A stretch of 36,535 nucleotides of DNA from Bordetella parapertussis (GTDB taxonomy: Bacteria > Pseudomonadota > Gammaproteobacteria > Burkholderiales > SG8-39), in the NCBI GenBank assembly GCA_945885335.1, contig CAMCYY010000003.1:1-36535 (forward strand), in the 5' to 3' direction. The notes beneath the pieces are model-generated. The model was given only the letters and a program-made list of their open reading frames with translations, was not told the origin of the DNA and searched no databases. The position numbers and the translations under genes are program-made. Positions 1 through 36,535 of this stretch are shown in pieces (the first letter of the stretch is position 1; the number at the start of each line of letters is the position of its first letter).

Positions 1-1
1 G

Positions 2-310
2 CTGCGCCGCCTGGATATTTTCGGGCGCTTCGGCGGCGAGGAGTTCTGCCTGCTGCTGCCGGAAACCGGCATCCAGGCGGCACTGATGGTGGCCGAGCGC
101 GCGCGCGCGGCCGTGTCCGCGATCCAGGTCACGGCCGACGGACAACCGGTGCGCTGCACCGTGAGCGCCGGGGTATCCGGAACTGAAATACATGGCGCTG
201 ACCTGGATGCCATATTGCGCGGTGCGGACAAGGCCCTGTATGCGGCCAAGCGTGCCGGGCGGGATCGCAGCATGCTCGATGGCGCCGCGCCGGCGACGTT
301 AGGGGCCTGA
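2..310 (+). CDS. Diguanylate cyclase (GGDEF domain), 3' part only; runs off the left edge
   Basis: The frame from nt 2 reads LRRLDIFGRFGGEEFCLLLPET...ADKALYAAKRAGRDR, with a GGEEF active site and an RxxD I-site (RRLD). Confidence 0.93.
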   Translation: MRRLDIFGRFGGEEFCLLLPETGIQAALMVAERARAAVSAIQVTADGQPVRCTVSAGVSGTEIHGADLDAILRGADKALYAAKRAGRDRSMLDGAAPATLGA

Positions 311-459
311 GGGCTTGTGGAGGGGCACGACTCAGCGCTGCATGAATGCGCATGACAGCGGGGTAATTTCGGCCGGCCTCTGGATAGGGCTGGGAACATG
401 CGGTAAAGTGTTTCTGCAGTGCTTCGGAGGTCACGCCGTTCAAGTAGCGGGAGAAGCGA

Positions 460-696
460 ATGTTCGCAATTGTCTACAAGTCCGATGGTGTTCCAATCTG
501 CGTGCAGGTGGCGGGCGTGACGCCTGATCCTGTCGTGGTGTGGTCCACGGAAAGCGGCGCCAAGGCCTTCATCGACAAGAGTGGCGGTGACAGCGAGTTC
601 CAGGCGCTGGCGGTCAATGAGCAGGCGATGGAACAGTTTGCGATAGCGCTTGGCTGCCCGGTCGAGAGCATTTCCATCGAGCAGTATCCGTCCTGA
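460..696 (+). CDS. Hypothetical protein, 78 aa
   Basis: ATG preceded by GGGAG, host-like codon usage, followed by a terminator; no family recognised. Confidence 0.7.
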   Translation: MFAIVYKSDGVPICVQVAGVTPDPVVVWSTESGAKAFIDKSGGDSEFQALAVNEQAMEQFAIALGCPVESISIEQYPS

Positions 697-725
697 CCTT
701 CAGTCTGGCCAGACCGGTTCTGACA

Positions 726-755
726 TAAAAAAGCGACCCGAAGGTCGCTTTTTTA
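726..755. terminator. Bidirectional intrinsic terminator
   Basis: Perfect hairpin TAAAAAAGCGACC-CGAA-GGTCGCTTTTTTA between the convergent ORF 460-696 and panD. Confidence 0.92.
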
Positions 756-771
756 TTGCGTCATGCAGTGA

Positions 772-1152
772 TCAGGCAATCTGCATCGGAATCTTGTTGC
801 GCTGACGCTTGATGCGGTTCTGTCCATCCACATAAACCAGTGCCGGCTTGAAGCTTTTCATTTCGGCTTCGTCGTACGTGGCGTAGGAAGCGATGATCAG
901 GATGTCGCCGGGCGAGGCCTTGCGTGCCGCCGCCCCGTTCACCGATATCAGCCCCGTGCCCCGCTCGGCGCGGATGGCATACGTGGTGAAGCGCTCGCCG
1001 TTGTTGACGTTGTAGATGTCGATCTGTTGATACTCGCGGATGTCCGCGGCTTCGAGCAGGTCCTCGTCAATGGCACAGGAGCCCTCGTAATTGAGCTCCG
1101 AGTGCGTAACGGTGACGCGATGAATCTTCGACTTCAGCATCGTGCGCTGCAT
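772..1152 (-). CDS. panD: Aspartate 1-decarboxylase
   Basis: MLKSKIHR N-terminus, YEGS self-cleavage site, [10 protein letters not shown] and NGAAA motifs. Confidence 0.98.
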
Positions 1153-1190
1153 GTCTGATCTCCAGTAGGCAGCAGGGGGTTACCTGGCTG

Positions 1191-2030
1191 TTATGTGGGG
1201 TCGCTACGCGCGACCTCAAGGTTATCGATAAGACGGGTTTTTCCTAACCAGACCGCTGCGACAATGACGAGGCGGTCTGTCAGGGTTGGCAATTCTAGGT
1301 CAGCTTGGTTCCGCACCGCAATATAGTCCGGTTTCCATTGATTCTGAACAAGTTTTTTCATTGCCTCAGCTTCGAGGGTGGCAAAATCCCGTCGTCCTGA
1401 GCGCAGTTCCGTTGCCAGGCGTTCCAGTGTGCGAAACAGCCGGGGTGCCTCAGCGCGTTCCGTCTCGGATAAATAGCCATTGCGCGAGGACAGCGCCAGG
1501 CCGTCCGCGGCCCGCGCTGTCTGGCCGGCGATGATGCTGATCGGCAATGCCAGTTGCTGCACCATCTGCCTCACCACCATGAGTTGCTGGTAATCCTTTT
1601 GGCCGAAGATAGCGGCCTTGGGTTGCACGATATTGAATAATTTCAGTACCACGGTGGCGACGCCGCGGAAAAATCCCGGCCGGAACTCGCCTTCTAAGAT
1701 GTTCGCAAAGGCCGGTGGCTCGACCAGGAAGGCCTGCGGCTGCGGATACAGCGCCTTTTCATCCGGTGCGAACAGCACATCCACGCCGACCGAGCGCAGC
1801 TTGTCGCAATCGGCCTCGAAGGTGCGCGGATATTGGTCGAAGTCCTCGTGCGGGGCGAACTGCAGGCGATTGACGAAAATGCTGGCCACCACGCAACTGC
1901 CATGCTCGCGTGCCTGGCGCATCAGCGCGAGGTGGCCGTCATGCAGGTTGCCCATGGTGGGCACGAAGGCGACCGACGTTTCGCGCGCGAGGCGCGCGCG
2001 CAGGTCGGCGATGCGCGGAATGATGTCCAT
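1191..2030 (-). CDS. panC: Pantoate--beta-alanine ligase
   Basis: [27 protein letters not shown] and RLIDN motifs. Confidence 0.98.
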
Positions 2031-2044
2031 GCGGCGCCTGCCGG

Positions 2045-2863
2045 CTAGAACCCGTGTTCGGGGCCGGGGAAGCTGCCATCGCGCACGGCGTCGCAGTAGC
2101 GCTTCACCGCATCGCCGATGCTGGACGAGCCTTCCATGAAGTTGCGCACAAAGCGCGCCTTCTTGCCGGGGAACACATTCAGCATGTCATGCAGCACCAG
2201 TACCTGGCCGGAGCAGCCGGCGCCGGCGCCGATGCCAATCGTGGGGATGCGCAACGCGTTGGTGACGCGCGTGGCCAGTGCAGCGGGAATCGCCTCCATC
2301 AGCAGCATCTGCGCGCCGGCATCTTCGAGGAGGTGCGCATCGGCGAGCAGCTTTGCTGCGGCCTCCACGCCCTTTCCCTGCACGCGGTAGCCACCCAGCG
2401 TGTGCACCGATTGCGGCGTTAGACCGATGTGTGCGCACACCGGGATGCCGCGCGCGACGAGAAAGTGCACGGTTTCGACGAAATCGGCGCCGCCCTCCAG
2501 CTTCACCATCTGCGCGCCGGCGGCCATCAGCGTGACGGCATTGCGAAACGCCTGCTGCGGCGATTCCTGATAGCTGCCAAAGGGCATGTCGGCAACGACG
2601 AAGGCGCGCGTCGAGCCGCGCACTACGCAGCTGGTGTGATAGGCGATCTGTTCCACCGTGACCGGCAGCGTCGAATCATGGCCCTGCAGCACCATGCCTA
2701 GCGAATCGCCGATCAGCAGCATGTCCACGCCAATCGAGTCGAGCAGCGCGGCAAAACTGGCGTCGTAGCAGGTGAGCATGGCAATGCGCGTGTTCTCGGC
2801 GCGCATTTTCGCGAGATTGCTGATGGTCAGCCGCGCCATCCGGAGGTCCTGGTTATAGGCCAC
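2045..2863 (-). CDS. panB: 3-methyl-2-oxobutanoate hydroxymethyltransferase
   Basis: [34 protein letters not shown] and GIGAG motifs. Confidence 0.98.
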
Positions 2864-2896
2864 GGTGAGTCCTTCCTGTCTGGGTGGTGCCTGGAT

Positions 2897-3538
2897 TCAG
2901 TCGCCGAAATTGAAGAACTCGCGTCCGCCGCGCATCGCGCCAGCACGCTCGATCAACAGGTCAAGATCCTGCTCGCTATCGACGAAGTTGAGTCGTTCCG
3001 AATTCACGATCAGTACCGGGCTCGCATTGTACTGGTAGAAAAAGCGGCTGTAACTTTCCGCCAGAACGGCCAGGTAATTGACTGAAATGCCATGCTCGAA
3101 CTCGGCGGCACGCCGGCGCACGCGTTCGGCCAGCACGTTCGGCTCGGCGTGCAGGTAGATCACCAGGTCTGCCTTGGGTACCTGCAGCTGCAGCGTGTCG
3201 TAAATCTGCTGGTACAGACGCAGTTCCTCGGTGGACAGTGTCAGGCGCGCGAACAGCGGGTCTTTTTCGAGCAGGAAGTCACCCACTGTCACCTTTGAGA
3301 ACAGGCTCATCTGGGCCAGTTCCTGCAATTGGCTCATGCGCTGGAACAGGAAGAACAGTTGCGTCGGCAGCGCCCAGCGCTGCATGTCCTGATAGAAGCG
3401 GGCGAGGAAGGGATTCTGCTCGGGACGTTCCAGCAGCGTCTCGGCCTCGAGGCGTCCGGCCAGCTTGCGCGCAAGGCTGGTCTTGCCCACGCCGATCGGG
3501 CCTTCAACGACGATGTAACGGTACTTGGACAGTGACAT
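2897..3538 (-). CDS. Deoxynucleoside kinase family protein
   Basis: P-loop VEGPIGVGKTS, NPFLARFY and TQLFFLFQR motifs; usual position between folK and panB. Confidence 0.92.
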   Translation of the reverse strand: MSLSKYRYIVVEGPIGVGKTSLARKLAGRLEAETLLERPEQNPFLARFYQDMQRWALPTQLFFLFQRMSQLQELAQMSLFSKVTVGDFLLEKDPLFARLTLSTEELRLYQQIYDTLQLQVPKADLVIYLHAEPNVLAERVRRRAAEFEHGISVNYLAVLAESYSRFFYQYNASPVLIVNSERLNFVDSEQDLDLLIERAGAMRGGREFFNFGD

Positions 3539-3580
3539 TGAACTCAGGGGCGGGGACAGGGGTGGAAAAGTCGGTCGCCG

Positions 3581-3832
3581 TCAGCTTCTGAAGATGAAAT
3601 ACACCGCGCCCATGATACACAAGGCCGCCCACAGATAATCGAGCTTCAGCGGCCGCTCCATGCAGAACAGCGCGATGCCCCAGCTGATCAGCGCGGCGAT
3701 CAGCACCGGTTTGCTCGCCAGGTTCTTCAGGTGTGCATACCAAGCGAAGGTCATGAACAGGTTGGAGATCGCAAGCAGGCCGACGGTCTGCGCCAGCACG
3801 GGCATCTGTAGAAAAAACGACAGGGGGTTCAT
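3581..3832 (-). CDS. DUF486/DMT-like small membrane protein, apparently internally deleted (83 aa)
   Basis: SNLFMTFAWYAHLK, SWGIALF and PLKLDYLWA...GAVYFIFR match the family termini. The ATG overlaps the folK stop (ATGA). The central conserved block appears absent. Confidence 0.75.
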   Translation of the reverse strand: MNPLSFFLQMPVLAQTVGLLAISNLFMTFAWYAHLKNLASKPVLIAALISWGIALFCMERPLKLDYLWAALCIMGAVYFIFRS

Positions 3833-4320
3833 GTCGGCAGCCGCTCTACGCGTTGGTCCAGGGATTTGGCCAGCCAGTCGCTGGCGGGGCCGCGGCCGGG
3901 GATGACGCAATACGGGGTGATCTCGACCAGCGGGTCGAGCACGAAGCGACGCTCATGCATGCGCGGATGTGGCACGGCGAGGCCGGGCTCGGCGATGACC
4001 TGATCGTCATAGAGCAGCAGGTCGAGGTCCAGCGTGCGCGGCGCATTGGCAATGACAGGGAGGCTGCGTTCGCGCCCCTGGGTCAGTTCGATTGCGAGCA
4101 GGGCGTCAAGCAGTGCGCGTGGCGCGAGGGTGGTCTGGATCAGCGCTGCGGCATTGTAGAAGTCCGGCTGATCGGTCTTGCCGACCGGGGCGGTGCGATA
4201 AACGGATGAACTGCGCAGCAAGGCAGAGTCGGGCAGGGCGGCAAGCGCGTCGAAGGCGGCGGCGATGCGTGCGCGCGGATCGCCCAGGTTCGCGCCAATG
4301 CCGATGAGCGCGGGGGTCAA
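3829..4320 (-). CDS. folK: 2-amino-4-hydroxy-6-hydroxymethyldihydropteridine diphosphokinase
   Basis: IGIGANLG, QPDFYNAA, PRTLDLDLLLY and PHPRMHERRFVL motifs; TTG start. Confidence 0.97.
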   Translation of the reverse strand: MTPALIGIGANLGDPRARIAAAFDALAALPDSALLRSSSVYRTAPVGKTDQPDFYNAAALIQTTLAPRALLDALLAIELTQGRERSLPVIANAPRTLDLDLLLYDDQVIAEPGLAVPHPRMHERRFVLDPLVEITPYCVIPGRGPASDWLAKSLDQRVERLPT

Positions 4321-4334
4321 TGCCGGCTCCGGTG

Positions 4335-5684
4335 TCAGCTTGCGGGTGCCGCCGGCGGCGTGCCGCCTGCATCATCCGCGCCGTCACCGCCGGGCTTGCG
4401 CGGGCGCCGGCGGCGACGCGGGCGCTTTTCGTCGAGTGCGGCGGGTTTCAGCATGTCTTCGCGCACGTCGGGCGAGGCATGCTGGAATTTTTCCCACCAC
4501 TCGGTCAGTTCCGCCGGGCATTCGCCGCTTGCAGAGCGCAGCGCGAGGAAGTCGTAGCCGACGCGAAAGCGCTCGTTCTCCAGCAGCCCGAACGGGCGCT
4601 TGCCGCTGCGCTGTTCGAAGCGCGGCTGCAGCAGCCAGATTTCCTTCATCATCGCCGTAAAACGGCGCGGGATCGCGAGCTTGTCGGTTTGCTTGTCGAG
4701 CACATGGTCCATGGCGAGGTGCAAGGCGGCAATCGGGCGGGCGTTCTGTTGCGCCTTGTTCCACGCCGGCAGCACTTCGTGCCACAGCAGCGAGGCGAAC
4801 AGGAAGGCCGGCGAAACCGGATTGCCGGCGCGCACGCGTTCATCGGTTTCGCCCAGCGCCAGCATGACGAAGCGCTCTCCCATGGGTTGCTCGAGGATGA
4901 CATCCAGCATGGGTAGCAGGCCATGGTGCAGCCCCGCTTCGCGCAGTTCGCGCACGCAGGGACCGGCATGGCCCGAGAGCAGCAACTTCAGCATTTCATC
5001 GAACAACCGCGCCGCGGGCACATTTTCGATCAACTTGGCCATGTCGGCGATCGGCGCCCGAGTGGCGGGGTCGATCGTGAACTGCAGCTTCGCGGCGAAA
5101 CGCGCCGCGCGCAGCATGCGCACCGGGTCCTCGCGGAAGCGCGCGCGCGGGTCGCCGATGATGCGAACCGATTTCTTCTTGATGTCGCGAAGGCCGTTAT
5201 GGAAGTCGAGGATGGACTCGTCGTGCGGGTCGTAATACATGGCGTTGACCGTGAAGTCGCGCCTTGCCGCATCTTCTTCGCGGTTGCCGTAGACGTTGTC
5301 GCGCAGCACCCTGCCGTGCTCGTCGGTATCTGACGAATCGCCGGCGCGGAAGGTCGAGACCTCGATGGTTTCGGCGCCGAACATGCAATGCACCAGCTTG
5401 AAGCGCCGGCCGATCAGGCGCGAGCGCCGGAACAGGCGGTGCACTTCCTCGGGCAGGGCGTCGGTGGCGACGTCGTAGTCTTTGGGTGGCACGCTCAGCA
5501 GCAGGTCGCGCACCGCGCCACCGACAACATAGGCCGAATAACCGGCCTGCTGCAGTACTTCACAGGTTTTGCGCGCGCCATGGGACAGGGATTCGCGCCG
5601 CACGCCATGCTTGCTCACGGGAATGACGGAAGGTCCGGATCGGGAGTCCAGCCTGAGTACGCGTCGGATGAATTTCTTGATCAA
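4335..5684 (-). CDS. pcnB: Poly(A) polymerase I
   Basis: VGGAVRDLLL, DYDVAT, the PAP signature LIGRRFKLVH, RRDFTVNA, EDPVRMLRA and an Arg-rich tail; upstream of folK. Confidence 0.96.
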   Translation of the reverse strand: MIKKFIRRVLRLDSRSGPSVIPVSKHGVRRESLSHGARKTCEVLQQAGYSAYVVGGAVRDLLLSVPPKDYDVATDALPEEVHRLFRRSRLIGRRFKLVHCMFGAETIEVSTFRAGDSSDTDEHGRVLRDNVYGNREEDAARRDFTVNAMYYDPHDESILDFHNGLRDIKKKSVRIIGDPRARFREDPVRMLRAARFAAKLQFTIDPATRAPIADMAKLIENVPAARLFDEMLKLLLSGHAGPCVRELREAGLHHGLLPMLDVILEQPMGERFVMLALGETDERVRAGNPVSPAFLFASLLWHEVLPAWNKAQQNARPIAALHLAMDHVLDKQTDKLAIPRRFTAMMKEIWLLQPRFEQRSGKRPFGLLENERFRVGYDFLALRSASGECPAELTEWWEKFQHASPDVREDMLKPAALDEKRPRRRRRPRKPGGDGADDAGGTPPAAPAS

Positions 5685-5867
5685 ATTGGAACGAAAAATC
5701 GCGGAATGAGAGACCAGCTGCGGAACAGGGTGTTCAGAACCGGGCGCAAGGTGTCGTGCTCCAGTCCGTCGTCCTGATTTCTTTGTAGTTCGGAGGTCTG
5801 TTGTACAGAGCCCGTGTCAAACCGGGGCCATGATACTCCATCTGCCCGGTCCGGAAGGTGCCGCGGC

Positions 5868-6572
5868 TCATGCGGCGCCCCCATCCATAGGTGCCAACGG
5901 TTGCAACGGGGGGCGCAGGCTGATTACCGGCCAGCCGCGCGTCGCAGCCACGCTTCGCAGGGTGTCGTCCGGGTCCACCGCAACCGGCTTCGCCACCCGC
6001 TCCAGCAGCGGCAAGTCGTTCAGCGAGTCACTGTAGAACCAGGTCTGCGGGAACTCGCCCCAGGCATGGCCGAGCGAGGTCAGCCATTCATCCACGCGCA
6101 CCAGCTTGCCTTCACGGAAGCTTGGTGTGCCGTGCGGCTTGCCGGTATAGCGGCCATCGCGTTCTTCCAGTTCGGTGCCAACCAGGTGCGGGATGCCGAA
6201 CGCGCGCGCGATCGGCGTGGTGATGAAGGTGTTCGTCGCGGTGACGATGGCGCACAGGCTGCCTTCATCGAGGTGGCGCGAAACCAGCGCCTTTGCCGCC
6301 GCGCCCATCAGCGGACGGATGCGGGACTGCATGAACTCAGCATGCCAGCGATCCAGTTGCGCGCGCGGATGCGCGGCCAGCGGAGCCAGCTGGAAGTCGA
6401 GGAACTCGACAATGTCCAGTTTGCCCGTCTTGTACAGACGGAAGAACTCGTTGTTGCGCGCTTCGTACTTGGCGCCATCCAGGACGCCTTTGTCGATCAG
6501 GAAGCGCGCCCATTCGTAATCGCTGTCTCCATCGAGCAGCGTGTTGTCCAGATCAAACAGCACCAGGTTCAA
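5868..6572 (-). CDS. HAD-IB family hydrolase
   Basis: FDLDNTLL motif I, VTAT motif II, FYSDSLNDLPLL motif IV. Confidence 0.93.
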   Translation of the reverse strand: MNLVLFDLDNTLLDGDSDYEWARFLIDKGVLDGAKYEARNNEFFRLYKTGKLDIVEFLDFQLAPLAAHPRAQLDRWHAEFMQSRIRPLMGAAAKALVSRHLDEGSLCAIVTATNTFITTPIARAFGIPHLVGTELEERDGRYTGKPHGTPSFREGKLVRVDEWLTSLGHAWGEFPQTWFYSDSLNDLPLLERVAKPVAVDPDDTLRSVAATRGWPVISLRPPLQPLAPMDGGAA

Positions 6573-6587
6573 GGCTTCATTCTCCGT

Positions 6588-7262
6588 TCATTTTTCCGCG
6601 GCAATCAGCGCCAGCACTTCACGCAGCAGCGGCTGCGTGATCGGCCGCTTGCGCTCCAGCGAGACGCGGTCCAGCGTGTCCACCACCGCCATCTGCGTGC
6701 CCATGTCGCGCGTGACGTGCGTGAGCAGGTAGTCGATGAGTTCGGGGGCGAGGGCGAGGCCGCGCTGACGGCCGTGTTCGCTGAGGGCGGCGCGCTTTTC
6801 CTCGTCGGAGAGCGGCTCCACGCGAAGCACCACGCCGGCACCGAGGCGTGTGCGCAGGTCTTCGCGCAGCGGCAGTTCGGCCGGCGGCCGGTCGCCGGCA
6901 CTGAGCAGCATGCCGCCGCTGGTGCGAAAGCGGTTGTAAAGATCGAATAACGCAAGCTGGCCCACCATGTCGAGCTGGTGCGCATCATCGGCGGCGACCA
7001 CGGAGGCATCGGCCGGCATGCTCTCGCCGGCTGCGATATAGATGGCCGGCGTGCCGTTGCGCGCAGCATCCGCGGCGAAGGCGCGCAGCAGGTGCGATTT
7101 GCCGCTGCCGCGCGGGCCCCATAGATAGACAAAATGCTCATTGCCGTCGAGCGCGTGGCGCAGTGCGGCCAACGTTGCCAGGGTGGCTTCGTTGCGTCCG
7201 GCAAAGAAAGTGTCGAAGGTCGGCTCGGGGGCAGGTGCGAGCGCGAGAGTCAGCTGCTGCAT
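6588..7262 (-). CDS. hda: DnaA regulatory inactivator Hda
   Basis: N-terminal clamp-binding QLTL, YLWGPRGSGKSHLL, DLRTRL; purM-neighbourhood synteny. Confidence 0.93.
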   Translation of the reverse strand: MQQLTLALAPAPEPTFDTFFAGRNEATLATLAALRHALDGNEHFVYLWGPRGSGKSHLLRAFAADAARNGTPAIYIAAGESMPADASVVAADDAHQLDMVGQLALFDLYNRFRTSGGMLLSAGDRPPAELPLREDLRTRLGAGVVLRVEPLSDEEKRAALSEHGRQRGLALAPELIDYLLTHVTRDMGTQMAVVDTLDRVSLERKRPITQPLLREVLALIAAEK

Positions 7263-8389
7263 CAGGTGGCGTCATCCCTGTGGTTTGCTGCCTCATCCGT
7301 ACTGATGACTTTTACGGTCGGATCCTTTTCCGGCTCCTTGTACAGGTCGCTTGTCAGGTAGTGCGCCTTCACCTTGCGCAGGGCCACCAGCAGCACGGCG
7401 CTGGCCGGAAGCGCGAGCAGCAGGCCGAGGAAGCCAAATACCTGGCCAAAGGCGAGCAGGGCGAAGATCACCGCCAGCGGATGCAGGCCGATGCGCTCGC
7501 CCACCAGCTTGGGTACCACGATATAGCCTTCCATCAACTGCCCGGTCACGAACACGGCCAGCACCCAGGCCACACCGGTCCATTCGGAGAATTGCATGAG
7601 CGCGGCCAGCATGGCCAGCATCAGGCCGGTGATGCTGCCCAGGTAGGGCACGAACACCAGCACGCCGGTGATGATGCCGATCGGAAGGAAGAACTCCAGC
7701 CCGGTGAACCACAGCGCGATGGTATAGAACCCGGCCATCACCAGGATCACCAGAATCTGGCCATGCAGGTACTGGCCCAGCGCCTCATCGGCCTCGGTAA
7801 TGAAGTTGCCCACCCCCTCGCGCCGTCCCGGCGGAATCAGGCGCACGATGCGCCGCTGCATTTCCTCCCAGTCGCGCATGAGGTAGAACTGCACCACGGG
7901 CACCAGCACCAGATTGGCCAGCAGGCCGACCAGTCCGAGTCCGCCCAGCCTGAGCGAATTGAGCAGCTTGCCGCCCAGGCCCTCGGTGGTCTTGATCATC
8001 TCGCCCATCTGCACCTTGAGGACGTCCGGATCAAGGTTGACGGTAAAGCCGGTTTTCTCGGCAATCCAGGGCGCAAGCGTGACATTCAGGTGATCCAGAA
8101 AGGCCGGTGTCTTTTCGATGGCCATGGACAGTTCACGCAACAGCAGCGGCAGCACCGTGAATACCATGATCACGGCGACCAGCGCCTCCAGCAGCAGTGC
8201 CAGGATGACGGCCGCCGTGCGGGGAATGCGCCGGCTCATGCGCAGGACCAGCGGCTGGCCGACGTAGGCGAGGATGGCGGCGAGAAAAAAAGGTGTTACC
8301 ACCGGACCCAGCACGTACAGCAATATGACCACGGCTGCGGCAATGCCCAGCCAGGCAAGGTTGCGGGATTCGTCTTCGCGCCGATCCAT
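7262..8389 (-). CDS. AI-2E (PerM) family transporter
   Basis: Multi-TM protein with FVPYLG, PKLVGERIGLHP and GFLGLLLALP motifs. Confidence 0.92.
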   Translation of the reverse strand: MDRREDESRNLAWLGIAAAVVILLYVLGPVVTPFFLAAILAYVGQPLVLRMSRRIPRTAAVILALLLEALVAVIMVFTVLPLLLRELSMAIEKTPAFLDHLNVTLAPWIAEKTGFTVNLDPDVLKVQMGEMIKTTEGLGGKLLNSLRLGGLGLVGLLANLVLVPVVQFYLMRDWEEMQRRIVRLIPPGRREGVGNFITEADEALGQYLHGQILVILVMAGFYTIALWFTGLEFFLPIGIITGVLVFVPYLGSITGLMLAMLAALMQFSEWTGVAWVLAVFVTGQLMEGYIVVPKLVGERIGLHPLAVIFALLAFGQVFGFLGLLLALPASAVLLVALRKVKAHYLTSDLYKEPEKDPTVKVISTDEAANHRDDAT

Positions 8390-8491
8390 TTAAAGTAAAA
8401 TCCTCATGATTACGCTGGAAATATGCCCCAGTGCCGCATTCAGCCCGCATTGTAACCGTCCCCAACCGCATCCATACCTTTCGAGTCCGCC

Positions 8492-9541
8492 TTGAGCCAG
8501 TCAAATAAGCCCGGTGAGTCCCTGTCCTATCGTTCTGCCGGCGTCGACATCGATGCCGGGGATGCCCTGGTCGAGGCGATAAAGCCCTTCGCCAAACGGA
8601 CCATGCGCCCCGAGGTGCTGGGCGGCATCGGCGGTTTCGGCGCGCTGTTCGAGATCTCGAAAAAGTACCGGGAGCCGGTGCTGGTGTCGGGCACTGACGG
8701 CGTGGGCACGAAGCTGAAACTCGCCTTCCAGTTCAATCGCCATGACACCGTGGGCATCGATCTTGTGGCGATGAGTGTGAACGACATCCTGGTGCAGGGT
8801 GCCGAGCCGCTGTTCTTTCTCGACTACTTTGCCTGTGGCCGGCTCGATGTGCCGGCCGCGACCGATGTGGTGAAAGGCATTGCGGCAGGCTGCGAGCAGG
8901 CCGGTTGCGCGCTGATCGGCGGCGAAACCGCCGAGATGCCGGGCATGTACCCCGAAGGTGAATACGACCTCGCCGGTTTTGCGGTCGGTGTAGTCGAGAA
9001 ATCCGCCATCATCGACGGCAAATCGATCGTTCCCGGCGACGTGGTGCTGGGCCTGGCCTCCAGCGGCGCGCATTCCAATGGCTATTCGCTGGTCCGCAAG
9101 ATTCTTGATCGTGCAAAACCTGATCTCAAGGCCGACTTCCACGGGCGGCCCCTGGCCGACGTGCTGATCGCACCGACACGCATTTACGTGAAGCCGCTGC
9201 TGGCGCTGATGAAGGCGCTGCCCGTGAAGGGCATGGCACACATCACCGGCGGCGGCCTGGTCGAAAATATGCCCCGCGTGCTGCCTGACGCGGTGACCGC
9301 AGTGCTGGAGCAATCGGCCTGGCCGCGCCCGCCGCTGTTCGACTGGCTGCAGAAGGAAGGCAATGTGGCCGAACACGAAATGCATCGCGTGTTTAACTGC
9401 GGCATCGGTATGGCGGTGGTGGTGGCTGCCGAAAACGCTGATGCAGCGCTGAAACACCTGAAGGATTCGGGCGAGACCGCGTATCGCATCGGCGCCATCC
9501 GAGCCCGCAAGGAAGGCGAAGCGCAGACCCTCGTTGTATAG
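8492..9541 (+). CDS. purM: Phosphoribosylformylglycinamidine cyclo-ligase
   Basis: [38 protein letters not shown] and FNCGIG motifs. Confidence 0.98.
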
Positions 9542-9567
9542 GGTGCGTACAGGGCTTGCCGGAGCCG

Positions 9568-10419
9568 CTAAGGCTCCATTGCATTCTTGTAGCGCCGCCG
9601 CGCCGCCTCTTCCTTTATCACTTCGTCGATTTCGCGGATCACGCTGCCCACGCTCACCGGCTTGTTGCTGATGGCAAAGCGGCCGGTGAGCTCAGAGTCG
9701 GGCAGCAGCTTGCCGCCCTGGTAGAGCGCCCAGATTTCCTTGCCGTACTGAGAGGTGAGCAGCTCGGGCGCAAAGCGCCCGAAGTAGACGGCGAGATTGT
9801 TCACATCGCGCTCCAGCATGGCGCCCGCGCTGTTGTTGCCGGCGGCATCCACAGCCTGCGGCAGGTCGATGATCACGGGGCCGGTGGCATCCAGCAGGAT
9901 GTTGAATTCGGAGAGATCGCCGTGGACGATGCCGGCACACAGCATGCGCACCACTTCGCGGATCAGCTTCTGGTGGAAGTCGCGCGCCTGCCCGGGCGTG
10001 AGTTCGACATCGTTCAGGCGCGGCGCGGCGTGGCCTGCGGCGTCAGTCACCAGTTCCATTAGCAGCACGCCTTCGAGGAAGTTGTAGGGCTCGGGCACGC
10101 GCACGCCCACGGCGGCGAGGCGGCGCAGCGCATCCACTTCGGCGCTCTGCCATGCCGCTTCCTGTTCCTGGCGGCCGTAGCGCGAACCTTTCTCCATGGC
10201 GCGCGCCCGGCGGCTGTTCTTCACCTTGCGGCCTTCGGTGTACTGCACCGCCTGGCGAAAGGCGCGCTTGTCGGCTTCCTTGTAGACCTTGGCGCAGCGG
10301 ATGTCCTCGCCGCAGCGGACCACGTACACGATCGCTTCCTTGCCGCTCATGAGCTGGCGGATCACCTCATCGACGAGGCCTTCCTCGACGAGTGGTAGGA
10401 GTCTTTTTGGGGTTTTGAT
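9568..10419 (-). CDS. RIO1-like Ser/Thr kinase (PA4780 family); probable start at ATC 10419 rather than GTG 10365
   Basis: SGKEA, AKVYK, VHGDLSEFN and IIDLPQAV motifs. The frame extends upstream as (I)KTPKRLLPLVEEGLVDEV, which resembles the family N-terminus. Confidence 0.9.
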   Translation of the reverse strand: MKTPKRLLPLVEEGLVDEVIRQLMSGKEAIVYVVRCGEDIRCAKVYKEADKRAFRQAVQYTEGRKVKNSRRARAMEKGSRYGRQEQEAAWQSAEVDALRRLAAVGVRVPEPYNFLEGVLLMELVTDAAGHAAPRLNDVELTPGQARDFHQKLIREVVRMLCAGIVHGDLSEFNILLDATGPVIIDLPQAVDAAGNNSAGAMLERDVNNLAVYFGRFAPELLTSQYGKEIWALYQGGKLLPDSELTGRFAISNKPVSVGSVIREIDEVIKEEAARRRYKNAMEP

Positions 10420-10758
10420 GGGTGGCTTTCGGGGCAGCTATGGGCAGGAATGTTTCGAGGGTACCAGCAGAAGCGATCAGGGAAGGGCGGCCGGTGGAGT
10501 TCGCTGCTGCCGGGCCGCATTCGCCTTTGGTCCGCGTACTCCAGGTCTGGTGCCCGTTGGGCCGTGAAGGGAATCGGGCGATTTTCTGGCCGCGGTTCCC
10601 GAAAGGCCGTTCCTCGCCGATCTTGCCAGGCGGGCACGGCCTTAAGGCTTTCTTAAGTATCGGACGATCTACTGGGCGGACATTCCCACAGCCGATGTAT
10701 TTGCGGGAAGACATTTACAAGAAATATTTTCAATGAATTCAAACAGGAGGGGGTGACT

Positions 10759-11193
10759 ATGAAGGCAAGATTCGGGTCTGTGGTTGTGATGGGATTGGCG
10801 GGACTGTCGATGCTGGGGTGTGCGGGGCAGGGCACCAAGCCGGGGCCGTCGTTTGTGGTGACCACTCCCGTGGTGCAACTCTCCCCGGGCAGCTTCGTGG
10901 ACATGTATGGCACGGGGTTTGCGCCAAAGCAGGAGATCATTCTGCTGTTCAAGGAGCCGGGCGGCGGGATGAGCGGCATTGCGGGGACCGTCCAGCCGAA
11001 TGCGGTGCCGAATCAGGACGGCGCGTGGGCCGCAAGATGGGTCATTACGCCCTATCTGAGGTCGTTCAAGCCCGGTACGGGGATGCTGACCGTGGCCGAT
11101 ATGGAATACAAGACGCTGGGACAGGCGCCGATTGCTTTAGTCGTGCCGCCGAAACCCAAGCCCGAGGCGAAGCCAAAGCCCGCGGCACGGTAA
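10759..11193 (+). CDS. Putative lipoprotein, 144 aa, with a Pro/Lys-rich tail
   Basis: AGGAGG RBS; basic N-terminus, hydrophobic stretch and lipobox-like MLG-C21; followed by a terminator. Confidence 0.8.
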   Translation: MKARFGSVVVMGLAGLSMLGCAGQGTKPGPSFVVTTPVVQLSPGSFVDMYGTGFAPKQEIILLFKEPGGGMSGIAGTVQPNAVPNQDGAWAARWVITPYLRSFKPGTGMLTVADMEYKTLGQAPIALVVPPKPKPEAKPKPAAR

Positions 11194-11226
11194 GCAGCCG
11201 CCCACGATCTTTGAGCAGTTGTGCCG

Positions 11227-11260
11227 AAAAGGCAGGGCCGGATGGCCCTGCCTTTTTTTT
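11227..11260 (+). terminator. Intrinsic terminator (copy 1)
   Basis: AAAAGGCAGGGCC-GGAT-GGCCCTGCC followed by T8. Confidence 0.9.
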
Positions 11261-11355
11261 GCTGCGCGAGACTTATCGATCAACAATCAGCATGCTCCGA
11301 ATGGTATTTGCGAGGATTCGGGAGGCAAGGTAAAACGCAACAGGGCGTGGCCGGC

Positions 11356-11421
11356 CTACCCCGAGCGGCGCGCCAAAAAAATCCCCGCCATCACGATGGC
11401 TCCGCCCCCCATCCAAACCGG
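11356..11421 (-). pseudogene. Orphan 3' remnant of an EamA/DMT transporter gene
   Basis: Translates as PVWMGGGAIVMAGIFLARRSG*, versus the intact EamA C-terminus PVQMAGGAIVLAGIYLARRTG* (16/21 identical). Confidence 0.85.
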
Positions 11422-11468
11422 CAGGAATTCCGTGTGCTCTGCCCACACGGAGTCGTTACCCGGCCATC

Positions 11469-11579
11469 ATGGAATACAAGACGCTGGGTCAGGCGCCTGT
11501 GGTCCTGGTCGCTCCGCCGAAGCCTAAGCCCGAGGCGAAGCCCGAAGCGAAGCCCGAAGCGAAGCCCGCAGCGCGCTAA
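11469..11579 (+). pseudogene. Orphan 3' remnant of the lipoprotein gene (36-aa mini-ORF)
   Basis: MEYKTLGQAPVVLVAPPKPKPEAKPEAKPEAKPAAR*, versus the intact C-terminus MEYKTLGQAPIALVVPPKPKPEAKPKPAAR*. Confidence 0.85.
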
Positions 11580-11613
11580 GCGGTCGCTTTCAGCCTTCGG
11601 ACAGTTGTACCGG

Positions 11614-11648
11614 AAGGACAGGGTCGGAAGACCCTGCCCTTTTTTTTT
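11614..11648 (+). terminator. Intrinsic terminator (copy 2, homologous to copy 1)
   Basis: AAGGACAGGGTC-GGAA-GACCCTGCCC followed by T9. Confidence 0.85.
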
Positions 11649-11713
11649 GCGCAGGATGTATCAATTGCGCGGACTCATCGAGGTGAGGCCGTACGCAGAT
11701 GGGTGGAGCTGGT

Positions 11714-12625
11714 TCAGCCCGTCCGTCGAGCGAGATAGATCCCCGCCAGCACGATGGCCCCGCCCGCCATCTGCACCGGCTGCATGGCCTCACCCAGCAG
11801 CAGCCAGGCGCACAGCGTGGCGACCACCACCTGCAGCAGCAGGCTGACTGAAGACAGCGCTGCGGGCAGGTGGGTGAAGCCCCAGGCGATCAGGCTTTGT
11901 CCGGCAACATGGGGTAGCAGCGCGAGCGCAGCGAGTACCAGCCAGCCAGTTGTGCCCTGCGGCCAGAAGTGCTCTGCGGTGAGGAGTGCGTAGGGCAGCA
12001 GCGCGATGGCCGAGACCGTGGTGCTGATGGCCATGATGCGCAGTATCGAGGTGCGTCCGGTGGCCGCTTTGAGCGACAGCATGTAGCCGGCGTAAAACAC
12101 GGCCGCAAGCAAGCCCAGCGCATCGCCAATGAAGGCAGTGCCGCCGGCGTTGTAATTGGGGCCGATCAGCAGCATGGCGCCCGCCAGCGTGATTGCCAGC
12201 GCGATGACGAACAATGCAGTCGGGCGCTGCTTCCACAGCAGCCAGGCGCCCAGCGTGACGAAAATGGGTGCAAAGTTTGCCTCCAGCGTGGAGTTCGCCA
12301 CCGAGGTCCATGCGACGGACAGATGCCAGACGCCGAGGTCGCAGGCGAACATTACGCCGGTGAGAATGAGGATGCGCAGGGTGTGGCGGGAGGACGGTGC
12401 GTCCGCGGTGACGGATCCGCGCTGCGATGTCAGCAGCCACGCCCATAGCACCGGTGCTGCCAGCGCGACGCGCCAGAACGCGCTGGCGGTGGGGCTGGTG
12501 TCGGAGAGGCGGACGAAGATGGGGGCAAAGCCGATTGCGACGGCGCCGGCCAGCAGCGCGAGAAAAGCCAGTGAACGGCGCGAGACTGCGGCGTCGCTCA
12601 TGCCGCCGCTCGTGTCGCCGCTCAT
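11714..12625 (-). CDS. EamA/DMT family transporter
   Basis: About 10 TM segments with an EamA repeat pattern (FAPIFVRLS, TSVANSTL, LLGE). The ATG overlaps the upstream stop (ATGA), so the ORF-track start at 12829 looks over-extended. Confidence 0.9.
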   Translation of the reverse strand: MSGDTSGGMSDAAVSRRSLAFLALLAGAVAIGFAPIFVRLSDTSPTASAFWRVALAAPVLWAWLLTSQRGSVTADAPSSRHTLRILILTGVMFACDLGVWHLSVAWTSVANSTLEANFAPIFVTLGAWLLWKQRPTALFVIALAITLAGAMLLIGPNYNAGGTAFIGDALGLLAAVFYAGYMLSLKAATGRTSILRIMAISTTVSAIALLPYALLTAEHFWPQGTTGWLVLAALALLPHVAGQSLIAWGFTHLPAALSSVSLLLQVVVATLCAWLLLGEAMQPVQMAGGAIVLAGIYLARRTG

Positions 12626-13461
12626 GCAGCGATCTTGTCGCCGCTCTTGCCTGCCGTGCAGTAAGGGCAGCGCTCGCCAAATACGTAATCCGGCGAGGTC
12701 TGCTCTTCGGGCGTCAGGATGGCCTGGCAGGCATAGCATTGCGCAGTGCCTGAAGGCTGCAGATCGGAGCGCAGCGCCACGCGCTTGTCGAATACGAAGC
12801 ATTCGCCGTGATAATGCGCGCCGCCGCATTGCTCGAAATATTTCAGGATGCCGCCGTCCAGTTGATACACCTCATTGAAGCCCTCATGCATCAGCAGCGG
12901 CGCGGCTTTTTCACAGCGGATGCCGCCGGTGCAGAAACTCACCACAGGTTTGTCTTTCCACTTCGCGTCGATGTCGTCCAGCGTTGCGGACATTTCCGAG
13001 AAGGACTTGAGGTTGAGGTCCACGGCGTTATCGAAGGTGCCCAGGTCCACTTCAAACCTGTTGCGCGTGTCGAGCAGCAGCACCTCGCGGCCTTCGTCCA
13101 GCCACTGCTTCAGGGTTTCCGGGGAAAGGCGCGGCGCCGGCGTGCGCGACGGGTCGATGTCCGGCCGGCGCAGTGTGATGATTTCGCGCTTGATCTTGAC
13201 CAGCATGCGGTTGAATGGCTGTTCGTCCGACCAGCTGCGTTTGGTTTCGATGTTCGCGAAGCGCCGGTCTTCGGCCAGATGGCCCAGAAAGCCCTCCACC
13301 ATGGCTTCCTCACCGGCAATGAACAGGTTGATGCCCTCGGGCGCGAGCAGGATGGTGCCCTTCAGCCCAAGGTCAACGGCGAATTTTTTCAGGCGCGGGC
13401 GCAGGGTGTCGATATCCCCGATGGACACGAACTTGTAGGCGGAAATGTTCAGAAAGGGCAT
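12622..13461 (-). CDS. trhO: Rhodanese-domain protein, UPF0176/TrhO family (tRNA U34 hydroxylation-related)
   Basis: YKFV, GTILLAPEGIN, LDTRN, CTGGIRCEKA, LDGGILKYFE and CFVFDKR motifs. Confidence 0.8.
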   Translation of the reverse strand: MPFLNISAYKFVSIGDIDTLRPRLKKFAVDLGLKGTILLAPEGINLFIAGEEAMVEGFLGHLAEDRRFANIETKRSWSDEQPFNRMLVKIKREIITLRRPDIDPSRTPAPRLSPETLKQWLDEGREVLLLDTRNRFEVDLGTFDNAVDLNLKSFSEMSATLDDIDAKWKDKPVVSFCTGGIRCEKAAPLLMHEGFNEVYQLDGGILKYFEQCGGAHYHGECFVFDKRVALRSDLQPSGTAQCYACQAILTPEEQTSPDYVFGERCPYCTAGKSGDKIAA

Positions 13462-13668
13462 GGGCGCGTCAGGGCGGGACGGGGAGAAAAGCGTGCCGCG
13501 GATTATAGCCGCCGGGGTTTCCGGGTGGTCCCCGGTTCATTTGAATACGGAAAGCGCGTGATACTAATGTATCGGTACAAGTTTATTAATAATAGAGTCA
13601 CACTGTAAAATGATAATAATCGCAAATTCAGTGCAGCGCGGCAGGCGGGCCGTACCTGCGAGCACCCT

Positions 13669-13980
13669 TTACTTCACGCTGCGCACCACCACATCGACAT
13701 GACGGCTGCGCGCTGAGTACTGCGTCATGCCCGGATAAGTGCGGCCGCGGTCGAACTGGCCGTGCGTGGCGAACTCGATGGCGTGGAGCATGGCGCGCAG
13801 GCGCGGGTCGTTCTCGGGCGTGCCGAACAGCGAGATGGTGACCAGATGCTTGGCCCCGGAACTGGTCGTGGAGACCTTGCCGCCATGAGAGACCGCAATC
13901 TGGCGCACCTGGTCGCATTCGCGCTGCCCCTTTTCGTTGCGGGCGGCGGCAGGCTTCTGATTTTGCAGGGTTGTGGGCAT
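13669..13980 (-). CDS. Hypothetical protein, 103 aa
   Basis: ATG at 13980 with host-like codon usage (MPTTLQ...VDVVVRSVK). The upstream extension to 14259 does not look coding. Confidence 0.6.
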   Translation of the reverse strand: MPTTLQNQKPAAARNEKGQRECDQVRQIAVSHGGKVSTTSSGAKHLVTISLFGTPENDPRLRAMLHAIEFATHGQFDRGRTYPGMTQYSARSRHVDVVVRSVK

Positions 13981-14320
13981 GGTCGCGTCTACTTGTCTGT
14001 ACGCTGCCTCATAACGCAGGAAACATACCCGTGCCGCCCCCGGTCTTCCGGGGAAATGCCCTTTGCATATTAGGTACTTGCGCGTGGCAATCCGGAATGT
14101 GGCGAGGTTTGTTCGGGTTTCCCGACACATATGACGAGGAACCCGCGCTGGTGCATGCGAAGGGCAGGGGTGACATTTGCCCCGGTTCGTCGTCGCGGAA
14201 TATGTCCTCAAACCTGCAAGCACCTGATTGTCCTGCTGAAACATGAAACGCTCTGCCATCGCCCCGGATTGTAGAATCGGGGTTTCAGAGCATCATTTCA
14301 AACACCACCGCAAAGCCCCC

Positions 14321-17300
14321 GTGAATCCCCGTTTCGTCCATCTTCGCCTGCACAGCGAGTATTCGATTACCGACGGCATCGTCCGCATCGACGATGCGGT
14401 GGCGCACGCGGCCAAAGACGGCATGCCCGCGCTGGCGATCACCGACCTGGCGAACCTGTTCGGCATGGTGAAGTTCTACAAGGCGGCGCGCAAAAAGGGC
14501 GTCAAGCCCGTGATTGGTTGCGAGCTGTGGATCACGAATGATTCGGAGCGCGACAAGCCGCATCGCCTGATTGTGCTGGTGCAGTCGCGCGCCGGTTACC
14601 TGCACCTGTGCCAGTTACTGACCCGCGCCTGGCTGGAGAATCCGCATCGCGGCCGCGCCGAGGTTCGCAAGGACTGGTTTCAAACGGATGGAACAGAGGG
14701 GCTGATTGCCCTGTCCGGCGCCATGAACGGCGACGTGGGTGCCGCGCTGCTGCAGGGCAATGCCAAACAGGCAGAACGCCTGGCCGGGGAGTGGGCAAAG
14801 CTGTTCCCGAAGCGCTACTACCTCGAACTGCAGCGCTCCGGCGCCAAACAAAGCGAGGCCTGGCTGCAGGCCTCGGTGCAACTGGCCGGACGCACCGGCC
14901 TGCCGGCCGTGGCCACGCATCCGGTGCAGTTCATCACGCCGGAGGAGTACACCGCGCATGAGGCAAGGGTGTGCATCTCCGAGGGCCATGTGCTGTCGGA
15001 CCAGCGTCGGCCGCGCCATTTCAACGAAACGAATTACTTCCTGTCGCAGGCCGAGATGTGCGAGCTGTTCGCCGACCTGCCCGAGGCGCTGGCGAATTCC
15101 GTGGAAATCGCGCGCCGCTGCAACCTGGAACTCGAACTGGGCAAATCAAAGCTGCCGCAGTTCCCCACGCCGGGTGGCGAGAGCCTCGATGATTACCTGA
15201 TGTCGCAGGCGAAGATCGGGCTGGAGAAACGCCTCGCATCGCTCTACCCGGACGCAGCAGCGCGTGCCGCCGCGGCGCCGCGCTATTACGAGCGCCTCTC
15301 CTTCGAGGCTGGCACCATCGGCCAGATGGGTTTCCCCGGCTACTTCCTGATCGTGGCCGACTTCATCAACTGGGCGAAGAACAATGGCGTGCCGGTGGGG
15401 CCAGGCCGCGGTTCGGGGGCCGGTTCGCTGGTGGCCTACTCGCTGGGCATCACCGACCTCGATCCGCTGCGCTACAACCTCCTGTTCGAGCGCTTCCTGA
15501 ATCCGGAGCGGGTGTCCATGCCCGATTTCGACATCGACTTCTGCCAGGACGGGCGTGACCGCGTCATCGATTACGTACGCAACAAGTACGGCAAGGAGTG
15601 CGTGTCGCAGATCGCCACCTTCGGCACCATGGCGGCAAAAGCCGTGGTGCGCGACGTGGCGCGCGTGCTTGAGTGGCCCTACAGCCGCGCCGTCGAACTC
15701 GCCAAGCTGATTCCCTTCCAGCCGGGCAAGGTGGTCACGCTCAAGCCGCGCACGGACCCGAACGACACGCAGACCATCTATGCCCGCGAAGTCGAGCCGC
15801 AGATCAGCCAGCGCGAAGAGTCCGACGAAGAGACGCGCGAACTGCTGGCGTTGTGCATGCAGCTCGAAGGCCTCACGCGCAACGTCGGCATGCATGCCGG
15901 CGGCGTGCTGATTGCGCCCGGCAAGCTCACCGATTTCTGTCCGCTGTATGCCGCGCAGGGCTCCGACAACGTGGTGTCGCAACTGGACAAGGACGATGTG
16001 GAAGCCGCGGGCCTCGTGAAGTTCGACTTCCTTGGCCTCACCACACTGACTGTGCTCGACTGGGCGCTGGGCAACATCAAACGCCTCGATCCGTCGTTCA
16101 ACCTGACGCTGGAGCAGATTCCGCTGGATGATGTGGCGGCGTATCGCATTTTTTCCAGTGCCAATACTGCCACGGTGTTCCAGTTCGAATCGCGCGGCAT
16201 GCGCGACCTGCTGAAGCGCGCCCGGCCGGACCGCTTCGAGGACATCATTGCGCTGGTGGCGCTGTACCGCCCCGGCCCGATGGACCTGATCCCCGAATAT
16301 TGCGACCGCAAGCACGGCAAGGCGGTCGAGTACCCCGATCCGCGCGTCGAATCCATTCTCTCGGAGACCTACGGCATCATGGTCTATCAGGAGCAGGTGA
16401 TGCAGATGGCGCAGATCGTCGGCGGCTACTCGCTGGGCGGCGCCGACCTGCTGCGCCGTGCCATGGGCAAGAAGAAGGCCGATGAAATGGCCGAGCAGCG
16501 CAGCCTGTTCCGCGCCGGTTCCGCCGTGGGCGGCCTGACCGAGCGCAAGGCCGACGAGATCTTCAATCTCATGGAGAAGTTTGCCGGCTACGGCTTCAAC
16601 AAGTCGCATGCCGCCGCCTACGCGCTGGTGGCCTACCACACGGCCTGGTTCAAGGCGCACCACCCCTCGGCCTTCATGGCGGCGAACATGTCGGCCGCGA
16701 TGGATGACACCGACAAGCTCTGTCTGTTCTGGCGTGATGCGCTGACCAATGGTTTGAAAGTGCAGGCGCCCGACATCAATGTCGGCGAATACCGCTTCGT
16801 GCCGGTGGATGGCGCGACGATTCGTTATGGGCTCGGTGCGGTGAAAGGCACCGGCGAGTCGGCCATCGGCGCCATCATCAGGGCACGTGAAGCCGGCGGA
16901 CCGTTCAGAGATGTGTTCGACCTGTGCCAGCGCGTGGACAAGCGCACCGTCAACCGCCGCGTCATCGAGGCACTGGTGCGTGCCGGCGCCTTCGACAAGC
17001 TGAATGACAACCGCGCCAGCGTGCTGGCCACCGTGGGCATCGCCATGGAGGCGGCGGACCAGGCCGAGCGCAATGCAAACCAGGTCAGCCTGTTCGGCGG
17101 CGGCGGGGACGAGCAGGCCGAAACCGGTCTGGCGATGATCGCCCGGCCGCGCTGGAGTGAGCGCGAGCGCCTGGCCGAGGAAAAGGCGGCGCTGGGCTAT
17201 TACTTCAGCGGCCATCCCTTCACCGGTTACGCAAAGGAAGTGCGCCAGTTCCTGCGCACCGACATCCGCCGCGCGCTGACGGGCGACGGCGAAAAGACCA

Positions 17301-17821
17301 TGGGCGGCGTGGTGTTCGCGGTGCGCCGCGGCTTTGGCAACAAGGGCATGCTGGTGCAGCTCTCCGATGGCACCGAGTCCGAGCCGCTGGAGATCAATGT
17401 CTATCCGGAAGTCTTCGACCGCTACCGCAACATCCTCAAGGAAGACGCGCTGGTGTTCATGGACGTCAAGGTGCGCTCATTCCGCCCCAAGACCGAGGAG
17501 GGCGACGGTAACCTGATCACCCGCGTCACCGCCGAGCGCGTCTATGACCTGCCCTCGGCACGCAACCGTTTTGCACGCAGCATGCGCCTGTCGATGAACG
17601 GCAACGCTTCGCAGGCCGGTGCGGGTGCGGTAGGGCGGCTGAAGAAACTGCTCGAACCGCATCGCAACGGCGCCTGCCCGGTGGAAATCCAGTACAGCAA
17701 TGGCGATGCGAAGGTGGAACTGCGCCTTGGTGATGACTGGCGCGTGAAGCTCGACGATGCGCTGATGACTTCGCTCAACGAATGGCTGAAGCCGGAGAAC
17801 GTGCAGGTGAATTACGGCTGA
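14321..17821 (+). CDS. dnaE: DNA polymerase III alpha subunit
   Basis: PHP motif FVHLRLHSEYS, GPGRGSGAGS, catalytic PDFDIDF, KFDFLGL, FNKSHAAAY and clamp motif QVSLF; probable GTG start at 14321. Confidence 0.98.
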   Translation: MNPRFVHLRLHSEYSITDGIVRIDDAVAHAAKDGMPALAITDLANLFGMVKFYKAARKKGVKPVIGCELWITNDSERDKPHRLIVLVQSRAGYLHLCQLLTRAWLENPHRGRAEVRKDWFQTDGTEGLIALSGAMNGDVGAALLQGNAKQAERLAGEWAKLFPKRYYLELQRSGAKQSEAWLQASVQLAGRTGLPAVATHPVQFITPEEYTAHEARVCISEGHVLSDQRRPRHFNETNYFLSQAEMCELFADLPEALANSVEIARRCNLELELGKSKLPQFPTPGGESLDDYLMSQAKIGLEKRLASLYPDAAARAAAAPRYYERLSFEAGTIGQMGFPGYFLIVADFINWAKNNGVPVGPGRGSGAGSLVAYSLGITDLDPLRYNLLFERFLNPERVSMPDFDIDFCQDGRDRVIDYVRNKYGKECVSQIATFGTMAAKAVVRDVARVLEWPYSRAVELAKLIPFQPGKVVTLKPRTDPNDTQTIYAREVEPQISQREESDEETRELLALCMQLEGLTRNVGMHAGGVLIAPGKLTDFCPLYAAQGSDNVVSQLDKDDVEAAGLVKFDFLGLTTLTVLDWALGNIKRLDPSFNLTLEQIPLDDVAAYRIFSSANTATVFQFESRGMRDLLKRARPDRFEDIIALVALYRPGPMDLIPEYCDRKHGKAVEYPDPRVESILSETYGIMVYQEQVMQMAQIVGGYSLGGADLLRRAMGKKKADEMAEQRSLFRAGSAVGGLTERKADEIFNLMEKFAGYGFNKSHAAAYALVAYHTAWFKAHHPSAFMAANMSAAMDDTDKLCLFWRDALTNGLKVQAPDINVGEYRFVPVDGATIRYGLGAVKGTGESAIGAIIRAREAGGPFRDVFDLCQRVDKRTVNRRVIEALVRAGAFDKLNDNRASVLATVGIAMEAADQAERNANQVSLFGGGGDEQAETGLAMIARPRWSERERLAEEKAALGYYFSGHPFTGYAKEVRQFLRTDIRRALTGDGEKTMGGVVFAVRRGFGNKGMLVQLSDGTESEPLEINVYPEVFDRYRNILKEDALVFMDVKVRSFRPKTEEGDGNLITRVTAERVYDLPSARNRFARSMRLSMNGNASQAGAGAVGRLKKLLEPHRNGACPVEIQYSNGDAKVELRLGDDWRVKLDDALMTSLNEWLKPENVQVNYG

Positions 17822-17848
17822 CGGTGTTGCCGGATACGGGTTTTTAAA

Positions 17849-17911
17849 ATCAGTTAGATAACAATTGCTGCATTGTTTCTTTATTGCTGCGGAGTTATTT
17901 ATCTAACTGAT
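17849..17911. repeat. Perfect 13-bp AT-rich inverted repeat with a 37-bp spacer
   Basis: ATCAGTTAGATAA (17849-17861) and TTATCTAACTGAT (17899-17911), between convergent dnaE and acyP. Confidence 0.85.
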
Positions 17912-17923
17912 AATAATGATCGT

Positions 17924-18196
17924 CTATGCGCTGGGCCGGCGCTGGAACTCCGCAAGCCCCTCGTCGGGGCATTCATCCACCAGAAACTCATCGACATGCG
18001 CCACCGGCGGCCCGTGGCGCGCCCAGGTGAGCATGGCTTCGACGGCCTCGGGTGTGCCCTCGATCACCGCCTCGACACTGCCATCCATGCAATTCCTCAC
18101 CCAGCCGGTGATGCCCAGGCGTCCGGCCACGCTGCGCATGCTTTCGCGGTAGCCCACGCCCTGCACGCGGCCGCGCATGATGAGATGGCGAGCCAT
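17924..18196 (-). CDS. acyP: Acylphosphatase
   Basis: GRVQGVGYR, GWVRN.DGSVE and GPP motifs. Confidence 0.95.
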   Translation of the reverse strand: MARHLIMRGRVQGVGYRESMRSVAGRLGITGWVRNCMDGSVEAVIEGTPEAVEAMLTWARHGPPVAHVDEFLVDECPDEGLAEFQRRPSA

Positions 18197-18718
18197 TCAG
18201 TTGCGGGGCTGGCTGCCTTGGTCGCCCCCGTCTTGCGGGACAGCCGGACGGCCCTGGCGAAATTCCTTGATCGCGGTCTCGTCATGCAGGGTGTTGAGTG
18301 TTACGGCGCTGAGCGCGAGGTAGGGCGTGATCGCCAGCAGTGCGCCGGCCACGGCCGGTGCCCACATGAAGGGCTCGGACGGATGCGCCTGCAGATAGAT
18401 GTCGCGCATGTACAGCACCCGCCGTGCTGCCGATACCAGCGTCAGGCCGATCAGCACCCAGCAGAAATATTCCAGCATGCCGGGGGCCCACTGCGAGTAG
18501 TTCAGGAGGCCGAGGCCGGAAAAAAAAGCGAGGCCCCAGATGCTGAGTAGCAGGATGTCGTTCCATGACATGCGCACGGACTTCGGCGTTTTTCCGAATG
18601 CATCCGGTCCGGGTTGCTGCAGTTTGACCATCTTGTAGCCCACGATGATCGCCGCTGCGCCGGCGAAGAGATAGATGTAGGCGAGCATGCGTATCGACAG
18701 TATGGGTATTAGTTCCAT
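18197..18718 (-). CDS. Hypothetical membrane protein (about 4 TM), paralog of 18747-19238
   Basis: Starts MELIPILSIR; shares the WNDI, GLGLLN, WAPG.LEYFCWVL and NTLHDE blocks with its neighbour. Confidence 0.8.
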   Translation of the reverse strand: MELIPILSIRMLAYIYLFAGAAAIIVGYKMVKLQQPGPDAFGKTPKSVRMSWNDILLLSIWGLAFFSGLGLLNYSQWAPGMLEYFCWVLIGLTLVSAARRVLYMRDIYLQAHPSEPFMWAPAVAGALLAITPYLALSAVTLNTLHDETAIKEFRQGRPAVPQDGGDQGSQPRN

Positions 18719-18746
18719 GCGGCAATCAGTTCCATGTTTTTTCGGT

Positions 18747-19238
18747 TCAATCGCGGGACTGGCTCGCGACCTGGGAAGCGGCGCGCAATTCCTCGCGCAC
18801 GCCTTCGTCATGCAGCGTGTTGATCGTCATGGCGCACAGCAGCACAAGGGGGATGACAGCCGATGCGGCACCGACGACGGCGGCGCGCATGTTGAAGGGG
18901 GGCGCGGTCGGGTCGGCGGCGAACTTGTCCTTCATGATCTTGATGCGCGTTGCCGCCGACAGCAGTGTGAGCATGCCGAGCACCCAGCAGAAATACTCTA
19001 GCAGCCCCGGCGCCCAGGGCTTGTGGTTCAACAGGCCCAGGCCGGCGATGAAGCTGATTGACCACACGCCGAGCAGCATGATGTCGTTCCAGATGCTGTA
19101 GTCCACCTTGCTCGAAGGCAGTTTGTCGGCCTTCTTGAGCAGATTGAGTGTCAGGGCACCGAGTGCCACCGCGGCCAGCCCGGCGATGGTGAAGAGCCAG
19201 GCAATCAGGCGCACGGGCAACAGGGGCAGGAAATCCAT
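18747..19238 (-). CDS. Hypothetical membrane protein (about 4 TM), paralog of 18197-18718
   Basis: Four hydrophobic segments and the same conserved blocks. Confidence 0.8.
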   Translation of the reverse strand: MDFLPLLPVRLIAWLFTIAGLAAVALGALTLNLLKKADKLPSSKVDYSIWNDIMLLGVWSISFIAGLGLLNHKPWAPGLLEYFCWVLGMLTLLSAATRIKIMKDKFAADPTAPPFNMRAAVVGAASAVIPLVLLCAMTINTLHDEGVREELRAASQVASQSRD

Positions 19239-19279
19239 CGGAATTTGTCGCTGATGTGGAATCGGGGAGCCAAAGGATA

Positions 19280-21067
19280 TCAGGTCGCCGATGTTGTGTT
19301 GGGCGTTGCACTGGATGCTGCGGCGGTTTCGGTGGGGGAAGAGGCGGCGGCGAGCGCCCGCGCCCGGATCAGGGCCTCGCTCATGTCCAGAACCAGGTTC
19401 GCTTCGCCGATGTCGTGGATGAACCCGGAGCGGTGGATGATGGACAGTGGCTGTGCGGTGAGGCCGGCGAGCACGAGCTGCGAGCCTTCCTCGCCGAGTG
19501 TGCGATGCAGGGCCTCGATGGCATCGAGACCGGTGGAGTCAAGATTGATCACCTGGTGCATTTCCAGGATGACCACGGCAACACGCTTGCGCTTTTCATC
19601 CAGCAGCGCCTCGATCTTGCCCACCGCACCGAAGAAGAGGGAGCCGAACAGCTTGTAGGCCATGATGCGCCCGGCCGGCGTGTCCATGCCCTCGGGGAGG
19701 GTAATGGGCTCGACGCGGGTGATCTCGGATACGCGATAGATGAAAAACAGGCTGGCCAGCACCAGACCGACTTCCACCGCCACCGAGAGATCGATGATGA
19801 CGGTGAGCAGGAAGGTGGACAGCATCACGGTTCGGTACACCAGCGAGAATTGCCTGAGGCGCGCGAACTCGCGCCACTCGCCCATGTTCCAGGCCACGAA
19901 CATCAGCACTGCCGCCAGCGCCGCCAGCGGAATGTATTCGGCCAGCGGAGCGGCGACGAGCAGGATGGCCAGCAGCACCAGTGCATGCACGATGCCGGCA
20001 ATCGGCGAGCGCGCCCCGGCGCGGATGTTCGTGGTGGTGCGCGCAATCGTGCCGGTGGCGGGCATGCCGCCGAACAGGGGCACGACAAAATTCGCGATGC
20101 CCTGGGCCATGAGTTCCTGGTTCGGGTTGTGGCGATCGCCGATGGCTGCATCGGCCACGCGCGCGCACAGCAGCGACTCGATGGCGCCCAGCAAAGCAAT
20201 CGTCACGGTGGGGCCAAACAGGTTGCGTGCGGTCTGCCAGTTGAATTCGGGCAGCGCGAAGGCGGGCAGCGTCTGCGGTATGCCGCCGAAACGCGAGCCG
20301 ATGGTCTCCACCGGCAGTTCCAGCAGCCAGGCGGTGAGCGTGGCCAGCACCAGCGCCACCACGGTACCGGGCAGGCGGCTGAACAGGCGGGCGCGGCCGA
20401 CGATGGCGGCAACGGCGATACTGCTCTCCGGGGCGTCAGCGACCACCGTGCCGGCGCGCCGGCCCAGCATCGCGGCGATGCGCGGCCAGAGGATGATCAG
20501 CCCCAGCGCACTGAAGGATAGTGCGATGGTCGGGAAGTCTGCCGTGCCGGCGTAGCGCCACAGCACGTCCAGTTGCGCGAAGAATTCGGCGGGCACTTTC
20601 GGGATGTCCAGCCCGAGGAAGTCCTTGACCTGCGACAGCGCGATCAGCACCGCGATGCCGTTTGTGAACCCGATCACGATGGCGATGGGGATGAAGCGGA
20701 TCAACGAGCCGATGCCGGTCAGGCCCATCACGAACAGCAGCACTCCGGCCATCATGGTGGCGATGAACAGGTTTGCCAGTCCATGCGTCTGCACGATGCC
20801 GTAGACGATGACGATGAAGGCGCCGGCCGGGCCGCCGATCTGGACTTTCGAGCCGCCCAGCGCCGAGATGATGAAGCCGGCAATGACGGCAGTGAACAGG
20901 CCCGCCTCGGGCTTGAGTCCGCTGGCGATGGCGAAGGCCATGGCCAGCGGCAGCGCGACCAGGCCGACCGTGAGGCCGGCGCCGAGGTCGGCGGTGAACT
21001 GCTCCCCGTTATAGCCCTTCAGCGAGTCGAGAAGGCGTGGGCGGAAACTGAACTTGATGAAAGACAT
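19280..21067 (-). CDS. SulP family anion transporter with a C-terminal STAS domain
   Basis: VALPLAMAFAIASG, QIGGPAGAF, NQELMAQGIAN, ATGTIART and STAS GSLFFG...LDSTGL; probable ATG at 21067. Confidence 0.95.
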   Translation of the reverse strand: MSFIKFSFRPRLLDSLKGYNGEQFTADLGAGLTVGLVALPLAMAFAIASGLKPEAGLFTAVIAGFIISALGGSKVQIGGPAGAFIVIVYGIVQTHGLANLFIATMMAGVLLFVMGLTGIGSLIRFIPIAIVIGFTNGIAVLIALSQVKDFLGLDIPKVPAEFFAQLDVLWRYAGTADFPTIALSFSALGLIILWPRIAAMLGRRAGTVVADAPESSIAVAAIVGRARLFSRLPGTVVALVLATLTAWLLELPVETIGSRFGGIPQTLPAFALPEFNWQTARNLFGPTVTIALLGAIESLLCARVADAAIGDRHNPNQELMAQGIANFVVPLFGGMPATGTIARTTTNIRAGARSPIAGIVHALVLLAILLVAAPLAEYIPLAALAAVLMFVAWNMGEWREFARLRQFSLVYRTVMLSTFLLTVIIDLSVAVEVGLVLASLFFIYRVSEITRVEPITLPEGMDTPAGRIMAYKLFGSLFFGAVGKIEALLDEKRKRVAVVILEMHQVINLDSTGLDAIEALHRTLGEEGSQLVLAGLTAQPLSIIHRSGFIHDIGEANLVLDMSEALIRARALAAASSPTETAAASSATPNTTSAT

Positions 21068-21215
21068 GAGGGCTCCATTGTTCGATGACGAATTGGCACT
21101 TTCGTATTTCGAACAACGGAGGGAGGACCTGAATGATGCAGGCGCTCGATGAACTGGCGCCGGCGCCACAGCGGGCTGGGCCGCTGCCAGTGGTCCCCGC
21201 TGATGTGCTGCGGTG

Positions 21216-23318
21216 TCACTTCACCTTCATGCCCGGCTGGGCGCCGGCGTCGGGGGAGAGAATGTAGAGGCCCGGTTCTGTTCCGCTCGCCGCGAGGACC
21301 ATGCCCTCGGACATGCCGAACTTCATCTTGCGCGGTGCGAGGTTCGCGACCATCACGGTCAGGCGGCCTTCCAGCGTGGCCGGGTCGTAGGCCGACTTGA
21401 TGCCGGCAAACACCTGGCGTGTGCCCAGGTCGCCCACGTCCAGCGTGAGTCGCAGCAGTTTGTCTGCGCCTTCGACGTGCTCGGCTTTGACGATTTTCGC
21501 GATACGCAGATCGATCTTCATGAAGTCATCAATGGAGATGACTCCCTCTCCTGCGCCAGCGGGGGAGGGCTGGGTAGGGGGCGCTTTGACTTGGTCGTTC
21601 ACTTTCTTTTTCTCTTTCTCCGGCGGTGCGGCTGCGGGAAGGTCGAACAGCGCGTCGAGTTGTTTGGGGTCTACGCGGGTCATGAGGTGGGCATAGGCGT
21701 TAATACGATGCCCGTCAGGCATCAGATGGCCTGCATCGTTCCATTCGAGCGGTGCGATATTGAGGAACGCCTCAACATCTGCAGCAAGTTTTGGAAGCGT
21801 CGGTTTCAGATATAACGTCAGCAAACGAAATATCTGCAGTGCCTCCGTGCAGATACGGTGCAGGTTTGCTTCTGCATTCGGATCATTGCTCTTCGCAACT
21901 TCCCAGGGCTTGTTTGAGTCAACAAAGACGTTGGCCTCATCGGCAAGCTGCATGATGGCGCGCAGGGCCTTACCGTACTCACGTTGATCGTACAGAGCCG
22001 AAATCGTGGCAGCCTCACCCTGAATCCTTGAAATGAAGACGTTGCCGCTTTCCATTTCCTTGAGCTTGCCATCAAAGCGCTTGGCAATGAATCCCGCACA
22101 CCGGCTCGCGATGTTGACGTACTTCCCCACCAGGTCGCTATTCACCCGCGCCACGAAATCATCCGGATTGAAGTCCACGTCCTCGACGTTCGCATTGAGC
22201 TTGGCGGCGATGTAATAGCGCAGCCATTCCGGATTCATGCCGAGGCCCAGATACTTAAGCGGATCAATCCCGGTGCCGCGACTCTTGGACATCTTCTCGC
22301 CGGACACAGTGATGAAGCCGTGCACATGGACGTTGTTCGGTTCCTTGCGCCCTGCGAAGTGCAGCATCGCCGGCCAGAACAGCGTATGGAAATAAATGAT
22401 GTCCTTGCCGATGAAGTGAATCTGCTCGGTCGCCGGATCAGCGAGGAAGGCCTCGAAGTCGATGCCTTTCTTTGCGCAGTAGTTCTTGAAACTGGCGAGA
22501 TAGCCCACCGGCGCATCCAGCCAGACGTAGAAGTACTTGCCCGGCGCATCGGGAATCTCGATGCCGAAGTAGGGCGCATCACGCGAAATGTCCCAGTCAC
22601 CGAGCGCCTTGTCGCCTTCGCCTTCCAGCCACTCCTTGGCCTTGTTGGCGACCTGGGGCTGCAGCCGGTCGTTCGCCATCCACTGTTTCAGGAAAGCGGT
22701 GCACTTCGGATCGGACAGTTTGAAGAAAAAATGGTCCGATGACTTCAGTTCCGGCTTGGCACCGGACAGCGCGGAATAGGGATTGATCAGCTCGGTCGGT
22801 GAATACACCGAGCTGCATACCTCGCAGGCATCGCCGTACTGGTCCTTGGCGTGGCAGTTCGGGCACTCGCCCTTGATGTAGCGGTCGGCGAGGAACATGC
22901 CCTTCACCGGATCGTAGAACTGCTCGACCGGCTTGGCGTAGATCAGGCCCGCATCTTTCAGGCGCTTGTAGATCGATTGCGACAGCTCGACGTTCTCGGG
23001 CGAATGCGTGGAGTGCCAGTTGTCGAATTCGATGTGAAAGCCGTCCAGATACTGCTTGCGGCCGGCGGCGATCGCGGCGACAAAATCCTCGGGCTTCTTG
23101 CCGGCCTTTTCGGCAGCCAGCATGATGGGTGCGCCGTGCGCATCGTCGGCGCCGACAAAGTGCACCTCATTGCCCTGCATGCGCTGGAACCTCACCCAGA
23201 TGTCGGCCTGGATGTATTCCATGATGTGGCCGATGTGGAAGGGGCCGTTGGCGTAGGGCAGGGCCGTGGTGACGAACAGCCGGCGCGGCGTGTTTGGGGC
23301 GGGTGAAGATATGCTCAT
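21216..23318 (-). CDS. metG: Methionine--tRNA ligase with a C-terminal tRNA-binding domain
   Basis: [12 protein letters not shown] (HIGH), Zn knuckle CPNC...CEVC, KMSKS, and C-terminal DDFMKIDLR...GMSEGM. Confidence 0.98.
21544..21581. repeat. REP-like GC-rich hairpin inside the metG interdomain linker
   Basis: Stem CCCTCTCCTGC-GCCA-GCGGGGGAGGG (9 Watson-Crick and 2 T:G pairs) plus a CTGGGTAGGGGG tail; encodes [13 protein letters not shown]. Confidence 0.6.
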
Positions 23319-23406
23319 AAGTCCGTGATTTTAACGCGTAAATGGGAGTGGATGGACGTCGCGTTGTAGAATCCGACATTCCCGCAAATGCTTTCCCGGA
23401 GTCTTC

Positions 23407-24495
23407 ATGTCGGTCACAATCGAGCAGGTTCAGGCGGCGCTCACGCAGGTCGTTGATGCCAATACCGGCAAGGATTTGCTCACTAGCAAGTCCGCGCGCA
23501 ATATCCATGTGGACGGCGGTGTGGTTTCGTTGCAGGTTGAACTGGGTTATCCGGCAAAAACCCAGCTCGAACCCATGCGCCAGCGCGTCGAGGCGGCGCT
23601 TTCTGCATTGCCCGGCGTGAGTTCAGTGAAGGCCGAAGTCGTCAGTAAAATCGCACCGCATGGCGCCCCCGGCGGCGTGAAGCCCGTGCCCGGCGTGAAG
23701 AACATCATTGCCGTTGCTTCGGGCAAGGGCGGCGTGGGCAAGTCCACCACCGCAGTGAACATTGCGCTGGCACTGGTGGCCGAAGGCGCCCGCGTCGGCA
23801 TCCTGGATGCCGACATCTACGGCCCGTCCCAGCCCATGATGCTGGGCCTCTCCGGCAAGCCCGAAGTGGTGGGCAACAAGGTCGTGCCCAAGGAGGCCTA
23901 CGGCGTGCAGCTGAACTCCATCGGTTTTTTTGTCGAGGCCGACAATCCGGTGGTGTGGCGCGCACCGATTGCGACAGGCTATCTGGAGCAACTGCTGCGC
24001 GAGACCGGCTGGAATGACCTGGATTACCTGATCGTGGACATGCCGCCCGGCACCGGCGACATCCAGCTCACGCTGGCGCAGAAGGTGCCGGTCACAGGCG
24101 CCATCATCGTCACGACGCCGCAGGACATTGCGCTGATCGATGCGCGCAAGGGCCTCAAGATGTTCGAGAAGGTGGGCGTGCCCATCCTTGGCATTGTCGA
24201 GAACATGAGCACGCACATCTGCACGAACTGCGGCCATGAGGAACACATCTTCGGCGCCGGCGGCGCGGCACGCATGGCGAAGGATTACGGCGCCGAGGTG
24301 CTGGGCAACCTGCCGCTGGATATTCATATCCGCGAGCAGACCGACTCGGGCAAGCCCACCGTGGTGGCCGATCCTGACGGTCGTGTCGCCGACATCTACC
24401 GCGCGATTGCGCGGCGGGCTGCGGTGAAAATCGCCGATCTGCAGAAGAACCTGTCGTCGAAGTTTCCGAGCATCGTCATCCAGAAGAACACCTGA
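23407..24495 (+). CDS. apbC: Iron-sulfur cluster carrier protein ApbC/Mrp
   Basis: VASGKGGVGKST, LDADIYGPS, DMPPGTGD and ENMS..ICTNC motifs; divergent from metG. Confidence 0.96.
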   Translation: MSVTIEQVQAALTQVVDANTGKDLLTSKSARNIHVDGGVVSLQVELGYPAKTQLEPMRQRVEAALSALPGVSSVKAEVVSKIAPHGAPGGVKPVPGVKNIIAVASGKGGVGKSTTAVNIALALVAEGARVGILDADIYGPSQPMMLGLSGKPEVVGNKVVPKEAYGVQLNSIGFFVEADNPVVWRAPIATGYLEQLLRETGWNDLDYLIVDMPPGTGDIQLTLAQKVPVTGAIIVTTPQDIALIDARKGLKMFEKVGVPILGIVENMSTHICTNCGHEEHIFGAGGAARMAKDYGAEVLGNLPLDIHIREQTDSGKPTVVADPDGRVADIYRAIARRAAVKIADLQKNLSSKFPSIVIQKNT

Positions 24496-24496
24496 G

Positions 24497-25702
24497 ATGA
24501 GCAAGGCCCCGTCCATGGATTCCCCAGCGAGCCTTCCCGGCGCAATCGTAGCAACGCGAAGCAGCGACTACACCGGAATCCTGCCCAGCCAGAAGATCAG
24601 GGAGATGCTGAACAACAACGGGATTCGGGCGTTGTTGCATGCGGTGACGGACGACCAGATACAGCCTGCCAGCATTGACCTGCGACTGGGTGATTTCGCC
24701 TATCCCGTCGATACGAGTTTTTTGCCGGGCAAGGGTGTCAGGGTTCTGGACAAGTTGAAGCAACTGGATGAGCAGTTCGAAGATTTCAAGGTCGATCTTC
24801 GCAATGGCGGCATGCTGGAGAAGGGGCGCATCTATGTGGTGCCCCTGATCGAGTCCATCAAGCTCAAAAGCGAAGTGGCGGCCTTTGCGAATCCCAAGAG
24901 TTCAACCGGACGGCTGGACATATTGACGCGCCTGATTGCCGATGGCGCTTCCATTTTTGACCAGGTCGAGGAAGGTTACGAGGGCGAGCTGTACATCGAG
25001 ATCGCGCCGCGCAGTTTCAGCGTGGTGGTGAGGACCGGAGACCGGCTCAATCAGCTTCGCTTCCGGCGCACCACCGGGGTTGAGCCCAAGCCCATTTCAA
25101 TCGCGGACTGGAAGCAGCTGCTGGAGGGGGGGCAGGTGGTTGATCTCTCCACCCAGGAACACCGGGCGGGGTTCAAGACGGGATACCTGCCGTTCACGGT
25201 GGACCTGAAAGGCGCAGGCACCGAAAACAGCCTGATCGGCTATCGCGCAAAGAAGCACGCCCCGCGCATTGACCTGAAACGGCGCGACTACGACCCGCGC
25301 GATTTCTGGGAGCCGATTCATTTTCACAAAAACGCTTCGCTGATCCTTGACCCGGACGAGTTCTACATCCTCATGACCAAGGAAGCGATCGCAGTGCCGC
25401 CCGAGTACGCCGCCGAAATGCTGCCCTACGACACCCGCGCCGGCGAATTCCGCGTTCACTACGCGGGCTTCTTCGACCCCGGCTTTGGCTGGAACGGAAA
25501 AACGGGCAAGGCAGGCGGCAGCAGAGGCGTTCTTGAAGTCCGCTCCCACGAAGTGCCCTTCCTGCTTGAGCATGGGCAGATCGTGGGCTCGTTGCGTTAT
25601 GAGCGCATGGCCGCCAAGCCGGACATGCTGTATGGCATGGACATCAGTTCGAACTATCAGGGACAGAGCCTGAAGCTGGGCAAGCAGTTCAAGTCGATCT
25701 GA
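24497..25702 (+). CDS. dcd: dCTP deaminase, long two-domain form (about 400 aa)
   Basis: QIQPASIDLRLG, ANPKSSTGRLD, RLNQLRFR, EFRVHYAGFFDPGFG, VLEVRSHEVPF and SNYQGQSLKL motifs. Confidence 0.9.
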   Translation: MSKAPSMDSPASLPGAIVATRSSDYTGILPSQKIREMLNNNGIRALLHAVTDDQIQPASIDLRLGDFAYPVDTSFLPGKGVRVLDKLKQLDEQFEDFKVDLRNGGMLEKGRIYVVPLIESIKLKSEVAAFANPKSSTGRLDILTRLIADGASIFDQVEEGYEGELYIEIAPRSFSVVVRTGDRLNQLRFRRTTGVEPKPISIADWKQLLEGGQVVDLSTQEHRAGFKTGYLPFTVDLKGAGTENSLIGYRAKKHAPRIDLKRRDYDPRDFWEPIHFHKNASLILDPDEFYILMTKEAIAVPPEYAAEMLPYDTRAGEFRVHYAGFFDPGFGWNGKTGKAGGSRGVLEVRSHEVPFLLEHGQIVGSLRYERMAAKPDMLYGMDISSNYQGQSLKLGKQFKSI

Positions 25703-25718
25703 ACGTATCCTCAATCCT

Positions 25719-25790
25719 CCCTCACCCTCGATCCTTCTTCCTGGCAGAAAGGGAAGAAATCCGCTCTCTTCTCCCCTCCGAGTGAGGCGG
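25719..25790. repeat. Degenerate REP-like element
   Basis: CCCTCACCCTCGATCCTTCTTCC...AGGGAAG...CTCTCTTCTCCCCTCCG resembles the CCCTCACCC...CCCTCTCCC..GGGAGAGGG class of repeats, as does the metG copy. Confidence 0.45.
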
Positions 25791-25891
25791 AGTCGCGGCG
25801 AACATGTTTGCCGCCGCCGAACGCCAATTAGAAATGATTTCTGCGCGCTTGCTGATGTTGTGCATCAATGAGAGCACAGAGACGATGAAGG

Positions 25892-26188
25892 GTGCTGGCG
25901 CGTAACGATGTGTTTCCCGAGGAGTTCGGCACCTTCCTGCTGTCCTCGCCGCAGACCCGCGAGGTGTTCATGCGCTACCACGCCGACTTGCTCGCCCCGG
26001 CGTTCTGGCAGCAGGCGCAGACGAACATCCGGGCCGGCATATTTGACGACTTCTATCCGTATCCGGAGGCGGTCCGCTTCTGCAATGCCTTCGAGCGCGG
26101 CGGCCGGGGTGCCGCCCAGGTGGTGTTCCAGGAGGTCAACGCCCCGCGGCTCGGGGTGGATGTGCGCGCTGCGGTGGAGATGGAATAG
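25892..26188 (+). pseudogene. aceK: C-terminal fragment of isocitrate dehydrogenase kinase/phosphatase
   Basis: NDVFPEEFGTFLL...HADLL...FWQ...IRAG...DFYPYP...RF resembles the last 65-70 aa of AceK. No upstream coding continuation is visible. Confidence 0.75.
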
Positions 26189-26190
26189 GG

Positions 26191-26436
26191 ATGGACACCT
26201 TGACCTTGTTCGGATTGTGCGCTGTTTCAGCCATGATGATCTGCTATGCGTTCGAACAGAGAAGCCGGTGGTTCATCCTTGGCTTTGCGGCATCCTGCGG
26301 GCTGGGCTCAATCTAAGGTTTCCTGCAGGGCGCCTGGCCCTTTGGCGTGGTTGAGGCGGTCTGGATGTTGGTGCCTTTTCGGCGCTGGTTTGTCTGCAAA
26401 CCGGACCAAGATGCTGCCCGGGCTGAAACCGCTTGA
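26191..26436 (+). pseudogene. Small membrane protein gene interrupted by an in-frame TAA
   Basis: MDTLTLFGLCAVSAMMICYAFEQRSRWFILGFAASCGLGSI*GFLQGAWPFGVVEAVW..RRW. The stop at 26314-26316 falls where relatives, as I recall them, have Tyr (YGFLQGAWPFG). Confidence 0.75.
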
Positions 26437-26460
26437 CCCTCAAAGGTCGCGGCGTATAAT
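26433..26460 (+). promoter_or_regulatory. Sigma70-type promoter for the decarboxylase
   Basis: TTGACC-N16-TATAAT, about 310 nt upstream of ATG 26771. Confidence 0.7.
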
Positions 26461-26554
26461 CCCGCCGGAATCGAACCCGGACTGGCAAACGACGTGCTCA
26501 ATTCCCCTCTCGCCACAGCATTGACCTCGACCCGGTCGGCTGCACGTTCCGCCC

Positions 26555-26677
26555 ATGTACGTCTCGGCGCGCATCCGCTTCAGTGAAACCGCGACCCCGC
26601 CTCGGCGCTTTGCGCCACTCTGCAATTCCTTTAGTGTTCCGGCGCAGGCTTGTCTGCCTGCCGCCCGTCTGATCTAG
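26555..26677 (+). CDS. Candidate leader peptide (40-aa uORF)
   Basis: ATG..TAG ORF MYVSARIRFSETATPPRRFAPLCNSFSVPAQACLPAARLI inside the long 5' leader; no clear SD. Confidence 0.3.
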   Translation: MYVSARIRFSETATPPRRFAPLCNSFSVPAQACLPAARLI

Positions 26678-26770
26678 CGCCTGCATCCCCTTGCGCGTCG
26701 CGCGGCCTGTCCGTTCCGCCAGACGGCGTACCTCCTCCCCTCATTCCATGTCCGCTTTCCGGAGAACCGC

Positions 26771-29035
26771 ATGAAATTCCGCTTTCCCATCGTCATCATC
26801 GACGAGGACTTCCGCACGGAGAACACCAGCGGATCAGGCATACGCGCGCTGGCCAAGGCCATCGAGGACGAGGGCATGGAAATCCAGGGCGTGACCAGCT
26901 ACGGCGACCTGTCGCAGTTTGCCCAGCAGCAAAGCCGCGCCTCGGCCTTCATCCTGTCCATCGACGATGAGGAATTCACCCCGGGCCCGGAACTGGACCC
27001 GGCCGTGCTGAACCTCAGAAAATTCATCGAGGAAATCCGCTTCAAGAATGCGGACATCCCGATCTACATCTACGGCGAGACGCGCACCTCGCGCCACCTG
27101 CCGAATGACATTCTGCGCGAACTGCATGGCTTCATCCACATGTTCGAGGACACGCCGGAGTTCGTTGCCCGCCACATTATCCGCGAGGCGCGGGCCTATC
27201 TCGGCGGGCTAGCGCCACCCTTTTTCCGTGCACTGGTGGATTACGCCCAGGATGGCTCCTACTCATGGCATTGCCCCGGACATTCCGGTGGCGTGGCCTT
27301 CCTGAAAAGCCCGGTGGGGCAGATGTTCCACCAGTTCTTCGGCGAGAACATGCTGCGCGCCGACGTGTGCAACGCGGTGGATGAACTCGGCCAGTTGCTC
27401 GACCACACCGGCCCGGTGGCGGCCTCCGAGCGCAATGCCGCGCGTATCTTCGGCGCCGACCATTGTTTTTTCGTCACGAACGGCACTTCGACCTCTAACA
27501 AGATGGTGTGGCATGCGAATGTGGCGCCGGATGACATCGTTGTGGTGGACCGCAACTGCCACAAGTCCATCCTGCATGCGATCACCATGACTGGCGCGAT
27601 TCCGGTTTTCCTCACCCCGAAGCGCAATCACCTGGGCATCATCGGGCCGATTCCGCTGGAGGAGTTCAGCCCGGAGAGCATTGCGAAGAAAATCGAGGCG
27701 AATCCCTTTGCCCGCGCCGCCAAACGCAAGAAGCCGCGCATCCTGACCATCACGCAGAGCACCTACGACGGCGTGCTCTACAACGTGGAAATGCTCAAGG
27801 ACACGCTCAATTCGACCATCGACACGCTGCACTTTGACGAGGCCTGGCTGCCGCACGCGACCTTCCATCCGTTCTACAAGGACATGCACGCCATCGGCAA
27901 GAACCGGCCGCGCAGCAAGGACGCTATGGTGTTTGCCACGCACTCCACGCACAAGCTGCTGGCCGGCATCTCGCAGGCTTCGCAGATACTGGTGCAGGAA
28001 TCGCAGAACAAAAAACTCGACCGCACGCGCTTCAACGAGGCCTACCTGATGCACACCTCTACTTCGCCGCAGTACGCCATCATCGCTTCATGCGATGTGG
28101 CGGCGGCGATGATGGAGCCGCCCGGTGGCACTGCGCTGGTGGAGGAGTCCATTCTGGAAGCGCTGGATTTTCGTCGCGCCATGAAGAAAGTGGATGACGA
28201 GTGGGGCAAGGACTGGTGGTTCAAGGTGTGGGGGCCGGAGAAGAACGTCACCCAGGAAGGTATCGGCTCGCGCGAGGAATGGGTGCTGAAGGCGAACGAC
28301 AAGTGGCACGGCTTCGGCAATCTCGTGAGCGGCTTCAACATGCTCGATCCGATCAAGGCTACGGTGATCACGCCCGGCCTGGATGTGTCGGGCAAGTTTG
28401 CCAAGACCGGAATTCCGGCGGCCATTGTCACGAAGTACCTCGCCGAGCATGGCGTCATTGTCGAGAAGACCGGACTGTATTCGTTCTTCATCATGTTCAC
28501 CATCGGCATCACGAAGGGCCGCTGGAACACGCTGGTGACGGCGCTGCAGCAGTTCAAGGACGATTACGACAAGAACCAGCCGGTGATCAAGGGGCTGACC
28601 GGGTTCTGCCAGAAGTATCCGCGCTACGAGAAGTATGGCCTACGTGACCTGTGCGACCAGATCCACGGCATGTACAGGGCGAATGACGTGGCAAAGTTGA
28701 CCACCGAGATGTACACCTCGGACATGCAACCGGCGATGAAACCCTCGGATGCGTTTGCCGCATTGGCGCATGGCGAGATCGACCGCGTCGAAATCGACAA
28801 GTTGGAGGGCCGTGTCACCAGCGTGCTGCTCACGCCGTATCCGCCGGGCATTCCGCTGCTGATTCCGGGCGAGCGCTTCAACGCGACCATCGTGCGCTAC
28901 CTGCAGTTCGCGCGCGAATTCAACCGCAAGTTCCCCGGCTTCGAGACCGACATCCACGGCCTGGTGGATGTGGAAAGTGAAAATGGGTCGAGCTATTTTG
29001 TGGATTGTGTGCGGCCAGCGGCTGGTCAGTATTGA
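26771..29035 (+). CDS. Arginine/lysine/ornithine decarboxylase (PLP-dependent, with wing domain); substrate not determinable
   Basis: WHCPGHSGG, FVTNGTSTSNK, DRNCHKS, HFDEAW, PLP-Lys motif HSTHKLL, TSTSPQY and PYPPGIP. Confidence 0.96.
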   Translation: MKFRFPIVIIDEDFRTENTSGSGIRALAKAIEDEGMEIQGVTSYGDLSQFAQQQSRASAFILSIDDEEFTPGPELDPAVLNLRKFIEEIRFKNADIPIYIYGETRTSRHLPNDILRELHGFIHMFEDTPEFVARHIIREARAYLGGLAPPFFRALVDYAQDGSYSWHCPGHSGGVAFLKSPVGQMFHQFFGENMLRADVCNAVDELGQLLDHTGPVAASERNAARIFGADHCFFVTNGTSTSNKMVWHANVAPDDIVVVDRNCHKSILHAITMTGAIPVFLTPKRNHLGIIGPIPLEEFSPESIAKKIEANPFARAAKRKKPRILTITQSTYDGVLYNVEMLKDTLNSTIDTLHFDEAWLPHATFHPFYKDMHAIGKNRPRSKDAMVFATHSTHKLLAGISQASQILVQESQNKKLDRTRFNEAYLMHTSTSPQYAIIASCDVAAAMMEPPGGTALVEESILEALDFRRAMKKVDDEWGKDWWFKVWGPEKNVTQEGIGSREEWVLKANDKWHGFGNLVSGFNMLDPIKATVITPGLDVSGKFAKTGIPAAIVTKYLAEHGVIVEKTGLYSFFIMFTIGITKGRWNTLVTALQQFKDDYDKNQPVIKGLTGFCQKYPRYEKYGLRDLCDQIHGMYRANDVAKLTTEMYTSDMQPAMKPSDAFAALAHGEIDRVEIDKLEGRVTSVLLTPYPPGIPLLIPGERFNATIVRYLQFAREFNRKFPGFETDIHGLVDVESENGSSYFVDCVRPAAGQY

Positions 29036-29043
29036 TTCGCGTG

Positions 29044-29104
29044 ATTATTATTCAGTCGAAAATACTCTTCCAATCGCGTTATTTTTTCTGAACTGATAAT
29101 AATG
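29044..29104. repeat. Imperfect AT-rich inverted repeat related to 17849-17918
   Basis: ATTATTATTCAGT...AACTGATAATAATG; the 14-mer AACTGATAATAATG is identical to 17905-17918. Confidence 0.6.
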
Positions 29105-29145
29105 TTCTCGCCGTCTTGATGGCGGCAGGCTTCCTGCTTGACTGC

Positions 29146-31305
29146 CTAGTCGTCGTGCCGCGGTGGATGGCCGAGCGCGGTGAACATCGCGTCGAATTCC
29201 TCGCCCGGCATGATGCCGCCTTCCCAGACCACGTAGATGCGGTCCTGCGGCAGCAGGTTGCGCCGGCGATGCGTGATCACCAGTCGGCCGATCGGCAATT
29301 CCCCCAGCGCCTTCTGCACTTTTATCTCGGTTTCGTAGTCGAGCATGCTGGTGTATTCGTCGAGCAGCAGGAAGCGCGGCTGCTTGTACAGCGCACGCGC
29401 CAGCAGGATGCGCTGGCGCTGGCCGCCGGAGAGGTTCGTTCCCATGCCGCCCACCAGTGACTGGTAGCCCATGGGCATCATGGCAATGGCTTCGTGCACC
29501 TGTGCGACCTTCGCCGCCTCGATCACGCGGTCCTCGTCCGGCGTGCCATCGAACATGCAGATGTTGTCGAAGATCGATCCGGAGAACAGGAAGTCCTCCT
29601 GCATCACCATGCCCAACATGGAGCGGTAGGTGGCGAGGCCCAGTTTCGAGGTCGGCATGCCGTTCAGCAGCACCTCACCCTCGTCAGGCACCAGCATGCC
29701 TGCGACGATCTTGATCAGTGTCGATTTGCCGCAACCAGACGGGCCGACGATGGCGACCGAATCCTGCGGCGTCAGTTTCAGGTTGATGTTCTTCAGCACC
29801 GCGTCCTCACCGGGGGCGTAGCGGAAGCTCACGTTGCGCAGTTCGATCTCCAGCGGTCCGTCGCGGTCGACGCGCAACCGGTCGGCCGGCAGGCTTTCGA
29901 TTTCCGGTTCGGTGAGCACGATGTCGGCGAGGCGCTCGCCCTGCAGCCGGAGCAGCCTGAAGCTCATGAGGCGGTCGGCCAGCGCCATGATGCGCATCAG
30001 GAACTGGTCCTTGTAGGCGAGGAAGGCCACCATCATGCCGACGGTGAAGGTCTTATCGAGGATCATGCCGACCATCAGGAACAGGATCAGCGAGACTTCC
30101 AGCGCGCTGACCAGGCCGTTGGCACTCTGGTAGATCAGATCCAGCTTGCGGATCGCGACGGTGGCGTTGTAGACGCCGATCTGGCGGTTCATCCAGCCGG
30201 CCACCTGCCAGCCCATCTGCGAGAAAAACTTGATGGCTGGAATGCCGCGCAGGGTTTCGAACAGGAAGGAGTCGCGCGATGCGGAACGGACGATGCGCTC
30301 TTCGGTGGCGGCACGGTAGCGTCCGAACATCATGAAGCGCACCAGCACGTAGCCCAGTGCCGCCAGCAGTACCACGCCGGTCAGTTTGGGGCTGTAGAAG
30401 AACATCACGGTGAGGGCGATGGAGGCCATTAGGGCGTCCAGCACGGTCTCGATGAAATGCGTGCTGATCGTGCTCTGTATCTCGTCCACTGACCGGAAGC
30501 GCGAAATGACATCGCCGACATGGCGTTTTTCGAAAAACGACACGGGCAGGCGCACCAGATGCTGGAACACGCTCGAACTGGAGCGCAGGTTCCACGACAC
30601 GGTGGCCGCCAGCAGCACCCAGCCGCGCAGCATGCGTGTGGCAGTGCGCGTGACCGAAATCAGGAACAGCGCGACCACGACAACGACCAGCAGATTGACA
30701 TCGGCGGTGACCACGACCTCGTCAATGATCCACTGGTTGATCAGCGGCAGGAATATTCCCAGTCCCTCCAGTGCCAGCGACAGCAGCAGCACCTGTGCGA
30801 ATGCGCCCAGCAGGTCGCGGTCGCCGGTCAGGAACATGCGCAGGTTGAGTTGCGTTTTCGCGACCTCGGGTTTGAAGTCGTCGCGTGGGGTCAGTTCTAG
30901 GGCAACGCCGGAAAAATGCTGGCCGACTTCCTCCATGCCGTACTCGCGGCGGCCCAGCTCGGGGTCGTTCACGATCAGCCGGCCGCGGTGCATGCCCACC
31001 ATGACCACAAAGTGGTTCAGGTCCCAGTGCAGGATGCAGGGGGTTTTCAACTGCGGCAGTTCATCGACCTCGAGGCGCACGGCGCGGGCGTTGAACTTGA
31101 GGTCGTCGGCGATTTCCACCAGGCGGGCCAGCGTGGTGCCTTTCATGGACACCGGATGGCGGCGCCGCAACATGAGTACATCGGTTTCGTAGCCGGCCGC
31201 GCTGGCGCACATGGCAAGGCAGGCCAGGCCGCATTCTGCTTCCTCGGTCTGCAGGAGGATCGGCGGTTCACGCCGCGACCAGAGGGAGAAGAAATTCGCG
31301 CTCAT
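29146..31305 (-). CDS. Peptidase-containing ABC transporter (C39 + TMD + NBD), CvaB/MchF/RaxB-like
   Basis: LQTEEAECGLACLAM (catalytic Cys), ILHWDLNHFVV (His), FSGVALELTP, Walker A GPSGCGKST, LSGGQRQR, Walker B LLLDE; probable ATG at 31305. Confidence 0.95.
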   Translation of the reverse strand: MSANFFSLWSRREPPILLQTEEAECGLACLAMCASAAGYETDVLMLRRRHPVSMKGTTLARLVEIADDLKFNARAVRLEVDELPQLKTPCILHWDLNHFVVMVGMHRGRLIVNDPELGRREYGMEEVGQHFSGVALELTPRDDFKPEVAKTQLNLRMFLTGDRDLLGAFAQVLLLSLALEGLGIFLPLINQWIIDEVVVTADVNLLVVVVVALFLISVTRTATRMLRGWVLLAATVSWNLRSSSSVFQHLVRLPVSFFEKRHVGDVISRFRSVDEIQSTISTHFIETVLDALMASIALTVMFFYSPKLTGVVLLAALGYVLVRFMMFGRYRAATEERIVRSASRDSFLFETLRGIPAIKFFSQMGWQVAGWMNRQIGVYNATVAIRKLDLIYQSANGLVSALEVSLILFLMVGMILDKTFTVGMMVAFLAYKDQFLMRIMALADRLMSFRLLRLQGERLADIVLTEPEIESLPADRLRVDRDGPLEIELRNVSFRYAPGEDAVLKNINLKLTPQDSVAIVGPSGCGKSTLIKIVAGMLVPDEGEVLLNGMPTSKLGLATYRSMLGMVMQEDFLFSGSIFDNICMFDGTPDEDRVIEAAKVAQVHEAIAMMPMGYQSLVGGMGTNLSGGQRQRILLARALYKQPRFLLLDEYTSMLDYETEIKVQKALGELPIGRLVITHRRRNLLPQDRIYVVWEGGIMPGEEFDAMFTALGHPPRHDD

Positions 31306-31315
31306 GAGATTGCCT

Positions 31316-32566
31316 TCAAAGCTTGCGTGCCAGGGCATACAGCGGATCGAGCATCCACTCGATCAGGCGGCGGCGGTCCAGCTCGATGTCGGCCGACAGG
31401 GTCAGGCCGGGTCGCAGCCGGATGGTGGAGCCGTAGGCCTCGATCTGTTCGCTGTCCAGTTTGACCCGGATGCGGAACATGTTTCTGTCCTTGGCGGCTG
31501 CCGCTGCCGGCGCGTCCAGGTCGGTCGCCGCCACATCGGCTTCCGAGACCTTGGTGACGGTGCCGCTGTACTGTCCGAATTTTTCAAAGGGAAATGCGTC
31601 GTAGCGCAGCGTGACACGGCGCCCCGGGCGGATCTGCGCCATGGCGCTGCTGGGTACATACAGTACGGCCTGCAGGGTGGCATTGGCGGGGACGATGGCG
31701 GCAATCAGCGTCGCCGGTTCGACGCGCTGTCCGATTGAGCCGAGTAGCGCGGTGACGGTGCCGTCCACCGGCGCGTGCAACTGCAGGGCGCTGTCCGAAC
31801 GGCGCTGCAGGCGGTCCTGTTCCAGCGCGAGGCGGGTGCGTTCCGCACCCGCAGAGTCGGCCTGGGTCCGTGCCTTGAGCGCATCGAGTTCGGTTTGCGC
31901 GCCGCGCGCCTCCGCCTGCAGGGCCTCGCGCGCGCGCATCAGCGACTGCAGTCGTGCACTCTGGTCCAGCTGCTGGTTGAGCTGCTGCTGGTATTGCAGG
32001 TCGGAAATGATGCGCTCGTCGGCCAGCGGCTTGAGGTTTGCAATGACGCGCCCCGAGGCGGCGATGAGCTGCTGTTGCAGGCGAAGTTCTTCATCGATAT
32101 GCACCAGGTCGCGATTCGCGCGGCGCATGCGCTCGGCCAGACCCGCGGCGGTTGCTCTGGCCGCCGCCTGCTGTTCGCGCGTCTGCAGCCGGATCTGGTC
32201 GGCCTGCAGGCCGAGGCTGCGATCGACCAGCGCTGCAGTTGGGCCATCCTGTCCGACGCGTTCGCGGCTGAGCTGTACCAGCAATTCTCCGGCGCGCACC
32301 TCCTGCCCGTCGCGTACCAGGATCGCCGAGATCACTGCGCTTTCGGGTGAACGCAGCCGGATGATGCCCTCGGCGGGGGCGATTACGCCGGTTACTCTTT
32401 CCTTGCGGGTGTATGAACCGAAAAACAGGAAGGTGAGCGCGACCACGGCGATCACGCTGATCAGTGCCACGGGCACCCAGACCTTCACCGGGCGTATGGA
32501 ACTGACATCGCCGGTCCAGCGGCTTTGCCTGGCTTCGATGGCCTGCTTGCGGAACAGGTCGCTCAT
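31316..32566 (-). CDS. HlyD-family periplasmic adaptor, CvaA/RaxA-like
   Basis: MSDLFRKQAI start (ATGA overlap with the tolC-like stop), one TM, GSYTRKERVTG, coiled coil, APVDGTV, LRYDAFPFEKFG, LRPGLTLSADI and LIEWMLDPLY. Confidence 0.94.
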   Translation of the reverse strand: MSDLFRKQAIEARQSRWTGDVSSIRPVKVWVPVALISVIAVVALTFLFFGSYTRKERVTGVIAPAEGIIRLRSPESAVISAILVRDGQEVRAGELLVQLSRERVGQDGPTAALVDRSLGLQADQIRLQTREQQAAARATAAGLAERMRRANRDLVHIDEELRLQQQLIAASGRVIANLKPLADERIISDLQYQQQLNQQLDQSARLQSLMRAREALQAEARGAQTELDALKARTQADSAGAERTRLALEQDRLQRRSDSALQLHAPVDGTVTALLGSIGQRVEPATLIAAIVPANATLQAVLYVPSSAMAQIRPGRRVTLRYDAFPFEKFGQYSGTVTKVSEADVAATDLDAPAAAAAKDRNMFRIRVKLDSEQIEAYGSTIRLRPGLTLSADIELDRRRLIEWMLDPLYALARKL

Positions 32567-34062
32567 GGCGTGCTCCGCTGTGGTGGCATTGTGGCTGTTG
32601 ACGCAGCGGTCTCGAAGGCGGGTTCGATCCTGGCGAGGAACGCGGGGCTCAGGTCGCCGATCAGGGCGGCAATCCGTGACTGGGCCGCCAGCACTGCGAT
32701 GCGTGCGCGCAGCAGTTCGCGCTGCGTCGAAAAACTCAGCTGCTGTGAATTGAGCAGGTCGATGTTCGTGCGCGCGCCGGCATCGAAGGCCTTGCGCGTC
32801 GCCGCCAGTGTGGCATTGGCGGTGGCGAGCACGCCGTTCTGGATGCGCCACTGCTCGATGGCGCGCTGCAGGGCGAGATAGGCCTTGCGCAATTCGGTTT
32901 CCAGCACCCGGCCTGCGTCATCGAGCTGTGCCTGGGCTGCCTCCGAGAGCGCGCTGGCTTCCCGTACGCGGGCCTCGCCCACGCCGCCGGTGTAAAGCGG
33001 AATGGCGAGTTGCACACCGATGCCCGTCGAAGGGATGGTGCCTGAAAGGCCACCGCTCAATCGTGAGCGATCCACATTGCCGACCAGGTCCACGGTCGGG
33101 TTCAGTGCGGCGCGTTGCACGGTGATGCCGGCCCTGGTCGCGCCCAGCGTGGCAGTGAGTCGCGCCAGCGTGGGGTTTTTTTCGTAGGCGAGCGTGACGG
33201 CATTGATGACGTCATTCGGAATCACCAGCGGGGGCAGGCTGTTGCGGACCCGGGTGACCTTCTCGACGCTGGTCCAGGCCAGCCGGCCCAGTTCCGCCAG
33301 TTGTGTGCGATACAGCGCCTGGGCGCCCTCGATCTGCGACAGCAGCGATTCGCTGCGGGATGAGGTTTCCATGACTTCGACCACGGTGCCGACGCCGCCT
33401 TCCATGCGGCGCTGGTTCAAGGTGCGCTGTGTCAGCAGGACGGATCGCTCCTGGTTGAGCAGGTCGGTCTCTTCGTCCGCCTGTGCTGATCCGAGGAAGG
33501 CCTCGATGGTACGGAGCAGGATGTCCTGCCTGCCCTCGGCCTCTGCTTCGCGTGAAGATGATTGCTGGAATTGTGCCTGGTCGATGCCGGCGTCGGCTTG
33601 AGGTCGATACAGCGGAATCGACAGGCGCAACCCGCCGGAAGTGCTGCTGAAGGGCAGGGTACCGCCGATGTCGGCAAGCTCGCGGCGATAGCCGAGCACA
33701 CCGCCCAGGCTGGGGCGCAATCCGCCGCGTGCCTGTTCAAGTCTTTGTTCTTCGGCGCGTGTGCGTGCATCAGCTGCGATCAGGGCTGGCTGCGCCGCAA
33801 GCGCCATCTCCCCCATCTGCGTCAGACTGACGACGGCAGTGGAGGGGCTGCGGTGCGCGCGTGAGACCTGAGTGTCGGCGATGGCGAGTTCGGTGGTCAT
33901 GCGCAGCGGGATGCCTGCCTCTGGTTCAGCCTGCGCCAGCATTGGCAGAGCCGTTGCGGCGAATAGCGCGGCAACCATCAGGAGGCTGAGCGGCTGCCGC
34001 GCAGGATGAGGCTGTCTGTGAGGGGGCGCGCTGGCGAGCATTAAGAATTCTATAGCGGGCAT
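32563..34062 (-). CDS. TolC-family outer membrane channel (start uncertain: 34062, 34041 or 33978)
   Basis: Signal peptide ending LAQA; two OEP repeats (LSIPLY, LAIPLYTGG); FDAGARTNIDLLNSQQ. Confidence 0.92.
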   Translation of the reverse strand: MPAIEFLMLASAPPHRQPHPARQPLSLLMVAALFAATALPMLAQAEPEAGIPLRMTTELAIADTQVSRAHRSPSTAVVSLTQMGEMALAAQPALIAADARTRAEEQRLEQARGGLRPSLGGVLGYRRELADIGGTLPFSSTSGGLRLSIPLYRPQADAGIDQAQFQQSSSREAEAEGRQDILLRTIEAFLGSAQADEETDLLNQERSVLLTQRTLNQRRMEGGVGTVVEVMETSSRSESLLSQIEGAQALYRTQLAELGRLAWTSVEKVTRVRNSLPPLVIPNDVINAVTLAYEKNPTLARLTATLGATRAGITVQRAALNPTVDLVGNVDRSRLSGGLSGTIPSTGIGVQLAIPLYTGGVGEARVREASALSEAAQAQLDDAGRVLETELRKAYLALQRAIEQWRIQNGVLATANATLAATRKAFDAGARTNIDLLNSQQLSFSTQRELLRARIAVLAAQSRIAALIGDLSPAFLARIEPAFETAASTATMPPQRSTP

Positions 34063-34063
34063 G

Positions 34064-34091
34064 AAAAAAAGCCGCCTGTTGGCGGCTTTTT
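34064..34091 (-). terminator. Intrinsic terminator between the precursor gene and the tolC-like gene
   Basis: A7-GCCGCC-TGTT-GGCGGC-T5 on the + strand, which gives a stem plus U7 on the - strand about 47 nt after the precursor stop. Confidence 0.88.
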
Positions 34092-34137
34092 CGCAGGATG
34101 AAGTGCCGGCACGTAGCCGGCATCGACATCTAACGTG

Positions 34138-34371
34138 TCAGGGGAAAATGCAATTCGGTGTGCCATCCGGGTTAAGGCCGACCAATACGGCACCAACAGG
34201 GCATGACGGGCCGGTACCGCCGCCGCCACTGCCGCCACCACCGCATTGATTGCTGCCCTGGCTGCTGCCATGGCCACTACCGTGACCACTGCCATGGTTG
34301 CCTTTGCCGCCGCGCCGTTTTTTGCCGCCGCCACTGACTTGAAATAACTCTTCGGGTTTCAACTCTCTCAT
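34138..34371 (-). CDS. Double-glycine-leader secreted peptide precursor (77 aa), Gly/Ser/His-rich
   Basis: The leader MRELKPEELFQVSGG matches the 15-aa colicin V-type leader (MRTLTLNELDSVSGG). GGGAG RBS; directly upstream of a C39 exporter system. Confidence 0.9.
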   Translation of the reverse strand: MRELKPEELFQVSGGGKKRRGGKGNHGSGHGSGHGSSQGSNQCGGGGSGGGGTGPSCPVGAVLVGLNPDGTPNCIFP

Positions 34372-34537
34372 GAGTGTGCTCTCCCAATATTGTTAGCAAG
34401 GGCGCGCACGTGTGATTGCGCGCGGAATTAAGTAAAACTACGCATGGCCTACAGTGGCAGAATATTCGCATATTTTGCCGTTCGGTAACAAGTCTTTGTG
34501 CCGGGTATTTACCAATATTTCAATGTGTTAAGCTAAT

Positions 34538-34554
34538 GTCATAAGAATTATGAC
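34538..34554. promoter_or_regulatory. Candidate operator palindrome upstream of the precursor
   Basis: GTCATAA-GAA-TTATGAC, a perfect 7-3-7 inverted repeat in an AT-rich intergenic region. Confidence 0.45.
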
Positions 34555-34618
34555 CATGTCATGAGGAGCCGCTGGTGTGGGGCCATTTCCGGCCGGATGC
34601 CTGAAAAGGGAGCAGCAC

Positions 34619-35764
34619 CTAGCGACCAGTCAGGATGCTCAGGCCGAACACGCGCTCCAGCATCCAGACCAGCGCAATCAGCGCAATCAGCAGTGAGCCG
34701 CCAGTCATGATGCCGCGGCGGTAGAAATTCGTGCTGCGCAGTGCGTAGGCCAGCGGCAGGAAGGCCGCAACGATGGCCAGCTGCCCGGCCTCGACGCCGA
34801 GGTTGAATCCCACCAGCGCCAGCAGCAGCGCATCGCGCGGCAGGCCGAGGTCAGCCAGCACGCTGGCAAAGCCGAAGCCGTGGACCAGCCCGAACAGGAA
34901 GGCCATCATCCAGCGTTTCTCGGCGATCACCGGGCGCACATTGTTCAACGCGGCAAGCACGACCGAAAGGGCGATTGTCGATTCGACCAGGCGCGAGGGC
35001 AGCGAGATCACTTCCAGCGCGGCCAGTGACAGGGTGATGGAGTGCGCCACGGTGAACGAGGTCACCACTTTCAGCACATCCCAGAACACCGGGGTGAAGC
35101 GTGGCGAGGCCTGCCACTGTCCGTGGCGCGATGCCACCAGCACCGCCGGCAGCAGCAGTGACAGCAGGAACAGGATGTGGTCAAAGCCGATCCAGATGTG
35201 CCACACGCCTTCACGGCCGAAGTCGATGAACTGCTCGAGCAGGGTGCGCGTGCGCAGCTCGAATTTCTGTTCGCCACGGTCGGCGGAAAAAACACCGGTG
35301 AGCGTCCCGCTGGCGGAGTCAAGTTTCAGCAGACCCTTGTGCTGGGTGTCGAAATCAAAGAACAGGCTGTAGCGGATATCCAGCGCATCCGCGGCGCGCA
35401 CACATTCGCCTTCGAATCGGAGCACGGCATAGGCGCCGTCGGAGTGGTCATCGACCAGCTGTGTGGTGGCGCGCAACGGGCAGTCCTCTGTGCCGGTTTG
35501 AACCTTCAGTCTTGCCAGCGCATAGGAGGCGATGTCAGCGTGCTTCGCCCTGAGTTCGCCCCAGGTGATTTCGCCATTGCCGTCAGCATCCAGGCCGATG
35601 GCGTACTCGAGGTCGCGCAGCGCGATGTCCCATTGGCCGGTGACTTGTCTTGCTTCGACCTTCAGGCTCAGGTAACTGTCGCTGGGCTTGTGTGCCAACG
35701 CCGGCGATGGCGGCAGCAACAGCGTCAGCAGCAGGGTGCCGAAAATCAACCGGATATTCTTCAT
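34619..35764 (-). CDS. HupE/UreJ-family membrane protein with an N-terminal periplasmic domain
   Basis: Signal peptide ending ALA-H, then GVWHIWIGFDHILFLLSLLL, FTVAHSITL and FGLVHGFGFA; the ATG overlaps the upstream stop. Confidence 0.9.
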   Translation of the reverse strand: MKNIRLIFGTLLLTLLLPPSPALAHKPSDSYLSLKVEARQVTGQWDIALRDLEYAIGLDADGNGEITWGELRAKHADIASYALARLKVQTGTEDCPLRATTQLVDDHSDGAYAVLRFEGECVRAADALDIRYSLFFDFDTQHKGLLKLDSASGTLTGVFSADRGEQKFELRTRTLLEQFIDFGREGVWHIWIGFDHILFLLSLLLPAVLVASRHGQWQASPRFTPVFWDVLKVVTSFTVAHSITLSLAALEVISLPSRLVESTIALSVVLAALNNVRPVIAEKRWMMAFLFGLVHGFGFASVLADLGLPRDALLLALVGFNLGVEAGQLAIVAAFLPLAYALRSTNFYRRGIMTGGSLLIALIALVWMLERVFGLSILTGR

Positions 35765-36535
35765 TTTGCGATCTTTCGCACGGCTTCGGCCAGCGCTCGA
35801 TAACGTGGGTCTTCGTAGCCGGTGCTGTCCATCCATGCAAGAGCAGCCTCTGCCACCCTACGGTCCTTTGCAGCCAGCGCCACTTCCATCAGGAGGCGCG
35901 CATCGCGCGGCTCGCGTTGCACCGCCCAGCCTTCGATGGCCAGCCTGGCCGCCCTGGCCGGGTCGTTATGCAATATCAACCGATGGTGCGCCTCTTCCTG
36001 CAGATGCAGGCGGTCGCCGCGCAGTGCCGCAGCGGCAAAGCGGTCATCAAGGGCGCGGATGTAGCGCGCCGCATCCGGTGACTTCAGCACGTGGGCTGCC
36101 AGCGCCAGGCGCAGCAGCAGCACATCAGAGCTTTCCCAGTTGCGCAGCAGCGTGATCACCTCTGAAGGGCGACTCTCGTCAAGCAGCAGGTCGGCATAGG
36201 CCGCGAGCACGAAGCCGTCAGTCAGACCGGTGGCGATCGCTTCCTTGAAATGGCGTTCGGTGCGCAACTTGTCGCCCGAACGCAGTGCCATTTCAGCCAG
36301 TCGCGTCAACACCCATTGCTGGTATTCGGTATTGCGTGGGGGGGTTCTCTCCAGCGCAGCAGACAGTGCGGCATAAGCCTGCCTCGATTTGCCGTTGATA
36401 CTGTCGATGACCGCGAAGCAGGCCGCCGATGCGAGCGGCGTTGCCTTCGGCGCCAGGCGCTCGCAAGCGGTGCGTGCGCCGGCATAGTCGGCCTGGACCA
36501 GATGCAGGGCGAATTGCCAGGAGATGGCTTCGGTG
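35761..36535 (-). CDS. TPR-like helical protein, 3' part; runs off the right edge
   Basis: Frame open to the window edge, with Ala/Leu-rich helical repeats (LAEMALRSG, AAYADLLLDE) and WAVQREPRDARLL; usual partner upstream of HupE/UreJ-like genes. Confidence 0.8.
   Translation of the reverse strand, partial: TEAISWQFALHLVQADYAGARTACERLAPKATPLASAACFAVIDSINGKSRQAYAALSAALERTPPRNTEYQQWVLTRLAEMALRSGDKLRTERHFKEAIATGLTDGFVLAAYADLLLDESRPSEVITLLRNWESSDVLLLRLALAAHVLKSPDAARYIRALDDRFAAAALRGDRLHLQEEAHHRLILHNDPARAARLAIEGWAVQREPRDARLLMEVALAAKDRRVAEAALAWMDSTGYEDPRYRALAEAVRKIAK

Follow-up and report, generated by a model that had tools for sequence, protein, structure and literature searches.

A compact four-gene type I secretion unit for a predicted double-glycine peptide in an uncultured lake bacterium

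The minus strand of the window (the whole 36,535-nt stretch of DNA that was analysed) carries at positions 29146-34371 a compact four-gene type I secretion unit of an uncultured lake bacterium, confirming an earlier observation made from the sequence. On balance, we lean towards reading the unit as a class II microcin-type peptide secretion cassette whose product would most likely be an unmodified, class IIa-like bacteriocin. The machinery is of a well-known kind, and the new part is a rare, undescribed peptide family; the TolC gene lies inside the cassette, and an immunity gene is lacking.

The preliminary description had placed four co-oriented genes in the order precursor, terminator, TolC, HlyD adaptor and C39-ABC transporter (PCAT), and all four were found on the minus strand in that order. 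The locus had further been called self-contained, which was supported, with the cassette occupying about 5.2 kb of the chromosome of a freshwater Burkholderiales-type MAG. What the sequence itself establishes is which genes are present, the catalytic residues, the leader and terminator, and the conservation of the module; the window shows the following features:

34550-34563, minus strand: inverted repeat CATGAC-N3-GTCAT, candidate operator, ~180 nt upstream of the precursor start
34514-34542, minus strand: sigma-70-like promoter match (ATGACA, 17 nt, AATATT, TG before the -10; 9/12 positions), a consensus match only
34379-34385, minus strand: Shine-Dalgarno-like GGGAGAG, 7 nt before the precursor ATG, read from the sequence
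34138-34371, minus strand: precursor, 77 aa, double-glycine type
34327-34371, minus strand: leader, 15 codons, MRELKPEELFQVSGG, predicted cleavage after Gly15
34138-34326, minus strand: core, 62 aa plus stop codon, 5.67 kDa, pI 9.5
34064-34135, minus strand: two RNA hairpins, the second (34064-34091) an intrinsic terminator/attenuator at the boundary between precursor and export genes
32563-34062, minus strand: TolC-family outer-membrane channel, 499 aa (Pfam OEP, 8.8e-50, two repeats; TIGR01844, 5e-60)
31316-32566, minus strand: HlyD-family periplasmic adaptor, 416 aa from MSDLF (HlyD_3, 2.9e-15; TIGR01843, 2.9e-43)
29146-31338, minus strand: PCAT, 730 aa, or 719 aa from Met12 (31305) (Peptidase_C39, 1.3e-30; ABC_membrane, 3.1e-26; ABC_tran, 2.5e-31)
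30880-31263, minus strand: C39 domain of the PCAT

The ATGA overlap described earlier was read directly from the sequence at the TolC stop and HlyD start. The 10-nt gap claimed to separate the stop of HlyD from the start of the PCAT holds if the PCAT begins at Met12 (31305), but not from the upstream ATG at 31338, which gives a 23-nt overlap with HlyD instead. The TolC-like protein scored 203.7 bits against TIGR01844, under the cut-off of 225; counting its gene, the assembly has six of the OEP family. That this TolC is dedicated was borne out by its position inside the module in all seven related loci (7/7); of 15 loci with more distant PCATs, 2 have a TolC-like gene directly beside the pump. 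The true start of the TolC-like gene is possibly further in.

The catalytic Cys and His of the C39 domain are intact, as had been proposed, with Gln30, Cys36, His109 and Asp125 aligning with the solved ComA and LahT peptidase-domain columns. In the C39 alignments to LahT150 (1.5e-17) and ComA (4.2e-11) the Gln/Cys/His/Asp columns were kept (structures 3k8u, 8hf4 and 6mpz), and PCAT1 of Clostridium thermocellum (4ry2) gave a full-length alignment (residues 29-712, E 3e-78). Unlike the cassette, the PCAT1, ComA and LahT systems are Gram-positive and have neither adaptor nor outer-membrane channel, and their cargos are unrelated to that of the cassette. HlyB-HlyD-TolC has the same three-part ABC-adaptor-TolC architecture, and HlyB (7sgr) was among the best solved matches (9.7e-85). 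In HlyB-type pumps the C39-like domain lacks the catalytic Cys, and they move large cargo with C-terminal signals, whereas the cassette has the catalytic Cys, a cargo with an N-terminal leader predicted to be cleaved, and a PCAT ~28% identical to EhxB compared to 38.7-39.1% to annotated CvaB. HlyB/RTX-type secretion was rejected based on the Cys, these identities and TIGR01846 (412 bits versus a cut-off of 725). NHLP/Nif11-type bacteriocin export was also rejected, as the exporter fell under both cut-offs (TIGR03796, 452.5 versus 853.3 bits; TIGR03794, 79.6 versus 156.2) and the 15-aa leader had no family match.

The predicted product agrees, from sequence, with the 62-aa peptide starting GKKRR that was originally proposed. 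The leader MRELKPEELFQVSGG satisfies Motif 1 (M...Rx[IL]x9G[GAS]) as worded in the methods of PMC12219008, and across the whole 36.5-kb window the strict leader pattern matched two ORFs, one of them the precursor. AlphaFold2 placed a helix at precursor residues 6-12. In the core, a basic patch (GKKRRGGKG) is accompanied by three repeats of HGS type and a linker rich in Gly; a beta-hairpin bracketed by Cys57 and Cys74, with an NPDG turn, lies at the C-terminus, and the sequence ends in ...NCIFP. Model confidence was low at residues 36-53 (pLDDT <50) and higher for strands at 62-66 and 72-75 (pLDDT about 83); the mature peptide is predicted to be mostly disordered, ending in a small disulfide-stapled beta-hairpin. 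The cargo had been described as unlike known microcins, and no characterised family was matched by the core or precursor in Pfam or NCBIfam, or by the cargo in a tblastn search of 72,556 plasmids, a comparison that covered these three sources, with the 41 validated microcin sequences outside it. The nearest ESM Atlas clusters were bacteriocin-like GG peptides, at a score (0.77) below the level that counts. Gly/His-rich eukaryotic antimicrobial peptides (for example, shepherins) and the Gly-rich disordered translocation domains of colicins have disordered Gly/His/Ser-rich segments and act on or cross microbial envelopes. Their likeness to the core is one of composition, with no homology claimed, and origin, biosynthesis and export differ. 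No description of a regular His-Gly-Ser repeat as a microcin feature was found in the papers searched, and the word 'histidine' is absent from the accessible text of PMC12219008 and of a 2026 preprint.

The cargo defines a rare, undescribed peptide family, from which 17 sequences were collected, with 9 matches among 1.84 billion representative proteins. Members share a plan in which a conserved leader, a basic patch and (His-Gly-Ser-x) repeats come with a linker of poly-Gly or poly-Pro and with a Cys-bracketed C-terminal module that can be swapped, this module occurring as several unrelated types. The leader was kept in all 12 aligned members, with M1, R2, L4, E8, V12, S13, G14 and G15 invariant. 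A small ORF with a double-glycine leader had been suggested as something to seek beside homologous exporters, and ORF, frame and leader were indeed kept in six other loci, with 107 synonymous compared to 64 non-synonymous differences in the leader codons (21 pairs, not independent). The four genes are the only content common to the seven loci, which lie at five different genomic sites. Every locus with a family member has a PCAT 67-88% identical to that of the window, compared to 46% as the highest identity reached by any PCAT in 399 other genomes of the class. Across loci, identity was 48-65% for the core, 73-93% for the leader and 67-88% for the PCAT, and this faster divergence of the core, together with the unrelated types of C-terminal module, is the pattern expected of competition peptides.

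Class II microcin-type systems are reported as widespread in the accessible text of PMC12219008, where the mature product is a ribosomal peptide of <~10 kDa with a 15-18-aa double-glycine signal; the 5.67-kDa core of 62 aa and the 15-aa leader, through Motif 1, fit both descriptions. An adjacent PCAT with a catalytic C39 domain and a membrane fusion protein are present, as is the TolC partner, but the latter, normally a shared host gene, here lies within the cassette. The adjacent small membrane immunity protein of the class was not found in the seven loci. Core size, net charge and the predicted C-terminal disulfide loop are within the class IIa range. A class IIb siderophore-microcin was rejected, as the C-terminus is a Cys-bracketed hairpin and not Gly/Ser-rich, and the cassette has no siderophore-attachment genes. 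The claim of an undescribed system therefore stands for the cargo, which matches no characterised family, but not for the kind of system, since the leader fits the microcin motif, the PCAT is nearest to CvaB-type exporters and such systems are reported to be widespread.

The cassette resembles microcin V (CvaC, Cvi, CvaA and CvaB) in its small precursor, whose double-glycine leader also spans 15 aa and follows the same motif, in its HlyD-type adaptor, and in a core that is Gly-rich and unmodified and carries a C-terminal disulfide loop, the last predicted for the cassette. MccV has a C-terminal disulfide. The leader is identical to the MccV signal at 9 of 15 residues (signal from the accessible text of PMC12219008), and the Cys36/His109 spacing equals that of Cys32/His105 in CvaB (positions from the accessible text of PMC3335142). 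Microcin V uses the host TolC and has Cvi immunity, whereas the cassette encodes its own channel and has no immunity gene; the cassette further differs in its gene order (precursor-terminator-TolC-HlyD-PCAT), in a core of unrelated sequence with His-Gly-Ser repeats and in being chromosomal, in a freshwater Burkholderiales-type MAG. According to the accessible text of PMC13188072, MccAB1 of Acinetobacter baumannii is a non-enterobacterial class II microcin that, as in the cassette, has a PCAT together with a membrane fusion protein, but with an adjacent small two-helix membrane immunity protein, for which there is no such ORF at the cassette. The window PCAT shares 41% identity with PCATs on A. 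baumannii plasmids, and no sequence relation was detected between the MccAB1 and cassette cargos.

Upstream of the precursor, the same type of palindrome was present in L005 and L048, two loci from the same genus, L048 occupying another genomic site, and none was seen in four loci of other genera. GGGAGA or GGAGA also precedes the precursor ATG in L005 and L007. Between precursor and TolC, the 75-nt spacer folds at -39.6 kcal/mol (z -5.6; 0/200 shuffles equally stable), and an A-tract, a stem (GCCGCC/GGCGGC) and a 7-T run make up its second hairpin (34064-34091). A simple consensus terminator scan did not list this site; an equivalent terminator was found 3' of the precursor in 7/7 loci. From knowledge of the family, a promoter upstream of the small gene would drive strong precursor transcription, most transcripts would end at the terminator 45-75 nt past the precursor stop codon, and read-through would give lower amounts of TolC, HlyD and PCAT mRNA, an attenuation between precursor and export genes that we infer. 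The C39 domain would bind the helical 15-aa leader and cut after Gly14-Gly15, and the ABC core, the HlyD adaptor and the TolC-like channel of the cassette would move the 62-aa core straight outside; export and cleavage after Gly15 are probable and well supported. The product would be a putative bacteriocin aimed at related freshwater bacteria, with the variable C-terminal module setting specificity, and an antibacterial role is the likeliest function predicted.

The lack of an immunity gene was consistent across the seven loci (7/7). No flanking ORF was common to the five site groups, and a search for ORFs of 25-230 aa that have a hydrophobic window of 19 residues found none within 800 nt of the module, bar an antisense artefact in L048. 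A small membrane immunity protein, sometimes unannotated, adjoins validated class II microcins (accessible text of PMC12219008 and PMC13188072). Either the producers avoid self-killing otherwise or the peptide is no killer, and the missing gene keeps in play a non-antibiotic role, a possible but clearly less probable reading, in which a peptide using the same export route would bind Zn, Ni or Cu, self-assemble at the surface or in a matrix, or act as a signal, and would need no immunity gene. In the metal-binding version the ligands would be His residues, repeated at H-x3-H spacing, together with the odd third Cys; His-Gly-Ser-x repeats occur in all 17 members (2-8 His per core) and 10/17 cores carry three Cys, but the His is replaceable, with Gln in the window core where relatives have His (leaving 3 His) and Tyr or Asn in other members, and by eye no metal-regulator box was recognised in the promoter region. 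The long, predicted disordered Gly-rich segment would be compatible with assembly, and the accessible text of PMC13188072 describes amyloid fibres formed by Acinetobacter microcins as promoting biofilm, independently of killing, suggesting that class II microcin-type peptides can have a second, structural role, though these fibre-forming microcins are antibacterial too. A HupE/UreJ-family membrane protein gene lies just upstream of the cassette in the window and L005, and a TonB-dependent receptor just downstream of the module in L005; however, HupE/TPR adjoins the module in two of seven loci, at one shared genomic site, and the receptor in one of seven. The HupE/UreJ-like gene, the sole metal-flavoured neighbour in the window, is a bystander, and the metal, surface and signalling roles first suggested found no direct support. 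Further, C-terminal modules that evolve fast and can be swapped are better suited to competition than to a housekeeping role in metal handling.

A more doubtful reading is that the family is not a classical microcin but a modular platform for secreted peptides, in which a shared front end would be joined to interchangeable C-terminal modules and delivered by four mobile genes with their own TolC and no need of immunity. The front end (leader, basic patch, His-Gly-Ser repeats and Gly/Pro linker) could capture a transition metal or thread an outer-membrane pore. The C-terminal modules include at least three disulfide-hairpin types, tails rich in Pro, and a Thr/Pro tail that occurs alongside a pump-fused glycosyltransferase.

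It is unlikely that the precursor is further modified (for example, glycosylated) by enzymes encoded elsewhere, such that the unmodified 62-mer would not be the final product. GT1-like glycosyltransferase sequence does follow the PCAT in two related site groups, as a 457-aa ORF and a 412-aa ORF with Glyco_tran_28_C and EryCIII-like_C domains in L048, and as an in-frame extension of the PCAT ORF in L051 (34% identical to the L048 ORF, E 5e-37), where the cargo ends in a Thr/Pro-rich tail. The window cassette, however, contains no such enzyme and ends 110 nt before a convergent decarboxylase gene, and no such gene was found in five of seven loci, two of which reach a contig edge before the expected place. 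A query with the L048 ORF found no homologue in the assembly of the window, which is weak evidence because that assembly is 80% complete. A chance frame in G+C-rich repeat DNA, beside an exporter serving another, unlinked cargo, is very improbable: the region is of low complexity (GGC, AGC and CAC codon repeats) with long alternative-frame ORFs, but frame, start and 15-codon leader are kept in seven loci with mainly synonymous change, a ribosome-binding site and terminator bracket the ORF, and the precursor and PCAT are the sole family match and sole C39 gene found in the assembly.

Class II microcins, long known from about ten enterobacterial examples, are now being recognised as widespread, and to our knowledge almost nothing is known of them in free-living freshwater bacteria. 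The cassette is a clean, minimal four-gene system, and because it carries its own outer-membrane channel it would be portable for heterologous secretion. With a conserved front end set against swappable C-terminal modules, specificity would be directly testable by module swaps. Should the product instead be non-lethal and act outside the cell as a metal-binding or matrix peptide, it would represent a new functional class of Gram-negative PCAT cargo.

The preliminary description placed a precursor gene, a terminator and genes for a TolC-like channel, an HlyD adaptor and a C39-peptidase-containing ABC exporter (PCAT) in that order, and this arrangement was found on the minus strand between positions 29146 and 34371:

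34138-34371, minus strand: precursor, 77 aa, with the leader MRELKPEELFQVSGG followed by a 62-aa core
7 nt upstream of the precursor, minus strand: ribosome-binding site GGGAGAG
32563-34062, minus strand: TolC-like protein (OEP 8.8e-50; TIGR01844 5e-60, under its cut-off)
31316-32566, minus strand: HlyD adaptor (TIGR01843 2.9e-43)
29146-31338, minus strand: PCAT (Peptidase_C39 1.3e-30, ABC_membrane 3.1e-26, ABC_tran 2.5e-31)

The tight coupling described for the exporter genes was read in the sequence as an ATGA overlap and a 10-nt gap, the latter assuming that the PCAT starts at Met12. The precursor stop codon is separated from the next ORF by a 75-nt spacer in which RNA folding gave two hairpins (-39.6 kcal/mol, z -5.6; 0 of 200 shuffles as stable). 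The second of these is predicted to be a textbook intrinsic terminator (A-tract, 6-bp G+C stem, AACA loop, seven T), missed by a simple terminator scan, and a canonical terminator follows the precursor in all seven loci compared. An extra stem-loop between the precursor stop codon and the terminator (window 34092-34135) has counterparts at the equivalent place in the precursor-first loci L005, L048, L049 and L050, and may serve in 3'-end stabilisation of a short transcript.

When the PCAT was aligned to the solved LahT and ComA peptidase domains, Gln30, Cys36, His109 and Asp125 of its C39 domain fell in conserved columns, which we take to be the catalytic positions of ComA (Gln/Cys/His/Asp), so that the Cys and His are intact, as had been stated from the sequence. 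The spacing of Cys36 and His109 is that of the Cys32/His105 pair of CvaB, the PCAT of the microcin V system (excerpt of PMC3335142). Over its full length the protein aligns with PCAT1 (4ry2, 3e-78) and with HlyB; it has approximately 39% identity to CvaB-type exporters versus approximately 28% to the haemolysin-type exporter EhxB, and by sequence groups with the CvaB-type exporters. The window's assembly holds a single C39 peptidase gene and six OEP-family genes, the cassette's own counted in.

The module was compared across seven loci in five site groups, namely the window and six loci of other genomes that carry a family member and a related PCAT:

L005/L047: window's genus, same site; PCAT 88% identical to the window's
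L048: window's genus, another site; PCAT 81% identical
L049 and L050: another genus, downstream of cytochrome bc1 and sspAB genes
L051: another genus; PCAT 74% identical
L007: another family of the order; PCAT 67% identical

Six of the loci read precursor, terminator, TolC, HlyD, PCAT as far as their contigs reach, and in L007 the order is TolC, HlyD, PCAT, precursor. Flanks vary among the five site groups, with no flanking ORF common to different site groups in an all-against-all comparison, and the shared content is limited to the four genes. The locus therefore proved self-contained with a dedicated TolC, as the preliminary description had proposed, and the small ORF, whose conservation beside homologous exporters had been in question, is present at all seven loci with related PCATs. 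The leaders are 73-93% identical to the window's, the cores 48-65%, TolC 44-65%, HlyD 54-81% and the PCATs 67-88%, and leader codon differences were 107 synonymous versus 64 non-synonymous (21 non-independent pairs); conservation excludes a chance ORF in the precursor frame. On sequence comparison, the module appears to be a mobile cassette of four genes in which TolC is obligatory and an immunity gene is lacking.

Two other ORFs were considered. A 94-aa Ala/Val-rich ORF in another frame of the precursor gene (window 34050-34334, minus strand) has alternative-frame or antisense equivalents in L007, L048 and L050, their starts and lengths not conserved, and is best explained as a by-product of GGC, AGC and CAC codon repeats. 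The sole other leader-pattern match in the window, a 99-aa ORF at 18702-19001 (plus strand) with no family features and no exporter nearby, is probably due to chance.

More distant PCATs (32-46% identity) occurred in 14 of 399 other genomes of the class, from which 15 of 16 loci were fetched, the weakest (genome G673) being left out. HlyD was nearby in 14 of the 15, while a TolC-like gene abutted the pump in two and lay within approximately 6 kb in two more. A strict leader pattern gave small ORFs at 3 of these 15 loci, two of them convincing, with unrelated cores. Because distant PCATs seldom have an adjoining TolC and their small-ORF cores are unrelated, the built-in TolC and the His-Gly-Ser-repeat cargo appear to be restricted to one exporter clade.

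Neither Pfam nor NCBIfam gave a match for the precursor peptide, consistent with the earlier remark that the cargo resembles no known microcin. Of 54 candidates from a word-indexed protein search, six proteins, counting that of the window, reached E ≤ 0.01, and a profile of those six against all 1.84 billion representatives returned nine at E ≤ 0.001 and six at E ≤ 1e-10. One of the nine is repeat only, without the leader; as a match of this kind, protein P0013 was not counted as a family member. A family match was found in 1 of 400 other genomes of the order and in 7 of 316 others of the family, five of the latter clear and two weak (G843 and G991; repeat part only, with stop codons) and not counted as members. 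No family match was found by tblastn over 72,556 plasmids, nor a second family peptide in the window's assembly. A metagenome scan with the family alignment gave 445 pattern matches, 0 confirmed by tblastn, a result that may be caused by the low-complexity filter and has no bearing on rarity, and a pattern scan of genome contigs gave at least 599 matches, swamped by the repeat pattern, with only L005 confirmed among the matches listed.

The 17 collected members share a nearly invariant 15-aa leader and then a Lys/Arg patch, His-Gly-Ser-(Gly/Ser/Asn) units that account for most of the two to eight His, and a poly-Gly or poly-Pro linker before a variable C-terminal part, usually between two Cys. 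Among these C-terminal parts are Pro-rich tails, Thr/Pro-rich tails and hairpins of three or more unrelated types, and three Cys are present in 10 of the 17 cores. The window copy has only three His, with Gln at positions where relatives carry His. Its AlphaFold2 model (12-row alignment), weak overall (mean pLDDT 61), shows a helix in the leader (residues 6-12) and a middle that is disordered (36-53 with pLDDT < 50), and ends in a beta-hairpin around an NPDG turn (strands 62-66 and 72-75, pLDDT approximately 83). The nearest ESM Atlas clusters, 'SP_0924 family bacteriocin-like peptide' (0.76-0.77), lie under the level that shuffled sequences also reach and are a lead only; ESM Atlas structural matches were set aside as meaningless at pLDDT 0.41. 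Overall, the cargo appears to be a new and rare peptide family.

The surroundings of the module in the window and in its relatives contain:

34619-35836, minus strand: HupE_UreJ_2 membrane protein, 405 aa (3.2e-50)
35761-36534, minus strand: TPR protein, running off the window
26771-29035, plus strand: Orn/Lys/Arg decarboxylase, 754 aa (5.3e-150), convergent with the PCAT across a 110-nt spacer
L005 15359-17509, plus strand: TonB-dependent receptor, co-oriented with the PCAT and 117 nt beyond it
window 34550-34563, L005 approximately 9815-9829 and L048 upstream of 10142: palindrome of the CATGAC-N3-G(T/G)CATG type

The HupE/UreJ-like gene overlaps the TPR gene on its downstream side, and its protein has an N-terminal part of approximately 200 aa outside the Pfam domain with an EF-hand-like DADGNGEITWGEL loop. 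Both genes are conserved in L005 (82% and 75% identity) and absent from L048, L049/L050, L051 and L007; they were rejected as part of the system, standing beside the module only in the window and L005, which share a genomic site that has the same decarboxylase beyond the module. A partial copy of the decarboxylase at the L005 end is 97% identical over the 379 aa compared. The receptor gene of L005 stands between module and decarboxylase, which in the window directly abuts the module, and was either inserted in L005 or lost from the window. In the three loci from the window's genus the palindrome precedes the precursor start by 130-190 nt, and it seems to belong to the cassette because one of these loci occupies another genomic site. 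It is followed in the window and L005 by another conserved block, GGCAAAAT(A/G)TGCGA. Inspection of the promoter region by eye for metal-regulator boxes gave nothing convincing.

The window is contig 3 of an assembly of 2.9 Mb (264 contigs, 80% complete), and the stretch was found in lake and freshwater metagenomes of 10 studies, with contigs covering 30 of 30 bins in four metagenomes from different studies. In metagenome run X9, one 4601-nt contig spans 30196-34620, from the PCAT to upstream of the precursor (78 differing letters, 3 gaps, approximately 98% identity), and the module is contiguous in other lake metagenomes. A depth spike in bin 34087-34269 represents low-complexity matches.

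A double-glycine leader and a C39 domain are a textbook pair. By analogy with the family, the leader helix would dock on the C39 domain, cleavage would follow Gly14-Gly15, and ATP hydrolysis would power the passage of the 62-aa core through the PCAT, HlyD and the cassette's own TolC. Termination between the precursor and the pump genes would give many short precursor transcripts and few read-through ones, an attenuation layout known from other peptide-antibiotic operons. We are highly confident that the peptide is cleaved and exported by the cassette's own pump. The leader fits the microcin motif published in the available text of PMC12219008, and the core size and disulfide hairpin are within the range of class IIa microcins. 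The conserved front end and fast-changing tail form a pattern that, as far as sequences indicate, suits a competition peptide. For the whole proposal, microcin-type cleavage and export including an antibacterial role, the balance tips only slightly in favour.

A small membrane immunity protein is encoded beside validated class II microcins (PMC12219008, in part), and a microcin immunity protein is sometimes unannotated (PMC13188072, in part), so, at all seven loci, every ORF of 25-230 aa lying no more than 800 nt from the module was scanned for a hydrophobic 19-residue window. None of the seven loci had an immunity-like ORF; the sole match, antisense to the L048 precursor, is an artefact of repeated Gly and Ala codons. 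An immunity gene may lie elsewhere, producers may lack the target and so do without one, or the peptide may be non-toxic and immunity to it not exist. A non-antibiotic role, in metal binding, in the matrix or as a signal, is kept alive by this missing gene together with the conserved His repeats and the odd Cys, but the metal-flavoured neighbours are not conserved (2/7 and 1/7 loci) and Gln, Tyr and Asn are tolerated at His positions.

A modified (glycosylated) product is a plausible outcome at two loci, L048 and L051, in which the PCAT is followed by or fused to a GT1-like sequence:

L051 12910-16323, plus strand: PCAT and GT1-like ORF, 1137 aa, the PCAT frame continuing without a stop into a domain of approximately 400 aa
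L048 3565-4938, minus strand: GT1-like ORF, 457 aa, after the PCAT (34% identical to the L051 domain, 5e-37)
L048 2330-3568, minus strand: second glycosyltransferase-like gene, behind the 457-aa ORF

The L051 cargo ends in a Thr/Pro-rich tail. These two loci may represent a family branch with a glycosylated product, or the joining of pump and enzyme in one protein, with an assembly error at the junction as an alternative for L051. No GT1-like gene is in the window's cassette, and none was found in its 80%-complete assembly.

The system had been called an undescribed secreted-peptide system, which stands for the cargo family but not for the kind of system, class II microcin type I secretion of a PCAT cargo, which is already known and reported as widespread (parts of PMC12219008 and PMC9746304). 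In the literature searched, published putative-microcin lists lying outside the comparison, neither this cassette nor a double-glycine peptide with His-Gly-Ser repeats was found to be described; the published microcin screens, according to sections of PMC12219008, targeted Enterobacteriaceae and faecal metagenomes. What would be new is the family of cargo peptides, carried by a mobile cassette of four genes that always includes TolC and lacks an immunity gene, and the system offers a clean experimental handle.

Follow-up and report, generated by a model that had tools for sequence, protein, structure and literature searches.

The locus described here raises two questions: does a short, repetitive open reading frame on the minus strand of the 36,535-nucleotide stretch of DNA that we analyzed (the window) encode a real peptide and, if so, what is that peptide for? 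The ORF, 34138..34371 (-), specifies a 77-aa precursor that begins MRELKPEELFQVSGG and is composed of a 15-aa double-glycine (GG) leader followed by a 62-aa core. Translation of 34138..34326 (-) reproduced exactly, plus the stop codon, the core quoted in a first-pass annotation of this DNA, and the composition given there was correct: 22 Gly among the 62 residues (35%), His at positions 26, 30, and 34, and Cys at 43, 57, and 74 (precursor numbering). That annotation had treated the core as leader-cleaved, which the predicted 15-aa GG leader ahead of it supports, and had remarked that it has neither a long hydrophobic stretch nor a C-terminus rich in Ser. We observed the same: AVLIMFW residues account for 13% of the core, which ends ...NCIFP. 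As computed from the translation, the core carries five K+R and one D+E, has a mass of 5.67 kDa and a pI of 9.5, and is hydrophilic and repetitive (GRAVY -0.67).

Table 1. Coordinates of the peptide gene's modules, its candidate signals, and the exporter genes in the window.
Feature	Position	Strand	Remarks
Palindrome, imperfect: CATGACATGGTCAT	34550-34563	(-)	5' of the promoter-like site; candidate operator
Promoter-like site	34514..34563 with palindrome	(-)	-35 ATGACA from 34542, extended -10 AATATT to 34514; scan gave 1 site vs 0.3 expected
Shine-Dalgarno site GGGAGAG	34379..34385	(-)	7 nt 5' of the ATG; read from the sequence
Double-glycine leader, residues 1-15: MRELKPEELFQVSGG	34327..34371	(-)	cut predicted after G15
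Basic head, residues 16-24 (GKKRRGGKG)	34300..34326	(-)	2-7 K+R in 18/18 family members
x-[H/Q]-G-S tetrapeptide repeat, residues 25-43 (NHGS GHGS GHGS SQGS NQC)	34243..34299	(-)	Cys43 included; from the sequence and module table
Poly-Gly spacer, residues 44-56: GGGGSGGGGTGPS	34204..34242	(-)	AF2 pLDDT <50; length varies in relatives
Cys-bracketed tail, residues 57-77: CPVGAVLVGLNPDGTPNCIFP	34141..34203	(-)	disulfide-closed beta-hairpin predicted; stop codon 34138-34140
Intrinsic terminator-like hairpin GCCGCC-AACA-GGCGGC + U7	34064..34091	(-)	between peptide and exporter genes
TolC-like outer-membrane factor	32563..34062	(-)	maximal ORF; real start probably 34041 or 33978; Pfam OEP 8.8e-50
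HlyD-family membrane-fusion protein	31316..32566	(-)	likely start ATG 32566; maximal ORF to 32851; Pfam HlyD_3 2.9e-15
Peptidase-containing ABC transporter, PCAT (C39 + TMD + NBD)	29146..31338	(-)	Pfam Peptidase_C39 1.3e-30, ABC_membrane, ABC_tran

We conclude that the peptide gene is real and more than a chance reading frame, because it is furnished with a Shine-Dalgarno site and a terminator, its homologues keep the same order of modules, the coding differences listed between populations are synonymous, and it adjoins a C39 exporter. A purine-rich GGAG-type site precedes the peptide gene in all 10 of the loci aligned upstream of it. Other lake populations also have the gene; among the differences listed for them, two fall in the coding sequence, both synonymous and at third codon positions, and 19 fall in the 247-nt spacer upstream, a pattern consistent with purifying selection. 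The peptide is also the only one of the GG-leader/HGS kind found in its 80%-complete assembly, where it adjoins the only C39 match. That the ORF is spurious, being one of several frames open over the same low-complexity GC-rich DNA (94 aa on the minus strand, 62 and 44 aa on the plus strand), is effectively refuted by features that suit a real gene (leader, Shine-Dalgarno site, terminator, adjoining PCAT), by 49 related proteins in a 5.8-billion-protein database, and by the exclusively synonymous changes between populations in the rows listed. RNA coverage of the gene consists of a 160-nt contig over 34136-34276 in a single RNA library (X20), in which the rest of the window is uncovered; this contig may represent DNA carry-over. 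The depth of DNA runs over 34192-34265 was ignored, as it is hundreds-fold and comes from unrelated GC-rich repeats of other organisms.

Within the precursor, the leader reads directly as hydrophobic at positions -4, -7, -12, and -15 relative to the cut, with Glu at -8. The AF2 model (mean pLDDT 61) predicts a leader helix at residues 6-12, a disordered middle, and, confidently, a C-terminal beta-hairpin with strands at residues 62-66 and 72-75 (block pLDDT about 85). The basic head proposed earlier is present in all 18 relatives. Likewise, the i/i+4 spacing of the His residues is a conserved property, 14 of the 18 having two or more consecutive 4-residue spacings, although Gln, Tyr, or Asn takes the place of His in some of their repeat units; at the DNA level, TRF reported a 12-nt period at 34251-34274, inside the xHGS repeat. 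The segment called a G4S linker is better described as a poly-Gly spacer whose length varies: the longest uninterrupted Gly stretch, present in 16 of the 18 relatives, measures 3-11 residues, and one allele has gained an extra Gly through a CCA insertion behind 34234.

In the tail, the proposal that C57 and C74 bracket a beta-hairpin agrees with the AF2 strands and with a C-terminal Cys pair in 13 of the 18 relatives by script, plus two more by eye, the enclosed loop being 13-16 residues long. The first-pass annotation had singled out loss of the Cys pair or of the His spacing in orthologues as the observation that would count against it, and both features are retained in most of the relatives. 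Its suggestion that C43 is left free for dimerization or metal ligation fared less well: this Cys is not positionally conserved, and a third Cys, found in 12 of the 18, lies in the head or after the repeats. Nor did the hairpin motif, proposed to recur in bacterial surface proteins, do so in larger proteins, with 0 matches among proteins of 136-2000 aa (a weak negative); its other matches in the same genome were Arg-rich chance frames only.

The PCAT and HlyD genes lie on the same strand within 3 kb downstream of the peptide gene. The PCAT retains all three catalytic motifs of a C39 peptidase (QTEEAECGLAC, NHF, and NDP, supplying Cys, His, and Asp) and can be aligned from end to end with HlyB, PCAT1 (4ry2), and ComA chains. 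The TolC-like protein matches TIGR01844 (type_I_sec_TolC) at 5e-60 and the HlyD protein matches TIGR01843 at 2.9e-43, both under the curated cut-offs; orthologues of the latter are 415 aa long. The likely HlyD start overlaps the TolC stop in an ATGA, with TolC-HlyD-PCAT translationally coupled. Between the peptide gene and these genes, RNAfold of 34041-34140 (-) gave -39.6 kcal/mol for a structure containing the terminator hairpin, which is conserved here and in the relatives G010 and G007; a consensus terminator scan reported nothing, despite this hairpin and its U7 tract. The upstream palindrome is likewise common to this locus, G010, and G007/L012 despite differing upstream genes. By-eye inspection upstream of the peptide gene revealed no convincing Sigma-54 or Zur/Fur/NikR-like box.

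The peptide is a member of a new, rare family of HGS-repeat GG-leader peptides, a relative of the microcin-type antibacterial peptides. This family occurs in 6 of the 317 genomes of the carrier's GTDB family and comprises 18 distinct sequences; HMM and phmmer matches to the relatives range from 1e-9 to 1e-33. The present peptide shows all of the family's defining traits: an MRxLKxEE-x-x-x-VSGG leader, a basic head, at least two x-H-G-S units at 4-residue spacing, a Gly run, and a short tail. The module architecture is conserved: leader and head occur in all relatives and the xHGS repeat, poly-Gly, and Cys-bracketed tail in most, always in the same order, with the leader the most conserved part. 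Comparison of repeat number among orthologues, which had been suggested earlier, gave 3-6 xHGS units, and the near-identical alleles L013 and L014/L015 differ by exactly one. While the N-terminal modules are conserved, the tails vary and include PDG hairpin, AASGG-W-D, multi-Cys, and poly-Pro types.

The carriers are freshwater Burkholderiales-type MAGs, and the gene is chromosomal. Related loci numbered at least one in genome contigs and none in metagenome contigs by tblastn; a back-translated leader pattern found four short contigs among the latter. We found no relative of the peptide in Pfam, NCBIfam, or the PDB, where a profile match was to an artificial GS linker only. Other candidates were set aside: Atlas neighbors named 'SP_0924 family bacteriocin-like peptide' scored 0.77, below the level reached by shuffled sequences; Atlas structure matches were meaningless at a model pLDDT of 0.41; and weak matches in G018 and G051 (E about 0.005) covered the low-complexity middle only, with no GG-leader ORF there.

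A larger sister family, from Hydrogenophaga spp. and metagenomes, has an MRVLNLEEMLxVSGG leader, (S-G-K-x)n repeats, and Pro/Cys-rich tails. By hhalign, the two families match over columns 1-44 with a probability of 97.1% (E 6e-11) and with His aligned to Lys. They have in common their type of leader, a basic head with Cys, and a repeat register of four residues (G-[H/K]-x-S); the sister family differs in having Lys for His, no poly-Gly block, and Pro-rich tails. It was not found among the candidates scored in 317 family and 401 order genomes, a weak negative. One of its source names reads 'Bacteriocin microcin', an automatic label that serves as a lead only. Because Lys can occupy the register of His, charge appears to be favored over obligatory metal binding, and this, together with the Gln, Tyr, or Asn found in some units, weakens the case for metal binding as the essential function of the His repeat.

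The four-gene cassette (peptide-TolC-HlyD-PCAT) is conserved and occurs in at least four genomic contexts. Here and in G010 it lies between HupE and a decarboxylase, while in G007 it lies beside unrelated genes. Peptide and TolC genes follow SspA-SspB in G065 and L015, whose contigs end within or right after TolC; only SspB and the peptide gene are visible in G063 and L013/L014; and in G301 the PCAT gene is 2.7 kb from the peptide gene. Within the genus, 3 of the 11 genomes have the peptide, and the same three have a PCAT of the 730-aa type. The fourth strong C39 match in the genus, in G001, is of a different, 1090-aa type; that second system, with two ABC ORFs of about 1000 aa, was left out of the co-occurrence comparison. 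HupE/UreJ_2 is not part of the cassette: as a core gene, it is present in 10 of the 11 genomes of the genus, with or without the cassette (in G007 on another contig), and it is not conserved with the cassette. A TonB-dependent receptor in G010 is orthologous (73% identity) to the HupE-adjacent receptor of the cassette-free G001 and is therefore a gene of the host locus; no such receptor adjoins the cassette in the window.

Taken together, these features are best explained by a peptide of class II microcin type that is made on ribosomes, probably left unmodified, and exported. The amphipathic 15-residue leader would dock on the C39 domain of the adjoining ABC transporter and be cut after Gly15, and the ABC-HlyD-TolC channel, whose genes lie directly downstream, would carry the 62-residue core out of the cell in a single step; cleavage and export are very likely, judging from what is known of such families. 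With a terminator ahead of the pump genes, we propose that the peptide transcript would exceed the pump transcript. Outside the cell, Cys57 and Cys74 would oxidize and staple the beta-hairpin. The mature peptide would then comprise a conserved, cationic, disordered N-terminal module (basic head, G-H-G-S repeats, poly-Gly) and a small C-terminal module that varies across the family. Because class II microcins are modular, with N-terminal activity and C-terminal uptake parts, we suggest by analogy that the variable hairpin tail may confer target or receptor specificity and that the conserved flexible part may be the effector or translocating part against competing bacteria. Antibacterial function and these roles of the two modules are plausible, at somewhat less than an even chance. 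The microcin reading is favored by the one-to-one pairing of peptide and C39 exporter in this assembly and in the genus and by the maintenance of the cassette in differing surroundings, with conserved N-terminal modules and variable tails. Against it stand the lack of an adjacent immunity candidate in any locus examined and a hydrophilic core without a membrane-inserting stretch, unlike characterized microcins that act at the inner membrane. In particular, no small membrane ORF was found in the 247-nt upstream or 76-nt downstream spacer or after PCAT here, nor next to the peptide gene in G010, G007, G063, G065, or L013-L015.

How closely does the peptide resemble known systems? The review PMC10233263 describes class II microcins as having a modular N-activity/C-uptake organization and, as standard, an adjacent immunity protein. 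Their signal is 15-18 aa long and carries a GG or GA cut motif. With the class IIa microcins (MccV/ColV, MccL, and MccN, with CvaA/CvaB/TolC-type export) the peptide shares a leader of roughly 15 aa ending in a GG cut site, C39-ABC and HlyD-type adaptor genes beside the structural gene, a Gly-rich core below 10 kDa (35% Gly here against a microcin mean of 23.8%), a lack of modification genes, a C-terminal disulfide loop (predicted here), and modularity with a C-terminal specificity part (PMC10233263). The predicted core, with its Cys pair, would fit a class IIa mature peptide of about 5-10 kDa that is modified by disulfides only, and a TolC-type factor lies in the cassette. The peptide differs from these microcins in having no small membrane self-immunity gene immediately adjacent, in the linkage of its TolC gene, in its chromosomal location in freshwater Burkholderiales-type MAGs, in a hydrophilic, cationic core whose 4-residue His repeat differs in copy number, and in sequence, which has no similarity to theirs (no Pfam or NCBIfam match). 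It also lacks the Ser-ended, Gly/Ser-rich C-terminus of class IIb siderophore microcins, and the window contains no siderophore-attachment genes.

Precedents exist for GG-leader peptides without an immunity gene. Bacteroidetocins, as described in PMC12219008 and PMC10233263, have a 15-aa GG signal and no immunity protein; they resemble the present peptide as Gram-negative GG-leader peptides by description, not by sequence, and come from a different phylum. RaxX of Xanthomonas oryzae, according to PMC8872720, is a non-bactericidal GG-leader peptide without an immunity gene, and a PCAT type I system both cleaves and exports it. The RaxX/RaxA-RaxB-RaxC system is like ours in peptide type, exporter, and proteobacterial host, but RaxX depends on RaxST, a sulfotransferase encoded next to it, and the gene for the TolC-like RaxC lies elsewhere, whereas our locus has a linked TolC gene and no modifying gene. 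The core has no Tyr, and no sulfotransferase is present among the Pfam-annotated neighbors. A more distant resemblance comes from eukaryotes, whose shepherin- or histatin-like antimicrobial peptides are Gly/His-rich, disordered, cationic at low pH, and often metal-modulated; these are of unrelated origin and have no GG leader, exporter, or Cys hairpin.

RaxX/RaxB, as a precedent for GG-leader/PCAT export of a non-bacteriocin (PMC8872720), lends substance to the idea that the peptide is exported for a non-toxic role, either as a cell-cell or host signal or as a polycation surrounding the producer and binding polyanions (LPS, eDNA, exopolysaccharide, mineral surfaces). The absence of an immunity gene fits this idea, as does the character of both subfamilies: they are cationic, with His or Lys at every fourth residue, and they are hydrophilic and flexible, not amphipathic; repeat number varies freely, as in spacer-like or adhesive low-complexity proteins. 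However, in the contexts seen the cassette travels without a cognate sensor kinase or receptor gene, our locus has neither a sulfotransferase nor another modifying gene beside it, and 62 residues is long for a pheromone. In addition, fast-diversifying C-terminal tails and a sporadic accessory distribution (6/317) are more typical of antagonism genes. We regard such a role as rather unlikely.

Type-I-secreted hemophores, which are taken up by TonB-dependent receptors, offer an analogy for a different function: a secreted metallophore-like peptide or extracellular metal buffer, in which G-H-G-S repeats and the free Cys would bind Ni, Zn, or Cu and the hairpin tail would dock to an uptake receptor. 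Each core has 3-8 His, mostly at i/i+4, an odd (third) Cys is present in 12 of 18, no immunity gene would be expected for a non-toxic product, and here and in G010 the cassette lies inside a metal-looking locus with TPR, HupE/UreJ_2, and a TonB-dependent receptor, an interval in which G001 also has a permease with a His-rich tail. These surroundings lose weight with the assignment of HupE and of the G010 receptor to the host locus and with the lack of such a receptor beside the cassette in the window, and in two other genera the cassette follows sspA-sspB. The Lys register of the sister family, the replacement of some His, and the lack of a metal-regulator box recognizable by eye upstream further make a metal-binding function distinctly improbable. 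Comparable doubt attaches to a broader proposal, namely that the His- and Lys-type repeat peptides are not toxins but a new class of type-I-secreted, immunity-free extracellular polycations, whose charge, or metal occupancy in the His form, would switch with pH or with Ni, Zn, or Cu, for metal capture or binding to polyanionic surfaces, with the variable disulfide hairpin as a docking handle. If this were true, insertion of the cassette into the TPR-HupE-TonB-receptor locus of the genus would be functional and not accidental.

Gly/Ser/Cys-rich cores are the kind used by heterocyclizing systems, and a core rich in Gly, Ser, Cys, and His could be that of a RiPP precursor modified (azoles, glycosylation, cross-links) before export by enzymes encoded elsewhere. 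Immediately after PCAT in G007 come a GT28/EryCIII-like glycosyltransferase and a 457-aa ORF of unknown kind, but both are absent from the cassettes here and in G010. A search of the 80%-complete assembly for the MccB17-type YcaO cyclodehydratase (PF02624) yielded nothing, while control genomes gave matches; no modifying enzyme was seen among the Pfam-annotated genes of the cassette, which moves without any enzyme gene. We consider modification of this kind very improbable.

Class II microcins and related GG-leader peptides are far commoner than the few characterized E. coli examples. To our knowledge, those that have been tested are almost all from Enterobacteriaceae and are hydrophobic, membrane-active, and accompanied by an immunity partner. 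The HGS family extends the microcin kind to abundant uncultured freshwater Burkholderiales-type bacteria, with a very different core: a disordered cationic stretch with a tetrapeptide repeat in His or Lys form, whose copy number changes between near-identical alleles, joined to a small predicted disulfide-stapled hairpin that differs between lineages, and with no immunity gene. At 62 residues and probably without modifications, the peptide is easy to test. Antibacterial activity would make it a compact natural version of a 'flexible cationic module plus swappable targeting hairpin'; without such activity, it would add to the non-bacteriocin functions of PCAT export among Gram-negative bacteria.

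Translation of the minus-strand ORF for the 77-aa peptide precursor returned exactly the 62 core residues and stop codon that the first-pass annotation had quoted for 34138..34326, with the same 22 Gly, His at 26, 30 and 34 and Cys at 43, 57 and 74 (precursor numbering). The reported lack of a long hydrophobic stretch was borne out as well, A, V, L, I, M, F and W making up only 13% of the core. With five Lys/Arg against one Asp, the core has a computed mass of 5.67 kDa, pI of 9.5 and GRAVY of -0.67. Directly 3' of the stop codon are two hairpins, the second of which (GCCGCC-AACA-GGCGGC) is followed by seven U; RNAfold gave -39.6 kcal/mol for 34041-34140, and the GCCGCC-AACA-GGCGGC hairpin was not among the results of a simple terminator scan. 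One 160-nt contig from a metatranscriptome run, over 34136-34276, is a weak hint that the peptide gene is transcribed.

Features of the peptide gene, its export genes and its upstream neighbours
Feature	Position	Strand	Details
Peptide ORF	34138..34371	minus	77 codons, MRELKPEELFQVSGG then core
Ribosome-binding site	7 nt 5' of peptide ATG		GGGAGAG
Promoter-like site	~145 nt upstream of peptide gene		1 found vs 0.3 expected in shuffles
Imperfect palindrome	34550-34563, immediately 5' of promoter-like -35		CATGAC-N3/4-GTCAT
TolC-like outer-membrane factor	first of three genes 3' of peptide	same as peptide	Pfam OEP 8.8e-50
HlyD-family adaptor	second gene 3' of peptide	same as peptide	HlyD_3 2.9e-15
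730-aa ABC transporter	third gene 3' of peptide	same as peptide	N-terminal C39 peptidase domain, 1.3e-30
TPR protein and 405-aa HupE/UreJ_2 membrane protein	34619-36534, upstream of peptide gene	minus, same as peptide	overlapping genes, conserved pair

The C39 domain of the transporter (PCAT) contains QxxxxxCG, NHF and NDP motifs, which we take to be the catalytic residues, as expected of an active peptidase, and the PCAT can be aligned along its whole length with HlyB, PCAT1 and ComA chains of known structure. The TolC stop overlaps the probable HlyD start (ATGA). NCBIfam type I secretion subfamily models matched strongly, yet under their curated cut-offs. The source assembly (80% complete) has one C39 exporter and one GG-leader/His-repeat peptide, and within the genus, the three genomes with the peptide are also those with the 730-aa type of exporter. 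From knowledge of such families, we consider it very probable that this is a real GG-leader peptide gene, that the neighbouring PCAT would cut the precursor after Gly15, that the core would be exported via PCAT-HlyD-TolC, and that the terminator 3' of the peptide gene would permit an excess of peptide transcript.

A strong C39 match in G001, another genome of the genus, was rejected as the same exporter because it belongs to a different pair of ~1000-aa transporters. At locus L041 (4540-12446, G001:C15) we observed a different peptide-export cluster, in which a 529-aa ORF lies between two ABC ORFs of ~1000-1090 aa, the C39 match being strong in one of the two and weak in the other; a regex found no GG-leader peptide there.

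The peptide matched no Pfam or NCBIfam model, and a PDB profile search with it matched nothing real. Six relatives came from a word-indexed search among 5.8 billion proteins, 10 (E up to 0.001) from exhaustive HMM searching of 1.84 billion cluster representatives, and 49 related proteins from a wider profile. By whole-genome search the peptide is present in 3 of the 11 genomes of its own genus and in 6 of 317 genomes (3 of 34 genera) of the GTDB family; scanning metagenome contigs for the leader pattern contributed four more carriers, all short contigs from lakes. DNA that is nearly identical or 90-97% identical was found in lake and river metagenomes from several studies. Given so few carriers and these freshwater matches, we conclude that the gene is rare and accessory in freshwater betaproteobacterial MAGs. 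In lake metagenome runs the GC-rich, Gly-coding segment 34192-34265 drew hundreds-fold depth from unrelated contigs, and mapping-based abundance of the gene would therefore be inflated.

The order peptide-TolC-HlyD-PCAT is retained in the source genome and in G010 and G007 of the same genus. Elsewhere, peptide-TolC is seen in G065 and short contig L015, SspB-peptide in G063, L013 and L014, whose contigs end there, and a PCAT 2.7 kb downstream of the peptide gene in G301. Upstream of the cassette are TPR-HupE (source genome, G010) or unrelated genes (G007), and upstream of the peptide in a second genus and the lake contigs are cytochrome c1-SspA-SspB. The interval from the Orn/Lys/Arg decarboxylase to HupE (29036-34618) is a variable hot spot within the genus: it holds the cassette in the source genome and G010; a DMT/EamA-like permease, its C-terminal tail long and rich in His, and a TonB-dependent receptor in G001 (L032); and an MNT/HEPN-like toxin-antitoxin-like pair, a GH15-like gene and the trehalose genes otsB and otsA in a further genome, G002 (L034). 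Otherwise the window carries ordinary housekeeping genes of the chromosome (panBC, pcnB, purM, dnaE, metG, dcd and the decarboxylase). HupE occurs in 10 of 11 genomes of the genus, cassette present or not, that of G007 on another contig. The TonB-dependent receptor 3' of the G010 PCAT is a 73%-identical orthologue of the one adjoining HupE in G001, and thus belongs to the host locus.

HupE/UreJ_2 has a signal peptide, a mature N-terminus starting with His and a ~190-aa soluble domain before its membrane domain. In G001 and G010 the TPR-HupE pair is followed by the orthologous receptor, and the three may form an uncharacterised metal-uptake locus. The palindrome is a candidate operator. It is common to the cassettes of the source genome, G010 and G007/L012 (upstream regions L010, L011 and L012) despite their differing upstream genes, and the region upstream in G063 may hold a degenerate version of it. 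A contig from another lake (X5, record 19) covers 33600-34700 ungapped, with 29 differences. Among the differences listed, only 34255 and 34261 fall within the CDS, both synonymous at third codon positions, and the 247-nt upstream spacer has at least 19 differing positions.

Architecture was scored in 18 distinct His-type members with a scripted module table and alignments. All 18 have the leader and a basic head of 2-7 Lys/Arg. The Cys pair and four-residue His spacing described by the first-pass annotation recur widely: at least two Cys follow the Gly run in 13/18 by script, with a C-terminal pair seen by eye in two more (P0009, P0005), and 14/18 have two or more consecutive His-His intervals of exactly four residues, the other four having Gln, Tyr or Asn in place of some His. 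Three members (P0010, G301 and P0011, which a contig end may have truncated in the last case) are without the tail pair. The core has exactly three Cys in 12/18, and the odd Cys differs in position (head, or past the repeat). Sixteen members have a pure Gly run, at its longest 3-11 residues; the Cys loop spans 13-16 residues in eleven cases and 23-24 in two others, and eight of 18 carry a PDG or ADG turn. Tails are of types unrelated to one another: PDG hairpin, AASGG-W-D loop, four-Cys tail and poly-Pro tail. Repeat number, which the first pass had proposed to compare, lies between roughly 3 and 6 units. The L013 peptide (74 aa) differs from those of L014/L015 (70 aa) by one HGSS unit and is otherwise identical, and an allele from an RNA library has one extra spacer Gly; because a 12-nt period runs through the repeat-coding DNA, length variants probably arise by slippage.

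AlphaFold2 on a 13-sequence alignment (mean pLDDT 61) predicted a leader helix at residues 6-12 and no confident structure from ~16 to 55, with long stretches of pLDDT <50. It placed strands at 62-66 and 72-75 (block pLDDT ~85), in line with the C57-C74 hairpin proposed earlier, and this predicted hairpin is compatible with a C57-C74 disulfide.

Of the 49 wider-profile proteins, 31 belong to a sister family with the related leader MRVLNLEEMLxVSGG, followed by a basic Cys-containing head, an S-G-K-x run and a Pro/Cys-rich tail. This family (P0013-P0049) is larger than the His-type, has 4-6 Cys and Pro-rich tails, and comes from Hydrogenophaga species and metagenomes; several source names are cultured Hydrogenophaga species, and one UniRef name, automatically assigned, is 'Bacteriocin microcin'. 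No sister-family locus was among the matches listed in the searched family (317) and order (401) genomes. Profile-profile comparison joined the two families over columns 1-44 (97.1% probability, E 6e-11).

Among known kinds of peptide, class IIa microcins come closest. As excerpts of a microcin review (PMC10233263) describe them, class IIa microcins have a GG signal, PCAT, MFP and TolC, measure 5-10 kDa, are unmodified except for disulfides, are high in Gly (mean 23.8%) and are modular, with activity residing in the N-terminal part and uptake mediated by the C-terminal one; the predicted peptide agrees in all genetic and size criteria except the adjacent immunity gene, a standard component in those excerpts. 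No small membrane ORF, the immunity candidate, lies beside the peptide gene at any examined locus, including that of the source genome. Bacteroidetocins, also GG-leader peptides, are likewise without an immunity gene in the same excerpts. In full text on class II microcins, double-glycine/PCAT systems and Hydrogenophaga/Comamonadaceae we found no description of such a peptide. The main text of a survey of Enterobacteriaceae and gut metagenomes (PMC12219008) makes no mention of histidine, Burkholderiales or freshwater; its supplementary lists could contain related sequences.

Another extracellular, non-toxic role, as a signal or in polyanion or surface binding, is unlikely, although RaxX (PMC8872720) shows that proteobacteria use PCAT export for more than bacteriocins. 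Metal binding by the peptide we judge improbable: in the profile alignment the His of G-H-G-S units stands opposite the Lys of G-K-x-S, so that the common property of the repeat is a flexible Gly/Ser backbone with an ionisable/cationic side chain every fourth residue, and His as such is not what the families share. That the peptide is a modified RiPP is very doubtful, the cassette travelling without any modifying enzyme gene and the source assembly (80% complete) having no YcaO. In G007 (L010 2230-4838) a 457-aa ORF and a GT28/EryCIII-like glycosyltransferase gene come next after the PCAT, with overlap, and may represent a lineage-specific peptide modification or unrelated neighbours.

That the mature peptide is antibacterial we hold tentatively, at a little under an even chance. 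A classic membrane-active microcin is disfavoured because the repeat is hydrophilic and non-amphipathic and the immunity gene is missing. An antagonistic role, in which the specificity module diversifies, is favoured by tails that vary on an N-terminal module that is conserved, and by the sporadic accessory distribution.
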